A DNA stretch of 64,000 nucleotides, taken from an uncultured Gemmatimonadales bacterium (GTDB lineage Bacteria; Gemmatimonadota; Gemmatimonadetes; Longimicrobiales; RSA9). The stretch lies in assembly GCA_963783305.1 (NCBI GenBank), contig CAWAMW010000016.1, positions 1 through 64,000 of the forward strand. Direction: 5' to 3'. The translations under genes and the position numbers were made by a program. This document shows, in pieces, positions 1-64,000 of this stretch (positions are counted from its first letter, which is position 1; each line of letters starts with the position of its first letter). Under the pieces are notes generated by a model, which worked only from the letters and a program-made list of their open reading frames with translations, was not told the origin of the DNA and did no database searches.

Positions 1-6
1 TGGATT

Positions 7-48
7 AAAGCGTTGAGCCGCAAGAAGGTATGCGGCTCAACGCTTTTT
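7..48 (+). terminator. Perfect 16-bp hairpin followed by a T-run (intrinsic terminator-like)
   Basis: AAAGCGTTGAGCCGCA (7-22) pairs perfectly with TGCGGCTCAACGCTTT (31-46), with an 8-nt loop and T5 at 44-48. Upstream context is outside the window. Confidence 0.55.
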
Positions 49-119
49 GTGTTAACACGAGGAGAGGACGTTGAGCGCGTCCGGAAGCAGTACAAGCAGG
101 TCTCTGATGCGCTGAAGGC

Positions 120-472
120 GAGACGCCTCGCCGTAGAACGGAGATCGACGTGGTCCTCGCTGGGACGACCTGCTTGTGGCCATCGGGGTGAAGTACCGCA
201 GCACCAACGACCGAAAGGCGGGGCGCGCGGCCCGGTTCGGGCGATACGTGGAGCGAGGCCTGTTTGCTGCTGACCCCGAGGCTATGGACGAACTCGGATT
301 CTACGAACTCGCGCGGAACTGGGCGCTCGGTTGGGCGCTCGATCGGCGCTTCCTGCTGGTCAATCTCGGCCCCGACACCTTGGCCAAGGACATGAAGCTG
401 CTGAGGCGACAACTGTCGGAGGGCGCAAATCGGCGGGCCGCGTTCCTGTCGTGGCCGACCGGCCCCTCCTGA
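120..472 (+). pseudogene. Degraded PD-(D/E)XK nuclease-like gene fragment
   Basis: One frame reads ETPRRRTEIDVVL; after a shift near 160 another reads WDDLLVAIGVKYRS...FYELARNW...FLLVNL. Together this is a D...(E)xK motif with G at the expected E. No clear start codon. Confidence 0.4.
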
Positions 473-481
473 CGCCGCCGG

Positions 482-1501
482 CTACGGCCGCCGCCGCCGA
501 CCGAGCCGGAACTTGCGCCGGTACGCCCCCGGCGTCAGCCGCGTCGTCCGCTTGAACACGCGACGGAAGAACGCGGTGTTCTCATAGCCTACCTCCAGAC
601 CGATCCGCTCCACCGATTCGTCCGTCCGCTCCAGCCGACGCCTCGCCTCCGCCACACGAAGGCTCTGGACGTAGCCGAGCGGCGTCTGCCCCGTCGCCTT
701 CCGAAACCGGCGCTCCAGCGTGCGGCGCGCCAGCCCCGTCCGCTCCGCCATCGCCTCGACCGGGTTCGGCGTGACGTAGTTCTCACCCAGCCACCTCTGC
801 AGCCCCGCCACCACGCCGTCGCCGTGGTCCGTGCTCGGCGCGAACCCGATGTACGGCGCCTGGCCCTCCCCGTGCCACTCCAGCATGAGGAACCGCGCCA
901 TCGCCTGCGCCGCCGTCGGACCCACGTGCCGGGCGATCAGGTGCAGCGCCAGATCGTGCCAAGACATTACCCCGCCCGTCATCACCAGCTCCTGGCGGTC
1001 GCCCGCAACGATCAGTACCTCCCGCGTCCGCAGCCGCACGCCCGGGAAGCTGCGACGGAATGTGGGCGCGAACGCCCAGTGGATCGTCGCTTCCCGGCCG
1101 TCGAGGAGCCCCGTCTCCGCCAGCAGCAGCACCCCCGTGCACGCCGACGCCAGCACCGCGCCCCGCCGGTGCTGCTCCCGCAGCCACCCCACAAGACCCG
1201 GATACCGGCCCGTCACCCAGTCCGGGCCCTCCACCATCATCAGCGGCACGATCGCGATGTCCGTCCGCTCGATCTCGTCCACCGTCCGGTGGGCGCCGAT
1301 CGTCAGGCCGCTCCCCACCCGGACGGGATCCGGCCCAGGCGCCACGATCTCCACCTCGAACGGGCGAGCCGGGAGGTCCGGCTCGAACCGGCCGAGGAGC
1401 GGGAACGCCGTGAACGTCTCGTACAGCCCGCTGAGCGGCGCCGCCTGGGCGTCGGGTGTGGAGACGAGCGTGACGTGGAGCGGGGTCTTCGAGCCAGTCA
1501 T
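482..1501 (-). CDS. GlxA-family AraC transcriptional regulator (DJ-1/PfpI + HTH)
   Basis: SACTG...LAETGLLDGREATIHW DJ-1-like domain; C-terminal AraC HTH (RTLERRFRKATG...VGYENTAFFRRVFKR). ATG at 1501 has a GAGG RBS. Confidence 0.9.
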   Translation of the reverse strand: MTGSKTPLHVTLVSTPDAQAAPLSGLYETFTAFPLLGRFEPDLPARPFEVEIVAPGPDPVRVGSGLTIGAHRTVDEIERTDIAIVPLMMVEGPDWVTGRYPGLVGWLREQHRRGAVLASACTGVLLLAETGLLDGREATIHWAFAPTFRRSFPGVRLRTREVLIVAGDRQELVMTGGVMSWHDLALHLIARHVGPTAAQAMARFLMLEWHGEGQAPYIGFAPSTDHGDGVVAGLQRWLGENYVTPNPVEAMAERTGLARRTLERRFRKATGQTPLGYVQSLRVAEARRRLERTDESVERIGLEVGYENTAFFRRVFKRTTRLTPGAYRRKFRLGRRRRP

Positions 1502-1619
1502 TGGACCTCGATGTCGCATATGGACCGTTACCGCCGACTCTCGCATTCATCCGCCCGCCAGGCAACCGCCATCGTTCCCGTGTGGCCGGAACGATCACAC
1601 TTCGAAAGGGAGGAACGGC

Positions 1620-2165
1620 ATGGCCACCTTACTGAACGGATGGGACGTGGACGCGATGACGGAAGCGGTCGAGGGTGTCCGGGAGGACCCGGAGTCGGGG
1701 CACCTGATCTGGCGGAGCCGGACGAGCTGGGACGGCGGGTTCGGGCTGGACGTGCGAACGCGGGAGATCGAGCAGCTCGGCGAGGTGATGGAGCGCCGGT
1801 TCACGCTGCGGGGCGACCACCCGCCGGAGCTGCTCGGCGAGAACACGGGGCCGACCGCGGTGGAGCTGATCCTCGCGGCGCTCGGCGCGTGCATGGCCGG
1901 CACGTTCGCGGCCCAGGCCACGGCCCGCGCTGTCGAGATCGACGCGCTGGCGGTGGACGTGGAGGGGGCGATTGACCTGAACGGATTCTTCGGGCTGAAG
2001 CCGGTCCCCGCGGGTCTGGCGGACGTGAAGCTGACGTTCCGTGTCCGCACGGACGCCGACGACGCAACGCTCCAGGAGATCCTCGATGCCGCCCGCTCGC
2101 TCTCGCCCGTCCACGATTCGGTGACGCGGCCGGTGGCGGTCGAAACGGAGCTGGTGCGGACGTGA
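1620..2165 (+). CDS. OsmC-family protein
   Basis: DHPPELLGENTGPTAVELILAALGAC and SPVHDSV motifs; GGGAGG RBS before ATG 1620; divergent from the AraC regulator. Confidence 0.85.
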   Translation: MATLLNGWDVDAMTEAVEGVREDPESGHLIWRSRTSWDGGFGLDVRTREIEQLGEVMERRFTLRGDHPPELLGENTGPTAVELILAALGACMAGTFAAQATARAVEIDALAVDVEGAIDLNGFFGLKPVPAGLADVKLTFRVRTDADDATLQEILDAARSLSPVHDSVTRPVAVETELVRT

Positions 2166-2309
2166 CGCCGGCAGGGCTCGAGTGCTCAGCCTCGGCGCTG
2201 AAGGACGGGCGTGAGGGCGTGCCTCTGCGAGAATCCGGATCCATCACATCCGCGGACTGACCGGCGGGTGCGCGGTCGTGAGGTCCGGCGTCAGGACCGG
2301 CCCGATCGC

Positions 2310-3317
2310 TCAGATGCTGGGCGGTACGGCCGGGTGGTCGGCCTCCGTGCTCCGCTCCGTCTCCACCTCCGCGATGTGGACCAGTGCATCGCCCTGATAC
2401 ACGATGGGGTTGATGCGCCGTCCGATGACGACGCCATCGACCCGGGCCCGCACCGGTGCGGCCTCCAGCCCCAGGGCGTTCGAGATCTCGCCCAGGACCT
2501 CGCCGCTGCTCACCCGCTGGCCCAGCTCGACATCCAGCCGGCAGATCCCGCTGCGGCCGGCGCGCACCCAGCGGCGGCGACGGGATTCGACGGTGGGCCG
2601 TTCGGCCTCCACGTCGTCGGAGACCATGCCGAGGGCGGCCATGACGCGGAGTGAGCCCTCGACGCCGGCCCGGATGGCTGTCGCGGTAAAGCGGCGAGCC
2701 TCACCCGCCTCGTAGAGGAGCACGCGCGCACCCCGGTCCACGGCGGCTCTGCGGAGCGACCCATCGGGAGCGGGGGCGTGGATGGTCACGGGCGCGCCGA
2801 ACGCGTGTGCGAGGCGTCGGGTCTCCGGGTCCTCGAGGTTGGCCCGGACCTGGGGCATGTTCTCCCGGTCGTCGGACCCGCAGTGGAAGTCGATACCGAA
2901 GGAGCAGGCGTCGACGACCTCCCGCATGAAGAGGTCGGCGAGGCGGGCGGCGAGGGAGCCGGTGGGGGATCCGGGGAAGGAACGGTTCAGGTCCCGGCGG
3001 TCGGGCAGGTATCGGGATCCGGAACCCAGCCCTGGCAGGTTGATGACGGGTGCGGCCACCACGGTGCCGGCGAGGGTTTCGGGGCGAACCCGCTTCAGGA
3101 CCTGCCGGGTGATCTCCACGCCGTCTACCTCGTCGCCGTGGATGGCCCCGCTGAGGAAGAGGGCGGGTCCCGCGGTATGGCCGTGGAGGATGTGGAACGG
3201 GAGCGAGAGCCAGCCGCCGGCGGGGAGGCGGGCGACCCGGATCCGCAGCGCCTGCCGTGTCCCGGGCTCCACCAGGGCACCGCCGATCTCGAATGGGGCG
3301 ATGCTACTCTTCTTCAT
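2310..3317 (-). CDS. Succinylglutamate desuccinylase/aspartoacylase (M14-like) family protein
   Basis: [12 protein letters not shown] and DFH zinc-carboxypeptidase motifs; start MKKSSIAPF overlaps the rimK end; usual rimK neighbour. Confidence 0.9.
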
Positions 3318-4311
3318 CGAGGGCGTCGCCCTGGTCATCGTCGAGGTCGTCCGGCTCGTCGATGGGCTGCTCATCGGCGGCCTGGCTGCCGGGGTTGTCC
3401 GCGGCGGGAGCTGCGACGGACGGGTCCGGGTCGTGATCGTCGTCGACGTGGCTCTCGATATACTCGATGATCTCGCCGGCCACATCGATACCCGTGGAGG
3501 TCTCGATGCCCTCGAGACCTGGCGAGGAGTTGACCTCCATGATCACGGGACCGCGCGCCGAACGGAGCAGGTCGACGCCGGCCACGCCCAGGCCCATGAC
3601 GCGCGCCGCGCGGATCGCCGTGTTCCGCTCTTTGGTGGTCAGTTTCACCGGAGACGCGGTGCCTCCGCGGTGGAGGTTGGACCGGAACTCACCCGGCGCA
3701 GCCCGGCGCTCCATGGCGGCGACTACGCGCCCCCCCACCACCAGCGCCCGGATGTCCGCGCCCGCCGATTCCTTGATGAACTCCTGGACGAGGATATTGG
3801 CGTCCAGCTGCTGGAACGCCCCGATGACCGATTCCGCGGCCTTCCGGGTCTCGGCCAGAACCACACCCACTCCCTGGGTCCCCTCGAGGAGCTTGATGAT
3901 CAGGGGCGCTCCGCCCACCAGGTCGATGACGGCGTTGATATCGTGACCGGACCGTGCGAAGCCGGTGGTGGGCAGTCCTACGCCCTCCCGCGAGAGGAGC
4001 TGGAGGGTGCGCAGCTTGTCCCGCGACCGCGCGAGCGCCTGCGATTCGGTTACGGTGTAGACGCCGGCGACCTCGAACTGCCGCACCACCGCCGTACCGT
4101 AGAAGGTGACTGACGCGCCGATCCTCGGGATGATGGCGTGCACGTTCAGCTCTTCCCCACGGTAGAGGACCTTCGGGCGTTTCGCGGTGATGTTCATGTA
4201 GCAGCGGAGCGGGTTGATCACCCGCATCTCGTGGCCGCGCTCCCGACCCGCCTGCTTGAGTCGCCGGGTGGAATAGAGAGAGCCCTTCCGGGATAGGATA
4301 CCGATCTTCAT
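3304..4311 (-). CDS. rimK: RimK alpha-L-glutamate ligase (ATP-grasp)
   Basis: [54 protein letters not shown]. Confidence 0.95.
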
Positions 4312-4823
4312 TTCGTTGCTCCGCTTCGGGAGGAGGGGGGTGATGAGGCGAGGTAGGAGCCGCCGGGGTCCACGAGGAGGTGGCGACGGATCGCCTGCCT
4401 GCCCAGTAGCATCCGGAATCCCATGGCGTCCCGACGGACCAGCGTGATCTCAATGTCCCACACGTCGTCCCCGAGCTTCAGGGGGGTCAGTATGACGGGC
4501 CGGAGCGTCTCGACCCCGGACGAGCTGCGCACCTTCCGCAGATCGACCAGCTTCGCTTCCGCCTCCACGACCGTCCGGAACTCCCGCTGGATCGGGTGCA
4601 CCTTGAAGCGGATCATGGACACGCCGCGCCGCTTGAACCGTTTCATGTCGTACGCGTGCAGCGAAGATGAGCGCGCGCCCGTGTCGATCTTCGCCTTGAC
4701 GGCGCCGATGCCCAGGTCCGGCAGCGTCACCCACTCGCGCCACCCGACCACACCGGCAGCTTTTCGCACTCGTTTGCCGCGGGCGCCGGAGCGATCCCCG
4801 GTTCGTTTCTCTCTGTGGGTCAT
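4308..4823 (-). CDS. RimK-associated retropepsin-like protease (RimB / 'ATP-dependent zinc protease' family)
   Basis: [26 protein letters not shown]; 4-bp overlap with the rimK start. Confidence 0.9.
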
Positions 4824-5014
4824 GGAGTTTGGTCAGGAGGAAGGTGCAATATAGAGACGAGGATTGGGGGCGGCCACCGCATCCTGGCCAGCGGAGATCG
4901 TAATGCCGACCCGGGCGAAGTGCAGCGGGCACCAACGCATCCCTTGCGATCCCTCCATCCGATCTGGAATAGTGGATATTCTCAAGACCTCCACACCCGC
5001 GCCATGAGCCCGCC

Positions 5015-6679
5015 GTGACACGGTCCCCGTCTCCATCGGCCGGATCCCACCTCCAGGAGGGCCGCAGTGCGTACGCGCGCCGCGACTGGTCCTCCGCGCG
5101 GGAGTCGCTGGCCGCTGCGGCCGCGGAGTCTCCGCTGGGGGTGGACGACCTGAGGCGGCTTGCCGTCGTATCGTACCTGCTGGGCGACGAGGACGGTTAC
5201 CTGGAGACGCTGGAGCGGGCGCACCGGTTGGCGCAGGAGACCGGCGACACCGCCGGCGCGTTCCAGAGTGCTTTCTGGATCGGCATGCGCCTTGGCGAGC
5301 GGGGCGAGGGGGCGCGGGCGAGCGGGTGGTTCGGCCGTGCGGCCCGCCTGCTGGAGGGCGGGACGGAGTCAGGAGTGGAGCGGGGGTACATGATGCTGCC
5401 GAAGGCGCTCCAGCGGTTCAGTGCCGGCGACCCGGGCGCCGCGTACGAACACGGGCGTGAGGCCGCGGTCATCGCGCAACGGGTCGGAGAGCGCGACCTG
5501 CTCGCGCTGGCGCTGCTGGTCCAGGGGCGGGCCCGGATCGAGCAGGCGCAGCTCGAGGAGGGGCTGGCGCTGCTGGACGAGTCCATGGTCGCCGTGGCGA
5601 CGGACGAGCTGAGCCCCATGGTCACCGGGCTCGTCTACTGCGCCGTGATCGGGGCGTGTCGGAGCGTGTACGCACTCGGGCATGCGCAGGAATGGACCAC
5701 GGCGCTGAGCGACTGGTGCCAGCGGCAGCCGGACATGGTCGCCTATACGGGGGAGTGCAGGGTCTACCGCTCCGAGCTGCTCCAGCTGCACGGCGCGTGG
5801 GGGGAGGCGCTGGAGGAAGCCCGGCGGGCGGGCCGGCTGCGGACCGACGACGTGGCTCCCGCAGCGGGGCTCGCCCACTACCAGCAGGGCGAGGTCCATC
5901 GGCTGCGCGGCGACCTGGAGGCAGCGGAGGCGGCGTACCGGGACGCGAGCCGGGTCGGGCGGGAGCCGCAGCCCGGGCTCGCGCTGCTCCGGCTGGCCCA
6001 GGGAGAGGAGAAGGCCGCGGTTGCCGCCATACGGCGGTCGTTGGTGGAAAGGTCGTCGCGGCTCCAGCGGGTCCGTCTCCTCCCCGCTCAGGTCGAGATC
6101 CTGATCGCCGTGGGCGACGTGGGTGCGGCGGAGGCGGCGTGCGATGAGCTGGCGTCGATCGTCGCGTCGTACCCGTCTCCGGCGCTGGAGGCGACGGTGG
6201 CGGCGGCACGGGGGGCCGTGCGACTGGCCGCTGGCGAGGCGGAATCGGCGCTGCCGGAGCTGCGGAGGGCGGCACGGGGGTGGCACGCACTGAACGCGCC
6301 GTACGAAGAGGCTCGGGCCCGACTCCGGCTCGGGCTCGCCTGCCGGGAGCTGGGCGACGAGGATGGCGCGGGCCTCGAGCTGGAGGCCGCGCGCAAGGAG
6401 CTCGCACGCCTCGGCGCCGGCCCGGACGTCGAGCGTCTGGACGCGCTCCGCCAGCGATCTCGCGGCAGGGGGTCGCACGGGCTCACTCCGCGGGAGCTGG
6501 AGGTGATCCGGCTCGTCGCCACCGGCAGGACCAACCGGGCCATCGCCGAGGATCTGTTCATCAGCGAGAGGACCGTCGCCCGGCACGTCAGCAACATCTT
6601 CACGAAGCTCGGGATCTCATCGCGCGCCGCGGCCACGGCGTTCGCCTACGAGAACGACCTGCTCGGCGATTCTGCATAG
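5015..6679 (+). CDS. LuxR-family regulator with TPR-like helical N-terminus
   Basis: C-terminal LTPRELEVIRLVATGRTNRAIAEDLFISERTVARHVSNIFTKLG LuxR HTH. Confidence 0.9.
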   Translation: MTRSPSPSAGSHLQEGRSAYARRDWSSARESLAAAAAESPLGVDDLRRLAVVSYLLGDEDGYLETLERAHRLAQETGDTAGAFQSAFWIGMRLGERGEGARASGWFGRAARLLEGGTESGVERGYMMLPKALQRFSAGDPGAAYEHGREAAVIAQRVGERDLLALALLVQGRARIEQAQLEEGLALLDESMVAVATDELSPMVTGLVYCAVIGACRSVYALGHAQEWTTALSDWCQRQPDMVAYTGECRVYRSELLQLHGAWGEALEEARRAGRLRTDDVAPAAGLAHYQQGEVHRLRGDLEAAEAAYRDASRVGREPQPGLALLRLAQGEEKAAVAAIRRSLVERSSRLQRVRLLPAQVEILIAVGDVGAAEAACDELASIVASYPSPALEATVAAARGAVRLAAGEAESALPELRRAARGWHALNAPYEEARARLRLGLACRELGDEDGAGLELEAARKELARLGAGPDVERLDALRQRSRGRGSHGLTPRELEVIRLVATGRTNRAIAEDLFISERTVARHVSNIFTKLGISSRAAATAFAYENDLLGDSA

Positions 6680-6793
6680 AAATACCCATACGCCAGCCGT
6701 GGGAATTTGGGTGTTCCGACCGAAGCGGCCGCCGTCCGCCTCGCCGCATGTTGGAAGTGCGAAGGGACGCGAATTCCGGCAGGAGGCGGAGCC

Positions 6794-7957
6794 ATGCGGT
6801 TCGAGACGATCGAGGGGCGAGAGAGCCGAGAGTACAACGGCGGGCGCGAGCGGAGCGGCGCTCCGGAGCGGTATGACACCGTGGTGATCGGCGGGGGCCA
6901 GGCGGGGCTGGCGGCGGGGTACCACCTGAAGCGGCGTGGCGTGTCGTTCGTCATCCTGGATGCGAGCGAGCGGATCGGCGACGTGTGGCGCGAGCGGTGG
7001 GACTCCCTGCGGCTGTTCACGCCGGCGGCGTACAACGGGCTGCCGGGGATGGACTGCCCCGGCCACCCACACTACTTCCCCACCAAGGACGAGTTCGCGG
7101 ACTTCCTGGAGGACTACGCGGCGCGATTCGAGCTGCCGATCCGGCTGGGCAGCCGTGTGGATCGGCTGGGCCGGAACGAAGACGGCTTCATCGTTCGGGC
7201 CGGGGATCGGCGGCTGGAGGCAAAGAACGTGGTCGTGGCCATGGCCAGCTACCAGAAGCCCCACGTGCCGGCGTTCGCGGCAGAGTTGGATCCGTCGATC
7301 GTCCAAATCCATTCGGCGGAGTACCGGAATCCGGACCAGCTGCGGCCGGGGCGGGTGCTGCTGGTGGGCTCCGGGAACTCGGGCGCCGAAATCGCCCGGG
7401 AGCTCGCGGCCAGCCACGACGTCTGGCTGTCCGGCCGTGACGTGGGCGAGATCCCCTTCCGACCCCGGAGCCGCGTCGGGCGGGTCATGATGGTCCCCGT
7501 CCTCCGACTGCTGTTCCACCGGATCCTCACCGTCGACACGCCGATCGGGCGGGCGTTGCGGCCGAAGGTGCTGGGACGGGGAGGCCCGCTGATCCGGGTC
7601 AAGAAGCGGGACCTCGACCGTTCGGGCGTGCATCGCGTGACCAGAACCGCCGGGGTCCGCGACGGGATGCCGGTACTGGAGGATGGCCGGATCCTCGACG
7701 TCCAGAACGTGGTCTGGTGCACTGGCTTCCACCCAGGCTTCGAGACCTGGATCGACCTCCCCGTCCACGGCGAAAACCCCCACGAGCCTCGCCACGAGCG
7801 CGGCGTATCGCTGGACCAGCCGGGGCTCTTCTTCCTCGGGCTCTTCTTCCAGCGGGCGCTCTCGTCCAACATGATCCAGGGCCTCCGGCGGGATGCCCGT
7901 GAGGTGGTGGACCAGGTGGCGGCCCGGCGAGCGGCGCCGTCGCCGCAGTCCTCCTGA
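6794..7957 (+). CDS. Flavin-containing monooxygenase (FAD/NAD(P)-binding)
   Basis: GGGQAG, WDSLRLFTP, IHSAEY, GSGNSG, WCTGF; AGGAGG RBS before ATG 6794. Confidence 0.88.
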   Translation: MRFETIEGRESREYNGGRERSGAPERYDTVVIGGGQAGLAAGYHLKRRGVSFVILDASERIGDVWRERWDSLRLFTPAAYNGLPGMDCPGHPHYFPTKDEFADFLEDYAARFELPIRLGSRVDRLGRNEDGFIVRAGDRRLEAKNVVVAMASYQKPHVPAFAAELDPSIVQIHSAEYRNPDQLRPGRVLLVGSGNSGAEIARELAASHDVWLSGRDVGEIPFRPRSRVGRVMMVPVLRLLFHRILTVDTPIGRALRPKVLGRGGPLIRVKKRDLDRSGVHRVTRTAGVRDGMPVLEDGRILDVQNVVWCTGFHPGFETWIDLPVHGENPHEPRHERGVSLDQPGLFFLGLFFQRALSSNMIQGLRRDAREVVDQVAARRAAPSPQSS

Positions 7958-8101
7958 TAACAGACGAGGACTCGCCGCCGGGCCGGCCCCCCCCCGGCGG
8001 CCTCCGGCAACCCTCCACGCCGATGCCGCGTCCAACCCTATGTAGCACTTCTGTAATGCGCGACTGAGCGCGATGACATTGCAACCCTCTCCGGAGATCC
8101 A

Positions 8102-8428
8102 ATGCCCCGATCCATCGGCTTCGCCACCGTGACGATACTCCGAGCGCTGGCGGACGGAGTGCGTTACGGGCTGGACATCATGGATCGGACGGGGCTGCCG
8201 AGCGGGACGGTCTACCCGGCGCTCCAGCGGCTGGACCGGATGGGATACGTGACGGCGCGGTGGGAGGCGGACTCGGTGGCGCGAGCGGAAGGTCGGCCGC
8301 GGCGTCGGTACTACCGGCTGACCGGTGCCGGGGCGGAAGCGCTGGGGGTGGCGATCCGTCGGTACGGCTCGTTCGCGGAGGACGCGCCGGCGCTGGACGG
8401 CTTCGGGGCGGAGGCAGGAGACGCATGA
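8102..8428 (+). CDS. PadR-family transcriptional regulator
   Basis: YGLDI...GTVYPALQRL...RRRYYRLTGAG winged helix. Confidence 0.92.
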   Translation: MPRSIGFATVTILRALADGVRYGLDIMDRTGLPSGTVYPALQRLDRMGYVTARWEADSVARAEGRPRRRYYRLTGAGAEALGVAIRRYGSFAEDAPALDGFGAEAGDA

Positions 8429-11163
8429 GCGGACCCCGCCCGCCACGTCTGTACCGGCCCGGCCGCTGGGCACTGGTGGGGCTGTCGATCTTCGTGCCCG
8501 GCTCGCGTCGAGAGGCGTGGCTGGAGGAGTGGGCCGGGGAGCTGTGGGTGCTGCTGCGGCGAGCGGAGCGGCGCACGAGCGGGTCCGCCTCGAGCGGGAG
8601 TGGTGTCGTAGCCCTGGTGAGATACCTGGCGGGGGCGCCGTGGTCTGCGGCCCACGCGATCAAGGAGGAGTGGATGAGCGACATCTGGCAGGATGTGCGG
8701 TATGGGGCGCGGTCGCTGCTGCGGTCGCCGGCGTACCTGGTAGTGGCGGTGGTCACGCTGGCGTTGGGGATCGGCGCGAACACGACGGTGTTCTCGCTGG
8801 TGAACGGGCTCCTCCTCCGGGAGCCGGCGGGCATCGCGTCGCCGGACCAGCTGGTCCGGCTCGGCCGGGGGCAGCTCCGGGCGGGTGCGACGACGCAACA
8901 GGACGGCCGCTTCGACAACTGGTCGTACCCGGTGTACCTGGACTTCAGGGAGCGCGCGGACTGGTTCAGCGGTGTGGCCGGCTTTGCGAATGCTGGGTCG
9001 TTGATCGTCGGGACGGGTGTGGACGCGCGGGCTGTTCCCGGACAGCTCGTGTCTCACAACTACTTCGACGTCCTGGGCGTCGACCTGGCCCTGGGCCGCG
9101 ACTTCGTCCCGGAGGAGACCGCCTCTGCGGGAGCGGGGCCGGTCGTGGTGATTTCCCACGCCCTGTGGCGTGAGCGGTTCTCCGGCCGGCGCGACGCCAT
9201 CGGGGAGGCGCTGGTCATCAACGGTCGGAGCTTCGAGGTGGTGGGCGTGGCGCCGCGCGAGTTCCGGGGCTCAAACATCCTCGCCGCCCCCACCGACGTC
9301 TGGATCCCGGCGAGCATGATCGCCACCGCGTATGGGCCCGGCACCGAGTCCATGCTGGGCCGCCGGGGCTCCAGCTGGTTCTGGATCTTCGCGCGGCTCG
9401 CGCCCGGGACCGGGTTCGAGCAGGTGGAGGTGGCCACCCAGACGCTGTACGCCCGCTTCGACGAGGAGCACCCGGACGTCGCCGGGCAGGGCGTCTCTGT
9501 CGCCCGCGGGATCGGGATGACGCCGTCCGACCGGACCGAGGCCGTGCGACTCACGCGCATCCTCCTCGCCATCGTGGGGGTGCTCCTCCTCATCGCCTGC
9601 GCCAACCTGGCCGGGCTCGCCCTCGCCCGGGGGGCCGGCCGGACAGCGGAGCTCGGCGTCCGCACCGCCCTCGGCGCCAGCCGGCCCCGGCTGGTCCGGC
9701 AGCTCCTGACCGAGTCGCTCCTGGTCGCGCTCCTCGGCGGGGCCGCGGCCCTCGGGATCACCTGGCTGGCCGCGGGCGAGCTGCACCGCCTCGTTCCGTA
9801 CAGCCTGTCGGTGGCGTTCGAGGTGGACCGGGCGGTGCTCGTGTTCGCCCTCGTGGCGGCGCTTTCCGCCGCGGTCCTGTTCGGTCTGCTCCCGGCGCTG
9901 CGGGCGACCCGGCGGGACGTCCGCGACGTGCTGGCTGGTACGTCGCGGTCCGTGGCCGGTGGCGGCACGAGACTCCGGCGCGGGCTCGTCGCGCTGCAGC
10001 TCGCCCTCTCCTTCGTGCTCCTGGCAGGGACCGGGCTCCTCCTGCGGAGCCTGTACGAAGCGCGGACCCTCGACCCGGGGTTCGCCGCCGACGAGGTCGC
10101 TACGGTCGATCTCGACGTGGGCATGCGCTCCGGTCACGACGAGGAGGCCGGCCGGCTCTTCTATCGCCGACTGCGGGAGGAAACCGGGGCAATCCCGGGC
10201 ATCGAGGCCGTGGGACTGGTAGGCGAGATCCCCATCGCGCACTTCCAGTCCAACCACACGCCGATAGCGCCAGGGGAGGAGCCGGGGCAGCGGCCGAAGG
10301 GGACGCCTCCGCCGCCGCCGGTTCTCTCGAACACCGCCGACGCCGGGTACTTCGACGCCATCGGCCTCCCTCTGCTCGCGGGTCGTACGTTCGAGCCCGG
10401 CGACTACGGCGAGAACGCCCCGCAGGTGGCCGTCATCAGCCGTACGCTGGCCGAGCGGTTCTTCGGCGATGACGACCCCGTCGGCCGAACGCTCCCCTTC
10501 GGCGCAGAGCCGGACTGGAAACAGTCGACCCGGGTCGTGGGCGTGGTGGGCGCGCTGCGGAACCGGTCGCTGGCCGCGGAGCCGTGGGCGCAGTACTGGA
10601 TCCCGTTCGACCGGAACTACCGGGGCGGCATGACGCTGGTGGCCCGGACGCCCGGTGACCCCGAGGCCATGGCGGCCAAGCTCGGGCAGGTGGTGGAGCG
10701 AATCGACCCGGGCATGCCGATCCTTCAGGCCGGCTCGCTGCGCTCGCGCATCGGCGGGACTCTCGGCGAGACGCGCGTGGTGTCGGCGCTGATTGCCGTG
10801 CTCGGCGCGCTGGCGCTGCTGCTCGCCGCCGTCGGGCTGTACGGCGTCATGACCTACACGGTTGCCCGTCGCGGCCGGGAGCTCGGGATCCGCGTGGCTC
10901 TCGGTGCAACCTCGGCCGACGTCCGCCGCATGATCGTGGGCGAGGGGCTCCTGGTCGGCGCCATCGGGCTCGGAGCCGGGATCGCCCTCGCGCTGGCCGG
11001 GCTGCGGCTGCTCCAGGGCATGCTCTTCGACACCCGCCCCGCTGACCCACTGGCGCTCTCCGCCGCCGCCGTCGTGCTCATGGTGGTGACGCTGTTCGCG
11101 TCCATCCTCCCCGCCCGTCGGGCCACGCGGGTCCAGCCGCGGGAGGTGTTGGAGCAGGAGTAG
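8425..11163 (+). CDS. ADOP/MacB-FtsX-like duplicated ABC permease
   Basis: QDVRYGARSL..P, TLALGIGANT, LLIACANLA, ELGIRVALGA, PARRATRV; ATGA-coupled to padR. Confidence 0.92.
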   Translation: MSGPRPPRLYRPGRWALVGLSIFVPGSRREAWLEEWAGELWVLLRRAERRTSGSASSGSGVVALVRYLAGAPWSAAHAIKEEWMSDIWQDVRYGARSLLRSPAYLVVAVVTLALGIGANTTVFSLVNGLLLREPAGIASPDQLVRLGRGQLRAGATTQQDGRFDNWSYPVYLDFRERADWFSGVAGFANAGSLIVGTGVDARAVPGQLVSHNYFDVLGVDLALGRDFVPEETASAGAGPVVVISHALWRERFSGRRDAIGEALVINGRSFEVVGVAPREFRGSNILAAPTDVWIPASMIATAYGPGTESMLGRRGSSWFWIFARLAPGTGFEQVEVATQTLYARFDEEHPDVAGQGVSVARGIGMTPSDRTEAVRLTRILLAIVGVLLLIACANLAGLALARGAGRTAELGVRTALGASRPRLVRQLLTESLLVALLGGAAALGITWLAAGELHRLVPYSLSVAFEVDRAVLVFALVAALSAAVLFGLLPALRATRRDVRDVLAGTSRSVAGGGTRLRRGLVALQLALSFVLLAGTGLLLRSLYEARTLDPGFAADEVATVDLDVGMRSGHDEEAGRLFYRRLREETGAIPGIEAVGLVGEIPIAHFQSNHTPIAPGEEPGQRPKGTPPPPPVLSNTADAGYFDAIGLPLLAGRTFEPGDYGENAPQVAVISRTLAERFFGDDDPVGRTLPFGAEPDWKQSTRVVGVVGALRNRSLAAEPWAQYWIPFDRNYRGGMTLVARTPGDPEAMAAKLGQVVERIDPGMPILQAGSLRSRIGGTLGETRVVSALIAVLGALALLLAAVGLYGVMTYTVARRGRELGIRVALGATSADVRRMIVGEGLLVGAIGLGAGIALALAGLRLLQGMLFDTRPADPLALSAAAVVLMVVTLFASILPARRATRVQPREVLEQE

Positions 11164-11336
11164 CCGGAGCGGGACGGAGCCAGGTACCTCGGCCGCATCG
11201 CGCGCGGCCCGCGCAGGGTTGCCGCCGCTTCCCGCTGAACCGCCGGCTGCACGGGGCGGGCGATGACGTATATTGCCGGATCGCAGTTCGAGGGTTCGAG
11301 ACCAAGGACGTCCACCGCCACCCGGTACCGACCACC

Positions 11337-14300
11337 ATGTCTGAATACCACGCCACCCGCCCGGTCCCTTCCTGCTTCCGGGGGTCGTCCTCCCGGCCGC
11401 GTCCGCCGCGGGGCTCACGGTGGCCGGGCGCGGCGCTCGTCGTCGCGCTCGCGGCCGGTCTGCCGGCCGTCGCGGCGGCCCCGGCCCACGCCCAGGTGGC
11501 CCCTGCGGCGCTCCCTTCCATGGCGCAGCCGACCCTCAGCCCGGACGCCGGGGAGGTGGCCTTCGTCTCGGGGGGCGACATCTGGGCGGTGGCGGGGAAC
11601 GGCGGCACGGCCCGGCTGCTGGTGAGCCACGCGGCCGACGAATCGCGCCCGATGTACTCGCCGGATGGCGCGCGTCTCGCCTTCGTGAGCGACCGGGGTG
11701 GGAGCGATGACCTCTACGTCCTGGACCTCCGGGCGGGCGACCTGACGCGCCTGACGTGGAGCGACGGCTCCGAGCGGCTGGACGCCTGGTCCTGGGACGG
11801 GGAGTGGCTCTACTTCACCGACGCATCGCAGGACGTGGGGGGCATGAGCGACGTCTTCCGGGTCCCGGTCCGCGGCGGCACCCCCATGCCGGTGGCCGCC
11901 GGCCGCTACGCCGCCGAGTACTTCGCGGCGCCCGCACCCGATGGGTCCACGCTGGCGGTGTCCGGGGGCGCCCGCATGGCGGGGCCGCAGTGGTGGCGGA
12001 ACGGGCACAGCCACATCGACGAGGCGGACCTCTGGCTGGTGGACTTCTCCGATCGCAACCGGCCGGCCTATCGCCGGCTGACGCAGCCGGGCGCGAAGAA
12101 CATCTGGGCGAGCTGGACGCCCGACGGTCGCTCCCTCGTGTTCATGAGCGATCGGGACGGCGCGGAGAACCTGTGGCGGGTCGACGCCGCCGCGGCCCGC
12201 CGGATCGAAGAGAACGCCACGGGCGAGGACGGCGCCGAGGCGCTGACCCGGTTCACGGAAGGCCGCGTGCTCTGGCCAGCGCTGGCGGCGGACGGCGGCG
12301 CGGTCGTGTTCGAGCGGGATTTCGGCATCTGGCGCATGGACCTGCCGGACGGGGAGCCCCGGCGGCTGGATATCCGGCTGCGTGGCGCGGCGCAGGGCCC
12401 CGGTGTGGAGCACGTGCGGCTCACGTCCGATTTCGGCGACCTGGCGCTCTCGCCCGACGGCCGGAAGGTGGCGTTCACCGCGCGCGGTGAGGTGTTCGCG
12501 ACCGCCGCTGACAGTGGCGGTCCCGCGGCCCGGGCGACGCGCACGGTGTCGCAGGAGAGCGAGCCGTCGTGGGGCCCCGACTCACGCCGGATCACCTACG
12601 CCTCCCGCCGCACCGGCGGCTCCAGCATCTACGTGTACGATTTCGCCTCGGAGGCGGAGACGCAGGTGACGTCCGGCCCGGGCGATGTCACGCCCGTGTT
12701 CTCCCCGGATGGCGAGCGGATCGCCTACGTGCGGGAGGGTCGCGAGCTGCGGGTTCGGGACGTCGACGGGGGGCGGGACCGGCTGGTGGCCACCGGGCAG
12801 CTCTGGCGCGACCCGTTCACCATGGCGCGACCGCTTGCGTGGAGCCCCGACAACCGGTGGCTCGCCTTCTTCGGCACCGGCGGCCGCATGTTCACGCACG
12901 TGTACGTGGTGCCCGCCGATGGCTCGGCGCCGCCCCGGGCGGTGAGTCGGCTGGCCAACGCGAACGCCAACAGCCTGGCGTGGAGCCCGGACGGGAAGTC
13001 GATCTTCTTCGATACGCAGCACCGTACGGAAGACGGCCAGATCGCCCGCATCGACCTGGTGCCGCAGACGCCCGTCTTCGCGGAGACCCGGTTCCGGGAG
13101 ATGTTCGAGACGACGCCCGAGCCCGCCGGCGATCCGGCCGAGGCCAGCGGGCGCGGTGGGAGCCCATCGTCGGAGCCCGAAGACGTGCGTGTGGAGATCG
13201 ACTGGGACGGGATCTTCGAGCGGCTGACGCTGCTGCCGCTGGGCGTGGACGCGGGCCCGCTGACCCTCTCTCCCGATGGCAAGACGGTGGTGTTCGTGGC
13301 CAGCGCGGAGGGGCAGCAGAACCTGTACAGCTTCTCCCTGGACCCCCTGGACGACGGGCCCGGCGTGGCCCGGCAGCTCACCTCCACGCCGGGCGGGAAG
13401 GGTACGCCGGTGTTCGGCCCCGACGGCAAGGAGGTCTTCTACCTGGACCGGGGTCGGCTGTCCGCGGTGGCGCTGGCGGCCGGGGGGAAGACGCGCACGA
13501 TCGACACGACGGCCGAGCTGGACGTGGACTTCGACCGGGAGAAGCTCGAGGTGTTCCAGGAGGGGTGGAGCATGCTGGACCGCCACTTTTACGACCCGGG
13601 GATGCACGGGGCCGACTGGGCCGCCGTGCACGAGTCGTTCGCCCCGCGGGTTGCCGGCGCCCGCACCCGTGGCGAGCTCGGCCGGCTCATGAACCTGATG
13701 GTGGGGGAGCTGAACGCCAGCCACCTCGGCTACAACCCGCCGTCTGAGGGCCGGAGCGCCGCTGTGGGCCGCCTGGGGCTGCGGTTCGACGCCCGGGAGT
13801 ACGAGGCCTCCGGTCGGCTCCGCGTCGACGAGGTCATCCCGCTGTCTCCCGCCCACGTGGCGGGTATCCGGGTGGGCGAGACGATCCTGGCGGTGGACGG
13901 GCGGGAGGTAGGCCGCGGTGTGAGCCTCGACCGGCTGCTGGAGAACCTGCAGGACCGGCGGGTGGAGCTGCGGGTGGGGCGGAGCGGTGATCCGGAGGAC
14001 GCCCGCGGCGTTGCCGTGCGGCCGATCTCCACGCGTGCGGAAGGGCAGCTGCTCTACCGCGCGTGGGTGGCGTCCCGGCGGGCGTACGCCGACAGCATCA
14101 GCGACGGCCGCATCGGCTACGTCCACATGCCGGACATGGGCTGGCAGTCGCTCCAGCGGCTCATGGTGGACCTGGACGCCGAGAACTTCGGCCGCGATGG
14201 CGTGGTGGTGGACATCCGCAACAACAACGGCGGCTTCGTGAACGCCTACGCGCTGGACGTCTTCGCGCGGAGAGGGTACCTGAGCATGGAGGTGCGCGGC

Positions 14301-14666
14301 TACCCTGCGGTGCCCGCCCGCTCGATGCTGGGGCAGAGGGCGCTGGAGGCGCCCACGGTGCTGCTCATCAACCAGAACTCGCTGTCGGACGCCGAGGACT
14401 TCGCGGAGGGATACCGCGCCCTCGAGCTCGGGCCCATCGTGGGTGAGCCCACGGCCGGCTGGATCATCTACACGTGGGGGTCGCGGCTCGTGGACGGCGG
14501 CAGCTTCCGGATGCCGCGGTCGCTCATCCGCGGCGCGAACGGCGATGTGATGGAGCTGAACCCCCGGCCGGTGGACATCCGCGTCGATGCGCCGCTCGGC
14601 GAGTGGTACGAGGGACGGGACCGGCAGCTCGAAGCGGCGGTGGAGGCCGTGCCCCGCCGTCCCTGA
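11337..14666 (+). CDS. Secreted tricorn-like S41 peptidase (PD40 propellers + PDZ)
   Basis: Many (W/F)SPDG repeats, ELNASH, IGYVHMPDM, DIRNNNGG, catalytic SDAE. The exact start is uncertain. Confidence 0.9.
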   Translation: MSEYHATRPVPSCFRGSSSRPRPPRGSRWPGAALVVALAAGLPAVAAAPAHAQVAPAALPSMAQPTLSPDAGEVAFVSGGDIWAVAGNGGTARLLVSHAADESRPMYSPDGARLAFVSDRGGSDDLYVLDLRAGDLTRLTWSDGSERLDAWSWDGEWLYFTDASQDVGGMSDVFRVPVRGGTPMPVAAGRYAAEYFAAPAPDGSTLAVSGGARMAGPQWWRNGHSHIDEADLWLVDFSDRNRPAYRRLTQPGAKNIWASWTPDGRSLVFMSDRDGAENLWRVDAAAARRIEENATGEDGAEALTRFTEGRVLWPALAADGGAVVFERDFGIWRMDLPDGEPRRLDIRLRGAAQGPGVEHVRLTSDFGDLALSPDGRKVAFTARGEVFATAADSGGPAARATRTVSQESEPSWGPDSRRITYASRRTGGSSIYVYDFASEAETQVTSGPGDVTPVFSPDGERIAYVREGRELRVRDVDGGRDRLVATGQLWRDPFTMARPLAWSPDNRWLAFFGTGGRMFTHVYVVPADGSAPPRAVSRLANANANSLAWSPDGKSIFFDTQHRTEDGQIARIDLVPQTPVFAETRFREMFETTPEPAGDPAEASGRGGSPSSEPEDVRVEIDWDGIFERLTLLPLGVDAGPLTLSPDGKTVVFVASAEGQQNLYSFSLDPLDDGPGVARQLTSTPGGKGTPVFGPDGKEVFYLDRGRLSAVALAAGGKTRTIDTTAELDVDFDREKLEVFQEGWSMLDRHFYDPGMHGADWAAVHESFAPRVAGARTRGELGRLMNLMVGELNASHLGYNPPSEGRSAAVGRLGLRFDAREYEASGRLRVDEVIPLSPAHVAGIRVGETILAVDGREVGRGVSLDRLLENLQDRRVELRVGRSGDPEDARGVAVRPISTRAEGQLLYRAWVASRRAYADSISDGRIGYVHMPDMGWQSLQRLMVDLDAENFGRDGVVVDIRNNNGGFVNAYALDVFARRGYLSMEVRGYPAVPARSMLGQRALEAPTVLLINQNSLSDAEDFAEGYRALELGPIVGEPTAGWIIYTWGSRLVDGGSFRMPRSLIRGANGDVMELNPRPVDIRVDAPLGEWYEGRDRQLEAAVEAVPRRP

Positions 14667-14866
14667 GAACCGTCGCGCTCTGGCCCAGCCGGAGCTGCCA
14701 CCCGAAGAGGCCCCCGGGGCGTTGACAGCAGACAGTCGAAACATTAGTTGAGTACTATGAAGACGGCGCCATCCTCGAAGATTGGCGCCCCTTTCCGTTC
14801 CCTTCCGTGCGACCCACGCGCCGGACCCCCCGTGTTTCGTGGGCCGCCCCTCCTCCTGAGGTGACT

Positions 14867-16003
14867 ATGTCGGCTCGCGGCAGAAGGATCCCCCTCGCTC
14901 TACTTTTCGGCGCACTGGCGCTCAGCGCCTGTGCGGATGACCCCTCGGGTGCCGTCCTGGCGCCCGATGAAGCGGCGACGACGCGAGCGGGGGCCGGTGC
15001 GCCCGCGCCCGTGACGGTGATGACCCGCAACCTCTACCTGGGGGCGGACTTCGCGCTCGTGCTGGAGGGGAATGTGGCCGAGGCCCTCCAGCAGGTCAGC
15101 ACCACGCTGTTCCCGCTGCGGGTGCCCGCGCTGGTCCAGGAGATCATGGCCGTCCAGCCACATCTCATCGGACTCCAGGAGGTGACCACGTACGAATTCA
15201 CCCCGGAATGTGGGTTCCCGCTCCCGTCGATCGACTTCATCGACATGCTGACCGGGGCGCTGGGAGGGACCTATACGGCGTATTACTCGGAGAACGTCAG
15301 CGTTCCGGTTCCCGCCGGCGGTGGCTGCGTGATCACCTATACGGACGCCGACGCGATTCTGGTCCGGGCGGGTACCGAGGTCGAGGTGCACGACTCCTGG
15401 GCCGGCCCCTATGAGGCGCAGGTGGTTCTGCCGCAACTGGGCAATCTCGAGAACAAGCGCGGCTACCAGTGGGTGGACGTATCCGTGGAAGGCCAGCGGT
15501 TCTTCTTCGTCAACACGCACCTGGAGGTCCAGGGGTGGGCGGAGATTCAGGAGGCGCAGGCGATGGAGCTGCTCGAGGTGGTGGGTGAGCTCGGCGGTCC
15601 GGTGATCATGGTCGGCGACTACAACTCGGCCGCCAATCCCGGCGCGCCCGCCGCGAGCAGGACGGCGACGTACGGAATGGTCCTGGACGCGGGCTTCGAC
15701 GACCTGTGGCTGCGTCACCACGGAAAGTTCACCGGGACCGGCCTCACCTTCGGGCACGCGGCCGACCTGTCCAACGAGGAGCCGTTCTTCGATCAGCGGC
15801 TCGACTTGGTTTTCGCCCGCAACGTGCCTTCGGGCGCGGGGTATGCAGGCGGCGTCGAAATGGACGTGGTCGGAGAGGAGGACGGGGACGACTTCATCGC
15901 CTACAACCCGGTTCTGGGCGAGGAAGTGCACCTTTGGCCATCGGATCACGCCGGCGTCCATGCCACGCTGTGGATGCCGCGCGGCCTGATGACTCGGCGG
16001 TAG
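14867..16003 (+). CDS. Endonuclease/exonuclease/phosphatase (EEP) family lipoprotein
   Basis: Lipobox LSAC; MTRNL, GLQE, NTHL, GDYN, DLVF and SDH motifs; GAGGTG RBS. Confidence 0.85.
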   Translation: MSARGRRIPLALLFGALALSACADDPSGAVLAPDEAATTRAGAGAPAPVTVMTRNLYLGADFALVLEGNVAEALQQVSTTLFPLRVPALVQEIMAVQPHLIGLQEVTTYEFTPECGFPLPSIDFIDMLTGALGGTYTAYYSENVSVPVPAGGGCVITYTDADAILVRAGTEVEVHDSWAGPYEAQVVLPQLGNLENKRGYQWVDVSVEGQRFFFVNTHLEVQGWAEIQEAQAMELLEVVGELGGPVIMVGDYNSAANPGAPAASRTATYGMVLDAGFDDLWLRHHGKFTGTGLTFGHAADLSNEEPFFDQRLDLVFARNVPSGAGYAGGVEMDVVGEEDGDDFIAYNPVLGEEVHLWPSDHAGVHATLWMPRGLMTRR

Positions 16004-16216
16004 CGTCCGGTGCGTGCGAAATACGGCTGCAGTCCCATGCGCGGGGCTGCAGTCGCACGGCCGCTAGAGTCACTCAAGGGCCAGCCTCGGGGGCCCGCCG
16101 CTTGCACCCAGCGGGGCCATTCCTCAGTCTTGTTCTTGTTCGGACGGGTTGCCCCGTCCGCGTGGCCGACACGGGTGTTGGCCCTTTTTCGTTCGATTCC
16201 CTTCCCCAGGAGCAGT

Positions 16217-16774
16217 ATGAGCAGACTACTTGCACTCAGCATGGCCCTTGTCCTTCCTTTCGCGGTGACGGCATGTGGCGACGATTCCACCGGCCCTGAT
16301 GACCAGGGCACGGGCACGTTCAGCGCGACCGTCTCCGGCGACGTCAGCGACAACTTCAGTGGCGAGGCGTTCTTCGGGGAGGGCACCGACCCGGACACCG
16401 GCGAGACGGGTTGGATCCTGTGGCTCACGACGTCGGAATCCGAGACCACCGGAAAGGCCGTCTACTTCGTTCGCGAGGGCAGCCGCCCCGGAACAGGGAC
16501 CCACTCGCTGGCCAACATGGAGAACGACGAATTGCAGCCGGGCGTCATCGGAGCGATGATGATCGATTACGAGTCGGAGTCCTTCAGCGGTGTCTTCGTC
16601 TCGACGGGCGGGTCGCTCGTGCTCAACGAGTCGGGCAATGATCGGATGAAGGGCTCGTTTACGATCCAGGCTACCGGGTTCACCGTGGAGGCTGGTGCGC
16701 CTGTTGAGGCCAGCGTCACGATCACGGGCCAGTTCGACGGGATCGGCGGGGACGTCGCCTACCCGGGGATCTAG
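16217..16774 (+). CDS. Hypothetical beta-rich lipoprotein
   Basis: AGGAG RBS; signal peptide with VTAC-GDDSTGP lipobox. Confidence 0.8.
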   Translation: MSRLLALSMALVLPFAVTACGDDSTGPDDQGTGTFSATVSGDVSDNFSGEAFFGEGTDPDTGETGWILWLTTSESETTGKAVYFVREGSRPGTGTHSLANMENDELQPGVIGAMMIDYESESFSGVFVSTGGSLVLNESGNDRMKGSFTIQATGFTVEAGAPVEASVTITGQFDGIGGDVAYPGI

Positions 16775-16791
16775 GTCGAAGCCCAGAAGTT

Positions 16792-16831
16792 GAGCGCCCC
16801 GGGGTCGGACTGACTACGGGGCGCTCTTTTT
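16792..16831 (+). terminator. Intrinsic terminator
   Basis: GAGCGCCCCG (16792-16801) / CGGGGCGCTC (16817-16826) stem followed by T5. Confidence 0.8.
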
Positions 16832-16914
16832 CCACAGAAGAGCGTGGAGAACCGTGGATACGCGTGGAAAACCGGGAGTGAACGTGTGGGTAACCGCGGG
16901 TTTGGTGTGGATTG
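16828..16914. promoter_or_regulatory. Cluster of DnaA-box-like 9-mers
   Basis: TTTTCCACA 16828 (fits TTWTNCACA exactly); opposite orientation CGTGGAGAA 16843, CGTGGATAC 16853, CGTGGAAAA 16863, TGTGGGTAA 16885, TGTGGATTG 16906. Confidence 0.6.
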
Positions 16915-17047
16915 AAGGTGTTACAACCGTCCATGTTGCTGGTACGTGGGAAGATGCGGAGTCGGGAGGATGAGAGGTTTGGTGATCGTGGCCACAAATG
17001 GTCATAACCGTTTACGCCCAAACGACTTACGCCGATAGTCAAAACTC

Positions 17048-17077
17048 TTGACCCGCACCCCCCGAAACCGGTATCAT
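17048..17077 (+). promoter_or_regulatory. Sigma70-type promoter
   Basis: TTGACC (17048-17053), 18 bp, TATCAT (17072-17077), with an A-rich stretch upstream. Confidence 0.65.
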
Positions 17078-17083
17078 TGGGTC

Positions 17084-17372
17084 AGACGTCAACGGGACCG
17101 CGACAGCAAGCCCGCGGACGTCGCCTCCGGAAACGACGGTTTTCGCGAGGCTGCTCACCCGGGGTTCGGACTTGGAGTGAGCCGGCTGCGAGGTCACTGG
17201 CCGCAGTCGATGCCCCTGGCCGGGGGCGCCCCGAGCCGCAGGTCGCGCGGCGGAGGGAGAAGAGAAATCGATCCAGGCGAAGCCCGCAGGGGTGAGCCAC
17301 CGAACACGACGGATCGCGTCTCGCCAGTAGCCAGGGCCCCCGTTTCCGGTTCGCCGGAGACGGGGGTTCTTG
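17084..17372 (+). ncRNA. Candidate structured ncRNA (~290 nt), family not recognised
   Basis: Bounded by a promoter and a terminator; back-to-back hairpins; no credible ORF. Confidence 0.55.
17333..17372 (+). terminator. Terminator hairpin with TTCG tetraloop
   Basis: 17-bp stem, 17333-17349 with 17354-17370 (3 G-U pairs), loop TTCG, ending in TTCTT. Confidence 0.7.
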
Positions 17373-17714
17373 CGTTCACTGCAGATGATCTCACGCCGGA
17401 GATGAACGCGCCCGTGTATGTCGTCCTCGGCGCGGTCCGCTGCCGAGGGAGCCGCTCGGCGCGTTCGGCCGGCTGCCTGCCACGGGGAGGAGCGGGATCG
17501 GCTGGGTACTATAGACACCCTTCGGAGCAGGATCATCGTTCCAGCCTTGGAGAGAAGCAGCGAAGCAGGTTGCGAAACAGCGAAGGGGGCCTGGGCGACG
17601 CTCGGAAGGGGGTTGAGCTGCAGCGCGCCGCGGGTGCATTCGCAGTATGAGTCGATCCTCCGGATCGAGAAAGACGAAGGTACCTCGGCGAGATCCAGCC
17701 GTCATCGCCGGCGG

Positions 17715-17743
17715 TTGACAGGGCGGGTCCATCCGGCCACGCT
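17715..17743 (+). promoter_or_regulatory. Sigma70-type promoter placing +1 on ATG 17750 (leaderless)
   Basis: TTGACA 17715-17720, 17 bp, CACGCT 17738-17743; the ATG begins 7 nt after the -10 and has no SD. Confidence 0.5.
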
Positions 17744-17749
17744 TCTTCC

Positions 17750-18082
17750 ATGATCCCCCGACACCGCCTGCTCAACGCCGCCGTCGCCCTGGCCCTGGGT
17801 GTGGTGCTGAGCGTCCTGACGATGGTCGTGCCCCTGCTGGACATGGGCGCGGCCGGGCCGGGCGTGCGCATCGCCGCGGAGCACGACGGCTCCACGGGCG
17901 CGGTGGATCACGATCACCTGACGTGCATCCAGCACAGCGCCTCCGGCTGGGCCGCGGCGGTGGCGATCGAGCCGCCCGCGGACTTCACGAGGTCCGCGGT
18001 GGCGCCCGCTCCGAGCCACGCCCGGGTCGTCTACCGGCTGCCGGTCCATCTCCCCCGATCCCGGGGCCCACCCTCCGCCTGA
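17750..18082 (+). CDS. DUF2946-like leader protein with C-terminal RGPP arrest-like motif
   Basis: N-terminal hydrophobic helix, HDHLTCIQH metal-ligand cluster, Pro/Ala linker, C-terminus PRSRGPPSA. Confidence 0.75.
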   Translation: MIPRHRLLNAAVALALGVVLSVLTMVVPLLDMGAAGPGVRIAAEHDGSTGAVDHDHLTCIQHSASGWAAAVAIEPPADFTRSAVAPAPSHARVVYRLPVHLPRSRGPPSA

Positions 18083-18149
18083 TCCTTTTCGTGCCACGCC
18101 GGCCCCCAGCGGGACCCGGCGACAGGATCAATCAACAGCGGAGGGACCC

Positions 18150-19511
18150 TTGAGCCTCATTCGTTCGCGGCGCGGACGCGCCGCATCCGTCATCCTCACC
18201 GTGGCGGCAGTGCTCGCCGTCGGCGCCGTACCCGCGGGAGCGCAGACGCCCACCAGCGTGGACTCGCTGCGCCGCGAGGTGGGCCGGCTCCAGGTCCAGG
18301 TGGACAGCCTGGTGCGGCTCGTGATGCGGCAGTCGCAGGGCGCGGCGGCGGAGCGCGCCCAGGACACGATCCCGGCCGACCCGCTCGCCGCCCTCCGTGC
18401 CGCAGCGGCGGCCGCGGCGGGTGAGGGCGCCGGTGAAGCGACCGCGCCGGACACGGCCAGTCAGGAGGCCACGAACTTCGTCGGCCGTCAGCGGAACCTG
18501 CAGGCGCTGAACCCGGAGATCACCGTCACTGGGAACCTCTTCGCGGCGGCGGACCTGGATGACCCGGGCGAGGACAACTTCATCCCTCGCGAGTTCGAGC
18601 TTTCATTCCAGTCCAGCCTGGACCCCTACTCCCGGGCGAAGATCTTTATCGGCCACCACGTTCCGGGTGCGGAGCTGGAGCCGTTCCCCGGGGGTGGCGC
18701 AGAAGAGGAGCACAGCGGCCTCCAGCTGGAGGAGGGGTACATCGAGTGGCTCGCGCTGCCGGGCGGGCTGAACGTGATGCTGGGGAAGTTCCGACAGAAG
18801 TTCGGTCAGCTCAACCGCTGGCACCCGCACGCGCTCCCCGCGCAGACGCTGCCGCTGCCGTACACGGCGTTCTTCGGGGAGGAGGGGCTGGTGCAGTCGG
18901 GGGTGTCGGTGCACTGGCTGGTCCCGCGGTCGGGAATGGGGACGTGGGAGCTGTGGACGGAAGTGACGCGCAGCGGAAACGAGCGGCTCTTCGGCTCCTC
19001 GACGCGGCCGTCGGTGCTGGCTCATCTGAACGGCTTCTGGGAGCTGAGCCGCTCGACCTATTTCGAGCTCGGGCTCACCGGGCTCGCGGGTCCCGACATG
19101 ACGGGCGGTGACGCGTTCGCCACGCAGGTCGCCGGCGCCGACTTCACCGTCAGCTGGCGACCGCCCGAGCTCGGTCGATACCGCGAAGTCACGCTCCGCG
19201 GAGGCGCCGTCTACGGCTCGCTCGCACCGGAGGTGGTCGACCCCGGCGGCGCGTTCGGCGCGTTCGCGATCGGAGAGATGAAGCTGGGTCAGCGCTGGAC
19301 GCTGGGCGGCCGTTACGACTACACGCAGAATCCGCTGATGCCCGACGAATCGGCGTGGCTCGCCGCGCCCATGCTCACGTGGTGGCAGAGCGAGTGGGTC
19401 CGACTACGGGCGGAGCTCGATTTCCTGGACCAGGGCGATGGCGAGCTGCGGAAGCTGCTCGTCTTCCAGACGACGTTCGCGATGGGCCCCCACAAGCACG
19501 AAACGTACTGA
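18150..19511 (+). CDS. Secreted, probable outer-membrane beta-barrel associated with metal uptake
   Basis: Signal peptide, coiled coil, LNPEITVTG, GKFRQKFGQLNRWHPH, amphipathic strands, C-terminal GPHKHETY; TTG start with GGAGG SD. Confidence 0.75.
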   Translation: MSLIRSRRGRAASVILTVAAVLAVGAVPAGAQTPTSVDSLRREVGRLQVQVDSLVRLVMRQSQGAAAERAQDTIPADPLAALRAAAAAAAGEGAGEATAPDTASQEATNFVGRQRNLQALNPEITVTGNLFAAADLDDPGEDNFIPREFELSFQSSLDPYSRAKIFIGHHVPGAELEPFPGGGAEEEHSGLQLEEGYIEWLALPGGLNVMLGKFRQKFGQLNRWHPHALPAQTLPLPYTAFFGEEGLVQSGVSVHWLVPRSGMGTWELWTEVTRSGNERLFGSSTRPSVLAHLNGFWELSRSTYFELGLTGLAGPDMTGGDAFATQVAGADFTVSWRPPELGRYREVTLRGGAVYGSLAPEVVDPGGAFGAFAIGEMKLGQRWTLGGRYDYTQNPLMPDESAWLAAPMLTWWQSEWVRLRAELDFLDQGDGELRKLLVFQTTFAMGPHKHETY

Positions 19512-19527
19512 GGACGGAGACACTGCA

Positions 19528-20571
19528 ATGACACTGCTGAACACACTGCTCGCCTTCATCCTGGCCGCGGTCGGGGGACCCGGCTCCGCGCCGGCCGCGG
19601 CGCCCGTCCGCGTGGTGGCCACGCTCCCCGTGTACGCCGAGATCGCGAAGGAGATCGGCGGCGACGCCGTGGAGGTCGCGTCCATCGCGGACCCGGCCGA
19701 GGACGCCCATTTCGTGCGACCGAAGCCCAGCTTCGCGCTCATGATCCGGCGCGCGGACGTCTTCATCACCACGGGCCTGGACCTGGAGCTGTGGGTCCCG
19801 GCGCTGCTGGACAAGGCCGGGAACTCGAAGGTGGCCGAGGGGGGGAAGGGCTACATCACGGCCTATCCGAACATCGAGCTGCGCGACGTCCCCTCGTCCA
19901 CCGACCGCTCCGAGGGCGACATCCACATCTACGGCAACCCCCACGTGTTCACCGACCCGCTGAACATCATCCAGGTCGCGAAGAACATCACCACCGGGCT
20001 GACGCGGGTGGCGCCGTCGGAGGCGAAACGGTTCGAGGCCAACCTGGCGTCCTTCACCGACAGGATCTACCGCAAGCTGTACGGGGATCGGCTCGTGCAG
20101 ATGATGGGGGGCGAGACGCTGGCGACGCTGGACGCGCAGGGTCGCCTGATCCCGTTCCTCGAGGAGCGGACGTTCGAGGGCCGGCCGCTCATGAGCTTCC
20201 TCGGCGGCTGGCATGCCACCGCGGCGGCGTTCCGCGGCCAGCAGGTGGTCTGCTACCACAAGAACTGGGCGTACTTCGAGAACCGGTTCGCCCTGACGTG
20301 CGTGGACTACGTGGAGGCGAAGCCCGGTATCCCGCCGACCCCCGGCCACGTGGGCGACCTGATCCAGCTGATGAAGACGAAGGACATCCACGTGCTGCTC
20401 GCCGCGAACTACTTCGGCCGCACCAAGGTCGAGGCCGTCGCGCGGCGCGGGAACGCCACCGCCGTAATCGTCCCGCTCCAGCCGGGGAGCGATGCCGTTC
20501 CCACCTACATCGACGTGGTGGACGCGTGGGTGAACGGGCTCGCCGCCGCGTTCCGGGGGGGCGCGCGATGA
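19528..20571 (+). CDS. ZnuA/TroA-family metal ABC substrate-binding protein
   Basis: VVATLP, EDAHF..PKPS, GLDLE.W, GNPHVFTDP, EAKPGIPPTPGH. Confidence 0.92.
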   Translation: MTLLNTLLAFILAAVGGPGSAPAAAPVRVVATLPVYAEIAKEIGGDAVEVASIADPAEDAHFVRPKPSFALMIRRADVFITTGLDLELWVPALLDKAGNSKVAEGGKGYITAYPNIELRDVPSSTDRSEGDIHIYGNPHVFTDPLNIIQVAKNITTGLTRVAPSEAKRFEANLASFTDRIYRKLYGDRLVQMMGGETLATLDAQGRLIPFLEERTFEGRPLMSFLGGWHATAAAFRGQQVVCYHKNWAYFENRFALTCVDYVEAKPGIPPTPGHVGDLIQLMKTKDIHVLLAANYFGRTKVEAVARRGNATAVIVPLQPGSDAVPTYIDVVDAWVNGLAAAFRGGAR

Positions 20572-21425
20572 TCGACCTGATCCTCGCCCCCGCGGCGGTG
20601 GGGCTGATCATCGTCGCGATGAACGCCTACTTCGGGCTCCACATCATCCGGCGCGGCGTCATCTTCGTGGACCTGGCGTTCGCGCAGATCGCCGCCCTCG
20701 GCACCACCGTGGGGATGCTGCTGGGGCTCCACGCGGGCACCGCCGGCTCGTGGGGCTTCACCTTCCTGTTCACGGTGATCGGCGCGGCGCTCTTCAGCCT
20801 GACGCGGATGGAGGACTCCGAGGTGCCGCAGGAAGCGATCATCGGCATCGCCTACGTGGTGGCCTCCGCCGCCGTCATCCTGCTCAGCAGCTTCAGCGCC
20901 GAGGGCGCGGAGCACGTTAAGGAAACACTCACCGGGTCGCTCATATGGGCGACCTGGTCCGCCGCCGCCATTGTCGGCCTCGCCTACCTCGCCATCGGGG
21001 TGTTCCACTACTTCACGCGGAAGAGGATGAAGGCCATCACGTTCGCGCCGGAGACGGCCCGGAACCTCCGTCTCTGGGATTTCATCTTCTACCTCACGTT
21101 CGGCATCGCCATCACGTTCAGCGTGACGCTGGCCGGGGTGCTGCTCATCTTCAGCACCCTCGTGATCCCGGCCACCATCGCGTTCCTGTTCACGCCGCGC
21201 TTCAACCGCGCGCTGGGGCTGGCCTGGCTGAGCGGCGCGCTGGCGCTGATCGTGGGGCTGTGGGCGTCGGTGGCGTGGGACGTCACCACGGGCCCGCTGC
21301 TGGTGGTCTCCTTTGGCGCCGCGCTGGTGGTGGCGTTCATCATCCGGGCCTTCACCGGTGGCAGCACGCGCGGCGCGCCGGGGGGGCGCAACCTGGATCC
21401 GGGGCCGGTGATCCGGGAGCACTGA
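20568..21425 (+). CDS. ZnuB-like metal ABC permease
   Basis: GLHIIRRGVIFVDLAFAQIAALG, GVLLIFSTLVIPA; multiple TM helices; ATGA-coupled to the SBP gene. Confidence 0.9.
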   Translation: MIDLILAPAAVGLIIVAMNAYFGLHIIRRGVIFVDLAFAQIAALGTTVGMLLGLHAGTAGSWGFTFLFTVIGAALFSLTRMEDSEVPQEAIIGIAYVVASAAVILLSSFSAEGAEHVKETLTGSLIWATWSAAAIVGLAYLAIGVFHYFTRKRMKAITFAPETARNLRLWDFIFYLTFGIAITFSVTLAGVLLIFSTLVIPATIAFLFTPRFNRALGLAWLSGALALIVGLWASVAWDVTTGPLLVVSFGAALVVAFIIRAFTGGSTRGAPGGRNLDPGPVIREH

Positions 21426-21446
21426 GAGCCCCGGACCCGCGCCCGT

Positions 21447-23402
21447 TCAGCGCGGGGCGGGCGCCTTCGAGCCGGCCCAGCTCCGGCGGAACGCCCGGAT
21501 CGCCGGCGTGACCTCTCGGCCCGCCTCCTCGAAGGTGACGAGCTCCAGCGTCGGGTCGGGGACGAGGGATACGCGAACGGCCTTTCGCATCCCCGTCTGG
21601 AGGATCCCGAGCGTGACGACATCGCCGGGAGCGCGCCCGTCGAGCGCCTTCGCCAGCTCCTCCCGGCTCGTCACGGCGACGCCATCCACGTCCAGCAGCA
21701 CGTCACCGGAGGCGATGCCAGCGCGGGCGGCGGGGCCGGCGGGATCCAGCGGGCCGTCGACGAGCAGGCCGTCGTCTACGGGCCGGGTCCCGCGGAGCCC
21801 CAGGACGCCGCGGTGGGGGCTCGCGGTCCGCAGCACGAGACCGGCGGCCTGGACGAGGGCGGCGTACTCCAGCACGTCGCCGTGTTCGACATAGCGCTGG
21901 AAGAAGTCGCGGGCGAAGGCGGGGTCGCCGGTCAGCTCGCCGAGGGTCTCGCGGAGGATGGCGGCGGTGTACGGCCGGGCGGGCTGGAGGTCGGCCTGGT
22001 GGCGGCCGTAGCGCTCCCAGAGCAGGCGCATCCACGCGTCGAGGGACGTGTCATAGCGCTGGCGCAGCAGCAGGTCCAGGCCGAACCCCAGCACCTCGCC
22101 CCAGCTGTAGTACGAGACGAACGTATTGGCGTAGGCCGTCTCGTCCACGGCGCGGGCGGCGTCCACGAACGGCGCCATGCGGCTCATGTCGGCCGGTCCG
22201 CGGTAGGCCCGGGCGGGCGACTCGATGATGTAGCCCAGTCCCTGCCCCATGTCGCGGGCGTAGTCGTCGAGGGCGGTGAAGCCGGCGCGCACGCGGGTGA
22301 GGCCGTCGTAATAGCTGGTGAAGCCTTCGCCGAACCAGAGGTTGGACGACATGTTCGCCTGCTGGTACCGGAACGGGACGAGGTCGGCGTCGCGCAGCCG
22401 TTCCATGTTCCAGGCGTGGAAGTGTTCGTGGGCGAGCGTGCCGAGGAGCTGGCTCGCGGACGCGTCGAGGGACCGGCCGCTCGACAGGATGGTCGAGTTG
22501 CGGTGCTCCATGCCGTCGCCGTAGGCCCAGGGCAGGTAGTCGGCGAGGAAGGTATAGGTGCCGTAGTCGAAGTCGGGGAACGCGCCGAAGACCGCCGCCT
22601 CCTCGGCAATGACGCGCCGGGCCATGTCCGCGTAGGCGTCGGCCTCGGCGTCGGTGCCGGTGTGGTGCAGCGCGAGCCGGTACAGGGCGCCGCCGTCGGG
22701 GCCCATGCGCCACTCCCGCAGGGTGAAGTCGCTCAGCTCGGTGGGGGAGTCGAAGAAGTAGTCCAGGTCGCGGGCGAGGAAGGTGTTGGGGTCCGCCGTG
22801 GGCTGGAGCTGCGTGGCCACCTTCCAGCCGTTGATGGGGTGGAACGTCACGCGGATCGGGCGACCCTCGAGGCCGCGGGCGTACGCGAAGGCCGCCGGCA
22901 TGTTGTAGTGCGCGTGCGTCGAGTCCACGCCGGCGTAGGTCCCGTCGGCGTGGTTGGCGTAGAGCGTGTAGGCCAGGCGTACCGTGCCATCGTGCCCGGC
23001 GACGCGCCAGCCGTACGGGCTCGGTCGCTCAATCGCCAGGGGGCGGCCCGCGCCATCCGTCGCCGAGACGTCGTACACGTTCTTGGCGAACTCGTGGAGG
23101 GCGTAGCGCCCGGGGGACGCGCGGCTCATGAGGGCCTCGAGCGGCCGGGCCGGGTCGAGACCCGGGAACGTCGCGACGACCCGCGTCTCGTGCGCGACGG
23201 CGTTCGGAAACGACACGTCGTACGTGACCTCCGGAGCGACCGCCGGCGGTGCGGGCGGCTGGGGCGGTGCGGACTCCTCGGTTGGCGCGGGTGGCGCGGG
23301 CGGGCCGGCCGCCGCCGCGGGAGCGCAGCCTCCGAGGGCCAGCACAAACACCAGGCGGGTCCGGGGGCGTCGTCGTGTACGGATCGGGCTCATGGGGTGC
23401 AT
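21447..23402 (-). CDS. M61 glycyl-aminopeptidase family lipoprotein with PDZ domain
   Basis: PGRYALHEFAKNV, GMEHRNST, HEHFH (HExxH), WFGEGFTSYY, C-terminal PDZ; lipobox LGGC; GGAGG RBS. Confidence 0.92.
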   Translation of the reverse strand: MHPMSPIRTRRRPRTRLVFVLALGGCAPAAAAGPPAPPAPTEESAPPQPPAPPAVAPEVTYDVSFPNAVAHETRVVATFPGLDPARPLEALMSRASPGRYALHEFAKNVYDVSATDGAGRPLAIERPSPYGWRVAGHDGTVRLAYTLYANHADGTYAGVDSTHAHYNMPAAFAYARGLEGRPIRVTFHPINGWKVATQLQPTADPNTFLARDLDYFFDSPTELSDFTLREWRMGPDGGALYRLALHHTGTDAEADAYADMARRVIAEEAAVFGAFPDFDYGTYTFLADYLPWAYGDGMEHRNSTILSSGRSLDASASQLLGTLAHEHFHAWNMERLRDADLVPFRYQQANMSSNLWFGEGFTSYYDGLTRVRAGFTALDDYARDMGQGLGYIIESPARAYRGPADMSRMAPFVDAARAVDETAYANTFVSYYSWGEVLGFGLDLLLRQRYDTSLDAWMRLLWERYGRHQADLQPARPYTAAILRETLGELTGDPAFARDFFQRYVEHGDVLEYAALVQAAGLVLRTASPHRGVLGLRGTRPVDDGLLVDGPLDPAGPAARAGIASGDVLLDVDGVAVTSREELAKALDGRAPGDVVTLGILQTGMRKAVRVSLVPDPTLELVTFEEAGREVTPAIRAFRRSWAGSKAPAPR

Positions 23403-23599
23403 CGTGTTCCTCCGCGAGGTCTCCCGGCCGCGACCGGTTTCCGGCAGCGAAGCATAGGACGACGGGCGGCGGTGGGGCAACGCCCGGGGTACGGAAACTG
23501 CGCCCGGGCGGGGCCACCGCTCCGACGCCGTGGACCCGGCCGGGTGGGAGGGCCTGTCGCAGCTCGCCACATCGCGCTTACACCGGAGACCGAAACCGC

Positions 23600-24952
23600 A
23601 TGCCGCAGCACACTTCCGCACCGACCGAAGCCGGCCGCCGGGTGATCGCCCTCCTGACGCGGCTATTTCCGGACCCGCGCGCGTTCGACATCCGGCTTTG
23701 GGACGGCACCACCGTCGCCGGGGAGGGGGAGACGGACCTCACGGTGGTGATCAACTCGCCCGGCGCGCTGCGGCGCATGCTGCGCCCGCCGGTGGAGCTG
23801 AAGCTCGGCGAGGCGTACCTCCGGGGCGACTTCGAGCTGGAAGGGAACGTGACCCGTGCGGGTCCGGCGCTCGGGGCGTCGCGGAGCGCCACGGGGTCGG
23901 CGACGGAGCTGGCCAACCTCGCGCGGCTGTGGCTGCGTCTCCCCAGCGACGAGGCGGAGTCCGTGGCGGGCACCGGCTACGGGGAGCGCCCGGCGGAGAT
24001 CGAGGCCAGCGAGCGGTCGCGGGAGTGGGATCGTGAGGGGATCCAGTACCACTACGACGCCGGCAACGACTTCTTCCAGCTCTTCCTGGACCGGCGCATG
24101 GTCTACTCGTGCGCCTACTTCCCGACGGGGGAGGAGACGCTGGACGAGGCGCAGGAAAAGAAGCTGGACCACATCTGCGGGAAGCTCCGGCTGCGGGAGG
24201 GCGACCGGTTCCTGGACATCGGCTGCGGCTGGGGGGCGCTGGTGATCCACGCGGCCGAGCGGTACGGCGCCCGGGCGCTCGGTGTGACGCTGAGCGAGAA
24301 GCAGCACGCGCTCGCCCTGCGCCGTATCGAGGAGGCGGGGCTCGGGGACCGGGCGGAAGTGCGTCTGATGGACTACCGGGACGTGGGGAAGGATGCCGCG
24401 AACGGGGAGGAGGCGTTCGACAAGATCGCCAGCGTGGGGATGTTCGAGCACGTGGGCCGCGAGCGTCTGCCGGAGTACTTCGACCACGTGTACCGGCTCC
24501 TCCGGCCGAACGGGCTCTTCCTGAACCACGGGATCGCGGGCAAGCCGGTCCAGCGGTCGCGGGTGGGATCGATCCTGCACCGGGTCCTGAACCCCGTCCT
24601 GATCGGCGGGACGACGTTCCGCAAGCGCTACATCTTCCCGTCGGGTGGACTGGTCCCGGTGAGCGAGGCGAACCTGGTGGCGCAGCGGTCGGGCTTCGAG
24701 GTGCGGGACGTAGAGAACCTCCGGGAGCACTACGCCCGCACGCTCGGCCTCTGGGCCCAGCGCCTGGAGAGCCGGAAGGAGGAGGCGATCCGCGTGGGTG
24801 GCGAGCGGATGTACCGGCTTTGGCGCATCTACATGGGCATCGGCTCGTGGCAGTTCGAGGGCGGCGAGTTCGATCTCGGGCAGTCGCTTCTGCTCCGCCC
24901 GGACGGCGGCCCGAGCACGCTCCCGCTGAGCCGCGCCGACCTGTACCGCTGA
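23600..24952 (+). CDS. cfa: Cyclopropane-fatty-acyl-phospholipid synthase family methyltransferase
   Basis: HYDAGNDFF, MVYSCAYF, LDIGCGWG, SVGMFEHVG, YIFPSG, HYARTL. Confidence 0.9.
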   Translation: MPQHTSAPTEAGRRVIALLTRLFPDPRAFDIRLWDGTTVAGEGETDLTVVINSPGALRRMLRPPVELKLGEAYLRGDFELEGNVTRAGPALGASRSATGSATELANLARLWLRLPSDEAESVAGTGYGERPAEIEASERSREWDREGIQYHYDAGNDFFQLFLDRRMVYSCAYFPTGEETLDEAQEKKLDHICGKLRLREGDRFLDIGCGWGALVIHAAERYGARALGVTLSEKQHALALRRIEEAGLGDRAEVRLMDYRDVGKDAANGEEAFDKIASVGMFEHVGRERLPEYFDHVYRLLRPNGLFLNHGIAGKPVQRSRVGSILHRVLNPVLIGGTTFRKRYIFPSGGLVPVSEANLVAQRSGFEVRDVENLREHYARTLGLWAQRLESRKEEAIRVGGERMYRLWRIYMGIGSWQFEGGEFDLGQSLLLRPDGGPSTLPLSRADLYR

Positions 24953-24992
24953 CCGGCGCGGCCCGGACCGGGGAGGGCCCGGACGGTGCGCG

Positions 24993-26279
24993 TCAGCCGC
25001 AGCCGGCCTTCTTGGGCGCTTTCCGTGCCTCGAGCTTCACCTTGGGCTCGAACTGGAACCACGGCGCGTACAGACCCGGCTCCGGCGCCGACGCCTCGTG
25101 GGACGCGCCGTACGCCCGGTCCATGACGTGCCGGAAGGGCTCGTCGATGGAGGGCGGCCGTGGCCGCGCGCGCCGGTTGGAAGCGAGGGTGGTGGCGGGG
25201 CGCGTGGTGCAGAGCGCGTGGCCGTGCGGGAACACGTCGAGCCAGCCGTTCACGCCGCCCTCGAGCAGGTAGACGTTGGGCACTTTGGCGGCGGTGAGCA
25301 GCTTCCACGCCTCGGCCGCCACGGATTCGCCGTTGCCCATGAGGACGTAAACGGACCGGGCGGGCTCCTGGAGGAGAACGGGCTTGAGGGCGGCCACGGC
25401 CGAGGGGTCCACACGGCGGGCATCCCGGAGGTGGAAGAGGTTGAAGTCGGGCTCCGAGCGGAGATCGAGGAGAACGAGGTTCAGGGCGTCGTTGTGCATG
25501 AGTCCGAGCAGCTCGCCCGGATGGATCTGGACCTCCCGGTTCGCCAGCCGCGCCTGCTGCACGTCGGCGATCCGCTCCCAGCGGTCATCCAGCGTCGGCT
25601 GCCCCATGAGGAGCGTGGCCAGCGCCGCGGCCACGAGGCCGGCGGCCCCCGCCACGCGGACGGTGCGGGTCCGGGGTCCACGGCGGGCGGGCTCCACGGT
25701 TTCGCGGAAGTGGGCCTCGAGCCATTCGGCGCCCACGAAGAGGGCGAGCGCCATCAGAATGATGCCGACCACCACCACCCCGGTATCCAGCCCGAGCCAT
25801 GCGGGGATGGTGAGGCGGCCGTAGCTGGAGCTGTGCCAGAAGCCGTCATAGAGGTGCACGGTCTCGCCGAACGCGAACACTCCCGCCAGGACCCCGATGA
25901 CGAAGGCGACGCCGTCGAGCTTGAGGGTGGCGGCGGCGACCAGGGACGTCCCGGGACAGAAGCCGCCGATGATGAACCCGGCGCCCATGATGAGACCGCC
26001 GACGATCCCGGGCCACAGGTACGTCGGGTTGACGCCGAGCATCTCGTAATCCAGCCATCCGAGAGCGGAGGCGCCGAAGATGAGGACCATGGCCGTCACG
26101 ATGGCGGTGAACATCACCTTCAGGACGGTGAGGTCGCGGAGGTAGAACTGCGCCGCGAGCTTCCGGGAGTTGCCGAACCCCGCCATCTCCAGCACGGCGC
26201 CGAACCCGATGCCGATGGCGAGATATACCAGGTGTGTGCCGGTGGGGCCGAGGGCCGCCTGCAGGTCGAAGGGAGCCAT
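24993..26279 (-). CDS. YeeE/YedE sulfur-transport domain fused to a rhodanese-like domain
   Basis: GIGFGAVLE, VLKVMFTAI, GFCPGT; C-terminal LDLR...FHLRDA...YLLEGGVNGW; ends KKAGCG. Confidence 0.85.
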   Translation of the reverse strand: MAPFDLQAALGPTGTHLVYLAIGIGFGAVLEMAGFGNSRKLAAQFYLRDLTVLKVMFTAIVTAMVLIFGASALGWLDYEMLGVNPTYLWPGIVGGLIMGAGFIIGGFCPGTSLVAAATLKLDGVAFVIGVLAGVFAFGETVHLYDGFWHSSSYGRLTIPAWLGLDTGVVVVGIILMALALFVGAEWLEAHFRETVEPARRGPRTRTVRVAGAAGLVAAALATLLMGQPTLDDRWERIADVQQARLANREVQIHPGELLGLMHNDALNLVLLDLRSEPDFNLFHLRDARRVDPSAVAALKPVLLQEPARSVYVLMGNGESVAAEAWKLLTAAKVPNVYLLEGGVNGWLDVFPHGHALCTTRPATTLASNRRARPRPPSIDEPFRHVMDRAYGASHEASAPEPGLYAPWFQFEPKVKLEARKAPKKAGCG

Positions 26280-26282
26280 GGT

Positions 26283-26837
26283 CTACCTCCAGGCGCGGCG
26301 GAAGAAGAAGGCGAGGGCATACGCGCCGGCGAACACCGCGAACATGAAGGCCCAGCTGCCCGCGGCCAGGGTGGCGCCGCCGGAGAGGGCCTGGCCCGAG
26401 GTGCAGCCCCGGGCGAAGCGGGCGCCATAGCCCATGATGGCGCCTCCCAGCAGCGCGAGCATCCAGCGGGTGCGGGGCGTGATCCGTGGTCCGCGGTTCG
26501 TCTCCACGCGAACCCGGCGGTTCAGCCAGCCCGAGAGGAACCCTCCCAGGAGCGTCCCCGCGACCACCCAGACGACCCAGTGGTCGAGGGGGTTCAGGTC
26601 GCCGCCGGCCATCCCGAGGAGGTAGGGCGTCCGATCGACGTGGCCGGGTACGACCAGGTCCTCCAGGAAGACCGTGGCGCGGCTCATGGCGCCCGAGGCG
26701 CCGAGCCCGTTCCCGGTGATGAAGAACGCCGCGAAGAGCACCACGCCCAGCAGCGCTCCGGCAATGTAGGGGTCCGTGTAAGGCCGCGGGGGCCGTTCTG
26801 CGTTCAGTGCGAGTTTCATGGTCTCGATGGGTGACAT
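26283..26837 (-). CDS. YeeE/YedE-family sulfur transporter subunit
   Basis: PYIAGALLG, GLGASG, GARFARGCTSGQALSG. Confidence 0.9.
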   Translation of the reverse strand: MSPIETMKLALNAERPPRPYTDPYIAGALLGVVLFAAFFITGNGLGASGAMSRATVFLEDLVVPGHVDRTPYLLGMAGGDLNPLDHWVVWVVAGTLLGGFLSGWLNRRVRVETNRGPRITPRTRWMLALLGGAIMGYGARFARGCTSGQALSGGATLAAGSWAFMFAVFAGAYALAFFFRRAWR

Positions 26838-26849
26838 GATGGTAGCGCG

Positions 26850-29345
26850 CTAGACGAGGGCGCCCTCCGCCTCTTCGGGCGACGGCTGGGGTTCATCCGT
26901 CCATCCCTCGTCCACCTCTTCCCAGCCCACGACCATGGCCCGCACGTTCAATGTGGGGGTATGGCCCGTGGTCGTGAGGTAGAGGTGCATGAGGAGGAAG
27001 GCGGCGAAGAGCCACGCAGCCAGGGTGTGAACGGCCGCGAGGACTCCGAGGGTTCCGATCCCGGCGAGACCCGACGGCAGCTCCTGGAGCATCCAGATCA
27101 GCAGTCCGGTGAGCACCTGGAGCGGGAGCAGCACATTCAGGATGGCCAGGTACGTGACCTTCTGGAGCGGGTTGAGACGCCGGTCCGGGCTCTTCTCGAA
27201 CGGGTGCGGCTCGCCGCGGAAGATCCCCCGCCCGTAGTACGTCAGCTGCTCCACGGCCTCACTGAAGAAGCCGCGCGGGCGCGGGATGTACTGGCGCAGC
27301 TTGCCGCTGGCCAGGTGGTAGAAGGCCGCGAGGAACGCGTTGCCGAGCAGGATGAAGCCGAGGATGTTGTGTACCCGCACCACCGCCGGCACCCCGGCCC
27401 AGCCGAAGGTGTCCGGGAGGTGGATCGCCACGCCCGTCAGCAGGAGCCCGATGATGGCGAACGCCTGCAGCCAGTGCCATAGCCGTTCGTAGGCGCCATA
27501 CATGTACACGCGGCGTCGGGGCCGGTGCGGCGCGGCCGGCGCCGAGCGGCTCGCGCGGATGCGGAGGCCGCCGTGGATCGCCGCGCCGAGGAGCACGGCG
27601 AGGATCGACAGCGCCCCGATACGGGTGACCCAGTCGACGCGGTCGCGGCCCAGAATGTACATGCCGCGCGACCGCGGGTTCGGCGCCAGCACCAGCCGAC
27701 CGTCTTCCATGCTGACGTTCGCGGCCGCCGCCGCGCCGGTGAGCCGCACCTGGGCCGGGGCCACACCCGCGGGAAGGCTCGACGCCAGCTCGATGGGCGC
27801 GAGCGCGACCGCGCTCCGGCTGTGGCAGGTGCTACAGCTGCGCGTCGCCCACTCGCCCCGCGCCACGCCGTGCTCCACCGGCCGGGCCGCGACCTCGACG
27901 CGGATCTGCGGCTCTCGGACGCCGGCCGCCTCCAGCCGCGCGGCGACGGCCGCCACCGCGCCATCGGTGTCGAGGACCCGCTCATCGGGGCTCAGTCGGC
28001 CATCCCGGTCGGTGTCCAGGACCCGGAGGAGCTCAGGACGGTGGGCTCCACCCGCGATCAGCGCCGACCGCAGCAGGTCCTGCGGGACCCGCTGCCCGGA
28101 CCCGTCCACCCACATCCACGTGGTCACGGCGTTGTGGGGACGGAGCCGCGCGCCGCCCGCCGTCGAGTCGGGCAGCAGCGACGGACGGTAGCCGACGATG
28201 TACGACCCGGAGCCGGGCTCGCCTTCCACCCCCCGGTACTCCCGCCGTGGCTCGCCTTCCACGGAGGGAAGGGTCCAGTCGGCGAGCTGGAGCGCCGCAC
28301 CGTAGACCACCGGGACGTGGCAGCTCGCGCACGCCACCGCCGCCATGTGGTGGTCCGTATACGGAAGCCACTCGTGCGTTCCCTCGACCGCGTGGCAGCC
28401 GGTGCAGGCATCCGCCGACCCGTTCCCGGACCGGGCGAGCTGGTGGCTCGGGCGGGAGAGGTATTCACCCACGCCCGCTCGCCGAGGGTCGACCCGCAGG
28501 TGCGAGACGCCAGGATCCGCCGACGCGGCGGCCCACGCGGGGTTGTTCTCCGAGTGGTGGCAATCGGTGCAGCCCACCAGGCGCTCCGCATGGACGTCGA
28601 AGGGCCGGTTCAGCCCATCCTTCCCGGCGACGTTCACCGCCGCCGCGGAGATCCGGGTCCCGGAGAAGCGGGCGCCGGTCCTCTCCCCGAGGCGGGTTTC
28701 CGCGCCGTCCGTGCCGTGGCATGCGAGACAGGCGGCGTCCGAAGGATCGCCGACCCGAAGGCGGTCCGGATCCGCGTGACCGGCGGGCGTGAACGCGTCC
28801 GGGTTCCACACGAGGGCGTCCCCGCGCCGCTCGACCAGGCCGGTGGCAGTGAGCAGTGCCGTCGTGGCGCGGTCGTAGGAGCCCGCTCGGATCTCGGCCG
28901 CGCGCGACCCCGCGTCGACCTCCGCTCCGTGGCACAGGAGGCACTCCGACTCGAGGGCGCCCGCACCCGCCCCCCCCGTGTGGAGGGAGCCAAGGCCGCC
29001 GAGCCACGCCTCCGGATCCGCGCTCGACACCGGAGGCGCGGAGACGGCGGCGGCCAACTCGCCGGCGGTGAGGCCCGAGTGGGTGGAATGAGCCTCAATG
29101 TGCCCCACGTCGTGGCACGCGCCGCACGTGCGCGCCGTCGAGAACGCCGCCCCCGACTCGAGCACGTTGTGGCCGGCGCGGTCCAGGAGCGGGATGCTCG
29201 GGTGCAGTGACGGCTCGGTCCCGCCCTGGGCACCCAGTCCGCCTCCAGCCCCGGAGAGGAGCAGTGCGGCGACGGCCACCGCCACCGGTCCCACGACACG
29301 GCCCAGCGTCCGGCCCAGCGTCCGGCCCAGCGTCCGGCGGGTCAT
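26850..29345 (-). CDS. Heptaheme cytochrome c fused to a C-terminal di-heme cytochrome b (FdnI/HyaC type)
   Basis: 7 CxxCH (CGACH, CLLCH, CLACH, CTDCH, CTGCH, CASCH, CSTCH); cytochrome b His in RLWHW, RVHN, AVHT, MHLY; NPLQK; EF-hand-like DTDRDGRLSPDE. Confidence 0.88.
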   Translation of the reverse strand: MTRRTLGRTLGRTLGRVVGPVAVAVAALLLSGAGGGLGAQGGTEPSLHPSIPLLDRAGHNVLESGAAFSTARTCGACHDVGHIEAHSTHSGLTAGELAAAVSAPPVSSADPEAWLGGLGSLHTGGAGAGALESECLLCHGAEVDAGSRAAEIRAGSYDRATTALLTATGLVERRGDALVWNPDAFTPAGHADPDRLRVGDPSDAACLACHGTDGAETRLGERTGARFSGTRISAAAVNVAGKDGLNRPFDVHAERLVGCTDCHHSENNPAWAAASADPGVSHLRVDPRRAGVGEYLSRPSHQLARSGNGSADACTGCHAVEGTHEWLPYTDHHMAAVACASCHVPVVYGAALQLADWTLPSVEGEPRREYRGVEGEPGSGSYIVGYRPSLLPDSTAGGARLRPHNAVTTWMWVDGSGQRVPQDLLRSALIAGGAHRPELLRVLDTDRDGRLSPDERVLDTDGAVAAVAARLEAAGVREPQIRVEVAARPVEHGVARGEWATRSCSTCHSRSAVALAPIELASSLPAGVAPAQVRLTGAAAAANVSMEDGRLVLAPNPRSRGMYILGRDRVDWVTRIGALSILAVLLGAAIHGGLRIRASRSAPAAPHRPRRRVYMYGAYERLWHWLQAFAIIGLLLTGVAIHLPDTFGWAGVPAVVRVHNILGFILLGNAFLAAFYHLASGKLRQYIPRPRGFFSEAVEQLTYYGRGIFRGEPHPFEKSPDRRLNPLQKVTYLAILNVLLPLQVLTGLLIWMLQELPSGLAGIGTLGVLAAVHTLAAWLFAAFLLMHLYLTTTGHTPTLNVRAMVVGWEEVDEGWTDEPQPSPEEAEGALV
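29299..29338. repeat. 12-bp tandem repeat x3 (encodes RTLG repeats in the signal n-region)
   Basis: CGGCCCAGCGTC at 29299, 29311, 29323. Confidence 0.9.
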
Positions 29346-30802
29346 CGTGCGCCCCCTTTCGCCCGGGGGCGCTGGAGCTGTGGACCGCGTCCCCCCACCT
29401 CGAGGGGATCGCCCGGGTACCCCAGAGCTGCCCAGTCCAGGCGCCCGTTCCCGCCGTGGCAGGCCTCGCACTGGAGCGCACGGTCCGCCGGGGCCACCAT
29501 GTGCGTGATCGGCCAGTACATCTTGGTGGGCGCGAACCCGTACTCACCGCTGTACGGCAGCCCCGCCTTCTCCATTCCCAGCCGGGCGGCCTGGTCCCAG
29601 TCGAATTCCGTCCAGTATCCGCCCTCCCCGTATGTCTTGGGCTGGATCAGGTAGCGGTTCCGGACGTCGTAGATCTGACTGCCGCGGTGCACCTTGAACG
29701 GCCAGATGCGCGCTTCCGGATCCCGGATGTCCCCCGCCGGCGCCACGATCACCGTGGTGTCCGCGGCGTCCATCCGGTCGCCCGGCAGGTAATGGCGGCC
29801 ATCACCGTTGTACCACGCGTACTCCGGCCGAACCTGCTGCTCGTAGTGGAAGCGACCCTTGATCTTCAGGTACTCGTGCTTGTCCTCCGGCAGGTCCTGG
29901 CCGGCTTCCGACCAGTCCCACGTCATCTTCGTCGCCTCGTCCAGCGCAAACTCCGGGATGTGGCACGTCTGGCACGCCACCGCGTCCAGGTGCGCGTTCA
30001 GCCGCGCGTCCCCGTGAACGTCACCCGTGTGGCAGTCGGCGCACCCCACCTGGTTCGCCGCGTCCAGGCTCACGGAGAGCGCCCGCCCCTTTATCTCGTG
30101 GTGCTCGCCCTGATGACAGTCCGTGCACAGGAAGTCGTGGCGCCCCATGTGGACGTCCAGCCGATCCGACGGGAAGTACAGCGTCTCGTCCAGGTCGCCG
30201 TGCTTCACGGCGTTCCCGCCACCACCGGAGAAATGGCACGCGCCACAGTTCTCCCTCGTTGGCAGCCCCACGCTGCGCGCCGACTCCACCAGGTCCACAC
30301 CCTCCGCCACCCGGCCGGCCGTCCCCTTCGCGTAGCCGCCGGAGCGGTCGTGGCAGGCTAGGCAGTCCACGTTCTCCACTCGCGTGAAGTCGTAGTTCTC
30401 GTCCTCCCAGCCGTAGCCCGCGTGGCACGACGTGCACGCCGGCCAGTTCCCGCGGATCCCGATGCAGAAGTTGTTTACCGCGGTCTTCTTGCCCAGGCGC
30501 ACCGGTGCGGGCCGACCCTCCAGCTCCACCGGGGGGCTCTCCCAGGTGAAATGGGCCGAGCGCAGCATCTCTTCGCCCGCGTCCTCGTGGCACTCGAGAC
30601 ACGCCCGGGTCACCGCCGGACCGTCCTCGAACGGACCGGCCAGCAACGCCGAGTGGTCCATCGTGGGGAGCCGCTCCGGCACGTGCGACCACGGGTCGTC
30701 CGCGTCGTCGCCATGCGGCCAGCCCAGCACCACCACGGGGACCATTACAACTACCGTCAGGGCCGCGGCTAGAACCGCGCCCGCCCGATTCGCACTTGCC
30801 AT
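29342..30802 (-). CDS. otr: Octaheme c-type cytochrome, tetrathionate reductase (Otr) family
   Basis: 8 CxxCH; GKK..NNFC, CTSCHAGYGW, GGGGNAVKHGDLD, HMVAP. Confidence 0.88.
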   Translation of the reverse strand: MASANRAGAVLAAALTVVVMVPVVVLGWPHGDDADDPWSHVPERLPTMDHSALLAGPFEDGPAVTRACLECHEDAGEEMLRSAHFTWESPPVELEGRPAPVRLGKKTAVNNFCIGIRGNWPACTSCHAGYGWEDENYDFTRVENVDCLACHDRSGGYAKGTAGRVAEGVDLVESARSVGLPTRENCGACHFSGGGGNAVKHGDLDETLYFPSDRLDVHMGRHDFLCTDCHQGEHHEIKGRALSVSLDAANQVGCADCHTGDVHGDARLNAHLDAVACQTCHIPEFALDEATKMTWDWSEAGQDLPEDKHEYLKIKGRFHYEQQVRPEYAWYNGDGRHYLPGDRMDAADTTVIVAPAGDIRDPEARIWPFKVHRGSQIYDVRNRYLIQPKTYGEGGYWTEFDWDQAARLGMEKAGLPYSGEYGFAPTKMYWPITHMVAPADRALQCEACHGGNGRLDWAALGYPGDPLEVGGRGPQLQRPRAKGGAR

Positions 30803-30945
30803 CGTATATCCTTCATCCGGCCGCCTGCGCCGGCTGTATTACATGGTCAAACAGACATATGGAGTGTAGGCGCTGGCGCCGGGGGCGAAAGACGGGCTAC
30901 TCCCCATATGGGTGTAGGGGAAATGCCGTCATGGACGTAGGGAGG

Positions 30946-32802
30946 TCAGGGGTTCGGCGGCGGCACGGTCGGGAGCGGGGCGGCCTGTTCGTCCGCGCTT
31001 TCACCGGCCACCTGGCGCTCGTACAGGCTCAGGATGTCTGCGCGGGAGACGACGCCCACGAGCCGACCGGTTTCCTGGTCGACGACCGGGAGCATGCCAG
31101 TGCCGCGAGCGCCCATGCGGCGGATGGCGGTCAGGAGCGAGTCGTCGGGGTGGACGGTCTCGACGGGGTCGGCGATATCGGAGGCCAGGAGGACGGGCCC
31201 GATGTCGCTGTGGTCGCGGGCGAGGCGGCCGATCTCGCTGATCCGCACGACGCCCATGACCCGCAGTGCCTCGTCCACCACCGGGTAGACGGTCTGCTCG
31301 CCGCGTCCGAGGTGCTCGAGGAGCTGTGCCACGGAGGCGTCCTCACCCACCACCTGCGGGTTCTCCTCCATGGCGTCCGTGACCGTGAGTGTGGCAAGGA
31401 CGTCTCGGGCGACGCCGCGTTCGAGGTCGTGTCCGCGGCGCCGGAGCCAGCCGCTGTAGAGCGAGTCCGGCTCGAAGCGCTTCGCCACGTTGTAGCTGAT
31501 CACCACCGCCAGCATGAGCGGGAGGACGATGGCGTAGTCGTTCGTCATCTCGAAGACCATGAGGACGGCGGCGAGGGGTGCGTCCGTAGCGGCGGCGAAA
31601 ACGGCGCCCATGCCGACGAGCGCGTAGGCCTCCGGCTGGAGGTTCATGCCGGGGAAGATGGATTCGAGCGCAACGCCGAAGGCGGCGCCGGTGGTGGCGC
31701 CGACGAAGAGGGACGGGGCGAAGACGCCGCCGGAGCCTCCGCTGTTGAGGGTGAGGGAGGTCGCGATGATCTCACCGAGGGCCAGGAGGGCGAGGGCGAG
31801 CCAGGGCAGGGTGGTGAGCACGTCGAGGCGGATGGCGAGATGGCCGTAGCCGACGAGATTGCCGCGGCTGAGGAGGACCAGGGTGCCGACCAGGGCGCCG
31901 CCGATCCACGGCACCGCGGCCGCGGGCAGTCGCACGCGCTCCCGCAGCGATTCCGTGGCGAAGAAGGTGCGAACGAAGAGCACCGTCACCAGGCCGGCGG
32001 CGACCCCAAGGAGCGGGTAGAAGAGGAAGACCTCGCCGGCGGAGTGATAGCCGTACTCCATGGGAATCACGAGGGCCGGGTGGTCGCCGAAAACGGATCG
32101 GGACACCATGGCCGCCACTACGCTCGCGATGACGATGGGCGCGAACGCGGCCACGGCGAACCCGCCGAGGATCTCCTCGAGGGCGAAGAAGGCGCCGGCG
32201 AGGGGCGTGTTGAACGCGGCGGAGATGCCGGCTGCGGCGCCGGCGGCGACCAGCACCTTGACGCGGGAGGCGTCGAAGTGGAAGAGGCGGCCGAGGAAAG
32301 ACCCGGTGGTGGAGCCGATGACCGCCAGTGGGCCCTCGCTGCCGGCCGCGCCCCCGCTCCCGAGGGTAACGATGCTGGCGGCGATACGGGCGAGGGTGGA
32401 ACGGAACGGTAGCATGCCGCCGTTGCGCGCCACAGCCAGCTGGATGAGGGGGATGAGCTGAGTGGAGCGGGGCCGCTCGTCGCGCGCCGCGGCGTACCGG
32501 CGGACGATGGCGGCGGAGGCTGCGAACCCGAGCGCGGTAAGGAGCGGCCGGTAGAAGGGGAAGTCGGGACTGGGCAACTCCTCCGCCAGCCAGCCGTACA
32601 GGAGTCCGAACGCCAGGTCGATCAGGTAGAAGAAGACGATGACTCCCGCCGCCCCCGCGACGCCGATCACCACGCCGAACAGCAGAAGGATCGTGTCCTC
32701 GCCCAGGCCCAGTCCCTCGAACCATTGGACGAAGCCGCGCCACCGTCCGCGGGTGCGGACGAGGGCACGACCCCGGTGGCGGTGGGTGCTCTGCTTGTTC
32801 AT
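30946..32802 (-). CDS. ClC-family chloride channel/transporter with tandem CBS domains
   Basis: GSEGP, AAAGISAAFNTPLAG, GGVFAP, FEMTNDY; C-terminal CBS pair. Confidence 0.9.
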   Translation of the reverse strand: MNKQSTHRHRGRALVRTRGRWRGFVQWFEGLGLGEDTILLLFGVVIGVAGAAGVIVFFYLIDLAFGLLYGWLAEELPSPDFPFYRPLLTALGFAASAAIVRRYAAARDERPRSTQLIPLIQLAVARNGGMLPFRSTLARIAASIVTLGSGGAAGSEGPLAVIGSTTGSFLGRLFHFDASRVKVLVAAGAAAGISAAFNTPLAGAFFALEEILGGFAVAAFAPIVIASVVAAMVSRSVFGDHPALVIPMEYGYHSAGEVFLFYPLLGVAAGLVTVLFVRTFFATESLRERVRLPAAAVPWIGGALVGTLVLLSRGNLVGYGHLAIRLDVLTTLPWLALALLALGEIIATSLTLNSGGSGGVFAPSLFVGATTGAAFGVALESIFPGMNLQPEAYALVGMGAVFAAATDAPLAAVLMVFEMTNDYAIVLPLMLAVVISYNVAKRFEPDSLYSGWLRRRGHDLERGVARDVLATLTVTDAMEENPQVVGEDASVAQLLEHLGRGEQTVYPVVDEALRVMGVVRISEIGRLARDHSDIGPVLLASDIADPVETVHPDDSLLTAIRRMGARGTGMLPVVDQETGRLVGVVSRADILSLYERQVAGESADEQAAPLPTVPPPNP

Positions 32803-32917
32803 TGCGCCGCAAGATGCGCCCATGTGCGCGGCGATTCAATCCCGGGCTCCAACGTTCCCGTGTGCCAGCGCGTCATTGACCCGTAACCCTGTCAACGGCT
32901 CACACCGGAGTACTGCA

Positions 32918-35900
32918 ATGCAGCCGAACCGCCTTCCGCGCGTGCTGGCCCTCTCGATGGCCGCCGCGCTCGCACCCTTCAACGTGCCCGCCGTCCAGGC
33001 ACAGACCCCGGATTCGGCGCTGGTCGCCGGCCTGGAATGGCGTGCCATCGGTCCCACGAACATGTCGGGCCGCGTCACCGACGTCGAAGGTGTGCCCGGT
33101 ACGGGCACGTTCTACGTCGCCGCGGCCGCAGGCGGCATCTGGAAGACCATCAACCACGGGACGACGTTCCAGCCGGTCTTCGACGACCAGCGAGTGATCG
33201 CGATGGGCGATCTGGCGATCGCGCCGAGCGACCCGAGCGTGCTGTATGCCGGCACGGGCGAGGAGGACTCGCGCAATTCGATCTCGCCGGGTGCGGGCGT
33301 GTACGTTTCCCGCGACGGGGGCGAGAGCTGGACGTTCGCGGGGCTGAAGGAGACGCAGGTGATCGGCCGGATCGTGGTCCACCCGACGGACCCGAACACG
33401 GCGTGGGTCGCCGCCCTCGGCCACATCTGGGGGCAAAACGAGGAGCGGGGGCTCTACCGGACCCGTGATGGCGGGGCGAGCTGGCAGCGGGTGAAGTATA
33501 TCAGCGATCGGGCGGGCTTCGTGGACCTGGCCATGGATCCGCGGGATCCCGACGTGCTCTGGGCCTCGAGCTGGGAGCGGGTGCGTGGGCCGTGGTTCCT
33601 GGAGAGCGGTGGTCCCGGCAGCGGCCTGTGGAAGTCCACCGACGGCGGGGACAGCTGGGCAGAGGTGGCTGGTGGCGGGTTCCCGGCCACCGAGAAGGGG
33701 CGCATCGGCCTCGGCCTTGCCGCGTCCGATCCGGACGTGATGTACGCGCTGGTCGAGGCCAGGGCCGGCGACACGAAGGGGTTGAGCGATGAGGACGCGG
33801 CGGTCTCGGGCCAGAAGGGCTCCGGGCTCTACCGCTCCGACAATGGTGGTCGCACGTGGCGGTGGATGAACGACGAGAACACGCGGCCGTTCTATTACTC
33901 GCAGGTGCGCGTCGCCCCGGATGACCCGGACCTCGTGTTCTGGTCCTCCACGCCCGTGCGGTTCTCCAAGGATGGCGGGCAGACGGTGGGGCAGGCCACC
34001 CTCGGGATCCACGTCGACCATCACGCCATGTGGTGGGACCCGTCGAACCCGGACCATTTTATCGTCGGGAACGACGGTGGGATCGGCGTGACGTGGGATC
34101 GAGGCGGCACGTACGACTTCATCAACACGATCCCGCTGGGGCAGTTCTATCACGTCAGCTACAACATGGAAGCGCCGTATCGCGTGTGCGGCGGTCTGCA
34201 GGACAACGGCACGTGGTGCGGCCCGAGCCGGCGCGCCCGCGGCGGGATCGACCACCACATGTGGTACACGATCAGCGGTGGGGACGGCTTCTACTCACAG
34301 CAGGACCCGACGGACCCGGCCATCGTCTACGCCGAGTCGCAGGGCGGCAGCATGAGCCGGGTGAACCTGGCCACGGGGGAGCGCAGCCGTCTCGGCCGGC
34401 CGGACTGGCAGGAGGAGGCGCGGCCGCTGCTCGACTCCATCGCGGTGTACGAGGGGGTGGAGGAGCCGCGGGAAATGACGGATGAGGAGCGGGCGAAGGT
34501 CGACGCGTGGAAGGCGAGCGTCGCGGCGGACTCGGCCCGCCTGGACCTGCGGTACAACTGGTCGACTCCGATCCTGATGTCGCCGCACGACCCGAACACG
34601 ATCTACGCGGCCGGGAACCGGGTGCTCAAGTCGACGGACCGGGGCGACACCTTCGAGGTGATCTCACCGGACCTCACCACGGCTGACACCATGAAGATCC
34701 GGGTCAGCACCGAGGCGACGGGCGGCATCACCCCCGACGCGACCGGAGCCGAGACCCATTCCACGATCGTCATCCTGGCGGAGTCTCCGCTGGTTCAGGG
34801 GCTGCTGTTCGCCGGGACCGATGATGGCAACGTCTGGATGAGCCGGAACGACGGCGGCGACTGGGAGCAGATCGAGCACCGGCGGTTCGAGCGGCTCCCG
34901 CCCAACACGTGGGTCAGCCGGATCGAGCCGAGCCACCACGACGCCGACCGGTTCTTCGTCAGCTTCGACGGCCATCGCTCGGATGACTTCACCCCGTACG
35001 TCTACATGACCGACAACGGCGGTCGTCGATTCCGCAGCATCGCGAAGGGGCTCCCCACAGGCGCGCCCGACTTCGTCCACGTGATCCGGGAGGACGCGGT
35101 CAATCCGGACCTGCTCTTCGTCGGCACGGATGTGGGCGTCCAGGTATCCACCGACCGCGGGCGCAGCTGGCGGCCGTTCATGCAGGGGCTGCCCACGGTT
35201 CCGGTGCACGACCTCCAGATCCATCCGCGCGACAGCGAGCTGATCGCGGCGACGCACGGCCGCTCCATCTGGATCGTCGACATCGCGCCGCTCCAGCAGC
35301 TACCCGAGGTCCGACCCGCCCGGATGCCGGTGGTCTTCGCCCCGCGGCCGGCGCTGCAGTATGGCGACGTGGCGTCTGGCGGCGAGTCCGCCGGGCACCG
35401 CTACTTCGAGGGTCAGAGCCCCGATTTCGGGGCGGCGGTCACCTACTGGATCCCGCAGGGGTGGAAAGCCCCGCCCGCCGCGGACACAGCGGCGGAGAAC
35501 GAGGAGGAGGCCGGGGATCGCCCCCGCCGTGGCGGGCGCGGTGGGCCGCAGGTCCAGATGGCGGTGCTGAGTGCCGCCGGCGATACCGTGGCGAGCCTGA
35601 ACGGCCCGGCCCGGCCGGGGCTCCACCGGGTCTACTGGAACCTCCGCGAACGGTCGGAAGAAGCGGAGGCGAAATCGCCTTCGGAGCTCCGGGACAGCCT
35701 GGTGGCCGCGCGTGAGATGCTGGTCGTGGCCGACTCGCTGGTGGAGCACGAGGGCGTGGACCGCCGCGTGGCCGACCGCGCGGTCGAGATGCTCAAGAGT
35801 GGCGACCGCTCGGCCATGTGGGGCGGCCGCGGTGGTGGCGGCGACTCCGCACGACCGGGCGAGAGCTACCCGGCGGAGCCGGACCCGGCTCAGGGGGCGG

Positions 35901-36250
35901 AGGCGGAGGCGGCGGCAGAGCCCGCGGCAGAGCCCGAGGCAGAGCCCGCGGGCGAGGCGGTGGCCGGAGTGGCGGCTGGCGAGCAGGAGGCGCAGCCGTC
36001 GAGGGAGCAGATCGGCGAGGTGGTCCGTCAGATCTATTACGGCCTGCGGGACCGAGACATCCGCATGAGCTTCCGCGGCTGGGGCGGCGGCGGTCCGTCG
36101 TGGGTGGAGCCGGGCGCGTATACGGTGACGGTGAAGATCGGTGACGAGGAGATCACCCGCGATCTCACGGTGGTCCGCGCGGACGGCTTCGTGCCGGAGG
36201 AATCCGAGCGCAGCGGTCTGACCTTCCGCGACTGGTGGAAGGGCCGGTAG
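32918..36250 (+). CDS. Secreted VPS10/BNR (Asp-box) beta-propeller protein, glycoside hydrolase-like
   Basis: WRAIGP..SGRV, repeated SxDGGxxW, HVDHHA, GGLQDNG, GGDGF, LPTVPVHDL. Confidence 0.88.
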   Translation: MQPNRLPRVLALSMAAALAPFNVPAVQAQTPDSALVAGLEWRAIGPTNMSGRVTDVEGVPGTGTFYVAAAAGGIWKTINHGTTFQPVFDDQRVIAMGDLAIAPSDPSVLYAGTGEEDSRNSISPGAGVYVSRDGGESWTFAGLKETQVIGRIVVHPTDPNTAWVAALGHIWGQNEERGLYRTRDGGASWQRVKYISDRAGFVDLAMDPRDPDVLWASSWERVRGPWFLESGGPGSGLWKSTDGGDSWAEVAGGGFPATEKGRIGLGLAASDPDVMYALVEARAGDTKGLSDEDAAVSGQKGSGLYRSDNGGRTWRWMNDENTRPFYYSQVRVAPDDPDLVFWSSTPVRFSKDGGQTVGQATLGIHVDHHAMWWDPSNPDHFIVGNDGGIGVTWDRGGTYDFINTIPLGQFYHVSYNMEAPYRVCGGLQDNGTWCGPSRRARGGIDHHMWYTISGGDGFYSQQDPTDPAIVYAESQGGSMSRVNLATGERSRLGRPDWQEEARPLLDSIAVYEGVEEPREMTDEERAKVDAWKASVAADSARLDLRYNWSTPILMSPHDPNTIYAAGNRVLKSTDRGDTFEVISPDLTTADTMKIRVSTEATGGITPDATGAETHSTIVILAESPLVQGLLFAGTDDGNVWMSRNDGGDWEQIEHRRFERLPPNTWVSRIEPSHHDADRFFVSFDGHRSDDFTPYVYMTDNGGRRFRSIAKGLPTGAPDFVHVIREDAVNPDLLFVGTDVGVQVSTDRGRSWRPFMQGLPTVPVHDLQIHPRDSELIAATHGRSIWIVDIAPLQQLPEVRPARMPVVFAPRPALQYGDVASGGESAGHRYFEGQSPDFGAAVTYWIPQGWKAPPAADTAAENEEEAGDRPRRGGRGGPQVQMAVLSAAGDTVASLNGPARPGLHRVYWNLRERSEEAEAKSPSELRDSLVAAREMLVVADSLVEHEGVDRRVADRAVEMLKSGDRSAMWGGRGGGGDSARPGESYPAEPDPAQGAEAEAAAEPAAEPEAEPAGEAVAGVAAGEQEAQPSREQIGEVVRQIYYGLRDRDIRMSFRGWGGGGPSWVEPGAYTVTVKIGDEEITRDLTVVRADGFVPEESERSGLTFRDWWKGR

Positions 36251-36263
36251 CGGGCCTGCACCG

Positions 36264-36938
36264 ATGAACGTCGCCATCGCAGGCGCTTCTGGCGTCGTCG
36301 GCTCCCGGGTGCTGCATGACCTCCTGGCCCGCGGCGATGTCGGGCGCGTGCTGGCCGTCGGGCGTCGGGTGTTGCCGGCCACGCACGAGAAGCTCGACTC
36401 GGTGGTCGCCGACTTCGCCCATCCGCCCTCGGTGACATCGGCCCTCCCGGACGTTGTATCCGTGGCGTTCTGCTGCCTCGGGACGACGATGCGGCGGGCG
36501 GGGTCCAGGGAGGCGTTCCGGGCGGTGGATCACTACGCGGTGCTGGCGTTCGCCGAGGCGGCCCGGCTGCGGGGTGCGGAACGATTCGTCGTCGTCAGCT
36601 CCATCGGCGCGGACCCGGGCGCCCGGAGCTTCTATCTGCGGACCAAGGGTCAGACGGAGGAAGCGCTGGCGGGTGTGGGGTTCCGGCGGCTGATCGTCGT
36701 GCGTCCGTCGCTGCTGGACGACGAGGGGGCCCGCGACGAGTTCAGAATCGCGGAGCGGTTCACTCTCATTCTGGCCCGGCTCGCGTTCAGGGTGCTCGGC
36801 CGGACCCGACGCTACGCGCCGATCCGGGCGGACACCGTCGCCCGTGCGATGGTGCAGCTCGGGCTCGAGGAGGGGGAGGACGGGGTGCGGATCGTCGAGA
36901 GCGATCGGCTCCACGAAATCGCGGGCGCTGCCTCGTAG
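36264..36938 (+). CDS. NAD(P)-binding oxidoreductase (YraR/TIP30-like atypical SDR)
   Basis: GASGVVG, CCLGTT..AGS..F..VD, FYLRTKG, RPSLL. Confidence 0.88.
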   Translation: MNVAIAGASGVVGSRVLHDLLARGDVGRVLAVGRRVLPATHEKLDSVVADFAHPPSVTSALPDVVSVAFCCLGTTMRRAGSREAFRAVDHYAVLAFAEAARLRGAERFVVVSSIGADPGARSFYLRTKGQTEEALAGVGFRRLIVVRPSLLDDEGARDEFRIAERFTLILARLAFRVLGRTRRYAPIRADTVARAMVQLGLEEGEDGVRIVESDRLHEIAGAAS

Positions 36939-37124
36939 CGGGGTGCTGAAGGAGTCACAGGGGGGGGTCGAGGGTCGATCCTCGGGGTCGCTTCGCTTCC
37001 CGAGGACCCCGCTGGCGCGGGGGGTCGATCGCCCGCGCTTCGCGCGAGGCGACCGCGCTGCGCGCGGCGTCGAAGCCATCGATCAGCGAGCGCAGCTCCC
37101 GCCCACCGCTTTTCAGCGACCTGC
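36939..37124. repeat. MITE/REP-like structured element between convergent genes
   Basis: Imperfect terminal inverted repeats GCGGGGTGCTGAAGGAG / CTTTTCAGCGACCTGC enclosing several GC hairpins with GCTTCGC/GCTGCGC loops. Confidence 0.45.
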
Positions 37125-37138
37125 CAGGGCCGCGGTGA

Positions 37139-37954
37139 TCAGTACTGAACGCCGAGCTGACTGGTTGCGCCGCGTCCGCTGGCGATCAGCTCGACCGTCC
37201 AGTTGTAGGGATCGATGCCTTCGGCGTCCTGCTCCTGATACGAGCGGCTGTACCTCACCATCCCGCCCGGCACGTCATCCACCAGCCACCACTCGTAGGT
37301 GCCTGCATCCATTCCGCCGTAGCGGAGGTGTTGGGCCGTGTAGGAGCCGGCCGGCACCCGTACGGTCTCGCTGCCCACGATAGCGCCTTCCATGCTCTCC
37401 CGGGTCAGCCGCCGGGGCTCGACGTACCCGTAGGTCCCCTCCTCCACAGGCATCTCGCTCGCCTCTTCTTCGCCGGGCATCTGGCCGCGCATCCGGACGA
37501 ATTCGCCGGTGTCGGGTTCGAATAGCGCCTCGACGGTGATGCTGTCCCGGCCTTCCTCGGTGGCCGAGATGTACTTCACCCGCCACCACTCGCGCCCGTC
37601 CTCCCCGCGGTGCAGGAACGCCCGCTCCATCTCCGGCGCCTCGCCCCCGGCGTCGGCGTCCATCATGCGCCACCGCGTCCATTCGCCGGGCTCGTAGTCC
37701 GTGCCCGGGAAGGTGTATGACCCCGAGTGGAACGCCATGGTCAGCAGGTAGTTCATGTATATGCCTGTCAGGTTCGGCGACCAGAGGACGGGCATTCTCG
37801 CCGCCAGTGCGCTCCCGGCCGCCGCGCCCACTCTATCGCCGACCGCGTTGCCGACGCCGCGACCTGCCGCATCGAGCGCGCTGTCCAGCGTGGAGGCACA
37901 CCCGCCCAGAGTGAGAGCGGATGCGAGGATGAGAGATGTGCGCAATGACGTCAT
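37139..37954 (-). CDS. Hypothetical lipoprotein
   Basis: Lipobox LGGC; GSETVRVPAGSY motif; GGAGG RBS. Confidence 0.8.
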   Translation of the reverse strand: MTSLRTSLILASALTLGGCASTLDSALDAAGRGVGNAVGDRVGAAAGSALAARMPVLWSPNLTGIYMNYLLTMAFHSGSYTFPGTDYEPGEWTRWRMMDADAGGEAPEMERAFLHRGEDGREWWRVKYISATEEGRDSITVEALFEPDTGEFVRMRGQMPGEEEASEMPVEEGTYGYVEPRRLTRESMEGAIVGSETVRVPAGSYTAQHLRYGGMDAGTYEWWLVDDVPGGMVRYSRSYQEQDAEGIDPYNWTVELIASGRGATSQLGVQY

Positions 37955-38024
37955 GGTGATCCTCCGGCTGAGAACGCAGTACTGAAGGGGGCGACCGATC
38001 GGCCGTCGAGGCTGCAACACATTG

Positions 38025-38053
38025 AGTTTATACTGCGAGGCAGTCGCCTTCAA
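38025..38053 (-). promoter_or_regulatory. Sigma70-type promoter for the 37954 gene
   Basis: Minus strand TTGAAG, 17 bp, TAAACT. Confidence 0.55.
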
Positions 38054-38145
38054 GGTTCTTGGCCCGGCGCCGGGCCGCGCCATTGCGCCCGGGGACACAA
38101 TGATTCGTGCTCCAGGAGGCCATGGGGGCAGGCAGCCCGGCCGTC

Positions 38146-39033
38146 TCATCGAACCACGAGCTGCGCGAGCAGCTCCTGGATTGCCGTGCGCCAGACCAGA
38201 GGCGCGCCGGGCAGATCGGAGCGAACGGCGGTCCGGACGGCGTGGACGTCGTGGTCCGAGATGAGCTCGTGGGCTCCCAGTGAGACGAGCACGATGTTCG
38301 TCCGCCGGGCGAGCAGCCCCTCGGCGCCGATCCGCTCGGCCCGGCCGGTGGCGTCCACGAGTGCGCCGGTGAGCTGGAGAACCTGGACGGGCTGGTCCAG
38401 CGCCGTCAGCCACGGGACCCGCGCGGTGTGATCGGTGCCGAGCCGCACCTCCTTGTCACCTCTGAAGTTCCGCTGGTGTGGCCAGTACTGCCCGACCTCC
38501 AGCGTGAGCACGAGGACCCGGTCCGCGCCCACCTCGGCGAGGGCCGCCGGAAGCGCCGCCGCCCATTCGGAAGACGGCCGCCCCACGGACAGTCGCAGCA
38601 GGGGCTCGCCATGACGGTTCTGAGCGGCGCTTTCGTGGGTGCATTCGTCCAGGGGGGCGAGATCGCAGCCGAACCGCACATCGGGTGCGACGCCGCGCAC
38701 GGGCGTGGTGAGCGGAGTGGTCACCGCGAGGGAGTCGAGGTACGCGTTCATCTCGGCCAGCAGTGCCATGATGGGGCTGTCCGGTTGAGCTTCCGGATCG
38801 AACAGCTCGGCCTGCGCCGCGCCGCGCTGGTAGGCAATGGGCACGTGCGCTACCCGGCCGGTGGGGTGCGATCCCTCTCCAGCGTAGTACGGCGGCTCTT
38901 CCAGCAGGGCGTCGCCCACGCCGCTCCGGAACGTGGAGCCCGCGGTGGCGCAGCCTGCGGCGGAGAGCATGGTCAGGAGGGGCGCGATGAGAAGCCGTGG
39001 GACTCTGCGGAATCGGGGCTGCGGATGTGTCAT
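38146..39033 (-). CDS. Hypothetical lipoprotein
   Basis: Signal peptide with AAGC lipobox; globular composition. Confidence 0.75.
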   Translation of the reverse strand: MTHPQPRFRRVPRLLIAPLLTMLSAAGCATAGSTFRSGVGDALLEEPPYYAGEGSHPTGRVAHVPIAYQRGAAQAELFDPEAQPDSPIMALLAEMNAYLDSLAVTTPLTTPVRGVAPDVRFGCDLAPLDECTHESAAQNRHGEPLLRLSVGRPSSEWAAALPAALAEVGADRVLVLTLEVGQYWPHQRNFRGDKEVRLGTDHTARVPWLTALDQPVQVLQLTGALVDATGRAERIGAEGLLARRTNIVLVSLGAHELISDHDVHAVRTAVRSDLPGAPLVWRTAIQELLAQLVVR

Positions 39034-39194
39034 GGGATCCAGCCTCTTCTGGAGGGGGCGTCGGCGGCGGCTACATCGCTCGACTACGGTGTCGCCTCCT
39101 ATCTAGCCCGACCCGATTATCGAGCGATTAAAACGTCCTGCGACCGGCGCGTTGCGCGTTCTCATGTGGCCCACCCCTCCAACAGGAGCCCTTC

Positions 39195-39992
39195 ATGCGC
39201 CCGACCGTGCTCAGCCTCTTCCTCCTGACCTTCACCGCCATTCATGCGGCCTTCGCCGCCCCCGCCCGGGCGCAGGAGCAGGCCCAGCAGCAGGAGCCCG
39301 ACCCGGAGCGGTGCCGCGAGCACGCGGAGTGGCGGCAGCTCGATTTCTGGATCGGGAGCTGGGACGTGATCCACCCGGAGGATGGCCGGCGGCTGGGCGT
39401 GAACGTGATCGAGCCCATGCTGAACGGGTGCGCCCTGATGGAGAACTGGACCTCGGTTCGTGGCGGCACCGGGAAGAGTCTGAACTTCTACGACCCGCAG
39501 CGGCGGACCTGGCGGCAGGTCTGGGTCGACGCGTTCGGCAGCGTGCTCGACTACCGGAGCGGGGAGTTCCGGGACGGCGCGATGCACTTCAACGGCATCA
39601 CCATCAGTCCGGCCGGAGACACCACGTTCCAGAGGCTGACCTTCCACCACGTATCCGCGGACACCGTGCGGCAGGTGTTCCATTCATCGCAGGACGGGGG
39701 CGCGACGTGGACGGAGGACTGGGAGGGGATCTATGTCCGACGTGCGGCGGGCTCGCAGGGTGGGGGGGCGGGACCCCTGGCCGAGGCAAGTCGCTCCCGG
39801 ACCTCCCCCAGGATGCGGGCGTGCCCGGCTTCCGCCTCCGCGCGGCTGGTCCAGTACCAGCTGCCCTGCGTGTCATCGGGGAGCCCGGTGACGTCCGTGG
39901 CGAATGGCGCCGCGAGGTCCCCAGCGCTTCGACCGTGGTTGATTCCATTGAAAGTAGTGGCGACGCAGACGGTCCGGCCAGGCGGCGTGTAG
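39195..39992 (+). CDS. Secreted DUF1579-like beta-barrel protein with a probable read-through tail
   Basis: AGGAG RBS, signal peptide, LDFWIGSWDV, GKSLNFYD..WRQVWVD, SQDGGATW..W.GIYVR. The domain appears to end near 39745. Confidence 0.75.
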   Translation: MRPTVLSLFLLTFTAIHAAFAAPARAQEQAQQQEPDPERCREHAEWRQLDFWIGSWDVIHPEDGRRLGVNVIEPMLNGCALMENWTSVRGGTGKSLNFYDPQRRTWRQVWVDAFGSVLDYRSGEFRDGAMHFNGITISPAGDTTFQRLTFHHVSADTVRQVFHSSQDGGATWTEDWEGIYVRRAAGSQGGGAGPLAEASRSRTSPRMRACPASASARLVQYQLPCVSSGSPVTSVANGAARSPALRPWLIPLKVVATQTVRPGGV

Positions 39993-40288
39993 CGGGATCC
40001 TTCCCAGCCGCTGACGACGGGCGGCGCCGAAAGCATTCGCCCCTGTGCGTCGAGCCACGTCGTGGCGATCTCCAGGCGCCCGGAGCAGACCGCCAGTCGG
40101 ATCCAGTGGGCCCAGGCGTTGTAGTCCGGCGCCGGCACAGTGGTACGGCCGTCCGCCAGCAGGATCCAGTAATAGGGCAGTCCATTGACCTCGGCGGAGC
40201 CCCGGCCCTGGTCGCAGCCCGCGCCGATCCGATGCGGCGCTCCCTCCGCGCGCCCTTCCGACCCTGGCACAGCTGGCCTTGGCTCCAT
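39731..40288 (-). CDS. Hypothetical protein resembling a phage-associated small protein family
   Basis: YWILL..VPAPDY..WAHW...VATTFNGINH...FATDV...WTSRAEAEAGH pattern; start uncertain. Confidence 0.55.
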   Translation of the reverse strand: MEPRPAVPGSEGRAEGAPHRIGAGCDQGRGSAEVNGLPYYWILLADGRTTVPAPDYNAWAHWIRLAVCSGRLEIATTWLDAQGRMLSAPPVVSGWEGSRYTPPGRTVCVATTFNGINHGRSAGDLAAPFATDVTGLPDDTQGSWYWTSRAEAEAGHARILGEVRERLASARGPAPPPCEPAARRT

Positions 40289-40470
40289 GGCGTATACGGA
40301 TACCTCTCGCCCATCACCCGGGCGTCATTCCGGGCCGTGTGGCGTGCGAAGGCCGATCGGGCATGCGGTGGCTGGCCGGCCCCGTCCTGGCTCGGAGAAC
40401 AGGGGCGGGGGCGGGCAATTCGCTTCATTGCAGGGGCAGGGGTGGCACTGTACGTTGCCGCGGAGGAGTG

Positions 40471-42318
40471 ATGACGCTCATGAACCGACCCAAACTGCGC
40501 GTCGTGACGTTCGGGCAGCTCGACCTGGTGCTCGAAGGTGGCGAGCCCGCGGAGGCGCTCCTTGCGCAGCCGAAGCGGGCGGCGGTGCTGATCCACCTGG
40601 TGCTGACGTCCCAGGCCGGGATGAGGACCCGGGACCAGCTGCAGGCCATGTTCTGGCCGGAAGCGGAGCCCGCGCGGGCGCAGCACTCGTTGCGTCAGGC
40701 CCTACACGTCCTCCGCCAGCACCTCCCTCCGGACGTGATCTCGAGCCGGGGCGGACACGCCGTGGGTGTGAGAGCGGACGTCGTGCGCTGCGACGCCCAC
40801 GAGTTCCGCGAGCTGGTGGGCGCGGAGCGGCTGGAGGAGGCGCTCTCGCTCTACACGGGAGATCTTCTCCCGGGGCTCTTCCTGGGGGAGGGGGCGGGGT
40901 TCCACGAATGGCTGGAGGGGGAGCGTCGGCTCCTGCGGCAGCTGGCGGTGTCCGTGGCGCTGCGGCTTGCGCGCCGTCAGTCGAGCGATGGGCGCAGATC
41001 GGACGCGGTGGGCACGCTGCACCAGGCCCTCCGCCGCGCGCCGCTGGACGAGGTGGTGCTGCGGGACGTGCTGGAGCTCCTGCTGCTCATGGGGGACCGA
41101 GCGACGGCGTCGGAGATCTATCGTGACTTCGTCCAGCGGCTGGGTGTGGAGCTGGGGCTCGAGCCATCCCCCGAGACGGCGGCTCTCGGAGCGGCGGTGG
41201 AGCATGCGATCCCCCGGCCGTCCTCCGTTCCTGCCGGGTCCGTCACGTCCGGCGCGGAGCCGGCGCGATCGGGGGCCGGGAACGGTGCTGCGGCCGGGAA
41301 CGGTGTTGCGACGGGCGCGGTCTCGCCGGGTCTCCCGTCGAGCCCCGTGGCGCTGGACGTCTTCCACCTGTACCAGAAGGGGCGGATGCTGGTGGAGCAG
41401 CGGACGCCGGGCGCGGTCCGGCAGGCGATCCGTTCGTTCGAGCAGGCGGTGCGTCTGGAGCCGCGCTTCGCGGAGGCGCACGACGGGCTGGCCGAGGCGT
41501 GGATGGTGCTGCCGGTCTACGTGCGGATGCCGGCGGACGAGGCGCGAGCCCGCGTTCTCCATCACGCGGAGCAGGCGCTGCGCCTCGATCCGACCCTGGC
41601 ATCCGCGCACGCCCACCAGGCGTGGGCCCGTCTGGTCTTCGACTGGGACTGGGAGGCGGCGGAGTCCGGCTTCGTGCAATCTCTTGAACTGGATCCGCGC
41701 GCGGTGGAGCCCCGCCTCACCTATGCGGTGTACCTCCTCTCGAGCATGGGCCGGTTCGATGAAGCGGTCGCCGAGCTCGAGGCCGGCCGGGCCCTTCAGC
41801 CCACCGCGCCGCACCTGACCGCCTACCTGGGGCTGGTCCGCTATTTCGCACGGGACTACGAGCGGTCGCTGCAGGAGTGCTCGGCGGTCCTGGACCTGGC
41901 GCCCGACTTCCCGCTGGCGAACTGGGTGTGTACGTGGGCGGAGGGTGCCCTCGGCAATGGCGAAGCGGCGCTGACCGCCGCTCGAAAGGCCGTGGAGGCG
42001 ACGCAGCGGAACCCGCTCATGCTCTCGCACCAAGGCTACGCGGCGGCGGTGGCCGGGGATGCGGCGCAGGCGCGTGGCATCCTGTGCGAACTGGAGGGGG
42101 CGAGTCCGGTCGGCGACGCGATTCCCGAGTTCTTCACTGCGGCGATCCACGCCGCCCTCGGCGAGCCGGACGTCGCCCTCGAGCAACTCTATCGCGCGTA
42201 CCGAGAGCGATCCCCCCATATGGTGCTTGCTCCCATGATTCCCCTCTTCGACTCACTCCGTGAGCATCGTCGGTTCGGCGAGATCGCCAGCCGGATGGGA
42301 CTCGTCGCCGTGAGCTGA
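40471..42318 (+). CDS. SARP/BTAD-type transcriptional activator with C-terminal TPRs
   Basis: QPKRAAVL..L, RDQL..FWPE, LRQAL, LYTGDLLPG, F.EWL, LGLEPSPET; TPR C-terminus with DWDW..AE; GGAGG RBS. Confidence 0.88.
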   Translation: MTLMNRPKLRVVTFGQLDLVLEGGEPAEALLAQPKRAAVLIHLVLTSQAGMRTRDQLQAMFWPEAEPARAQHSLRQALHVLRQHLPPDVISSRGGHAVGVRADVVRCDAHEFRELVGAERLEEALSLYTGDLLPGLFLGEGAGFHEWLEGERRLLRQLAVSVALRLARRQSSDGRRSDAVGTLHQALRRAPLDEVVLRDVLELLLLMGDRATASEIYRDFVQRLGVELGLEPSPETAALGAAVEHAIPRPSSVPAGSVTSGAEPARSGAGNGAAAGNGVATGAVSPGLPSSPVALDVFHLYQKGRMLVEQRTPGAVRQAIRSFEQAVRLEPRFAEAHDGLAEAWMVLPVYVRMPADEARARVLHHAEQALRLDPTLASAHAHQAWARLVFDWDWEAAESGFVQSLELDPRAVEPRLTYAVYLLSSMGRFDEAVAELEAGRALQPTAPHLTAYLGLVRYFARDYERSLQECSAVLDLAPDFPLANWVCTWAEGALGNGEAALTAARKAVEATQRNPLMLSHQGYAAAVAGDAAQARGILCELEGASPVGDAIPEFFTAAIHAALGEPDVALEQLYRAYRERSPHMVLAPMIPLFDSLREHRRFGEIASRMGLVAVS

Positions 42319-42403
42319 TGTACCGGAATTGACGCCGAGATGACGTTCCCGCCTCAGTGTTCCCGGAACGCTGGCAGATTCAGGCGGTCCGGGAGTATCC
42401 CAG

Positions 42404-44632
42404 ATGGAGTTCAGATTTCCTTTCGCCCACCGGCTGGTGGTGGGCTTCACGGCGGTTGTGGCCATTGTGGGTGTCGTGGCCGCGGCGCCATCCCCCGCCG
42501 CGCTCGCCCGTCCCGTCCAGGGGGCTGATGCAGAGCTGGAGCGGGTCTTCACGGCGGTGGCCGAAGGGGTTCGCTACGAGCCGTACCGTGGCATAGCCCG
42601 GGATGGCGCGACCACGGCGCTCATGGGGAGCGGGAACAGCTTCGACCAGTCGGTGCTGCTGGCCGAACGGCTCCGCTCCGAGGGGTATCAGGTCCGATTC
42701 GTACGCGGACACCTGGAGCCGGACAACCTCCGAGTCCTGCTGCGGGGGATGTACCCGCCTCGGCTGCCCGGGACGGTGGTGGGCGACGAGTACGCGCCGT
42801 TCTATCCGGAGAAGGACGCCGAGCTGCGCCATGCGGCCGAGGATCACGTCTGGGTGGAGGTCTTCCAGGGAGACGACTGGCTCCCCCTGGACCCCTCGTA
42901 TCCCCGGGCCAGGATCGGCGAGGCGTACGCACGGGCGCGGGAAACGTTCCCGGCGCCCGGTGAGGCGGACCATCAGAGGGTCACCCTCGTGCTGCACGAG
43001 AGTGACGGGCGGGGTCGGGAAAGGGAGCTGACGCGACTGAGCGGTCGCGTATCGGAGCTGGCGCTGGCGCCGATCACGCTGGTGGCGCGCGCGGTCCCGG
43101 TGACCGGTGAGCCGGAACCGGCGGCTGGCGGGAGCCCTGCCCGAAGCACGGGGATGTTCGGAGAGGCGCTGGCCGGCGAGGATGTGGTGGTGGAGGAGGA
43201 GCCGGGACGGCCCGAGGTGATCGGGACGGGGCTGGTCCGGACCCTCGACGCCAGCGGCGGGCTGGTGGATCTCCCCGGGACGGTCGTCCTGAAGGACGGC
43301 GGGGAAGCGCCGCGCCGGGAGTGGCTCACCGTGGAGATCGCCGTGCCGGGAGAGCCGCGGCGAGTCGTGGAGCGGGAGCTCCTGCCGGCGGCCGCTCCAA
43401 TGGCGACGTATCGCCGGCACACCGTGACGATCGTGAACGGGCCGGTGAGCGCGGATCTGGTGGAGCAGAGCCGCCGTTACGCTGGAGAGTCGGCCCGCCT
43501 CGATGAACGACGGGGACTGGTGCGGAAGGCCGGCCGGGTGCGCGGAGACGATGCCGGCGCGAACGCCGTGGCGCGGCGAGTGGGGCGGATGGGCGACGTG
43601 GCCGGAGCCGTCTCGGGCCACGTCCTGAACCTTCTGTTCACCCGGGACTCCGATGCGCTCACCCGTGCGGTGGCCGCGCGATCGGGCGCGGCCCTCTCAT
43701 GGCCGCGCCCGAGGGTGTTCATCACGACACTGGTGCTCCCGGACGCAGGAGGGAGCGAGACGGGGTCGCTGAGCCTGGACCTGCGGGTCAACGACATTGG
43801 TGTGCACCCGTATCCAGGGCTCCCGTCCCGTCTCGCACCCCTGCTCCAGACGGCCCGCGGTCTCCAGGACGCATCTCTCGAAGGCTCCATCGTGGCCCGC
43901 GCGGCGGGCGGTCGGGCGGTGTCCGCCGGCGCGGTGCTCGAGGCGGCGGTGCGGGAGGGGGTGCCGCTGCACGTGGTGCGTCCCGGCGGGACGACCGACG
44001 ATCGCGGTCTGCCGGCGGAGGTCGAGCGTCAGGTTCGGACGAGCCTGGCGGATGGCTACGAGGTCGTGCTGCCGGAGCGGGCGGTGGAGCTGGAGTCGGA
44101 GGAGCGCTGGGCGTGGCTCCGGGTGGACCCCGCGACGGGCGGTCTACTGGCCATCACGGAGGGTGGAGAGCACCAGGGCATGACGCAGTACACGCTGTCG
44201 GGGTCCAGCATCGGCCTGAACGACAAGATGGGGCTGGCCGTGGGGGCGATCGTCGGTGCGACCACGACGGAGTTCATGGTGGCGGGCGGCATCCTGAAGT
44301 ACGGGGGCGCCAGCGATGAGATGGTGGCGTACGTGGAGAAGCATTTGACGGCGCTGCTCTGCAACAGCTGCCGGACGGGCGCGGGCGCGTCCGCGGGCGT
44401 CAGTCTTGGAGGCGGCTCGGCCTCCATGGGCTGTTTCGAGGTGGAGAAGAAGGCGAGTGGAGAGGTGGGCGTCAAAGTCACCATCCCGTTCTGTGAGAGT
44501 TATCAGAAGGGATTCGAGTGCGCCTCCGGTCTGCTGCTGAGCGGGTTGAAGGAGGAGAGCGCGCTGAACGCGAGCGCGGAGGTCAGCGACGCCGCATGGT
44601 CGCCTCCCGAGGTCAGCCTTGGCTGTGAGTAA
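42404..44632 (+). CDS. Exported transglutaminase-like-domain protein with Cys-rich C-terminus
   Basis: Signal-like N-terminus; VRYEPYRG, GNSFDQSVLL, DHVWVEV, WLPLDPS; W.RVDPATG; 6 Cys in the last ~90 aa. Confidence 0.75.
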   Translation: MEFRFPFAHRLVVGFTAVVAIVGVVAAAPSPAALARPVQGADAELERVFTAVAEGVRYEPYRGIARDGATTALMGSGNSFDQSVLLAERLRSEGYQVRFVRGHLEPDNLRVLLRGMYPPRLPGTVVGDEYAPFYPEKDAELRHAAEDHVWVEVFQGDDWLPLDPSYPRARIGEAYARARETFPAPGEADHQRVTLVLHESDGRGRERELTRLSGRVSELALAPITLVARAVPVTGEPEPAAGGSPARSTGMFGEALAGEDVVVEEEPGRPEVIGTGLVRTLDASGGLVDLPGTVVLKDGGEAPRREWLTVEIAVPGEPRRVVERELLPAAAPMATYRRHTVTIVNGPVSADLVEQSRRYAGESARLDERRGLVRKAGRVRGDDAGANAVARRVGRMGDVAGAVSGHVLNLLFTRDSDALTRAVAARSGAALSWPRPRVFITTLVLPDAGGSETGSLSLDLRVNDIGVHPYPGLPSRLAPLLQTARGLQDASLEGSIVARAAGGRAVSAGAVLEAAVREGVPLHVVRPGGTTDDRGLPAEVERQVRTSLADGYEVVLPERAVELESEERWAWLRVDPATGGLLAITEGGEHQGMTQYTLSGSSIGLNDKMGLAVGAIVGATTTEFMVAGGILKYGGASDEMVAYVEKHLTALLCNSCRTGAGASAGVSLGGGSASMGCFEVEKKASGEVGVKVTIPFCESYQKGFECASGLLLSGLKEESALNASAEVSDAAWSPPEVSLGCE

Positions 44633-44644
44633 GGGAGGAATCGG

Positions 44645-46258
44645 ATGAGTCGGCGAGTGGCGGAGCTGCCTGGCGCAAGGTTGGTGATGGCCTTGTGGGT
44701 CACCGCGCTCGCCGGGTGCGGCCGGGAGGAGGGATCGGCCGATGCGGGGCGGGAGTCGTCGGTTCCCGCGACCGCGGAAGAAGTCGTCACGGGTGATGGA
44801 GCGTCCGTGGCCGCGTCCACGGCGGAGGACTCGCTCCTGTCGAGCGGCGTGGCGTTCCCCGTGATGGCGTCGGATCTGCCGGGCCGGCTCGCGTTCTGGG
44901 GTGGCGGCTCGCCCGCCGACCTCGACGCGTATCCCGCCCCCGTCCCGGTGGCCCGAGTGACGCGTGTGACCGCGATTCCTCGGCTGAGGGCGGACCCTGG
45001 ATTCGCCGGGCCGACGGAGGGCGCGAACCGGGCCGTACGGGTGACGACAGCGGGGGTGTCCCGGCAGCGCGGACTGTTCGGCACGGAGGCGCCGGGCGGG
45101 TGGACCTTCCTGGTGGTGAGCACAGAGTGGGAGAACATCCATCCCCGCGAGCGCGTTCGGAAAGACCGTCGTCCTGACCGCACCATGGGCCTCGGCAATT
45201 TCGCGAACGCGTCACCCCCTCCTTCCTCGAGCGAGATGGTGGAGGCCGATGTCGCGTACCAGGTCCCCGCGTTCGTGGATCACGCCTATGTGGTTGTGGG
45301 AGGCAGGGCCCGTGCGCTGCACCCCGCGACGGAGGCGTTGGAGGACGGAGCGCGGCTGCGGGAGGAGTTCACGCTGCCACGGCTGGGGGACCGGCGGCGC
45401 GTCCGCTTCGCCTACCTCGTGCCGGAAGCCGCCACCGACATCGCGCTCCGCTACCTCGACTACAGTTATGGCCAGATCGAGCTCCCCCTCCTGGGGAGCC
45501 CGGAGTCGGCGGCGCGGGCGGACCGCACATCACGACCGCTCGACCGGCTGGAGCACCAGTCGCTGGAGCTGGCGGTGGACGCATTCGAGACTCTCGACTC
45601 GGGCTCGGAGCCCGGGCGGAGAACGGCCCGTGTAACCCTCGCCGGGAAGAGCCTGTCGCAGGTGCGTGAAGGGATCCGGGACATCGTCCAGCTGCCCCTG
45701 ATGGAGAGCGTCTGGCTCGAGCTCGATGGCGGCTACGTCATCGCGCCGGCGGAGTCCAGCAGCGACCCGCTGCGCTTCACACCCGAGCTGTTCCAGGAGC
45801 AGACGATCCTCTTCCATATCCCCGAGCGCGTCGACGGCGCTTCCCTCGGCGTCCGAATCGCCAACGACGTCTACCACCTGGAGCTCGGGCTCGCCCGCCC
45901 ACGGGGGCTGCCCCGTCCGCGATCGTCGCTTCGGGACGGCGATGTCCTGGAGGTGCGCTACTTCGGTCAACGCATCGACGGGGAGCACCTCATCCTGGAT
46001 CTCGGCCTAGTGCCCGTCGGTGAGGCGACCGGAGTGGATGTCCAGGTGGCTGCGCAGTTCCGGGTGAGAGCCGGGTCGGAGGACCTCCGGATCGATCGGA
46101 ATGCCACGCAGGCGCTGCCCCACGGCCGAGCGTACGACTTCGTGCTCGCTCCCGGCACGCCGATCCGTTTCGAGCTGGCCTACCGTGTACCGCCGGGTGG
46201 CGCCCCCACGGCCCTGCGGTACCGGGGCTTCACGCTGGAAGGCGAGCTGGAGCTGTGA
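44645..46258 (+). CDS. Hypothetical lipoprotein, probably tandem beta-sandwich domains
   Basis: Lipobox LAGC; recurring strand patterns (VRFAYLVP, TILFHIP, FELAYRVP); GGAGG RBS. Confidence 0.75.
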   Translation: MSRRVAELPGARLVMALWVTALAGCGREEGSADAGRESSVPATAEEVVTGDGASVAASTAEDSLLSSGVAFPVMASDLPGRLAFWGGGSPADLDAYPAPVPVARVTRVTAIPRLRADPGFAGPTEGANRAVRVTTAGVSRQRGLFGTEAPGGWTFLVVSTEWENIHPRERVRKDRRPDRTMGLGNFANASPPPSSSEMVEADVAYQVPAFVDHAYVVVGGRARALHPATEALEDGARLREEFTLPRLGDRRRVRFAYLVPEAATDIALRYLDYSYGQIELPLLGSPESAARADRTSRPLDRLEHQSLELAVDAFETLDSGSEPGRRTARVTLAGKSLSQVREGIRDIVQLPLMESVWLELDGGYVIAPAESSSDPLRFTPELFQEQTILFHIPERVDGASLGVRIANDVYHLELGLARPRGLPRPRSSLRDGDVLEVRYFGQRIDGEHLILDLGLVPVGEATGVDVQVAAQFRVRAGSEDLRIDRNATQALPHGRAYDFVLAPGTPIRFELAYRVPPGGAPTALRYRGFTLEGELEL

Positions 46259-49200
46259 GGCACCCGTCCCAGTGGTGGGGGGAAGAGCCCCGTGCGCGGA
46301 TCCCCGTGCGGGCCCTGCCGCTCGCGCTGGTCGCGGGAAGCGTGCTCGGTGGCTGCGGGGAAGCCGCGGGCGAGCACGATCCGCCCGCACTCACGGGAGA
46401 CATCTACGCAGCGGTATCATCGGCGCTCCCGGACGGGTTCCTGGCAGCGTCCGCGCCGGCGCCCGGTCCCGTTCTGGTCCCTCCGGCGGACTGGTCCGAG
46501 GCGGTGGCAGAGCGGGAGCCGAACGATGCGGACTCGCTCGCGCAGCCCATGGGCCCGACCCTGACCGCGCGCGGCGAGCTGCTGGGAAGGGACAGCGACT
46601 ACTTCTCCTGGACGGTGGAAGGGGATCCGCAGTACTGGTACCTGGAGGCGATCGTCCCGGGTCGGGAGGAGGCGCTGTACGAGTCGCCGAACGGGAAAGA
46701 TCGGCTCCACCTGGCCAGCATCGGGGAAGAGGCGGACGGGTCGACCGTGCTGGCGCTGTCGGGGCTCTATCTGCTGCCTGGCGAGCACCGGCTCCGGCTC
46801 TGGAGTGGGGACGAGGAGGGGACCGCCGAATACCGGGTGCGTGCGGTGCCCATGGGGCCGGGAGATCCGCGTCTCGAGCGCGAGCCCAACGACGACGAGG
46901 ACCGCGCGCACTCCCTGACTCCGGGCGTGCCCCGGTTCGGCTACCTGCCGGGAAACGACCGCGACTCGTACCGGTACCGCCTCCGGCAGCCGGAGCGGGT
47001 TCGGATCGAGGTCACGAGCCCGGCGGCGCAGCGCCTCGAACTCACCGTGCGGTTTCCCGCGGGCGAGAACCGCACGCTGACGGCTCCGGAATCCGGCGCC
47101 CCGCTGGTGTACGAGGGGCTTAGCCCCGTGGGGGAATTGTCGCTGTCGGTCAGGAGCCTCCAGGGCGGCGGGAGCGACCCGTACCGAATCGCACTCGCCC
47201 GGCTCGACCCGTTCGAGCGGCCCGGGGACCTGGAGCCGAACGACGACGCGGGCCGGGCCGGGCCCCTCCCCGCGACCGGTGTCGCGGAAGGGGATGCCAG
47301 CGGATACGACAGGGACTGGTTCCGGCTGCCATCTACCCCCGCCGGCACGCGCGTGACGCTGGCGCATTCTCTGGAACGGGGTCGGGCTCGAGACGGACTG
47401 CGGCTCCACGTGAGCACCAATGGAGCCCGTCCGACCCGCATCCCATGGGAGCGGGACGACAATATTCTTACCGCCGTACTGCCGGATTCCGGGGTCCCCT
47501 TCCTCGAGGTGAACGTGGACACGGCGTACAGGGTGGAGGTGCGGCTCGACCCCGCGCAGGCCGAGAGGCTCCCACCGCCTGCGCCGCCTTCCGTGACTCT
47601 CTCCCTCTCCGCCCCGGTGCAGACGGTGGCCGCGTTCTGGAGCCGGGCGCAGCGGCTCCGCGTGCCCGTGCGGATCGATAACACGGGTGACGTGGAAGAG
47701 ACGCTCGATTTCGACGCGCTGGTATCCGACCCCCGATGGTCAGCCGTGCTGGAGCCGCAGCGGGTGTCGGTGCCGGCGGGTGGGAGCGCTGGGGCCATGG
47801 CCGTGGTCCTGATCCCGCCCATGGCCGCCAGTGCGGCGCCGGTGCAGCTCGCGGTGGCCGCGTTCGGGTCCGGCCGGGGACACGTGGGCGCCGCCGTCCA
47901 GATCCTCGGCGTGTGCGGCGCGCCGGCGGTGGGGGAGGAGGACTGGTGGCCGGTCCCGGAGGTGATGCTGGGCGGGCTGAACGTGGCGGCTCTGGCCCTC
48001 GGTGCCGGACCCGTCGATGAGGGCTCCGCTTCCTGGACGAGCGAGGAAACGCTCCTCCACGACGAGATGATGCCCGTCCGCTCCGGTTGGGCCGCGGACA
48101 ACGCGGCGCTCCCTGTCGAGCACGACGTACGACTGGCGGGGCCCGGGCTGAGCGAGGTGGTGGGCGTGGTGCTGATGGCCGCGCCGGAGCCGTGGCAGGT
48201 TCCGCCCCGTCGCTTCGAAGTGCTCCTGTCCATTGACGGCGAGCGCTGGGAGCGGGCTCTGGTGGCGGAGCTGCGGGACGTATCGGAAGCGCAGTCGTTC
48301 GTCCTTCCGAATCCCACCACCGCGGCGTTCGCGAAGCTCCGGATCGTGGACGCGCACCGCAAGCAGCCCCACGAGAGCGGGCAGGTCCAGCTGGGCGAAT
48401 TCCAGGTGATCGCGCGGCCGGCCACGCACGCGCTGGAGCGGCGCGAGCTCGACCTGGCCGATCCGCGGCTCGGAGGCCACGTGGTCCGCAGCAGCCCGCA
48501 CGTGCGCTACGCCACCCGGAACATCCTCGGCGAGGGGCGGCGCCCCGTCTTCCGCCCCGACCCCGCCGAGCCCTCGGCCCTAGTGCTCGGTTTCCAGCAC
48601 GACCGCGCGGCCCAGCTGCGGAGGATCGAGTGGGTCCAGCCGTCGGATCCCCAGGCGGACCTGTACGAGAGCGTCCGGATCGCGGCCAGCACCGAGAGTC
48701 CGCTGGGCCCGTGGGTCGCGCTGGGTGAGCTCCACCTCGATGCGACTCATGGCGGCACCAGCACCCTGGAGTTCGGGAGCCCGATCTGGGCGCGGTTCCT
48801 CCGCTTCACTCCGGCGGAGGCAGGGGGCGGCCCGGAGGTCCGCTACCGCCATTTTCCGGACCGGTTGCGCGTGATCGAGCGTGTGCCGGACGAGGAGTAC
48901 CGGTCGATCCTCGGCGCCTGGGGCCTCTACGACCGGAACGCGATCTATGAGAAGCTGACCGCGCGCCGCCGCCCTTCTTCGTCCGCGCCCGGAAACACCG
49001 ACCGTGCCCGTGCGCTGGCCCTCGAACCCGGGCACCCGGTGGCCGGAGTGGTGGAGGCGCAGGGGCGGGAAGCGTGGTACAGGATCGAGGTGCCTCGTGG
49101 GGAGAACCACCTGGAGATCGCCATCGCGCAGGATCCGGGTGTGGTGGTGCAGGTGAGCGTGCTGACTGAAACCGGGGGTGTGGTGCCGGTGGAACGGGCG

Positions 49201-50648
49201 CCGGCACCCGGCCGCTCAGCGCTTTGGAGCGCGGCGGTGGAAGGGGGCGCGACCTACTACGTACGGGTGGCGGAGCCGTGGCGGAACATCACGATCGCGT
49301 GGGACCAGAGCGGCAGCGTGGGCCCGTTCCGGGGGGCGCTGGACCGGGCCCTCACCCGGTTCGTCGAGCAGGTGAAGCCGGGGGTGGAGCGGCTCAACCT
49401 GCTGCCCTTCCGGGATGAGCCCGACGGGCGGTTCGTTCTCGACGAGTTCACCGACCAGGCGGTGCTGCTCCAGGCGGGCCTCGCCTGGAACGGCGAAGGG
49501 GACGGCAGCAGCGAAGCCGAACGCAACCTGCTGGCGGCGAGCCGGGGCATGACCGACCTCGCGGGGACCCGGGCGATCCTGCTCATGACCGACGCGGAAA
49601 GCGATGACAGCGACGTGGTCCCGGAGCTGTGGCGATCCCTCGAGCAGGACCGGCCGCGCATCTTCGCCGTTGAGCTCCAGAGCGGCCAACCGGATCTGCA
49701 GGATGTGATGCAGGACTGGGCGGCCGCGGGCGGCGGTCGCTACGACTACTTCTCCAGCGCCGACGAGCTGGACGCCGCGTTCGAGCGCATGTCGTGCGTA
49801 CTCCGGCAGCCCTCGCTCTTCACGATCTCCGCCACCACCCGCTATCGGGAGCCGCCGGGCCCCGCGCGGATCCGCGTCCTGATGGACAGCAGCCGGGTGC
49901 CTCAGGGGGCCATCGAGCTGGTGCTCAATGCCTCAGGGAGCATGCTGCAGCGGTTGGATGGGACGCGCCGAATCGACATCGCACGGGGGGTCCTCGAGCA
50001 CCTCATAGCCGAGGATCTGCCCGCCGGGACCCCGCTGGCCCTGCGCGTCTTCGGTCACCGGGAAGCGAACGCCTGCCGCACCGACCTGGAGGCCCCGCTG
50101 GCGCCCCTGGACCGCGACGCAATGCGCCAGCGGATCCGTGGCATCGAGGCCATGAACCTCGCGAGGACCCCCATCGGCGCCTCGCTGCTGGAGGTCCGAA
50201 CGGACCTGCGGGGCGCAGCCGGGCGCAAGATCGTGGTGCTGATCACCGACGGGGAAGAGACCTGTGACGGCGACCCGGCCGCGGCCATCGACTCGCTCAA
50301 GGCGTGGGGGGTCGACCCCCGGCTGAGCGTGATCGGGTTCGCCGTGGACGATGAGGGGCTGAAGGCGGAGTTCCAGCGGTGGGCCCGGGCTGGCGGCGGG
50401 CAGTACTTCGAGGCCTGGGGCGCGGCCGAGCTCGGCGAAGCCCTCCGCAAGGCCCTGCGGCCGAAGTACCAGATCGTGAGCGAAACCGGTGAGATCGTCG
50501 CGGAAGGAAGCGCCGGGGATGGGGGGCAGAGGTGCCCCCCGGCCGTTACGGCGTGCGGCTGTTGATCTCGCCGGTCGCTGCATCGCCCACCCTAGAGGTC
50601 AGCGGGGACCAGCAGGTCGTCGTAACCCTACCGGAAACACCCAGGTGA
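46255..50648 (+). CDS. Giant lipoprotein: ExEPND/PPC-like repeats, discoidin-like domains and two vWA domains; frameshift near the 3' end
   Basis: Lipobox LGGC; three (E/L)EPND motifs; vWA motifs WDQSGS...LMTDAE and LNASGS...TPIG...LITDGEETC. The ORF as given stops at 50565; the likely true end is 50648 (shift at G6, 50521-50526). Confidence 0.8.
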
Positions 50649-50679
50649 GATTGTCCACGTCAAACCTCAAGGAGACATC

Positions 50680-51207
50680 ATGCATCAGACACGTGAGCAG
50701 GTAGATACGCAGGCGACCGCGACCGGCGGCTCGGGACAGGATCCGCGCACGGCCGGAGTTCCCGACACAACCCAGCCGGCGGGCCCCGTCCCGGCCGATC
50801 TGGGGACACGGATCATCGCCGGTTTGATCGACACAGGTCTGGCCATCGTGGTCGGCTTCATCCCCCTGATCGGCGGACTGGCGGCCACGGCGTACTGGCT
50901 GGTACGGGACGGCCTCGAGGTCAATGGGCTGCGGCATCGCTCGCTGGGCAAGAAGCTCATGGGCCTGAAGCCGGTGCGGCTGGACGGGGCGTCCATGGAC
51001 CTTGCCACCTCGGCCCGTCGCAACTGGCCGTTCGCGTTCGGCGGCGTCGTTCAGATCCTGATGTTCATCCCGTTCGTCGGCTGGCTCCTCATGGTGCCTG
51101 TGGCGCTGGTGGCGCTGGTCGTGGGGATCACGGAGATCGTGCTGATCCTGACCGGTGGCCGTCGGCTCGGGGATCGCACGGCCGGCACGCAGGTGGTGAA
51201 GGCATGA
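50680..51207 (+). CDS. RDD-family membrane protein
   Basis: RIIAGLID, SLGKKLMGL, RRLGDRTAGTQVV; AAGGAG RBS. Confidence 0.92.
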   Translation: MHQTREQVDTQATATGGSGQDPRTAGVPDTTQPAGPVPADLGTRIIAGLIDTGLAIVVGFIPLIGGLAATAYWLVRDGLEVNGLRHRSLGKKLMGLKPVRLDGASMDLATSARRNWPFAFGGVVQILMFIPFVGWLLMVPVALVALVVGITEIVLILTGGRRLGDRTAGTQVVKA

Positions 51208-52100
51208 TGAGGGGGACGATCGCCGCTGTCGCAGCGCTCATGATCGCTGCCCCCCTCACCGGGCAGGCTGTGCGCTGGGTCGCACCCGTGTACCCGGGAG
51301 CGGTGGAAGCCGGGGACAAGGGGATATTCCTGTCCCGCGACGGGGCGGAGAAGGTGGTCGCTTTCTACCAGGGCCGGCTCGGTGCGGGAAAGACGGCCGG
51401 GAAGACCGACCGGTGGGTGGCGCCGTACGCCTATACCGATGAGGGCGACACCTACTGGCTGGTGGTTTCCTTCGACGAGGCCCGGGCCATTACCGGGGAG
51501 ACCCTGAACGAGAACATGAGCACCACGGCCGCCGGGGTGCTGGTGAGAGGGCTGTACCCTGAGGCCCGGGTCGATCCGGAGAGCCCGGGCGACCTGCGGG
51601 CGGTCGGCAGCTATTACGACCGGATCGAAACCATGGTGCGGCTCGGCTCCCTCGAGCGGGCCCCGGCTCGCGCGCTCATGGAGAAGTACAGACACCTCGC
51701 CCGTCGCCACTATCCCCGTGTGGATCGGAGGGGGCAGCGGGTGCCGCTGTACGAGGTGCAGGAGGCCCGCTGTGGCGACCAGATCCTGACGGGAGTCGTC
51801 GCGACTACGGCCGCACCGCCCACCGAGGAGACCCTCGAAGCGATGACGGCGCGGATGGAGTCGCTGATTGCCGAGGGGAAGGTACAGGAGGCGCTGCAGC
51901 TCCAGCAGCGGGTGATGGAGCTGGCCATGGGTGGCGCCATGGCGGAGGCGGCGGCGGACGCAGAAGAGGATGGTCTCCCCACAATGAAGTCCGGGGAGAT
52001 CCTGCAGCGATTCGAGGCGTGCCTCCAGGAACTGGAGACGCAGTCGTACGCCACGCTCATCACCATCAGTACCCACCCCTCACAATGGCCCAGACACTGA
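51204..52100 (+). CDS. Hypothetical secreted protein
   Basis: Signal peptide, PVYPGA motif, helical C-terminus; ATGA overlap with the RDD gene. Confidence 0.75.
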   Translation: MMRGTIAAVAALMIAAPLTGQAVRWVAPVYPGAVEAGDKGIFLSRDGAEKVVAFYQGRLGAGKTAGKTDRWVAPYAYTDEGDTYWLVVSFDEARAITGETLNENMSTTAAGVLVRGLYPEARVDPESPGDLRAVGSYYDRIETMVRLGSLERAPARALMEKYRHLARRHYPRVDRRGQRVPLYEVQEARCGDQILTGVVATTAAPPTEETLEAMTARMESLIAEGKVQEALQLQQRVMELAMGGAMAEAAADAEEDGLPTMKSGEILQRFEACLQELETQSYATLITISTHPSQWPRH

Positions 52101-52134
52101 CCCCGATCCGCGTCCGCGCGGAGGAAGGTGCATC

Positions 52135-53196
52135 ATGAAGACAATCCACTGGATCGCGGTGGCGATCATCGCGGGCGCGGTCGTGCAGCCGCTCTCTGCC
52201 CAGGACGTCCGGTTCCGGACCCAGAGCGAGTTCAAGACCAGCGGTGCGCTGGGCAAGCTCATGTCCATGGCCAGCCGGGCTCAGGGCGACGACGCCCAGA
52301 TCCGCACGGAGTACGTGAGCGGCCGACGGATGCGGACGGACGAGGGCCCGGCCTCGTCCACGATCATCGACCTGGAGCAGAACCGGATGTACATGCTCCA
52401 GCACGAGGAGAAGACGTATTTCGCGATGTCGCTCGACAGCATGGTCGCGGGGATGGCGGCCGTGGGCGAGGCCATGGCCGGGGCCGAGGTCCAGCCGCAG
52501 CCGGGGGTGGAGGAGGCACCGAGTCTGGAGTTCAAGGTGGACGTGGACCGGACCGGCGAGCGGTCGGAGATCTCCGGGCATCGGGCCGAGCGGGTGCTCC
52601 TGACTCTGGAAGCGGAGCGCACGGAGTCGGCCCCCGACCCAGGCGCCGACGAGGACGGGCCGCCCACCCGCCTGGTCCTGCTCATGGACCTGTGGCTGAG
52701 CGATGACGTGCCGGGGTACGGCACGCTCCAGGCGTTCCAGCAGGAGCTCGCCACGAACATGCAGGCGGCCGCTCCGGGTGCAGCCGGCGCCGCCGGCATG
52801 ATGCTCGACATGATCACACAGACACCGGGAACCCAGCAGGCGCTGGAGAAGGCCGCCGAAGAAATGCGGAAGCTGCCCGGGATGCCCGTACGTACGTCCA
52901 CGTACATCGTGACCGTCCCGGTCGCGGAGAAGTTCCAGCGCGACCCGGTGCTGAACCCCGAAAGCCCGAGCGCGGGGAGCGCCGCCAAGTCAGCGGCGCG
53001 CAGCGCCATCGGTGGGCTCTTCGGTCGGAAGAAGCAGGCCCCCGATGAGGAGACGGCCGAGCCGACGCAGAGCACGGTGCTCACCCTGATCGACACTCTC
53101 CTGGAGGCGGATACCGCCACGCTCTCTCCCGATCTCTTCCGGGTCCCGGCGGACTACACGGAGATCGAGGCAGCGACGGACCCGGAGGAGATGTGA
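52135..53196 (+). CDS. Secreted DUF4412-like protein
   Basis: Signal peptide; RMRTD..STIIDL, TGERSEISGH, LW, LFRVPADY. Confidence 0.75.
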   Translation: MKTIHWIAVAIIAGAVVQPLSAQDVRFRTQSEFKTSGALGKLMSMASRAQGDDAQIRTEYVSGRRMRTDEGPASSTIIDLEQNRMYMLQHEEKTYFAMSLDSMVAGMAAVGEAMAGAEVQPQPGVEEAPSLEFKVDVDRTGERSEISGHRAERVLLTLEAERTESAPDPGADEDGPPTRLVLLMDLWLSDDVPGYGTLQAFQQELATNMQAAAPGAAGAAGMMLDMITQTPGTQQALEKAAEEMRKLPGMPVRTSTYIVTVPVAEKFQRDPVLNPESPSAGSAAKSAARSAIGGLFGRKKQAPDEETAEPTQSTVLTLIDTLLEADTATLSPDLFRVPADYTEIEAATDPEEM

Positions 53197-53876
53197 GCGA
53201 TCCACTCAGGCCATCACGGAGGCGCGCAACGGAGCAGGGAGGACGGACGCGGACAGCGGCCGCTATCGGGCTGGCGCTGCTCTCCAGCATCCTGCTGGGC
53301 GCGTGTATGGGCGAGCCGGAAGCGGGGGACGCGGAGGGAGCGGAGCCCGCGGACGTCGCGGAGGTGGCAGAGGTGGCAGAGGTGGCAGAGGTGGCGGAAG
53401 CCGACGCGGATGGAGGGGAGACGCTCGACGATCTTTGGGCGGAGATCGAGGCAAAGGAGGCGGAGATCCGGGAGCAGACGAATGCGCCGGATCTGGACGT
53501 GTGTGGTGCGCTGGATACCGATGCGCTCATCGCCGTCATGCCGGCCACGGACTACAACCCGGTTACCGCGGAATCCGACCAGAACATGTTCGGACCGCTG
53601 TGCAGGTTCAGCGGCGGCAAGCCCGCCTATAACCTGACCGCAAGAGTGGAGGCGAGCTCACTCTCGGTGGAGGAGGTGCTCGCGACCTACCAGGGGGCGC
53701 CGGAGCTGCCCGAAGTCGGGTCCGGGGTTCGGTACTACTTCAATCCGAACGCCCCGGATCACCGCAGCTACGTGTTCGAAGCCCGGGGTCTCACGTTCAA
53801 GGTGATGACCATGTACTCCGACGAGACCTCGTCCCGGGAATTCGCCCGGCGAGCCGTTTCCATGATACGGGGATAG
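53193..53876 (+). CDS. Hypothetical lipoprotein
   Basis: Lipobox LGAC; acidic linker with (VAE)x4 from a 9-bp repeat; DVC...LC pair; GTGA overlap with the upstream gene. Confidence 0.7.
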   Translation: MSDPLRPSRRRATEQGGRTRTAAAIGLALLSSILLGACMGEPEAGDAEGAEPADVAEVAEVAEVAEVAEADADGGETLDDLWAEIEAKEAEIREQTNAPDLDVCGALDTDALIAVMPATDYNPVTAESDQNMFGPLCRFSGGKPAYNLTARVEASSLSVEEVLATYQGAPELPEVGSGVRYYFNPNAPDHRSYVFEARGLTFKVMTMYSDETSSREFARRAVSMIRG

Positions 53877-53885
53877 GAAGCAGAA

Positions 53886-54629
53886 ATGCGGAATATGAAG
53901 CGAGTGTCGTACTGCGCGTTGGTCGCGCTGCTGTCGAGCGTGGCGTGCTCACCGGCCTCGGCCGGTGAGGAAGGGGCCGAGGAGGGCGCAACCCGGGGAG
54001 GGCGTAGCGCCCGGGCGGAGTCGATCCGGGAGCCGGACGCGGCGGACCTTCTGGTCGCGCCACCATCGGGGGCCCAGTTCCAGGCGGAGGCTTCGGAAGC
54101 GGAGAATGAGAGTGGCAACAGCGGGTCCACACGGTACGGTACGACCGGCGGCTTCCGGGCGGAACGTGCCGTGGACTACGTGTATCTCACGGATGGCTCG
54201 CTGGAGGAGGTCGCGCGGTACTACGAGGACGCAACGGCGGACAGCCCGCACAACGTGGACATGGAAGACATGTTCACCGATTACAACCGCGATGAGCTGG
54301 ACGTGCAGGAGGAGTCGCCCGCCGGACTGCCGCCGGACGAGATGGAGGCCATGCTCCGGCAGTACGGTGAGCAGGGGGTCCTGGACGAGGCGGAGCTGGA
54401 GGAATCGCTGGAGAATATGAAGACGTACCGCAAGATCTACCCGAAGATCAAGGACGTCACCCTGCACACGCTCGAGTTCGGGATGGAGGAGGAGTTCGAA
54501 GGGCGGGACGAGTACCGCAAGGTCGATGTCCACCTGATTCGGCCGTACGTCGATCTGGCCGCCCTGGAGGTACGCGACCGCACGGCCATCATCTACACCG
54601 TGCACTACATGAAGCGGCAAGCTCCCTGA
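53886..54629 (+). CDS. Hypothetical acidic lipoprotein
   Basis: Lipobox SVAC; strong GC3 codon bias. Confidence 0.75.
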   Translation: MRNMKRVSYCALVALLSSVACSPASAGEEGAEEGATRGGRSARAESIREPDAADLLVAPPSGAQFQAEASEAENESGNSGSTRYGTTGGFRAERAVDYVYLTDGSLEEVARYYEDATADSPHNVDMEDMFTDYNRDELDVQEESPAGLPPDEMEAMLRQYGEQGVLDEAELEESLENMKTYRKIYPKIKDVTLHTLEFGMEEEFEGRDEYRKVDVHLIRPYVDLAALEVRDRTAIIYTVHYMKRQAP

Positions 54630-54699
54630 GCCGCACCCGGGTGGGAAGGAGGGGACCGCCAGAGAGACGCTTCGTGGCGACCCTGTTCGACAGCGACAG

Positions 54700-55242
54700 C
54701 TACGGCTGGACGGTGCCCTCCTTCTCGACCACGGTGAGGACCGCATCCACGAACGTCTCCAGGTACGCTTCCAGCTGGTCGGCGGAAATGGCGGCGTAGC
54801 TGGCGCGGCCGTAGACATGGAAGAGGCCGCTCCGGATGATCCTCACCACCTGCGCGATGGCGGCATCGACCTCGAGCCGGTTGCCGTCGCCGGCGGCGGC
54901 CACGAGGGCGGTGGCGAACATCCGCAGGTGGGAGCGAAGCTCGTCCGCTTCCCTGTCCTCGAACCCCGTGTCCGAGGTGGGGGGGACCACGCCCCTGCCG
55001 ATGGTCTGCACGACCGCATCGATGGAGGCGTCCACTCCGGCTTCCGCGTCCGACCGGGCGGCGCGCATGACCCGCGCGGCGAACTCGCGCAGGCGGTCCC
55101 GGAGCACCTCGGCCTGCCCCGCATCGAAGCCGTCGCTCCCGTCGGCGTGGGTGACCCCGTTCTGGATGGCGAGGACGAGCTCATCCACCACGTTCTCGAC
55201 CTCGGCGCGAGCTTTACTGGCGACAGCGCCGGCATTGTTCAT
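54700..55242 (-). CDS. Hypothetical protein made of three 55-aa helical repeats
   Basis: Gapless self-alignment at period 55; starts 2 bp after the pyk stop. Confidence 0.75.
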   Translation of the reverse strand: MNNAGAVASKARAEVENVVDELVLAIQNGVTHADGSDGFDAGQAEVLRDRLREFAARVMRAARSDAEAGVDASIDAVVQTIGRGVVPPTSDTGFEDREADELRSHLRMFATALVAAAGDGNRLEVDAAIAQVVRIIRSGLFHVYGRASYAAISADQLEAYLETFVDAVLTVVEKEGTVQP

Positions 55243-55244
55243 GG

Positions 55245-56669
55245 CTACAGCTCCTCCACCCGCATGGTGTTCGTGGCGCCGCTGATCCCGGCGGGGAGCC
55301 CGGCGGTGACGATGATGCGCTGACCCATGTGGCCGAGCCCGCGCTCAATGACCTGGCGCTGGCCGATGGCAATCATGGTGTCGTTGTTGGTACCATCGCT
55401 GACGTGGACGGCCTGGACGCCCCAGACGAGGGCGAGGGCGCGGTAGGTCCCGAGCTTCCGGGTGATGGCGAGGATGGGGACCTGGGGTCGGAAGCTGGAT
55501 ACGAGCCGGGCCGTAACGCCGTTCTCGGTAAGGGTGACGATGGCGGCGGCGTCCACCGTCCGGGCGGTATCCACCACGGCGGATCCCACGGCGGTGCCGG
55601 TCTCGAATCCGCCGGGGGTGTGGCGGCGCTCTGCGGGTCGCCCGGGGAACTCCTTCTCGTTGTCCAGGAACCACTGCTCCGTGGCCACCACGATGTCGTG
55701 CATGGCGCGGACGGCTTCCACCGGGTACTCGCCCACGGCGGTCTCTCCGGAAAGCATCACGGCGTCGGTGCCATCGTAGACGGCGTTGGCCACGTCACTG
55801 GCCTCCGCGCGGGTGGGGCGGGAGCTGTGGATCATGGACTCGAGCATCTGGGTGGCGGTGATGACCGGCTTCCCCATCTCCTGCGCCCTGTGGATGATGT
55901 GTTTCTGCGCGGCGGGCACGTCCTGGAACGGCAGCTCCACGCCCAGGTCGCCGCGGGCGACCATGACGCCATCGGCGGCCTCCAGGATAGCGTCGAGGGA
56001 CTGGAGCGCGGTGTCCTTTTCGATCTTGGCGATGATCCGGGGCGCGAGCCCGTCGTGCGGGAGGAGGCGGCGCAGCTCCCGGACGTCCTCGGCCCGCCGG
56101 ACGAAGGAGAGGCCGAGATAGGTGACCTGGTGCTGGACGGCGAAGCGGGCGTCCGCGCGGTCCTTTTCGGTCAGGGCGGGCGCGCTCACCTGCACGCCCG
56201 GCAGGTTGATCCCCTTGTTGGACTTGAGCACGCCGCCGACGGCGACGCGGGCGACCACCTTCCCAGCGAGGATCTCCGAGACCTCGAGGGCCATGGCCCC
56301 GTCATCGAGGAGGATGCGGGTGCCAGGGACCACGTCCTCGGCCAGCTCCGCGTAGGTGGTGGGGAGCTCACCGGGCGCGGTGGTCTCCCGGGGCGAGAGG
56401 ATGACGTCGTCGCCCTCGTGCAGGGTGACGGGCTCGGGGAGGGAGCCGATGCGGATCTTCGGACCGGCGAGGTCGCCGAGCATGGCGATGTTGGCGTTCC
56501 GATCGCGCGCCAGCCGCCGGATGTCACGGATGACCGGGACCAGGTCCTCGTGGCGGCTGTGGGCGAAATTCAGCCTGAAGACGTTGACGCCGGCGTCCAT
56601 CAGCGCAGCGAGTCGGTCGGGCGGCGTGGAGGCCGGTCCGAGCGTCGCCACGATTTTCGTTCTACGCAT
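55245..56669 (-). CDS. pyk: Pyruvate kinase
   Basis: RRTKIVATLGPAS, DLAGPKIR, IAKIEK, VMVARGDLGVE, ATQMLESM, DAVMLSGETA. Confidence 0.97.
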   Translation of the reverse strand: MRRTKIVATLGPASTPPDRLAALMDAGVNVFRLNFAHSRHEDLVPVIRDIRRLARDRNANIAMLGDLAGPKIRIGSLPEPVTLHEGDDVILSPRETTAPGELPTTYAELAEDVVPGTRILLDDGAMALEVSEILAGKVVARVAVGGVLKSNKGINLPGVQVSAPALTEKDRADARFAVQHQVTYLGLSFVRRAEDVRELRRLLPHDGLAPRIIAKIEKDTALQSLDAILEAADGVMVARGDLGVELPFQDVPAAQKHIIHRAQEMGKPVITATQMLESMIHSSRPTRAEASDVANAVYDGTDAVMLSGETAVGEYPVEAVRAMHDIVVATEQWFLDNEKEFPGRPAERRHTPGGFETGTAVGSAVVDTARTVDAAAIVTLTENGVTARLVSSFRPQVPILAITRKLGTYRALALVWGVQAVHVSDGTNNDTMIAIGQRQVIERGLGHMGQRIIVTAGLPAGISGATNTMRVEEL

Positions 56670-56779
56670 TCAACCGCTGCTCTTTCGTATTCGGATTCGC
56701 GAGCGCGCGAAGGTCGGGTCGCGCCCCGCTGAAGCTGAGTAGAGGAATCGGACGGGGCAACACCGGCCGCCCCGGTGCG

Positions 56780-56995
56780 TCAGCCGGCCTGCTGGCGCTG
56801 CTGGGCCGCCGCGTAGCATTCGGCTGCGCGGGCTGAGAGGTTCTTGGCGGTCTCGAGGTCATCGGCCTGGACGGCCTGCGACGCGTACTGGTCGCATTCC
56901 AGCTTCGGATTCCTCTCGGGGTCTTCCTCGCCGCCCCCGGGCAGGAGCGCGCAGCCGGACAGGAGCAGAGCGGAAGCAAGGGCGAAGGGTCTCAT
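56780..56995 (-). CDS. Small lipoprotein
   Basis: GAGGA RBS, lipobox LSGC, helical hairpin with two further Cys. Confidence 0.7.
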   Translation of the reverse strand: MRPFALASALLLSGCALLPGGGEEDPERNPKLECDQYASQAVQADDLETAKNLSARAAECYAAAQQRQQAG

Positions 56996-57169
56996 AAGTC
57001 CTCTCTGAACGGTTTCGGTTGGTCACAGGCGATGCGAGATTCGCTCCACCGTGGTCCGGGAATGTGGAATGTGGAACCTGGTCCGGCTTGCGCGCCGGCT
57101 TGCGCGCTCGCGACTCGCCGCCGACCGTAACGGGGTCGTTCACGACCACTCCAGCCCAGGTCAGGTGCC

Positions 57170-58804
57170 ATGCTCCAGATCCGCAACAGCGCAGCGCTGG
57201 CTCTGCTCGTCCTCGCCGGGGGGTGCTCCCACGAGCCGCCCGCGGCGTCCACACCTGCGCCCGCGCCGGCAGCCGCGCCGGCACCCGCGGCAGCCGCGCC
57301 ATTCGCGCTGGAGGAGGTGACGGTGGCGGAGCTCGGGTCGGCCATGGAGTCGGGGCGGCTGACGTCGCGGGACATCGTGGAGGCGTACCTGGCGCGGATC
57401 GACGCGCTGGACCGCCGGGGCCCGGAGCTCCGGGCGATGCTGGACCTGAACCCGGACGCGCTGATGATCGCGGACTCGCTGGACGCGGAGCGCCGAGCGG
57501 GTCGGGTGCGGGGACCGATGCACGGGATCCCGGTGGTGGTGAAGGACAACGTTGCCACGGCGGACGGCATGACCACGACGGCGGGCGCGCTGGCGCTCGA
57601 GGGTTCGATCGCGCCGCGGGACGCCTTCATCGTGGAGCGGCTCCGAGCGGAGGGCGCGGTGATCCTGGGGAAGACGAACCTCAGCGAGTGGGCGAACTTC
57701 CGGTCGACGATGTCGTCGAGCGGCTGGAGCGGTCGCGGCGGGCAGGTGCGGAACCCGTACGCGCTGGACCGGTCGCCGTGCGGGTCGAGCTCGGGGTCGG
57801 CGGTGGCCGTGGCGGCGAACCTGGCGCCGGTGTCGGTCGGTACGGAGACAGACGGCTCGATCGTCTGCCCGGCTTCGGTGAACGGGCTGGTGGGTGTAAA
57901 GCCGACGATCGGGCTGGTGAGCCGCTCGGGGATCATCCCCATCGCCCACAGCCAGGACATCGCCGGCCCGCTGGCCCGTACTGTCACCGACGCGGCGACG
58001 CTGCTGAACGCGCTGGTGGGGGAGGATCCTCGGGATGTGAGCACCCGGGGCGTACGGCCGGCGGAGGACTACCGGAGGTTCCTGGACGACATGGCGCTGC
58101 GGGGCGCCCGGATCGGCGTGATCCGCGAGGGTTTCACGGGCTACCACGAGCCCACCGACCGGCTGCTGGAAGCAGCGCTGGACGACCTGCGGGCCGAGGG
58201 CGCGACGGTGGTGGATTCGCTGTCGCTGTCACACCAGAACGAGTACGGCGATGCCGAGTGGACCATCCTGCTGTACGAGTTCAGGCACGACCTGAACGAG
58301 TACCTGGCCGCACTCGGGCCGGACGCGCCCGTGCGGTCGCTGGCGGACGTCATCGCCTACAACCAGCGGGAGCGCGCGCGCTCCATGCCGTACTTCGAGC
58401 AGGAGATCCTGGAGCTGGCGGAGGGGAAGGGCGGGCTGGAGGAGCCGGAGTACCTGGAGGCGCTGGAGCAGGCGAAGCTGGCAGCGGCGGGAATCGACTC
58501 CATCATGCGACTGCACTCCCTCGACGCGCTCGTGGCGCCCACCACCTCACCGGCGTGGGCCATCGACCTGGTGACTGGCGACCACTTCCTGGGCGCCAGC
58601 TCCTCACCCGCGGCGGTGGCGGGCTATCCGAACATCACGGTGCCCATGGGCGACGTGCTCGGACTGCCTGTGGGCCTCTCCTTCTTCGGGCGCGCGTGGA
58701 GTGAGGGCACCCTCCTCGGGATCGCCTACGACTACGAGCAGGCGACGAAGCACCGGCGGCCGCCGACGTTCCGGCCCACCGCCACGCCGTTCGCGCCGCG
58801 GTAG
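57170..58804 (+). CDS. Amidase-signature family lipoprotein
   Basis: Lipobox AGGC; VVVKDN, GKTNLSEWANFRS, GSSSGS, ETDGSIVCP (Ser-cisSer-Lys triad). Confidence 0.93.
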   Translation: MLQIRNSAALALLVLAGGCSHEPPAASTPAPAPAAAPAPAAAAPFALEEVTVAELGSAMESGRLTSRDIVEAYLARIDALDRRGPELRAMLDLNPDALMIADSLDAERRAGRVRGPMHGIPVVVKDNVATADGMTTTAGALALEGSIAPRDAFIVERLRAEGAVILGKTNLSEWANFRSTMSSSGWSGRGGQVRNPYALDRSPCGSSSGSAVAVAANLAPVSVGTETDGSIVCPASVNGLVGVKPTIGLVSRSGIIPIAHSQDIAGPLARTVTDAATLLNALVGEDPRDVSTRGVRPAEDYRRFLDDMALRGARIGVIREGFTGYHEPTDRLLEAALDDLRAEGATVVDSLSLSHQNEYGDAEWTILLYEFRHDLNEYLAALGPDAPVRSLADVIAYNQRERARSMPYFEQEILELAEGKGGLEEPEYLEALEQAKLAAAGIDSIMRLHSLDALVAPTTSPAWAIDLVTGDHFLGASSSPAAVAGYPNITVPMGDVLGLPVGLSFFGRAWSEGTLLGIAYDYEQATKHRRPPTFRPTATPFAPR

Positions 58805-58879
58805 CGAACGGTCGCTGCGCTCCCTAGCGAACGGTCGCTGCGCTCCCTAGCGAACGGTCGCTGCGCTCCCTAGCGAACG
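58802..58879. repeat. 23-bp tandem repeat x3.4
   Basis: TAGCGAACGGTCGCTGCGCTCCC at 58802, 58825, 58848, plus a partial copy at 58871. Confidence 0.95.
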
Positions 58880-59130
58880 CTTCGGCCTTCGGCCTCGCTA
58901 TCGAGCTGCTCGAGGGCCAGGTCGCGGGTGCCGTCCTCGGCCATGGCGATCGCCATGGCGTGCCGGGAGAATGCGCGATCGCCTCGCCGGAGGCCGTCAA
59001 GGATCCGGCGCCAGAGGCCCCTCGCCGGCCGCTCGCCGGAGCCAGGGCGCGGATCGCCGGGACCACCGCCCGGGTGGGCGTGGCGGTCGGCGTTCGGCTT
59101 CTCTCGCGACGACTCGTGTGGACCTGGCAA
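58870..59130 (-). CDS. Small hypothetical protein (MAIAMAEDG motif)
   Basis: GGGAG RBS with TTG start; helical core similar to the N-terminal motif of the nearby response regulator. Confidence 0.5.
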   Translation of the reverse strand: MPGPHESSREKPNADRHAHPGGGPGDPRPGSGERPARGLWRRILDGLRRGDRAFSRHAMAIAMAEDGTRDLALEQLDSEAEGRSVR

Positions 59131-59331
59131 CGTGACTCCCTACGGCGGCTGAACTGGCGCGTGTACGCGCCCCAAGTCTCCACGCAATCGCCGTACGAGT
59201 CAAGCGCCCCGGCCGCTGCGGCGGACAACCCGACGGGGGGCCTGCGGGACGGGGCGCGGAATCCCTCACCGGGGGTTAAACTGTTCGGTGCCGGAGTGAG
59301 CGGCCACAAACGAACCGACGAGGGGATCGTG

Positions 59332-60513
59332 ATGGATACGAAGAGGCGGGGCATCAACAGCAAGCTGGTCCACGGGAGCTATCACCCGGACGGCACGGGC
59401 GCGGTGAACGTGCCGATCTACCAGAGCTCGACGTTCGAGTTCCGGGACGCGGCGCACGGTGCGGCGCTCTTCGCGGGTGAAGGGGACGGCTACATCTACA
59501 CGCGGCTGGGCAATCCGACGATCCGTGTGCTGGAAGAGACGGTGGCGGATCTGGAGGGCGGGGCGGGCGGCATCGCCACGAGCTCGGGGATGGGGGCGGT
59601 GAGCACGCTGTACATGGCGCTGCTCGGGGGGGACGCGCACCTGGTGAGCACGGCGTCGGTGTATGGTCCGAGCCGGGGCGTGATCGAGAAGCACTTTTCG
59701 CGCTTCGGGGTGCAGGCGTCGTTCGTGAACACGTCGGATCTGGCGAAGCTGGAATCGGCGATGCGGCCGGAAACGGAGCTGGTGTACGTGGAGTCGCCGT
59801 CGAACCCGACGATGCAGGTGACGGACATCGCGGGGGCGGCGGAGATCGCGCACGCGCACGGTGCGCTGCTGGCGGTGGACAACACGTTCGCGAGCCCGTA
59901 CCTGCAGCGGCCGCTGGAGCTGGGCGCGGACGTGGTGCTGCACTCGGTGACGAAGTTCATCAACGGTCACGCCGACGTGGTGGGCGGTCTGCTGGTGGCG
60001 AAGGACCCGGAGGTCGTGGGGCGGCTCAAGGACGTGATGGTGAGCCTCGGGTGCAACATGGACCCGCACCAGGCATTCCTGGTGATCCGGGGTCTGAAGA
60101 CGCTGGGGATCCGGATCGAGCGGGCGCAGGAGAGCGCGCTCGAGCTGGCCCGGTGGCTGGAGGCGCACCCGAAAGTGGAGTGGGTCCGGTACGTGGGGCT
60201 GCCATCGCACCCGCAGCACGAGCTGGCGGCGCGGCAGATGTCGGGGTTCGGGTCGATGATCGCGTTCGAGCTGAAGGGCGGCATGGCCGCGGGCCGCAAG
60301 CTCATGGACGCGGTGGAGCTGGCGACGCTGGCGGTGTCGCTGGGGGGAGTGGAGACACTCATCGAGCACCCGGCGTCCATGACCCACGCATCCATGGCGC
60401 GGGAGGCGCGGGAAGCGGCGGGATTCACCGACGGTCTGGTCCGCTACGCGGTGGGGATCGAGGACGTGGCGGACCTCATCGCCGACCTGGAGCGGGCGCT
60501 GGAGAAGGTCTAG
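59332..60513 (+). CDS. Cys/Met metabolism PLP enzyme (methionine gamma-lyase / cystathionine gamma-lyase family)
   Basis: PIYQSSTF, YTRLGNPT, ESPSNP, DNTF, HSVTKFINGHADV (PLP Lys), SLGGVETL. Confidence 0.93.
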   Translation: MDTKRRGINSKLVHGSYHPDGTGAVNVPIYQSSTFEFRDAAHGAALFAGEGDGYIYTRLGNPTIRVLEETVADLEGGAGGIATSSGMGAVSTLYMALLGGDAHLVSTASVYGPSRGVIEKHFSRFGVQASFVNTSDLAKLESAMRPETELVYVESPSNPTMQVTDIAGAAEIAHAHGALLAVDNTFASPYLQRPLELGADVVLHSVTKFINGHADVVGGLLVAKDPEVVGRLKDVMVSLGCNMDPHQAFLVIRGLKTLGIRIERAQESALELARWLEAHPKVEWVRYVGLPSHPQHELAARQMSGFGSMIAFELKGGMAAGRKLMDAVELATLAVSLGGVETLIEHPASMTHASMAREAREAAGFTDGLVRYAVGIEDVADLIADLERALEKV

Positions 60514-60519
60514 GAGGGT

Positions 60520-61245
60520 GTGATGACCGAGGGAGGTCGCGGCGCCCGGTCGGCGGCCGGGCCGTGGCCGGCGCGGACGCGCCTCACAGGGCGCGCTCTC
60601 CGCACTGCGCTGCGGGGGCTGCTGGCGGACGGTGAGCTGGCGGGTATCGGCGAGCTCGCGACCGGGGACCGGAGGGTGCTTCCGGGGCTGATCCCGCTGA
60701 CGTACGACTCGGATCCTGAGATCGCCCACCGCGCCGTGGAGGCCATGGGCGTCGTGGCGGACCGCACAGGGGACGGGGACCCGGAGACCGTGCGGGAGGC
60801 GCTGCGGCGCTTGAACTGGCTGATCACGGAGGAGTCGGGTGGCATCTGCTGGCGTGCGCCGGAAGCCATGGCGGAGATCGCGCGGCGGCGACCGGAGCGC
60901 TTCTCCGCGTACATCCGGATCGTGCTGAGCCTGCTCCGGGAAATGGCCGAGGAGGACCTGGCGCATTTCCGACCGGGCGTGCTGCGGGCGATCGGGCGGC
61001 TGGGTGGGCTGGGTGGCGAGGACCTGGAGGCGGCGATCCCGGCGGTCGTGGCGGCGTTGTCACATCCCGACCCGCAGACGCGGGGGATGGCGGTCTGGGC
61101 GCTGGTGGAAGTGGGGTGGGCAGGGGCGGTCCGGGATCGGGCGGAGCTTGCCGAGGATCAGGGTCCGGTCATGGTCTACGAGAACGGTGCGCTGCGCAGG
61201 ACGACCGTGGCGGAGCTCATCGCCGAAAGGGTGAAGACGCTTTAG
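60520..61245 (+). CDS. HEAT-repeat protein (DVU0298-like)
   Basis: RRLNWLITEESGGICWRAPE and HEAT-type LSHPDPQTRGMAVWAL; AGGAGG RBS. Confidence 0.75.
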   Translation: MMTEGGRGARSAAGPWPARTRLTGRALRTALRGLLADGELAGIGELATGDRRVLPGLIPLTYDSDPEIAHRAVEAMGVVADRTGDGDPETVREALRRLNWLITEESGGICWRAPEAMAEIARRRPERFSAYIRIVLSLLREMAEEDLAHFRPGVLRAIGRLGGLGGEDLEAAIPAVVAALSHPDPQTRGMAVWALVEVGWAGAVRDRAELAEDQGPVMVYENGALRRTTVAELIAERVKTL

Positions 61246-61246
61246 A

Positions 61247-62848
61247 TCACAGGCCGGGAACCGGGGCGCCGGTGACCGGTGCCCTGGTATCCCGGGGGAT
61301 CACGTCCTCGTCCTCGTCGTGTACGCGGGCGGGGACCTTGGCCACGGGGAGGGAGACGGTGAAGCGCGCCCCTTCGCCGGGCCGGCTCTCGGCCCGAAGG
61401 TCGCCTCCGTGCTGCTTGATGATGCCCAGCGAGACGCTCAGCCCCAGTCCCGTCCCCTTGCCGTGCTTCTTGGTGCTGAAGAACGGGTCGAAGATGCTGC
61501 CGAGCTGGTGGGGTGGGATGCCGGCCCCCGTGTCGGAGAAGGCGATCTCGACGAAGTTCCGGTCCGCCGACTTCTGGACGCTGATCGTGAGCACGCCGCC
61601 CGCGCCCATGGCGTCGAGGGCGTTCAGAACGAGGTTCAGGAACACCTGGGTCAGCTGCTGCCGGTCCCCGTGAACGGCGGGGAGGTTTTCTTCCACGTCC
61701 CCCTGGACCCGGACGCGAGCGAGCTTCACCTGGTTGCTGGCCAGCTGGAGCGTATCGGTGATGAGCTGCTCGACGTCCAGCGGCTGGAGATCGATATCGC
61801 TCTTGCGGGCGAAGTCCAGCAGGTTGCGCACAATGTCGCGGGCCCGCTCCGACTCGTGCACCATGTCCGCGACCATGTCGAGCCGCTCGGTGTCGTCGAG
61901 CTCGGCGTAATCCTCCTGCAGGCTTTCGGCGGTCAGCATGAGGTTGTTGACCGGGTTGTTCAGCTCGTGGGCGACTCCCGCCGTGAGAGTGCCGATGGCC
62001 TGCAGCTTGTGGGTCTGGACCAGCAGCTGCTGCCGCCGCACCAGCTCCCGCAGCATGTAATTGATGCCGGCGGCCAGCTCCGAGAACTCGTCGTGGTAGC
62101 GCCGCCGTGGGAATATGGGCGTCAGGTCCCCCTCGGCGATGCGCCGTGTGGAGAGCATGATGCGGTTCAGTGGCGCCAGGATCTGGCGAGCCACGAACGC
62201 CGCCAGGAGCACCATCAGCATGACGAGGGCGGCGAGGAACGCCAGGGCCATGCGCTGCGACGCCACCAGCATCCCCTGGACATCCCGACGCTCGCGGGTG
62301 GCGAGGTCCTCGGCCACGCTCACCATTTCCGCGCCGTGCACCCGCAGCTCCGACTCGATCGCGTCCGCTCGCGCCGCGTCCGCTCGCGCCGCGTCCTGGC
62401 CGCCCGAGGGCGTCTGGAGCTCCGAGAGCAGCTCCTCGTAACGGCGGACGTGACCCCGCATCGTGTGGACGGCGGCGAGGCCGATGACCGCCGCCATGTG
62501 CTCGCTCTCCTGCTCCAGGATGACCCGTGCGCCATGGACCACGGCGAGGGCATCGTTCAGATTGGTGCCATAGAGGAAGTAGTTCTTTTCGAATCTGCGC
62601 GCCTGCTGGATCTCGAACGTATAGCGGTCCACGGCCCCCAGGATGTGGAGCTTCTCCTGGACCCCCGTGACGAGGAGCACGGACGCCACCGTCACTGCGA
62701 GGCTCAGGACGAACCAGAGCACGAGTCCACCCGCGAGCCGTGCGCGGATCGACAACCGCGGGCGGGCCCGAAGAGCGCGTTGGGCCTCGGCGGCGGCCGC
62801 GTCCAGGGGTGCGCTGCCGCCGACCTCTGTAGAGCCCGGCGAGTTCAT
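61247..62848 (-). CDS. HAMP-domain sensor histidine kinase
   Basis: 2 TM helices; ARRFEKNYFLY; H box AHELNNP, N box, DTGAGI, FDPFFSTK, GTGLGL. Confidence 0.93.
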   Translation of the reverse strand: MNSPGSTEVGGSAPLDAAAAEAQRALRARPRLSIRARLAGGLVLWFVLSLAVTVASVLLVTGVQEKLHILGAVDRYTFEIQQARRFEKNYFLYGTNLNDALAVVHGARVILEQESEHMAAVIGLAAVHTMRGHVRRYEELLSELQTPSGGQDAARADAARADAIESELRVHGAEMVSVAEDLATRERRDVQGMLVASQRMALAFLAALVMLMVLLAAFVARQILAPLNRIMLSTRRIAEGDLTPIFPRRRYHDEFSELAAGINYMLRELVRRQQLLVQTHKLQAIGTLTAGVAHELNNPVNNLMLTAESLQEDYAELDDTERLDMVADMVHESERARDIVRNLLDFARKSDIDLQPLDVEQLITDTLQLASNQVKLARVRVQGDVEENLPAVHGDRQQLTQVFLNLVLNALDAMGAGGVLTISVQKSADRNFVEIAFSDTGAGIPPHQLGSIFDPFFSTKKHGKGTGLGLSVSLGIIKQHGGDLRAESRPGEGARFTVSLPVAKVPARVHDEDEDVIPRDTRAPVTGAPVPGL

Positions 62849-62855
62849 GTCGTCC

Positions 62856-63455
62856 TCAGCCGATGGCCTGGTGTCCCAGGGACAGGGCTGCCTTGTTGAT
62901 CACGGCTTTCAGGTCCCGGGGCTTGAACGGCTTGGAAATGAAGTCGAACGCCCCTTTCACCAGCGCCTCCCGCGCGACTTCCACCGTGGCGTAGCCGGTA
63001 ATGAGGATCACCCGTGTCCGCTCGCAATGGGCCATGACGTGCTCGAGGATCTGGATCCCGTCCAGCTCCTCCATCCGCAGGTCCGTCACGATGATGTCGA
63101 ACTCCTTCTCCGACAGCCGTGCCAGCGCCTCTGCGGGGCGCTCGAACACCTCCACGGCGAACCCGGACTTCTCCAGTGCCGGCTTCAACCGCTTGCCCAC
63201 GATGGGCTCATCGTCCAGGATCATCACGTTCAGGTCCCCGCCCACACGGCGGGGCGGTGCAATCGTCTCCATGTTCCCCTCCATTCGCTCGCCGGGGCCA
63301 AGCTCGCTTCGCACGATGCGAAGCCGGTCCAGCGCCAGCCTGGTCTTCCTTTCCACCTGCTCGCCCGTGACGCGGAACCCCTCCTGGTCCGCGTCGACCT
63401 CCGCAAACGAGATCCGGACCATCCAGTCGTCGATCTTCTTCTTCATGTCGGCCAT
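62856..63455 (-). CDS. Receiver-domain response regulator with N-terminal extension and no output domain
   Basis: ILDDE, TDLRM, ITG, KPF; GGGGTGAG RBS before ATG 63455. Confidence 0.85.
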   Translation of the reverse strand: MADMKKKIDDWMVRISFAEVDADQEGFRVTGEQVERKTRLALDRLRIVRSELGPGERMEGNMETIAPPRRVGGDLNVMILDDEPIVGKRLKPALEKSGFAVEVFERPAEALARLSEKEFDIIVTDLRMEELDGIQILEHVMAHCERTRVILITGYATVEVAREALVKGAFDFISKPFKPRDLKAVINKAALSLGHQAIG

Positions 63456-63487
63456 CTCACCCCCTTCTCCCGAGGGACGCCGCCGGA

Positions 63488-64000
63488 TCAGGCGGCCGTG
63501 CGGACCTGTGCCAGTCGGTGCTGCAGGCGCAGCCGCTGCAGGTACGAGCGGATTACATGGAACAGGATCAGCCCGCAGCCGGAGATTCCGGCCACGAACA
63601 GCATCACCTTGCTCGCCAGATTGAAGTAGGCGTCCCACGCCGGATCGAACGCGATCCATCCCAGCTGCCGCATGTACGCGGGCGCCGCGATGGCGCGACT
63701 CACAACGCACAGCAGGATCACCACCGCGGTCACCATCCGGATCAGCCGCTCCTTCACCACCTTCGTCCCGTACACCCCGATGTAGATCCCCACCAGCGAG
63801 CCGAGATAGAGCAGCATGGTGAGTCGGATGTCCACCATTCCCTGGAACGCGTAGTTCAGCGCCCCCCACGCGCCCATGAACATAGCCAGGTAGAGCTCCG
63901 TCCCCGCCGCCACGGCCGTGGGCACCCCGAAGACGTAGATCATCGCGGGCACGCCGATGAACCCCCCCACCCCGATGGTCCCCGCCAGGTACCCGGTGGC
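63488..64000 (-). CDS. TauE/SafE sulfite-exporter family membrane protein (5' end outside the window)
   Basis: GYLAGTIGVGGFIGVPAMIY..G.PT.VAAGTEL, GMVDIRL..L.GSLVG. Confidence 0.85.
   Translation of the reverse strand, partial: ATGYLAGTIGVGGFIGVPAMIYVFGVPTAVAAGTELYLAMFMGAWGALNYAFQGMVDIRLTMLLYLGSLVGIYIGVYGTKVVKERLIRMVTAVVILLCVVSRAIAAPAYMRQLGWIAFDPAWDAYFNLASKVMLFVAGISGCGLILFHVIRSYLQRLRLQHRLAQVRTAA

Follow-up and report, generated by a model that had tools for sequence, protein, structure and literature searches.

Large structured ncRNA classes are described as rare in bacteria (PMC10898510). OLE, ROOL and GOLLD are presented as large, ornate bacterial ncRNAs of unknown biochemical function that use kissing loops and form RNA-only oligomers (PMC12286853). 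In that account, by Kretsch et al., the palindrome in loop L9.3 of OLE switches among GGCC, GAUC and AGCU, and this switching backed an intermolecular bridge seen by cryo-EM, the adjacent bases being unable to pair within one chain. The raiA motif RNA is described as a pseudoknotted, stand-alone monomer of ~200–250 nt and unknown function, reported to be very abundant, with a closing P1, nested junctions, two pseudoknots and one locus per genome (PMC12968392). A third group comprises 6S RNA and the actinobacterial RNAs Ms1 and CoRP (PMC11077062, PMC9130861, PMC4191392). Among DNA elements, E. coli datA is described as combining DnaA boxes with an IHF site by a tRNA operon, and transcription may regulate it (PMC10380432).

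The locus analyzed here lies in a window of 64,000 nt (positions 1–64,000, forward strand, of contig CAWAMW010000016.1 in assembly GCA_963783305.1; the genome is labelled G000) and is predicted to encode an RNA of ~290 nt. At that length the RNA is about half the size of OLE, ROOL and GOLLD or less, and it differs from them further in having no Rfam match, in its tandem-hairpin layout and in the phylum that carries it. Predicted kissing loops, and a loop palindrome that changes letters among relatives much as in OLE L9.3, recall these RNAs, and an oligomer of the new RNA is predicted. Where raiA has nested junctions, the new RNA has six side-by-side hairpins with three pseudoknots, in up to five copies per genome, and does not match the Rfam raiA model. 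With 6S, Ms1 and CoRP it shares the character of a stand-alone, apparently abundant RNA, in a lineage with no detected 6S; it differs in lacking a rod-and-bubble promoter mimic and any Rfam match, and its binding to RNA polymerase would be hypothetical. The upstream module, with DnaA-type boxes in a cluster and a putative, weakly IHF-like site next to a gene of stable-RNA type, recalls datA and DARS2 of E. coli, whereas here the module lies upstream of a promoter, is duplicated along with the RNA gene and is confined to one clade. By the tests run, the new RNA is not OLE, ROOL, GOLLD, raiA, 6S or Ms1.

The RNA gene and its family

A preliminary description of the locus had proposed a stand-alone structured RNA, possibly lineage-specific, with its own promoter and terminator. 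The promoter TTGACC-18-TATCAT, all five of the stems and the GATCC/GGATC domain that it listed were recovered in place (Table 1), and the promoter was the sole match in positions 16400–18000, where shuffles expect 0.1. A promoter-like pair was likewise found upstream of 67 of 96 family members (shuffle mean 3.1, maximum 10). The description had not seen the three pseudoknots, the palindromic loop, the second copy or the upstream DnaA-box module, and its list of hairpins with almost no linker had omitted P6. Its purine-rich strand exists but was misquoted; the correct tract is GGAGGGAGAAGAGAAA at 17252–17267, and part of it is predicted to be paired rather than single-stranded (GAGA/TCTC, 68% of cells paired). 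The inner GA loop to which it had drawn attention in the P7 domain is unconserved across the family. The 17-bp TTCG hairpin that it had called a terminator is present, conserved and covarying, but its U-tract is weak and a terminator scan did not report it.

Table 1. Positions of the predicted features of the locus in the 64,000-nt window.
Feature	Position	Strand	Remark
DnaA-box-like array	16828..16872	.	one + strand box facing reverse boxes, 10-bp steps; start of clade-specific upstream module
Conserved GTG(G/A)A..GTTACA element	16907..16926	+	module consensus; 121–123 bp before -35 box
Imperfect inverted TAA..TT..AA..TTA element	17005..17029	.	weak likeness to IHF site
Sigma70-type promoter TTGACC-18-TATCAT	17048..17077	+	promoter scan
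Predicted ~290-nt RNA	17084..17372	+	both ends inferred from promoter and terminator
P1	17085..17122	+	loop GCGAC 17100–17104 = pseudoknot 1, 5' side
P2	17123..17151	+	GACG tetraloop 17135–17138; enlarged or replaced in some clades
P3	17153..17182	+	loop GTTCGG 17164–17169 = pseudoknot 2, 5' side
P4	17183..17209	+	best-conserved loop, AGGT..CTGG (conservation partly built in by the search patterns used to collect members); ACTGGC 17196–17201 = pseudoknot 3, 5' side
P5	17212..17227	+	palindromic loop GGCC 17218–17221; predicted intermolecular kissing site
P6	17235..17251	+	loop GTCGC 17242–17246 = pseudoknot 1, 3' side (loop-loop kiss with P1)
P7 domain, length variable	17262..17322	+	CCGAAC 17300–17305 = pseudoknot 2, 3' side
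GCCAGT	17323..17328	+	pseudoknot 3, 3' side
17-bp terminator-like hairpin, TTCG loop, weak U-tract	17333..17372 (hairpin 17333–17370)	+	

With Rfam 15, no match at or above the gathering threshold was obtained in the window or in 20 homologous loci, the models including OLE, ROOL, GOLLD, raiA, Ms1 and known ribozymes. At E ≤ 10 the window gave eight matches at chance level, of which the best by E-value scored 26.6 bits against a cut-off of 100 and lay on the opposite strand. ARAGORN returned nothing in the window. The remark that the element bears no RNase P, tmRNA, SRP or tRNA signature was borne out, in that no such model matched in the window and the genuine RNase P, tmRNA and SRP RNA genes of G000 lie at other sites. 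A conserved small ORF was not suggested, ATG-initiated ORFs of at least 30 codons occurring in 19 of 97 members in the sense and 29 of 97 in the antisense direction.

Within the window's order, a covariance model built from 94 members identified carriers in each of three families, namely in 18 of 23 genomes (a count that takes in the unpublished genome G024), 13 of 24 and 2 of 23, with at most five copies per genome. In a sample of the phylum the model further identified 6 of 15 genomes of f5, a family that belongs to the same class but to a different order. No copy was detected in any of the 36 genomes of family f4 or the 19 from six other families, nor in 21 of 23 of family f3; about 40 candidates were scored per genome, so these negatives mean "not found" and not "absent". 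The f4 and f3 counts argue that the RNA is not universal in the class. A loose pattern run across 61 f4 genomes gave matches at control level and so carries no information either way.

A pattern scan of GTDB produced 62 loci, many of them overlapping individually numbered loci, and 48 were confirmed by the models. By record title, the source of the taxon names used here, 46 of the 48 are Gemmatimonadota, Longimicrobiales or similar and two are "bacterium" only. The remaining 14 failed the models, among them all 13 titled as other phyla. A partial metagenome scan (6 of 64 parts) added 24 new members out of 121 pattern loci. The most divergent clade traces to f5, and genome searches placed the clade with AATT in loop 5 in that family. 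Among viral contigs, 134 pattern loci (14 and 120, the second scan covering 7 of 64 parts) yielded none that was confirmed, and no match occurred in 50,697 phage or 72,556 plasmid records. Within the class, members thus come from three families belonging to the window's order and from a single family belonging to a different one; no other phylum, phage or plasmid among those searched yielded any, which agrees with the guess of lineage restriction.

Relatives carry one to five copies per genome, and G000 itself has a second copy, on contig C2, among unrelated neighbour genes. Sequence comparison thereby establishes a family with multiple copies. With no Rfam match, covarying helices and contigs from RNA libraries over the element (see below), the proposal of a stand-alone structured RNA is supported, and we infer that the element is a real, conserved ncRNA class of Gemmatimonadota with no description found in the literature searched. 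It adds another large structured ncRNA class, one whose structural model is clear and whose carriers belong to an environmental phylum that has been little studied.

Predicted fold and pairing between molecules

Single-sequence folding of the window sequence gave z = -4.2 with the terminator included and only -2.3 without it. Because the body alone scores so modestly, this is weak evidence and the case is carried by covariation. In a model-fitted alignment of 94 sequences, which was fitted to the structure being tested, both partners had changed in all 43 pairs of P1–P6, and 92% of cells were paired. The observed covariation was reached by 0 of 500 shuffles, although kin are not independent and shuffle counts are therefore not probabilities. 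An unfitted MAFFT alignment of 27 sequences showed double changes at 38 of 53 predicted pairs. The covariation among homologs by which the preliminary description had proposed to judge the helices is thus present.

Three long-range pseudoknots were identified, joining L1 with L6 (pk1), L3 with the J7 strand in the P7 domain (pk2) and L4 with the 3' tail (pk3). Pooled, their 18 pairs were formed in 96.9% of cells, with double changes at 7 of 18, compared with 26–39% of cells for slid controls. For pk1 alone, 100% of cells were paired, and double changes occurred at two pairs in 13 and 8 of 27 sequences. When each sequence was matched with its own partner strand or with that of another member (n = 92, i.e. 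the 94 rows minus two that are truncated or contain N), pairing was seen in 73 versus 22 for pk1, 50 versus 28 for pk2 and 81 versus 44 for pk3. The weakest is pk2, which with G-U pairs allowed gave 62 versus a cross-matched mean of 53.6 and maximum of 62, and so is not clearly above control. Divergent members retain the pairings with changed letters, such as GACGG in loop 1 with CCGTC in loop 6 in f5, or CTTGA in loop 3 with TTCAAG in family f2. In one genus of f2 (g40, L391–L395) the 5' structure is longer by ~100 nt and loop 6 resembles a tetraloop instead of forming the kissing loop, so that pk1 appears to be lost. Overall, the comparisons establish the helices and three long-range pairings, and the predicted fold of the RNA is a compact core with three pseudoknots.

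Such a compact multi-pseudoknot fold with invariant unpaired bases would also suit a ribozyme, in which the three pseudoknots pack a catalytic core round the invariant loop-4 bases; large structured bacterial RNAs are said often to have ancient catalytic roles (PMC10898510). That invariance is partly imposed by the search patterns, however, and family f2 varies in loop 4. Together with the lack of any match to an Rfam ribozyme and of an evident substrate, guide or partner gene among the flanks, this makes a ribozyme distinctly improbable.

Of 92 members, 62 have a Watson-Crick palindrome of at least 4 nt in loop 5, where shuffles average 31.6 and reach at most 46 in 2000; after clustering at 70% the count is 24 of 41, compared with 11.6 in shuffles. 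The core is GGCC in 32 members, GATC in 9, AGCT in 9 and AATT in 8, with four singletons; one GATC row has a sequence that also occurs in the unpublished genome G051, and its removal shifts the counts by one. On a tree made without that loop (90 rows) the core changes at least 12 times, which establishes that the palindrome switches. The remaining 30 of 92 members have no palindrome, many of them having short tetraloop-like loops. Control loops also exceeded the same shuffle (P7, 33 of 87 versus 20.3; terminator, 29 of 88 versus 16.5), showing this null to be lenient, but by less than loop 5 did and largely through CACG/ACGT-type loops. By analogy with OLE L9.3, the RNA likely pairs with copies of itself through loop 5. 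Given the 30 members without a palindrome and the two control loops above shuffle, dimerization stays a prediction. Since the RNA measures only ~290 nt, its proposed oligomer depends on a single loop and the palindrome is naturally present in some variants and absent from others, it is a direct target for cryo-EM and mass photometry.

The reading that we favour, at about even confidence, is a stand-alone ~290-nt ncRNA gene whose product has a triple-pseudoknot core, self-pairs through the P5 loop and acts in trans as an abundant scaffold or protein sink, the last role being assigned as for OLE-, ROOL- and raiA-type RNAs. Transcription would run from the sigma70-type promoter to the terminal hairpin. 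The 3' half (L6, J7 and tail) would then capture loops 1, 3 and 4 of the 5' half, so that the fold would close only once the transcript is complete. Loop 5 would kiss loop 5 of a second molecule, as a 4-nt palindrome inside one loop cannot self-pair, and the conserved unpaired bases of loop 4 would serve as a binding or tertiary surface.

Upstream module and genomic neighbours

A module of ~200 bp precedes the promoter in 43 of the 85 loci with enough flanking sequence, all of them in one well-supported clade of the RNA tree that includes the window. DnaA-type boxes, defined as at most one mismatch to TTWTnCACA (consensus from PMC10380432), number 2.2 per module versus 0.10 in shuffles (42 modules), with three in the window copy. 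The spacing from the GTTACA element to the -35 box is 121–123 bp in 33 of 41 modules. A putative IHF-like site, weakly resembling the IHF consensus, was present with at most two mismatches in 27 of 42 modules versus 26% of shuffles. Within G000 the module was found only at the two RNA genes, both of which were in the training set. Tandem copies each have their own upstream module; at L401 (G017:C2:1337500–1344500) there are three such copies, two of them ~840 bp apart. In the window, a GC-rich hairpin with a T-run at the end of the upstream gene (16793–16832) overlaps the first DnaA-type box.

Boxes like those of the module also occur in the gap downstream of dnaA in G000. This segment (G000:C2:890820–891090), which besides the DnaA-type boxes has an AT-rich part containing short repeats, is likely oriC. 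None of 26 promoter regions of tRNA, tmRNA and RNase P genes in G000 contained the inverted element, and the repeats upstream of mraZ are unlike the module. An inverted TAA..TTG..CAA..TTA element does occur weakly elsewhere in G000 without the rest of the module (E 0.09–0.5; C17 515819–515874, 252440–252486 and 37272–37317, and C16:349249–349300). In the L398 and L113 clades, which lack the DnaA module, other short repeats of CCGAA/TTCGG type precede the promoter and suggest a different regulator.

For the multi-copy clade, the favoured trans-acting RNA would have its output tied to the growth or replication state by DnaA bound to the upstream boxes. The same arrangement could be read the other way round, the locus being mainly a DnaA control site of datA/DARS type whose RNA, or its transcription, helps to regulate replication initiation. 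The box array, the fixed spacing and the weak IHF-like site before the promoter in about half of the loci fit such a site, as does the restriction of the module to the two RNA genes within G000. The RNA is conserved in the 42 of 85 loci from which the module is missing, however, and the DnaA sites are predicted from sequence and the IHF match is weak; we regard a primary role as a control site as improbable.

The two G000 copies are 97.4% identical in the RNA and promoter, 59.7% in the module and 52–56% in the flanks. Because they differ far more in the module, which is near the level of the flanks, than in the RNA, we infer that gene conversion of an old duplicate fits them better than a fresh jump, and such conversion would keep both copies alike. 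A near-identical second copy, one to five copies per genome, tandem copies and highly varied neighbours are what a non-autonomous mobile element or an orphan guide RNA of the IS110 bridge, OMEGA or retron type might leave. The copies include an untranscribed upstream module, however, which RNA-based copying would not move, and no target-site duplication is apparent. The 149 flanking proteins included one IS110 transposase, convergent with the RNA, and no RT, TnpB, IscB or Cas protein. Divergent clades hold fixed sites, after a lipoyl-ligase gene in eight loci and after an M28/PDZ peptidase gene in seven. Taken with the viral, phage and plasmid searches above, these observations make a mobile or guide origin very improbable.

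The same 149 nearest flanking proteins (nearest gene within ~1.5 kb per side) share no common family, and no oapA-like partner gene was found among them; the conserved oapA neighbour of OLE thus has no counterpart at the new RNA, nor has a tRNA array. These data argue against an enzyme-associated guide. Independence of the RNA from its neighbours is thereby established among the loci compared. The order of promoter, structured RNA and terminator could be that of a cis-acting leader, either a riboswitch or an attenuator, in which the gene that follows is controlled by the terminal hairpin, and 36 of 78 called downstream genes do lie on the same strand. The other 42 are convergent, and the same-strand genes are unrelated to one another, which makes a cis-regulator unlikely; with the next likely gene in the window beginning ~380 bases on, we consider a leader extremely improbable. 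Two further features were noted near the copies or in G000. A short His-rich ORF followed by genes resembling a metal-uptake ABC system occupies 17750–21425 of the window and is not linked to the RNA in other genomes, and 19 tRNA genes form a one-strand array at G000:C2:112817–115285, unlinked to either RNA copy.

6S RNA in the phylum and presence in RNA libraries

Outside the window's class, the Rfam 6S model exceeded its cut-off in all 6 genomes (6 of 6) from two families and scored weakly in 2 of 9 from a third. Across 61 genomes of the window's class it gave one weak partial match, and genome-wide in G000 it gave none. All eight 6S loci that were examined (L411–L418) adjoin zapA, whereas in G000 the gap after zapA (G000:C7:191590–191740) is ~110 nt and holds no 6S-like rod. 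Canonical 6S may therefore have been lost class-wide.

This distribution makes functional replacement a serious rival to the trans-acting scaffold or sink, namely that the RNA is a structurally new RNA polymerase-binding RNA that took over from a lost 6S, comparable with Ms1 and CoRP in Actinobacteria. New structured RNAs that bind the polymerase are on record (PMC11077062). The RNA has neither a long rod nor a central bubble and its fold is unlike 6S, however, whereas a structural relationship to 6S is described for Ms1 (PMC9130861). The 36 genomes of f4 have neither 6S nor the RNA by the searches used, and a divergent 6S can escape the Rfam model. We regard replacement as the main rival, and as unlikely. 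Rather more speculative, and quite unlikely, is a combined reading in which an abundant, self-assembling RNA of a new triple-pseudoknot class, its dose set by DnaA and copy number, would couple the transcription machinery to the state of replication where canonical 6S has been lost. Two concrete functional leads, of a kind that most orphan RNAs lack, come from the DnaA-box module and from the apparent 6S loss in the class.

Among RNA libraries, sequence words of the stretch recur in 24 runs belonging to 14 studies, always amounting to less than half. In all eight of the 24 runs that were examined (six studies), contigs cover the RNA body. The pieces span 17094–17368, one of them stopping at the terminal hairpin, and one 80-nt contig has zero differences from the window at a depth of 8,496. 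Peak summed depth was 9e4–2e6 in five runs and 13–187 in three; these depths are of contigs summed over many organisms in runs picked for holding the stretch, and give no strand, ends or level. Flank bins had depths of 0–20, which is uninformative since the flanks of relatives diverge. The transcript that had been anticipated is accordingly matched as far as coverage goes, the contigs showing neither its strand nor its ends. The family is present in RNA libraries, and the data fit high abundance without measuring it. If the summed depths reflect real abundance, the RNA may explain a noticeable part of the reads left unassigned in metatranscriptomes of soil, roots and ice. In one run (X12), a contig of depth 5,151 returns within the RNA from window position 17280 to 17123, a backward jump of 158 bases; this is probably an assembly or template-switch chimera, the alternative being a circular or ligated form.
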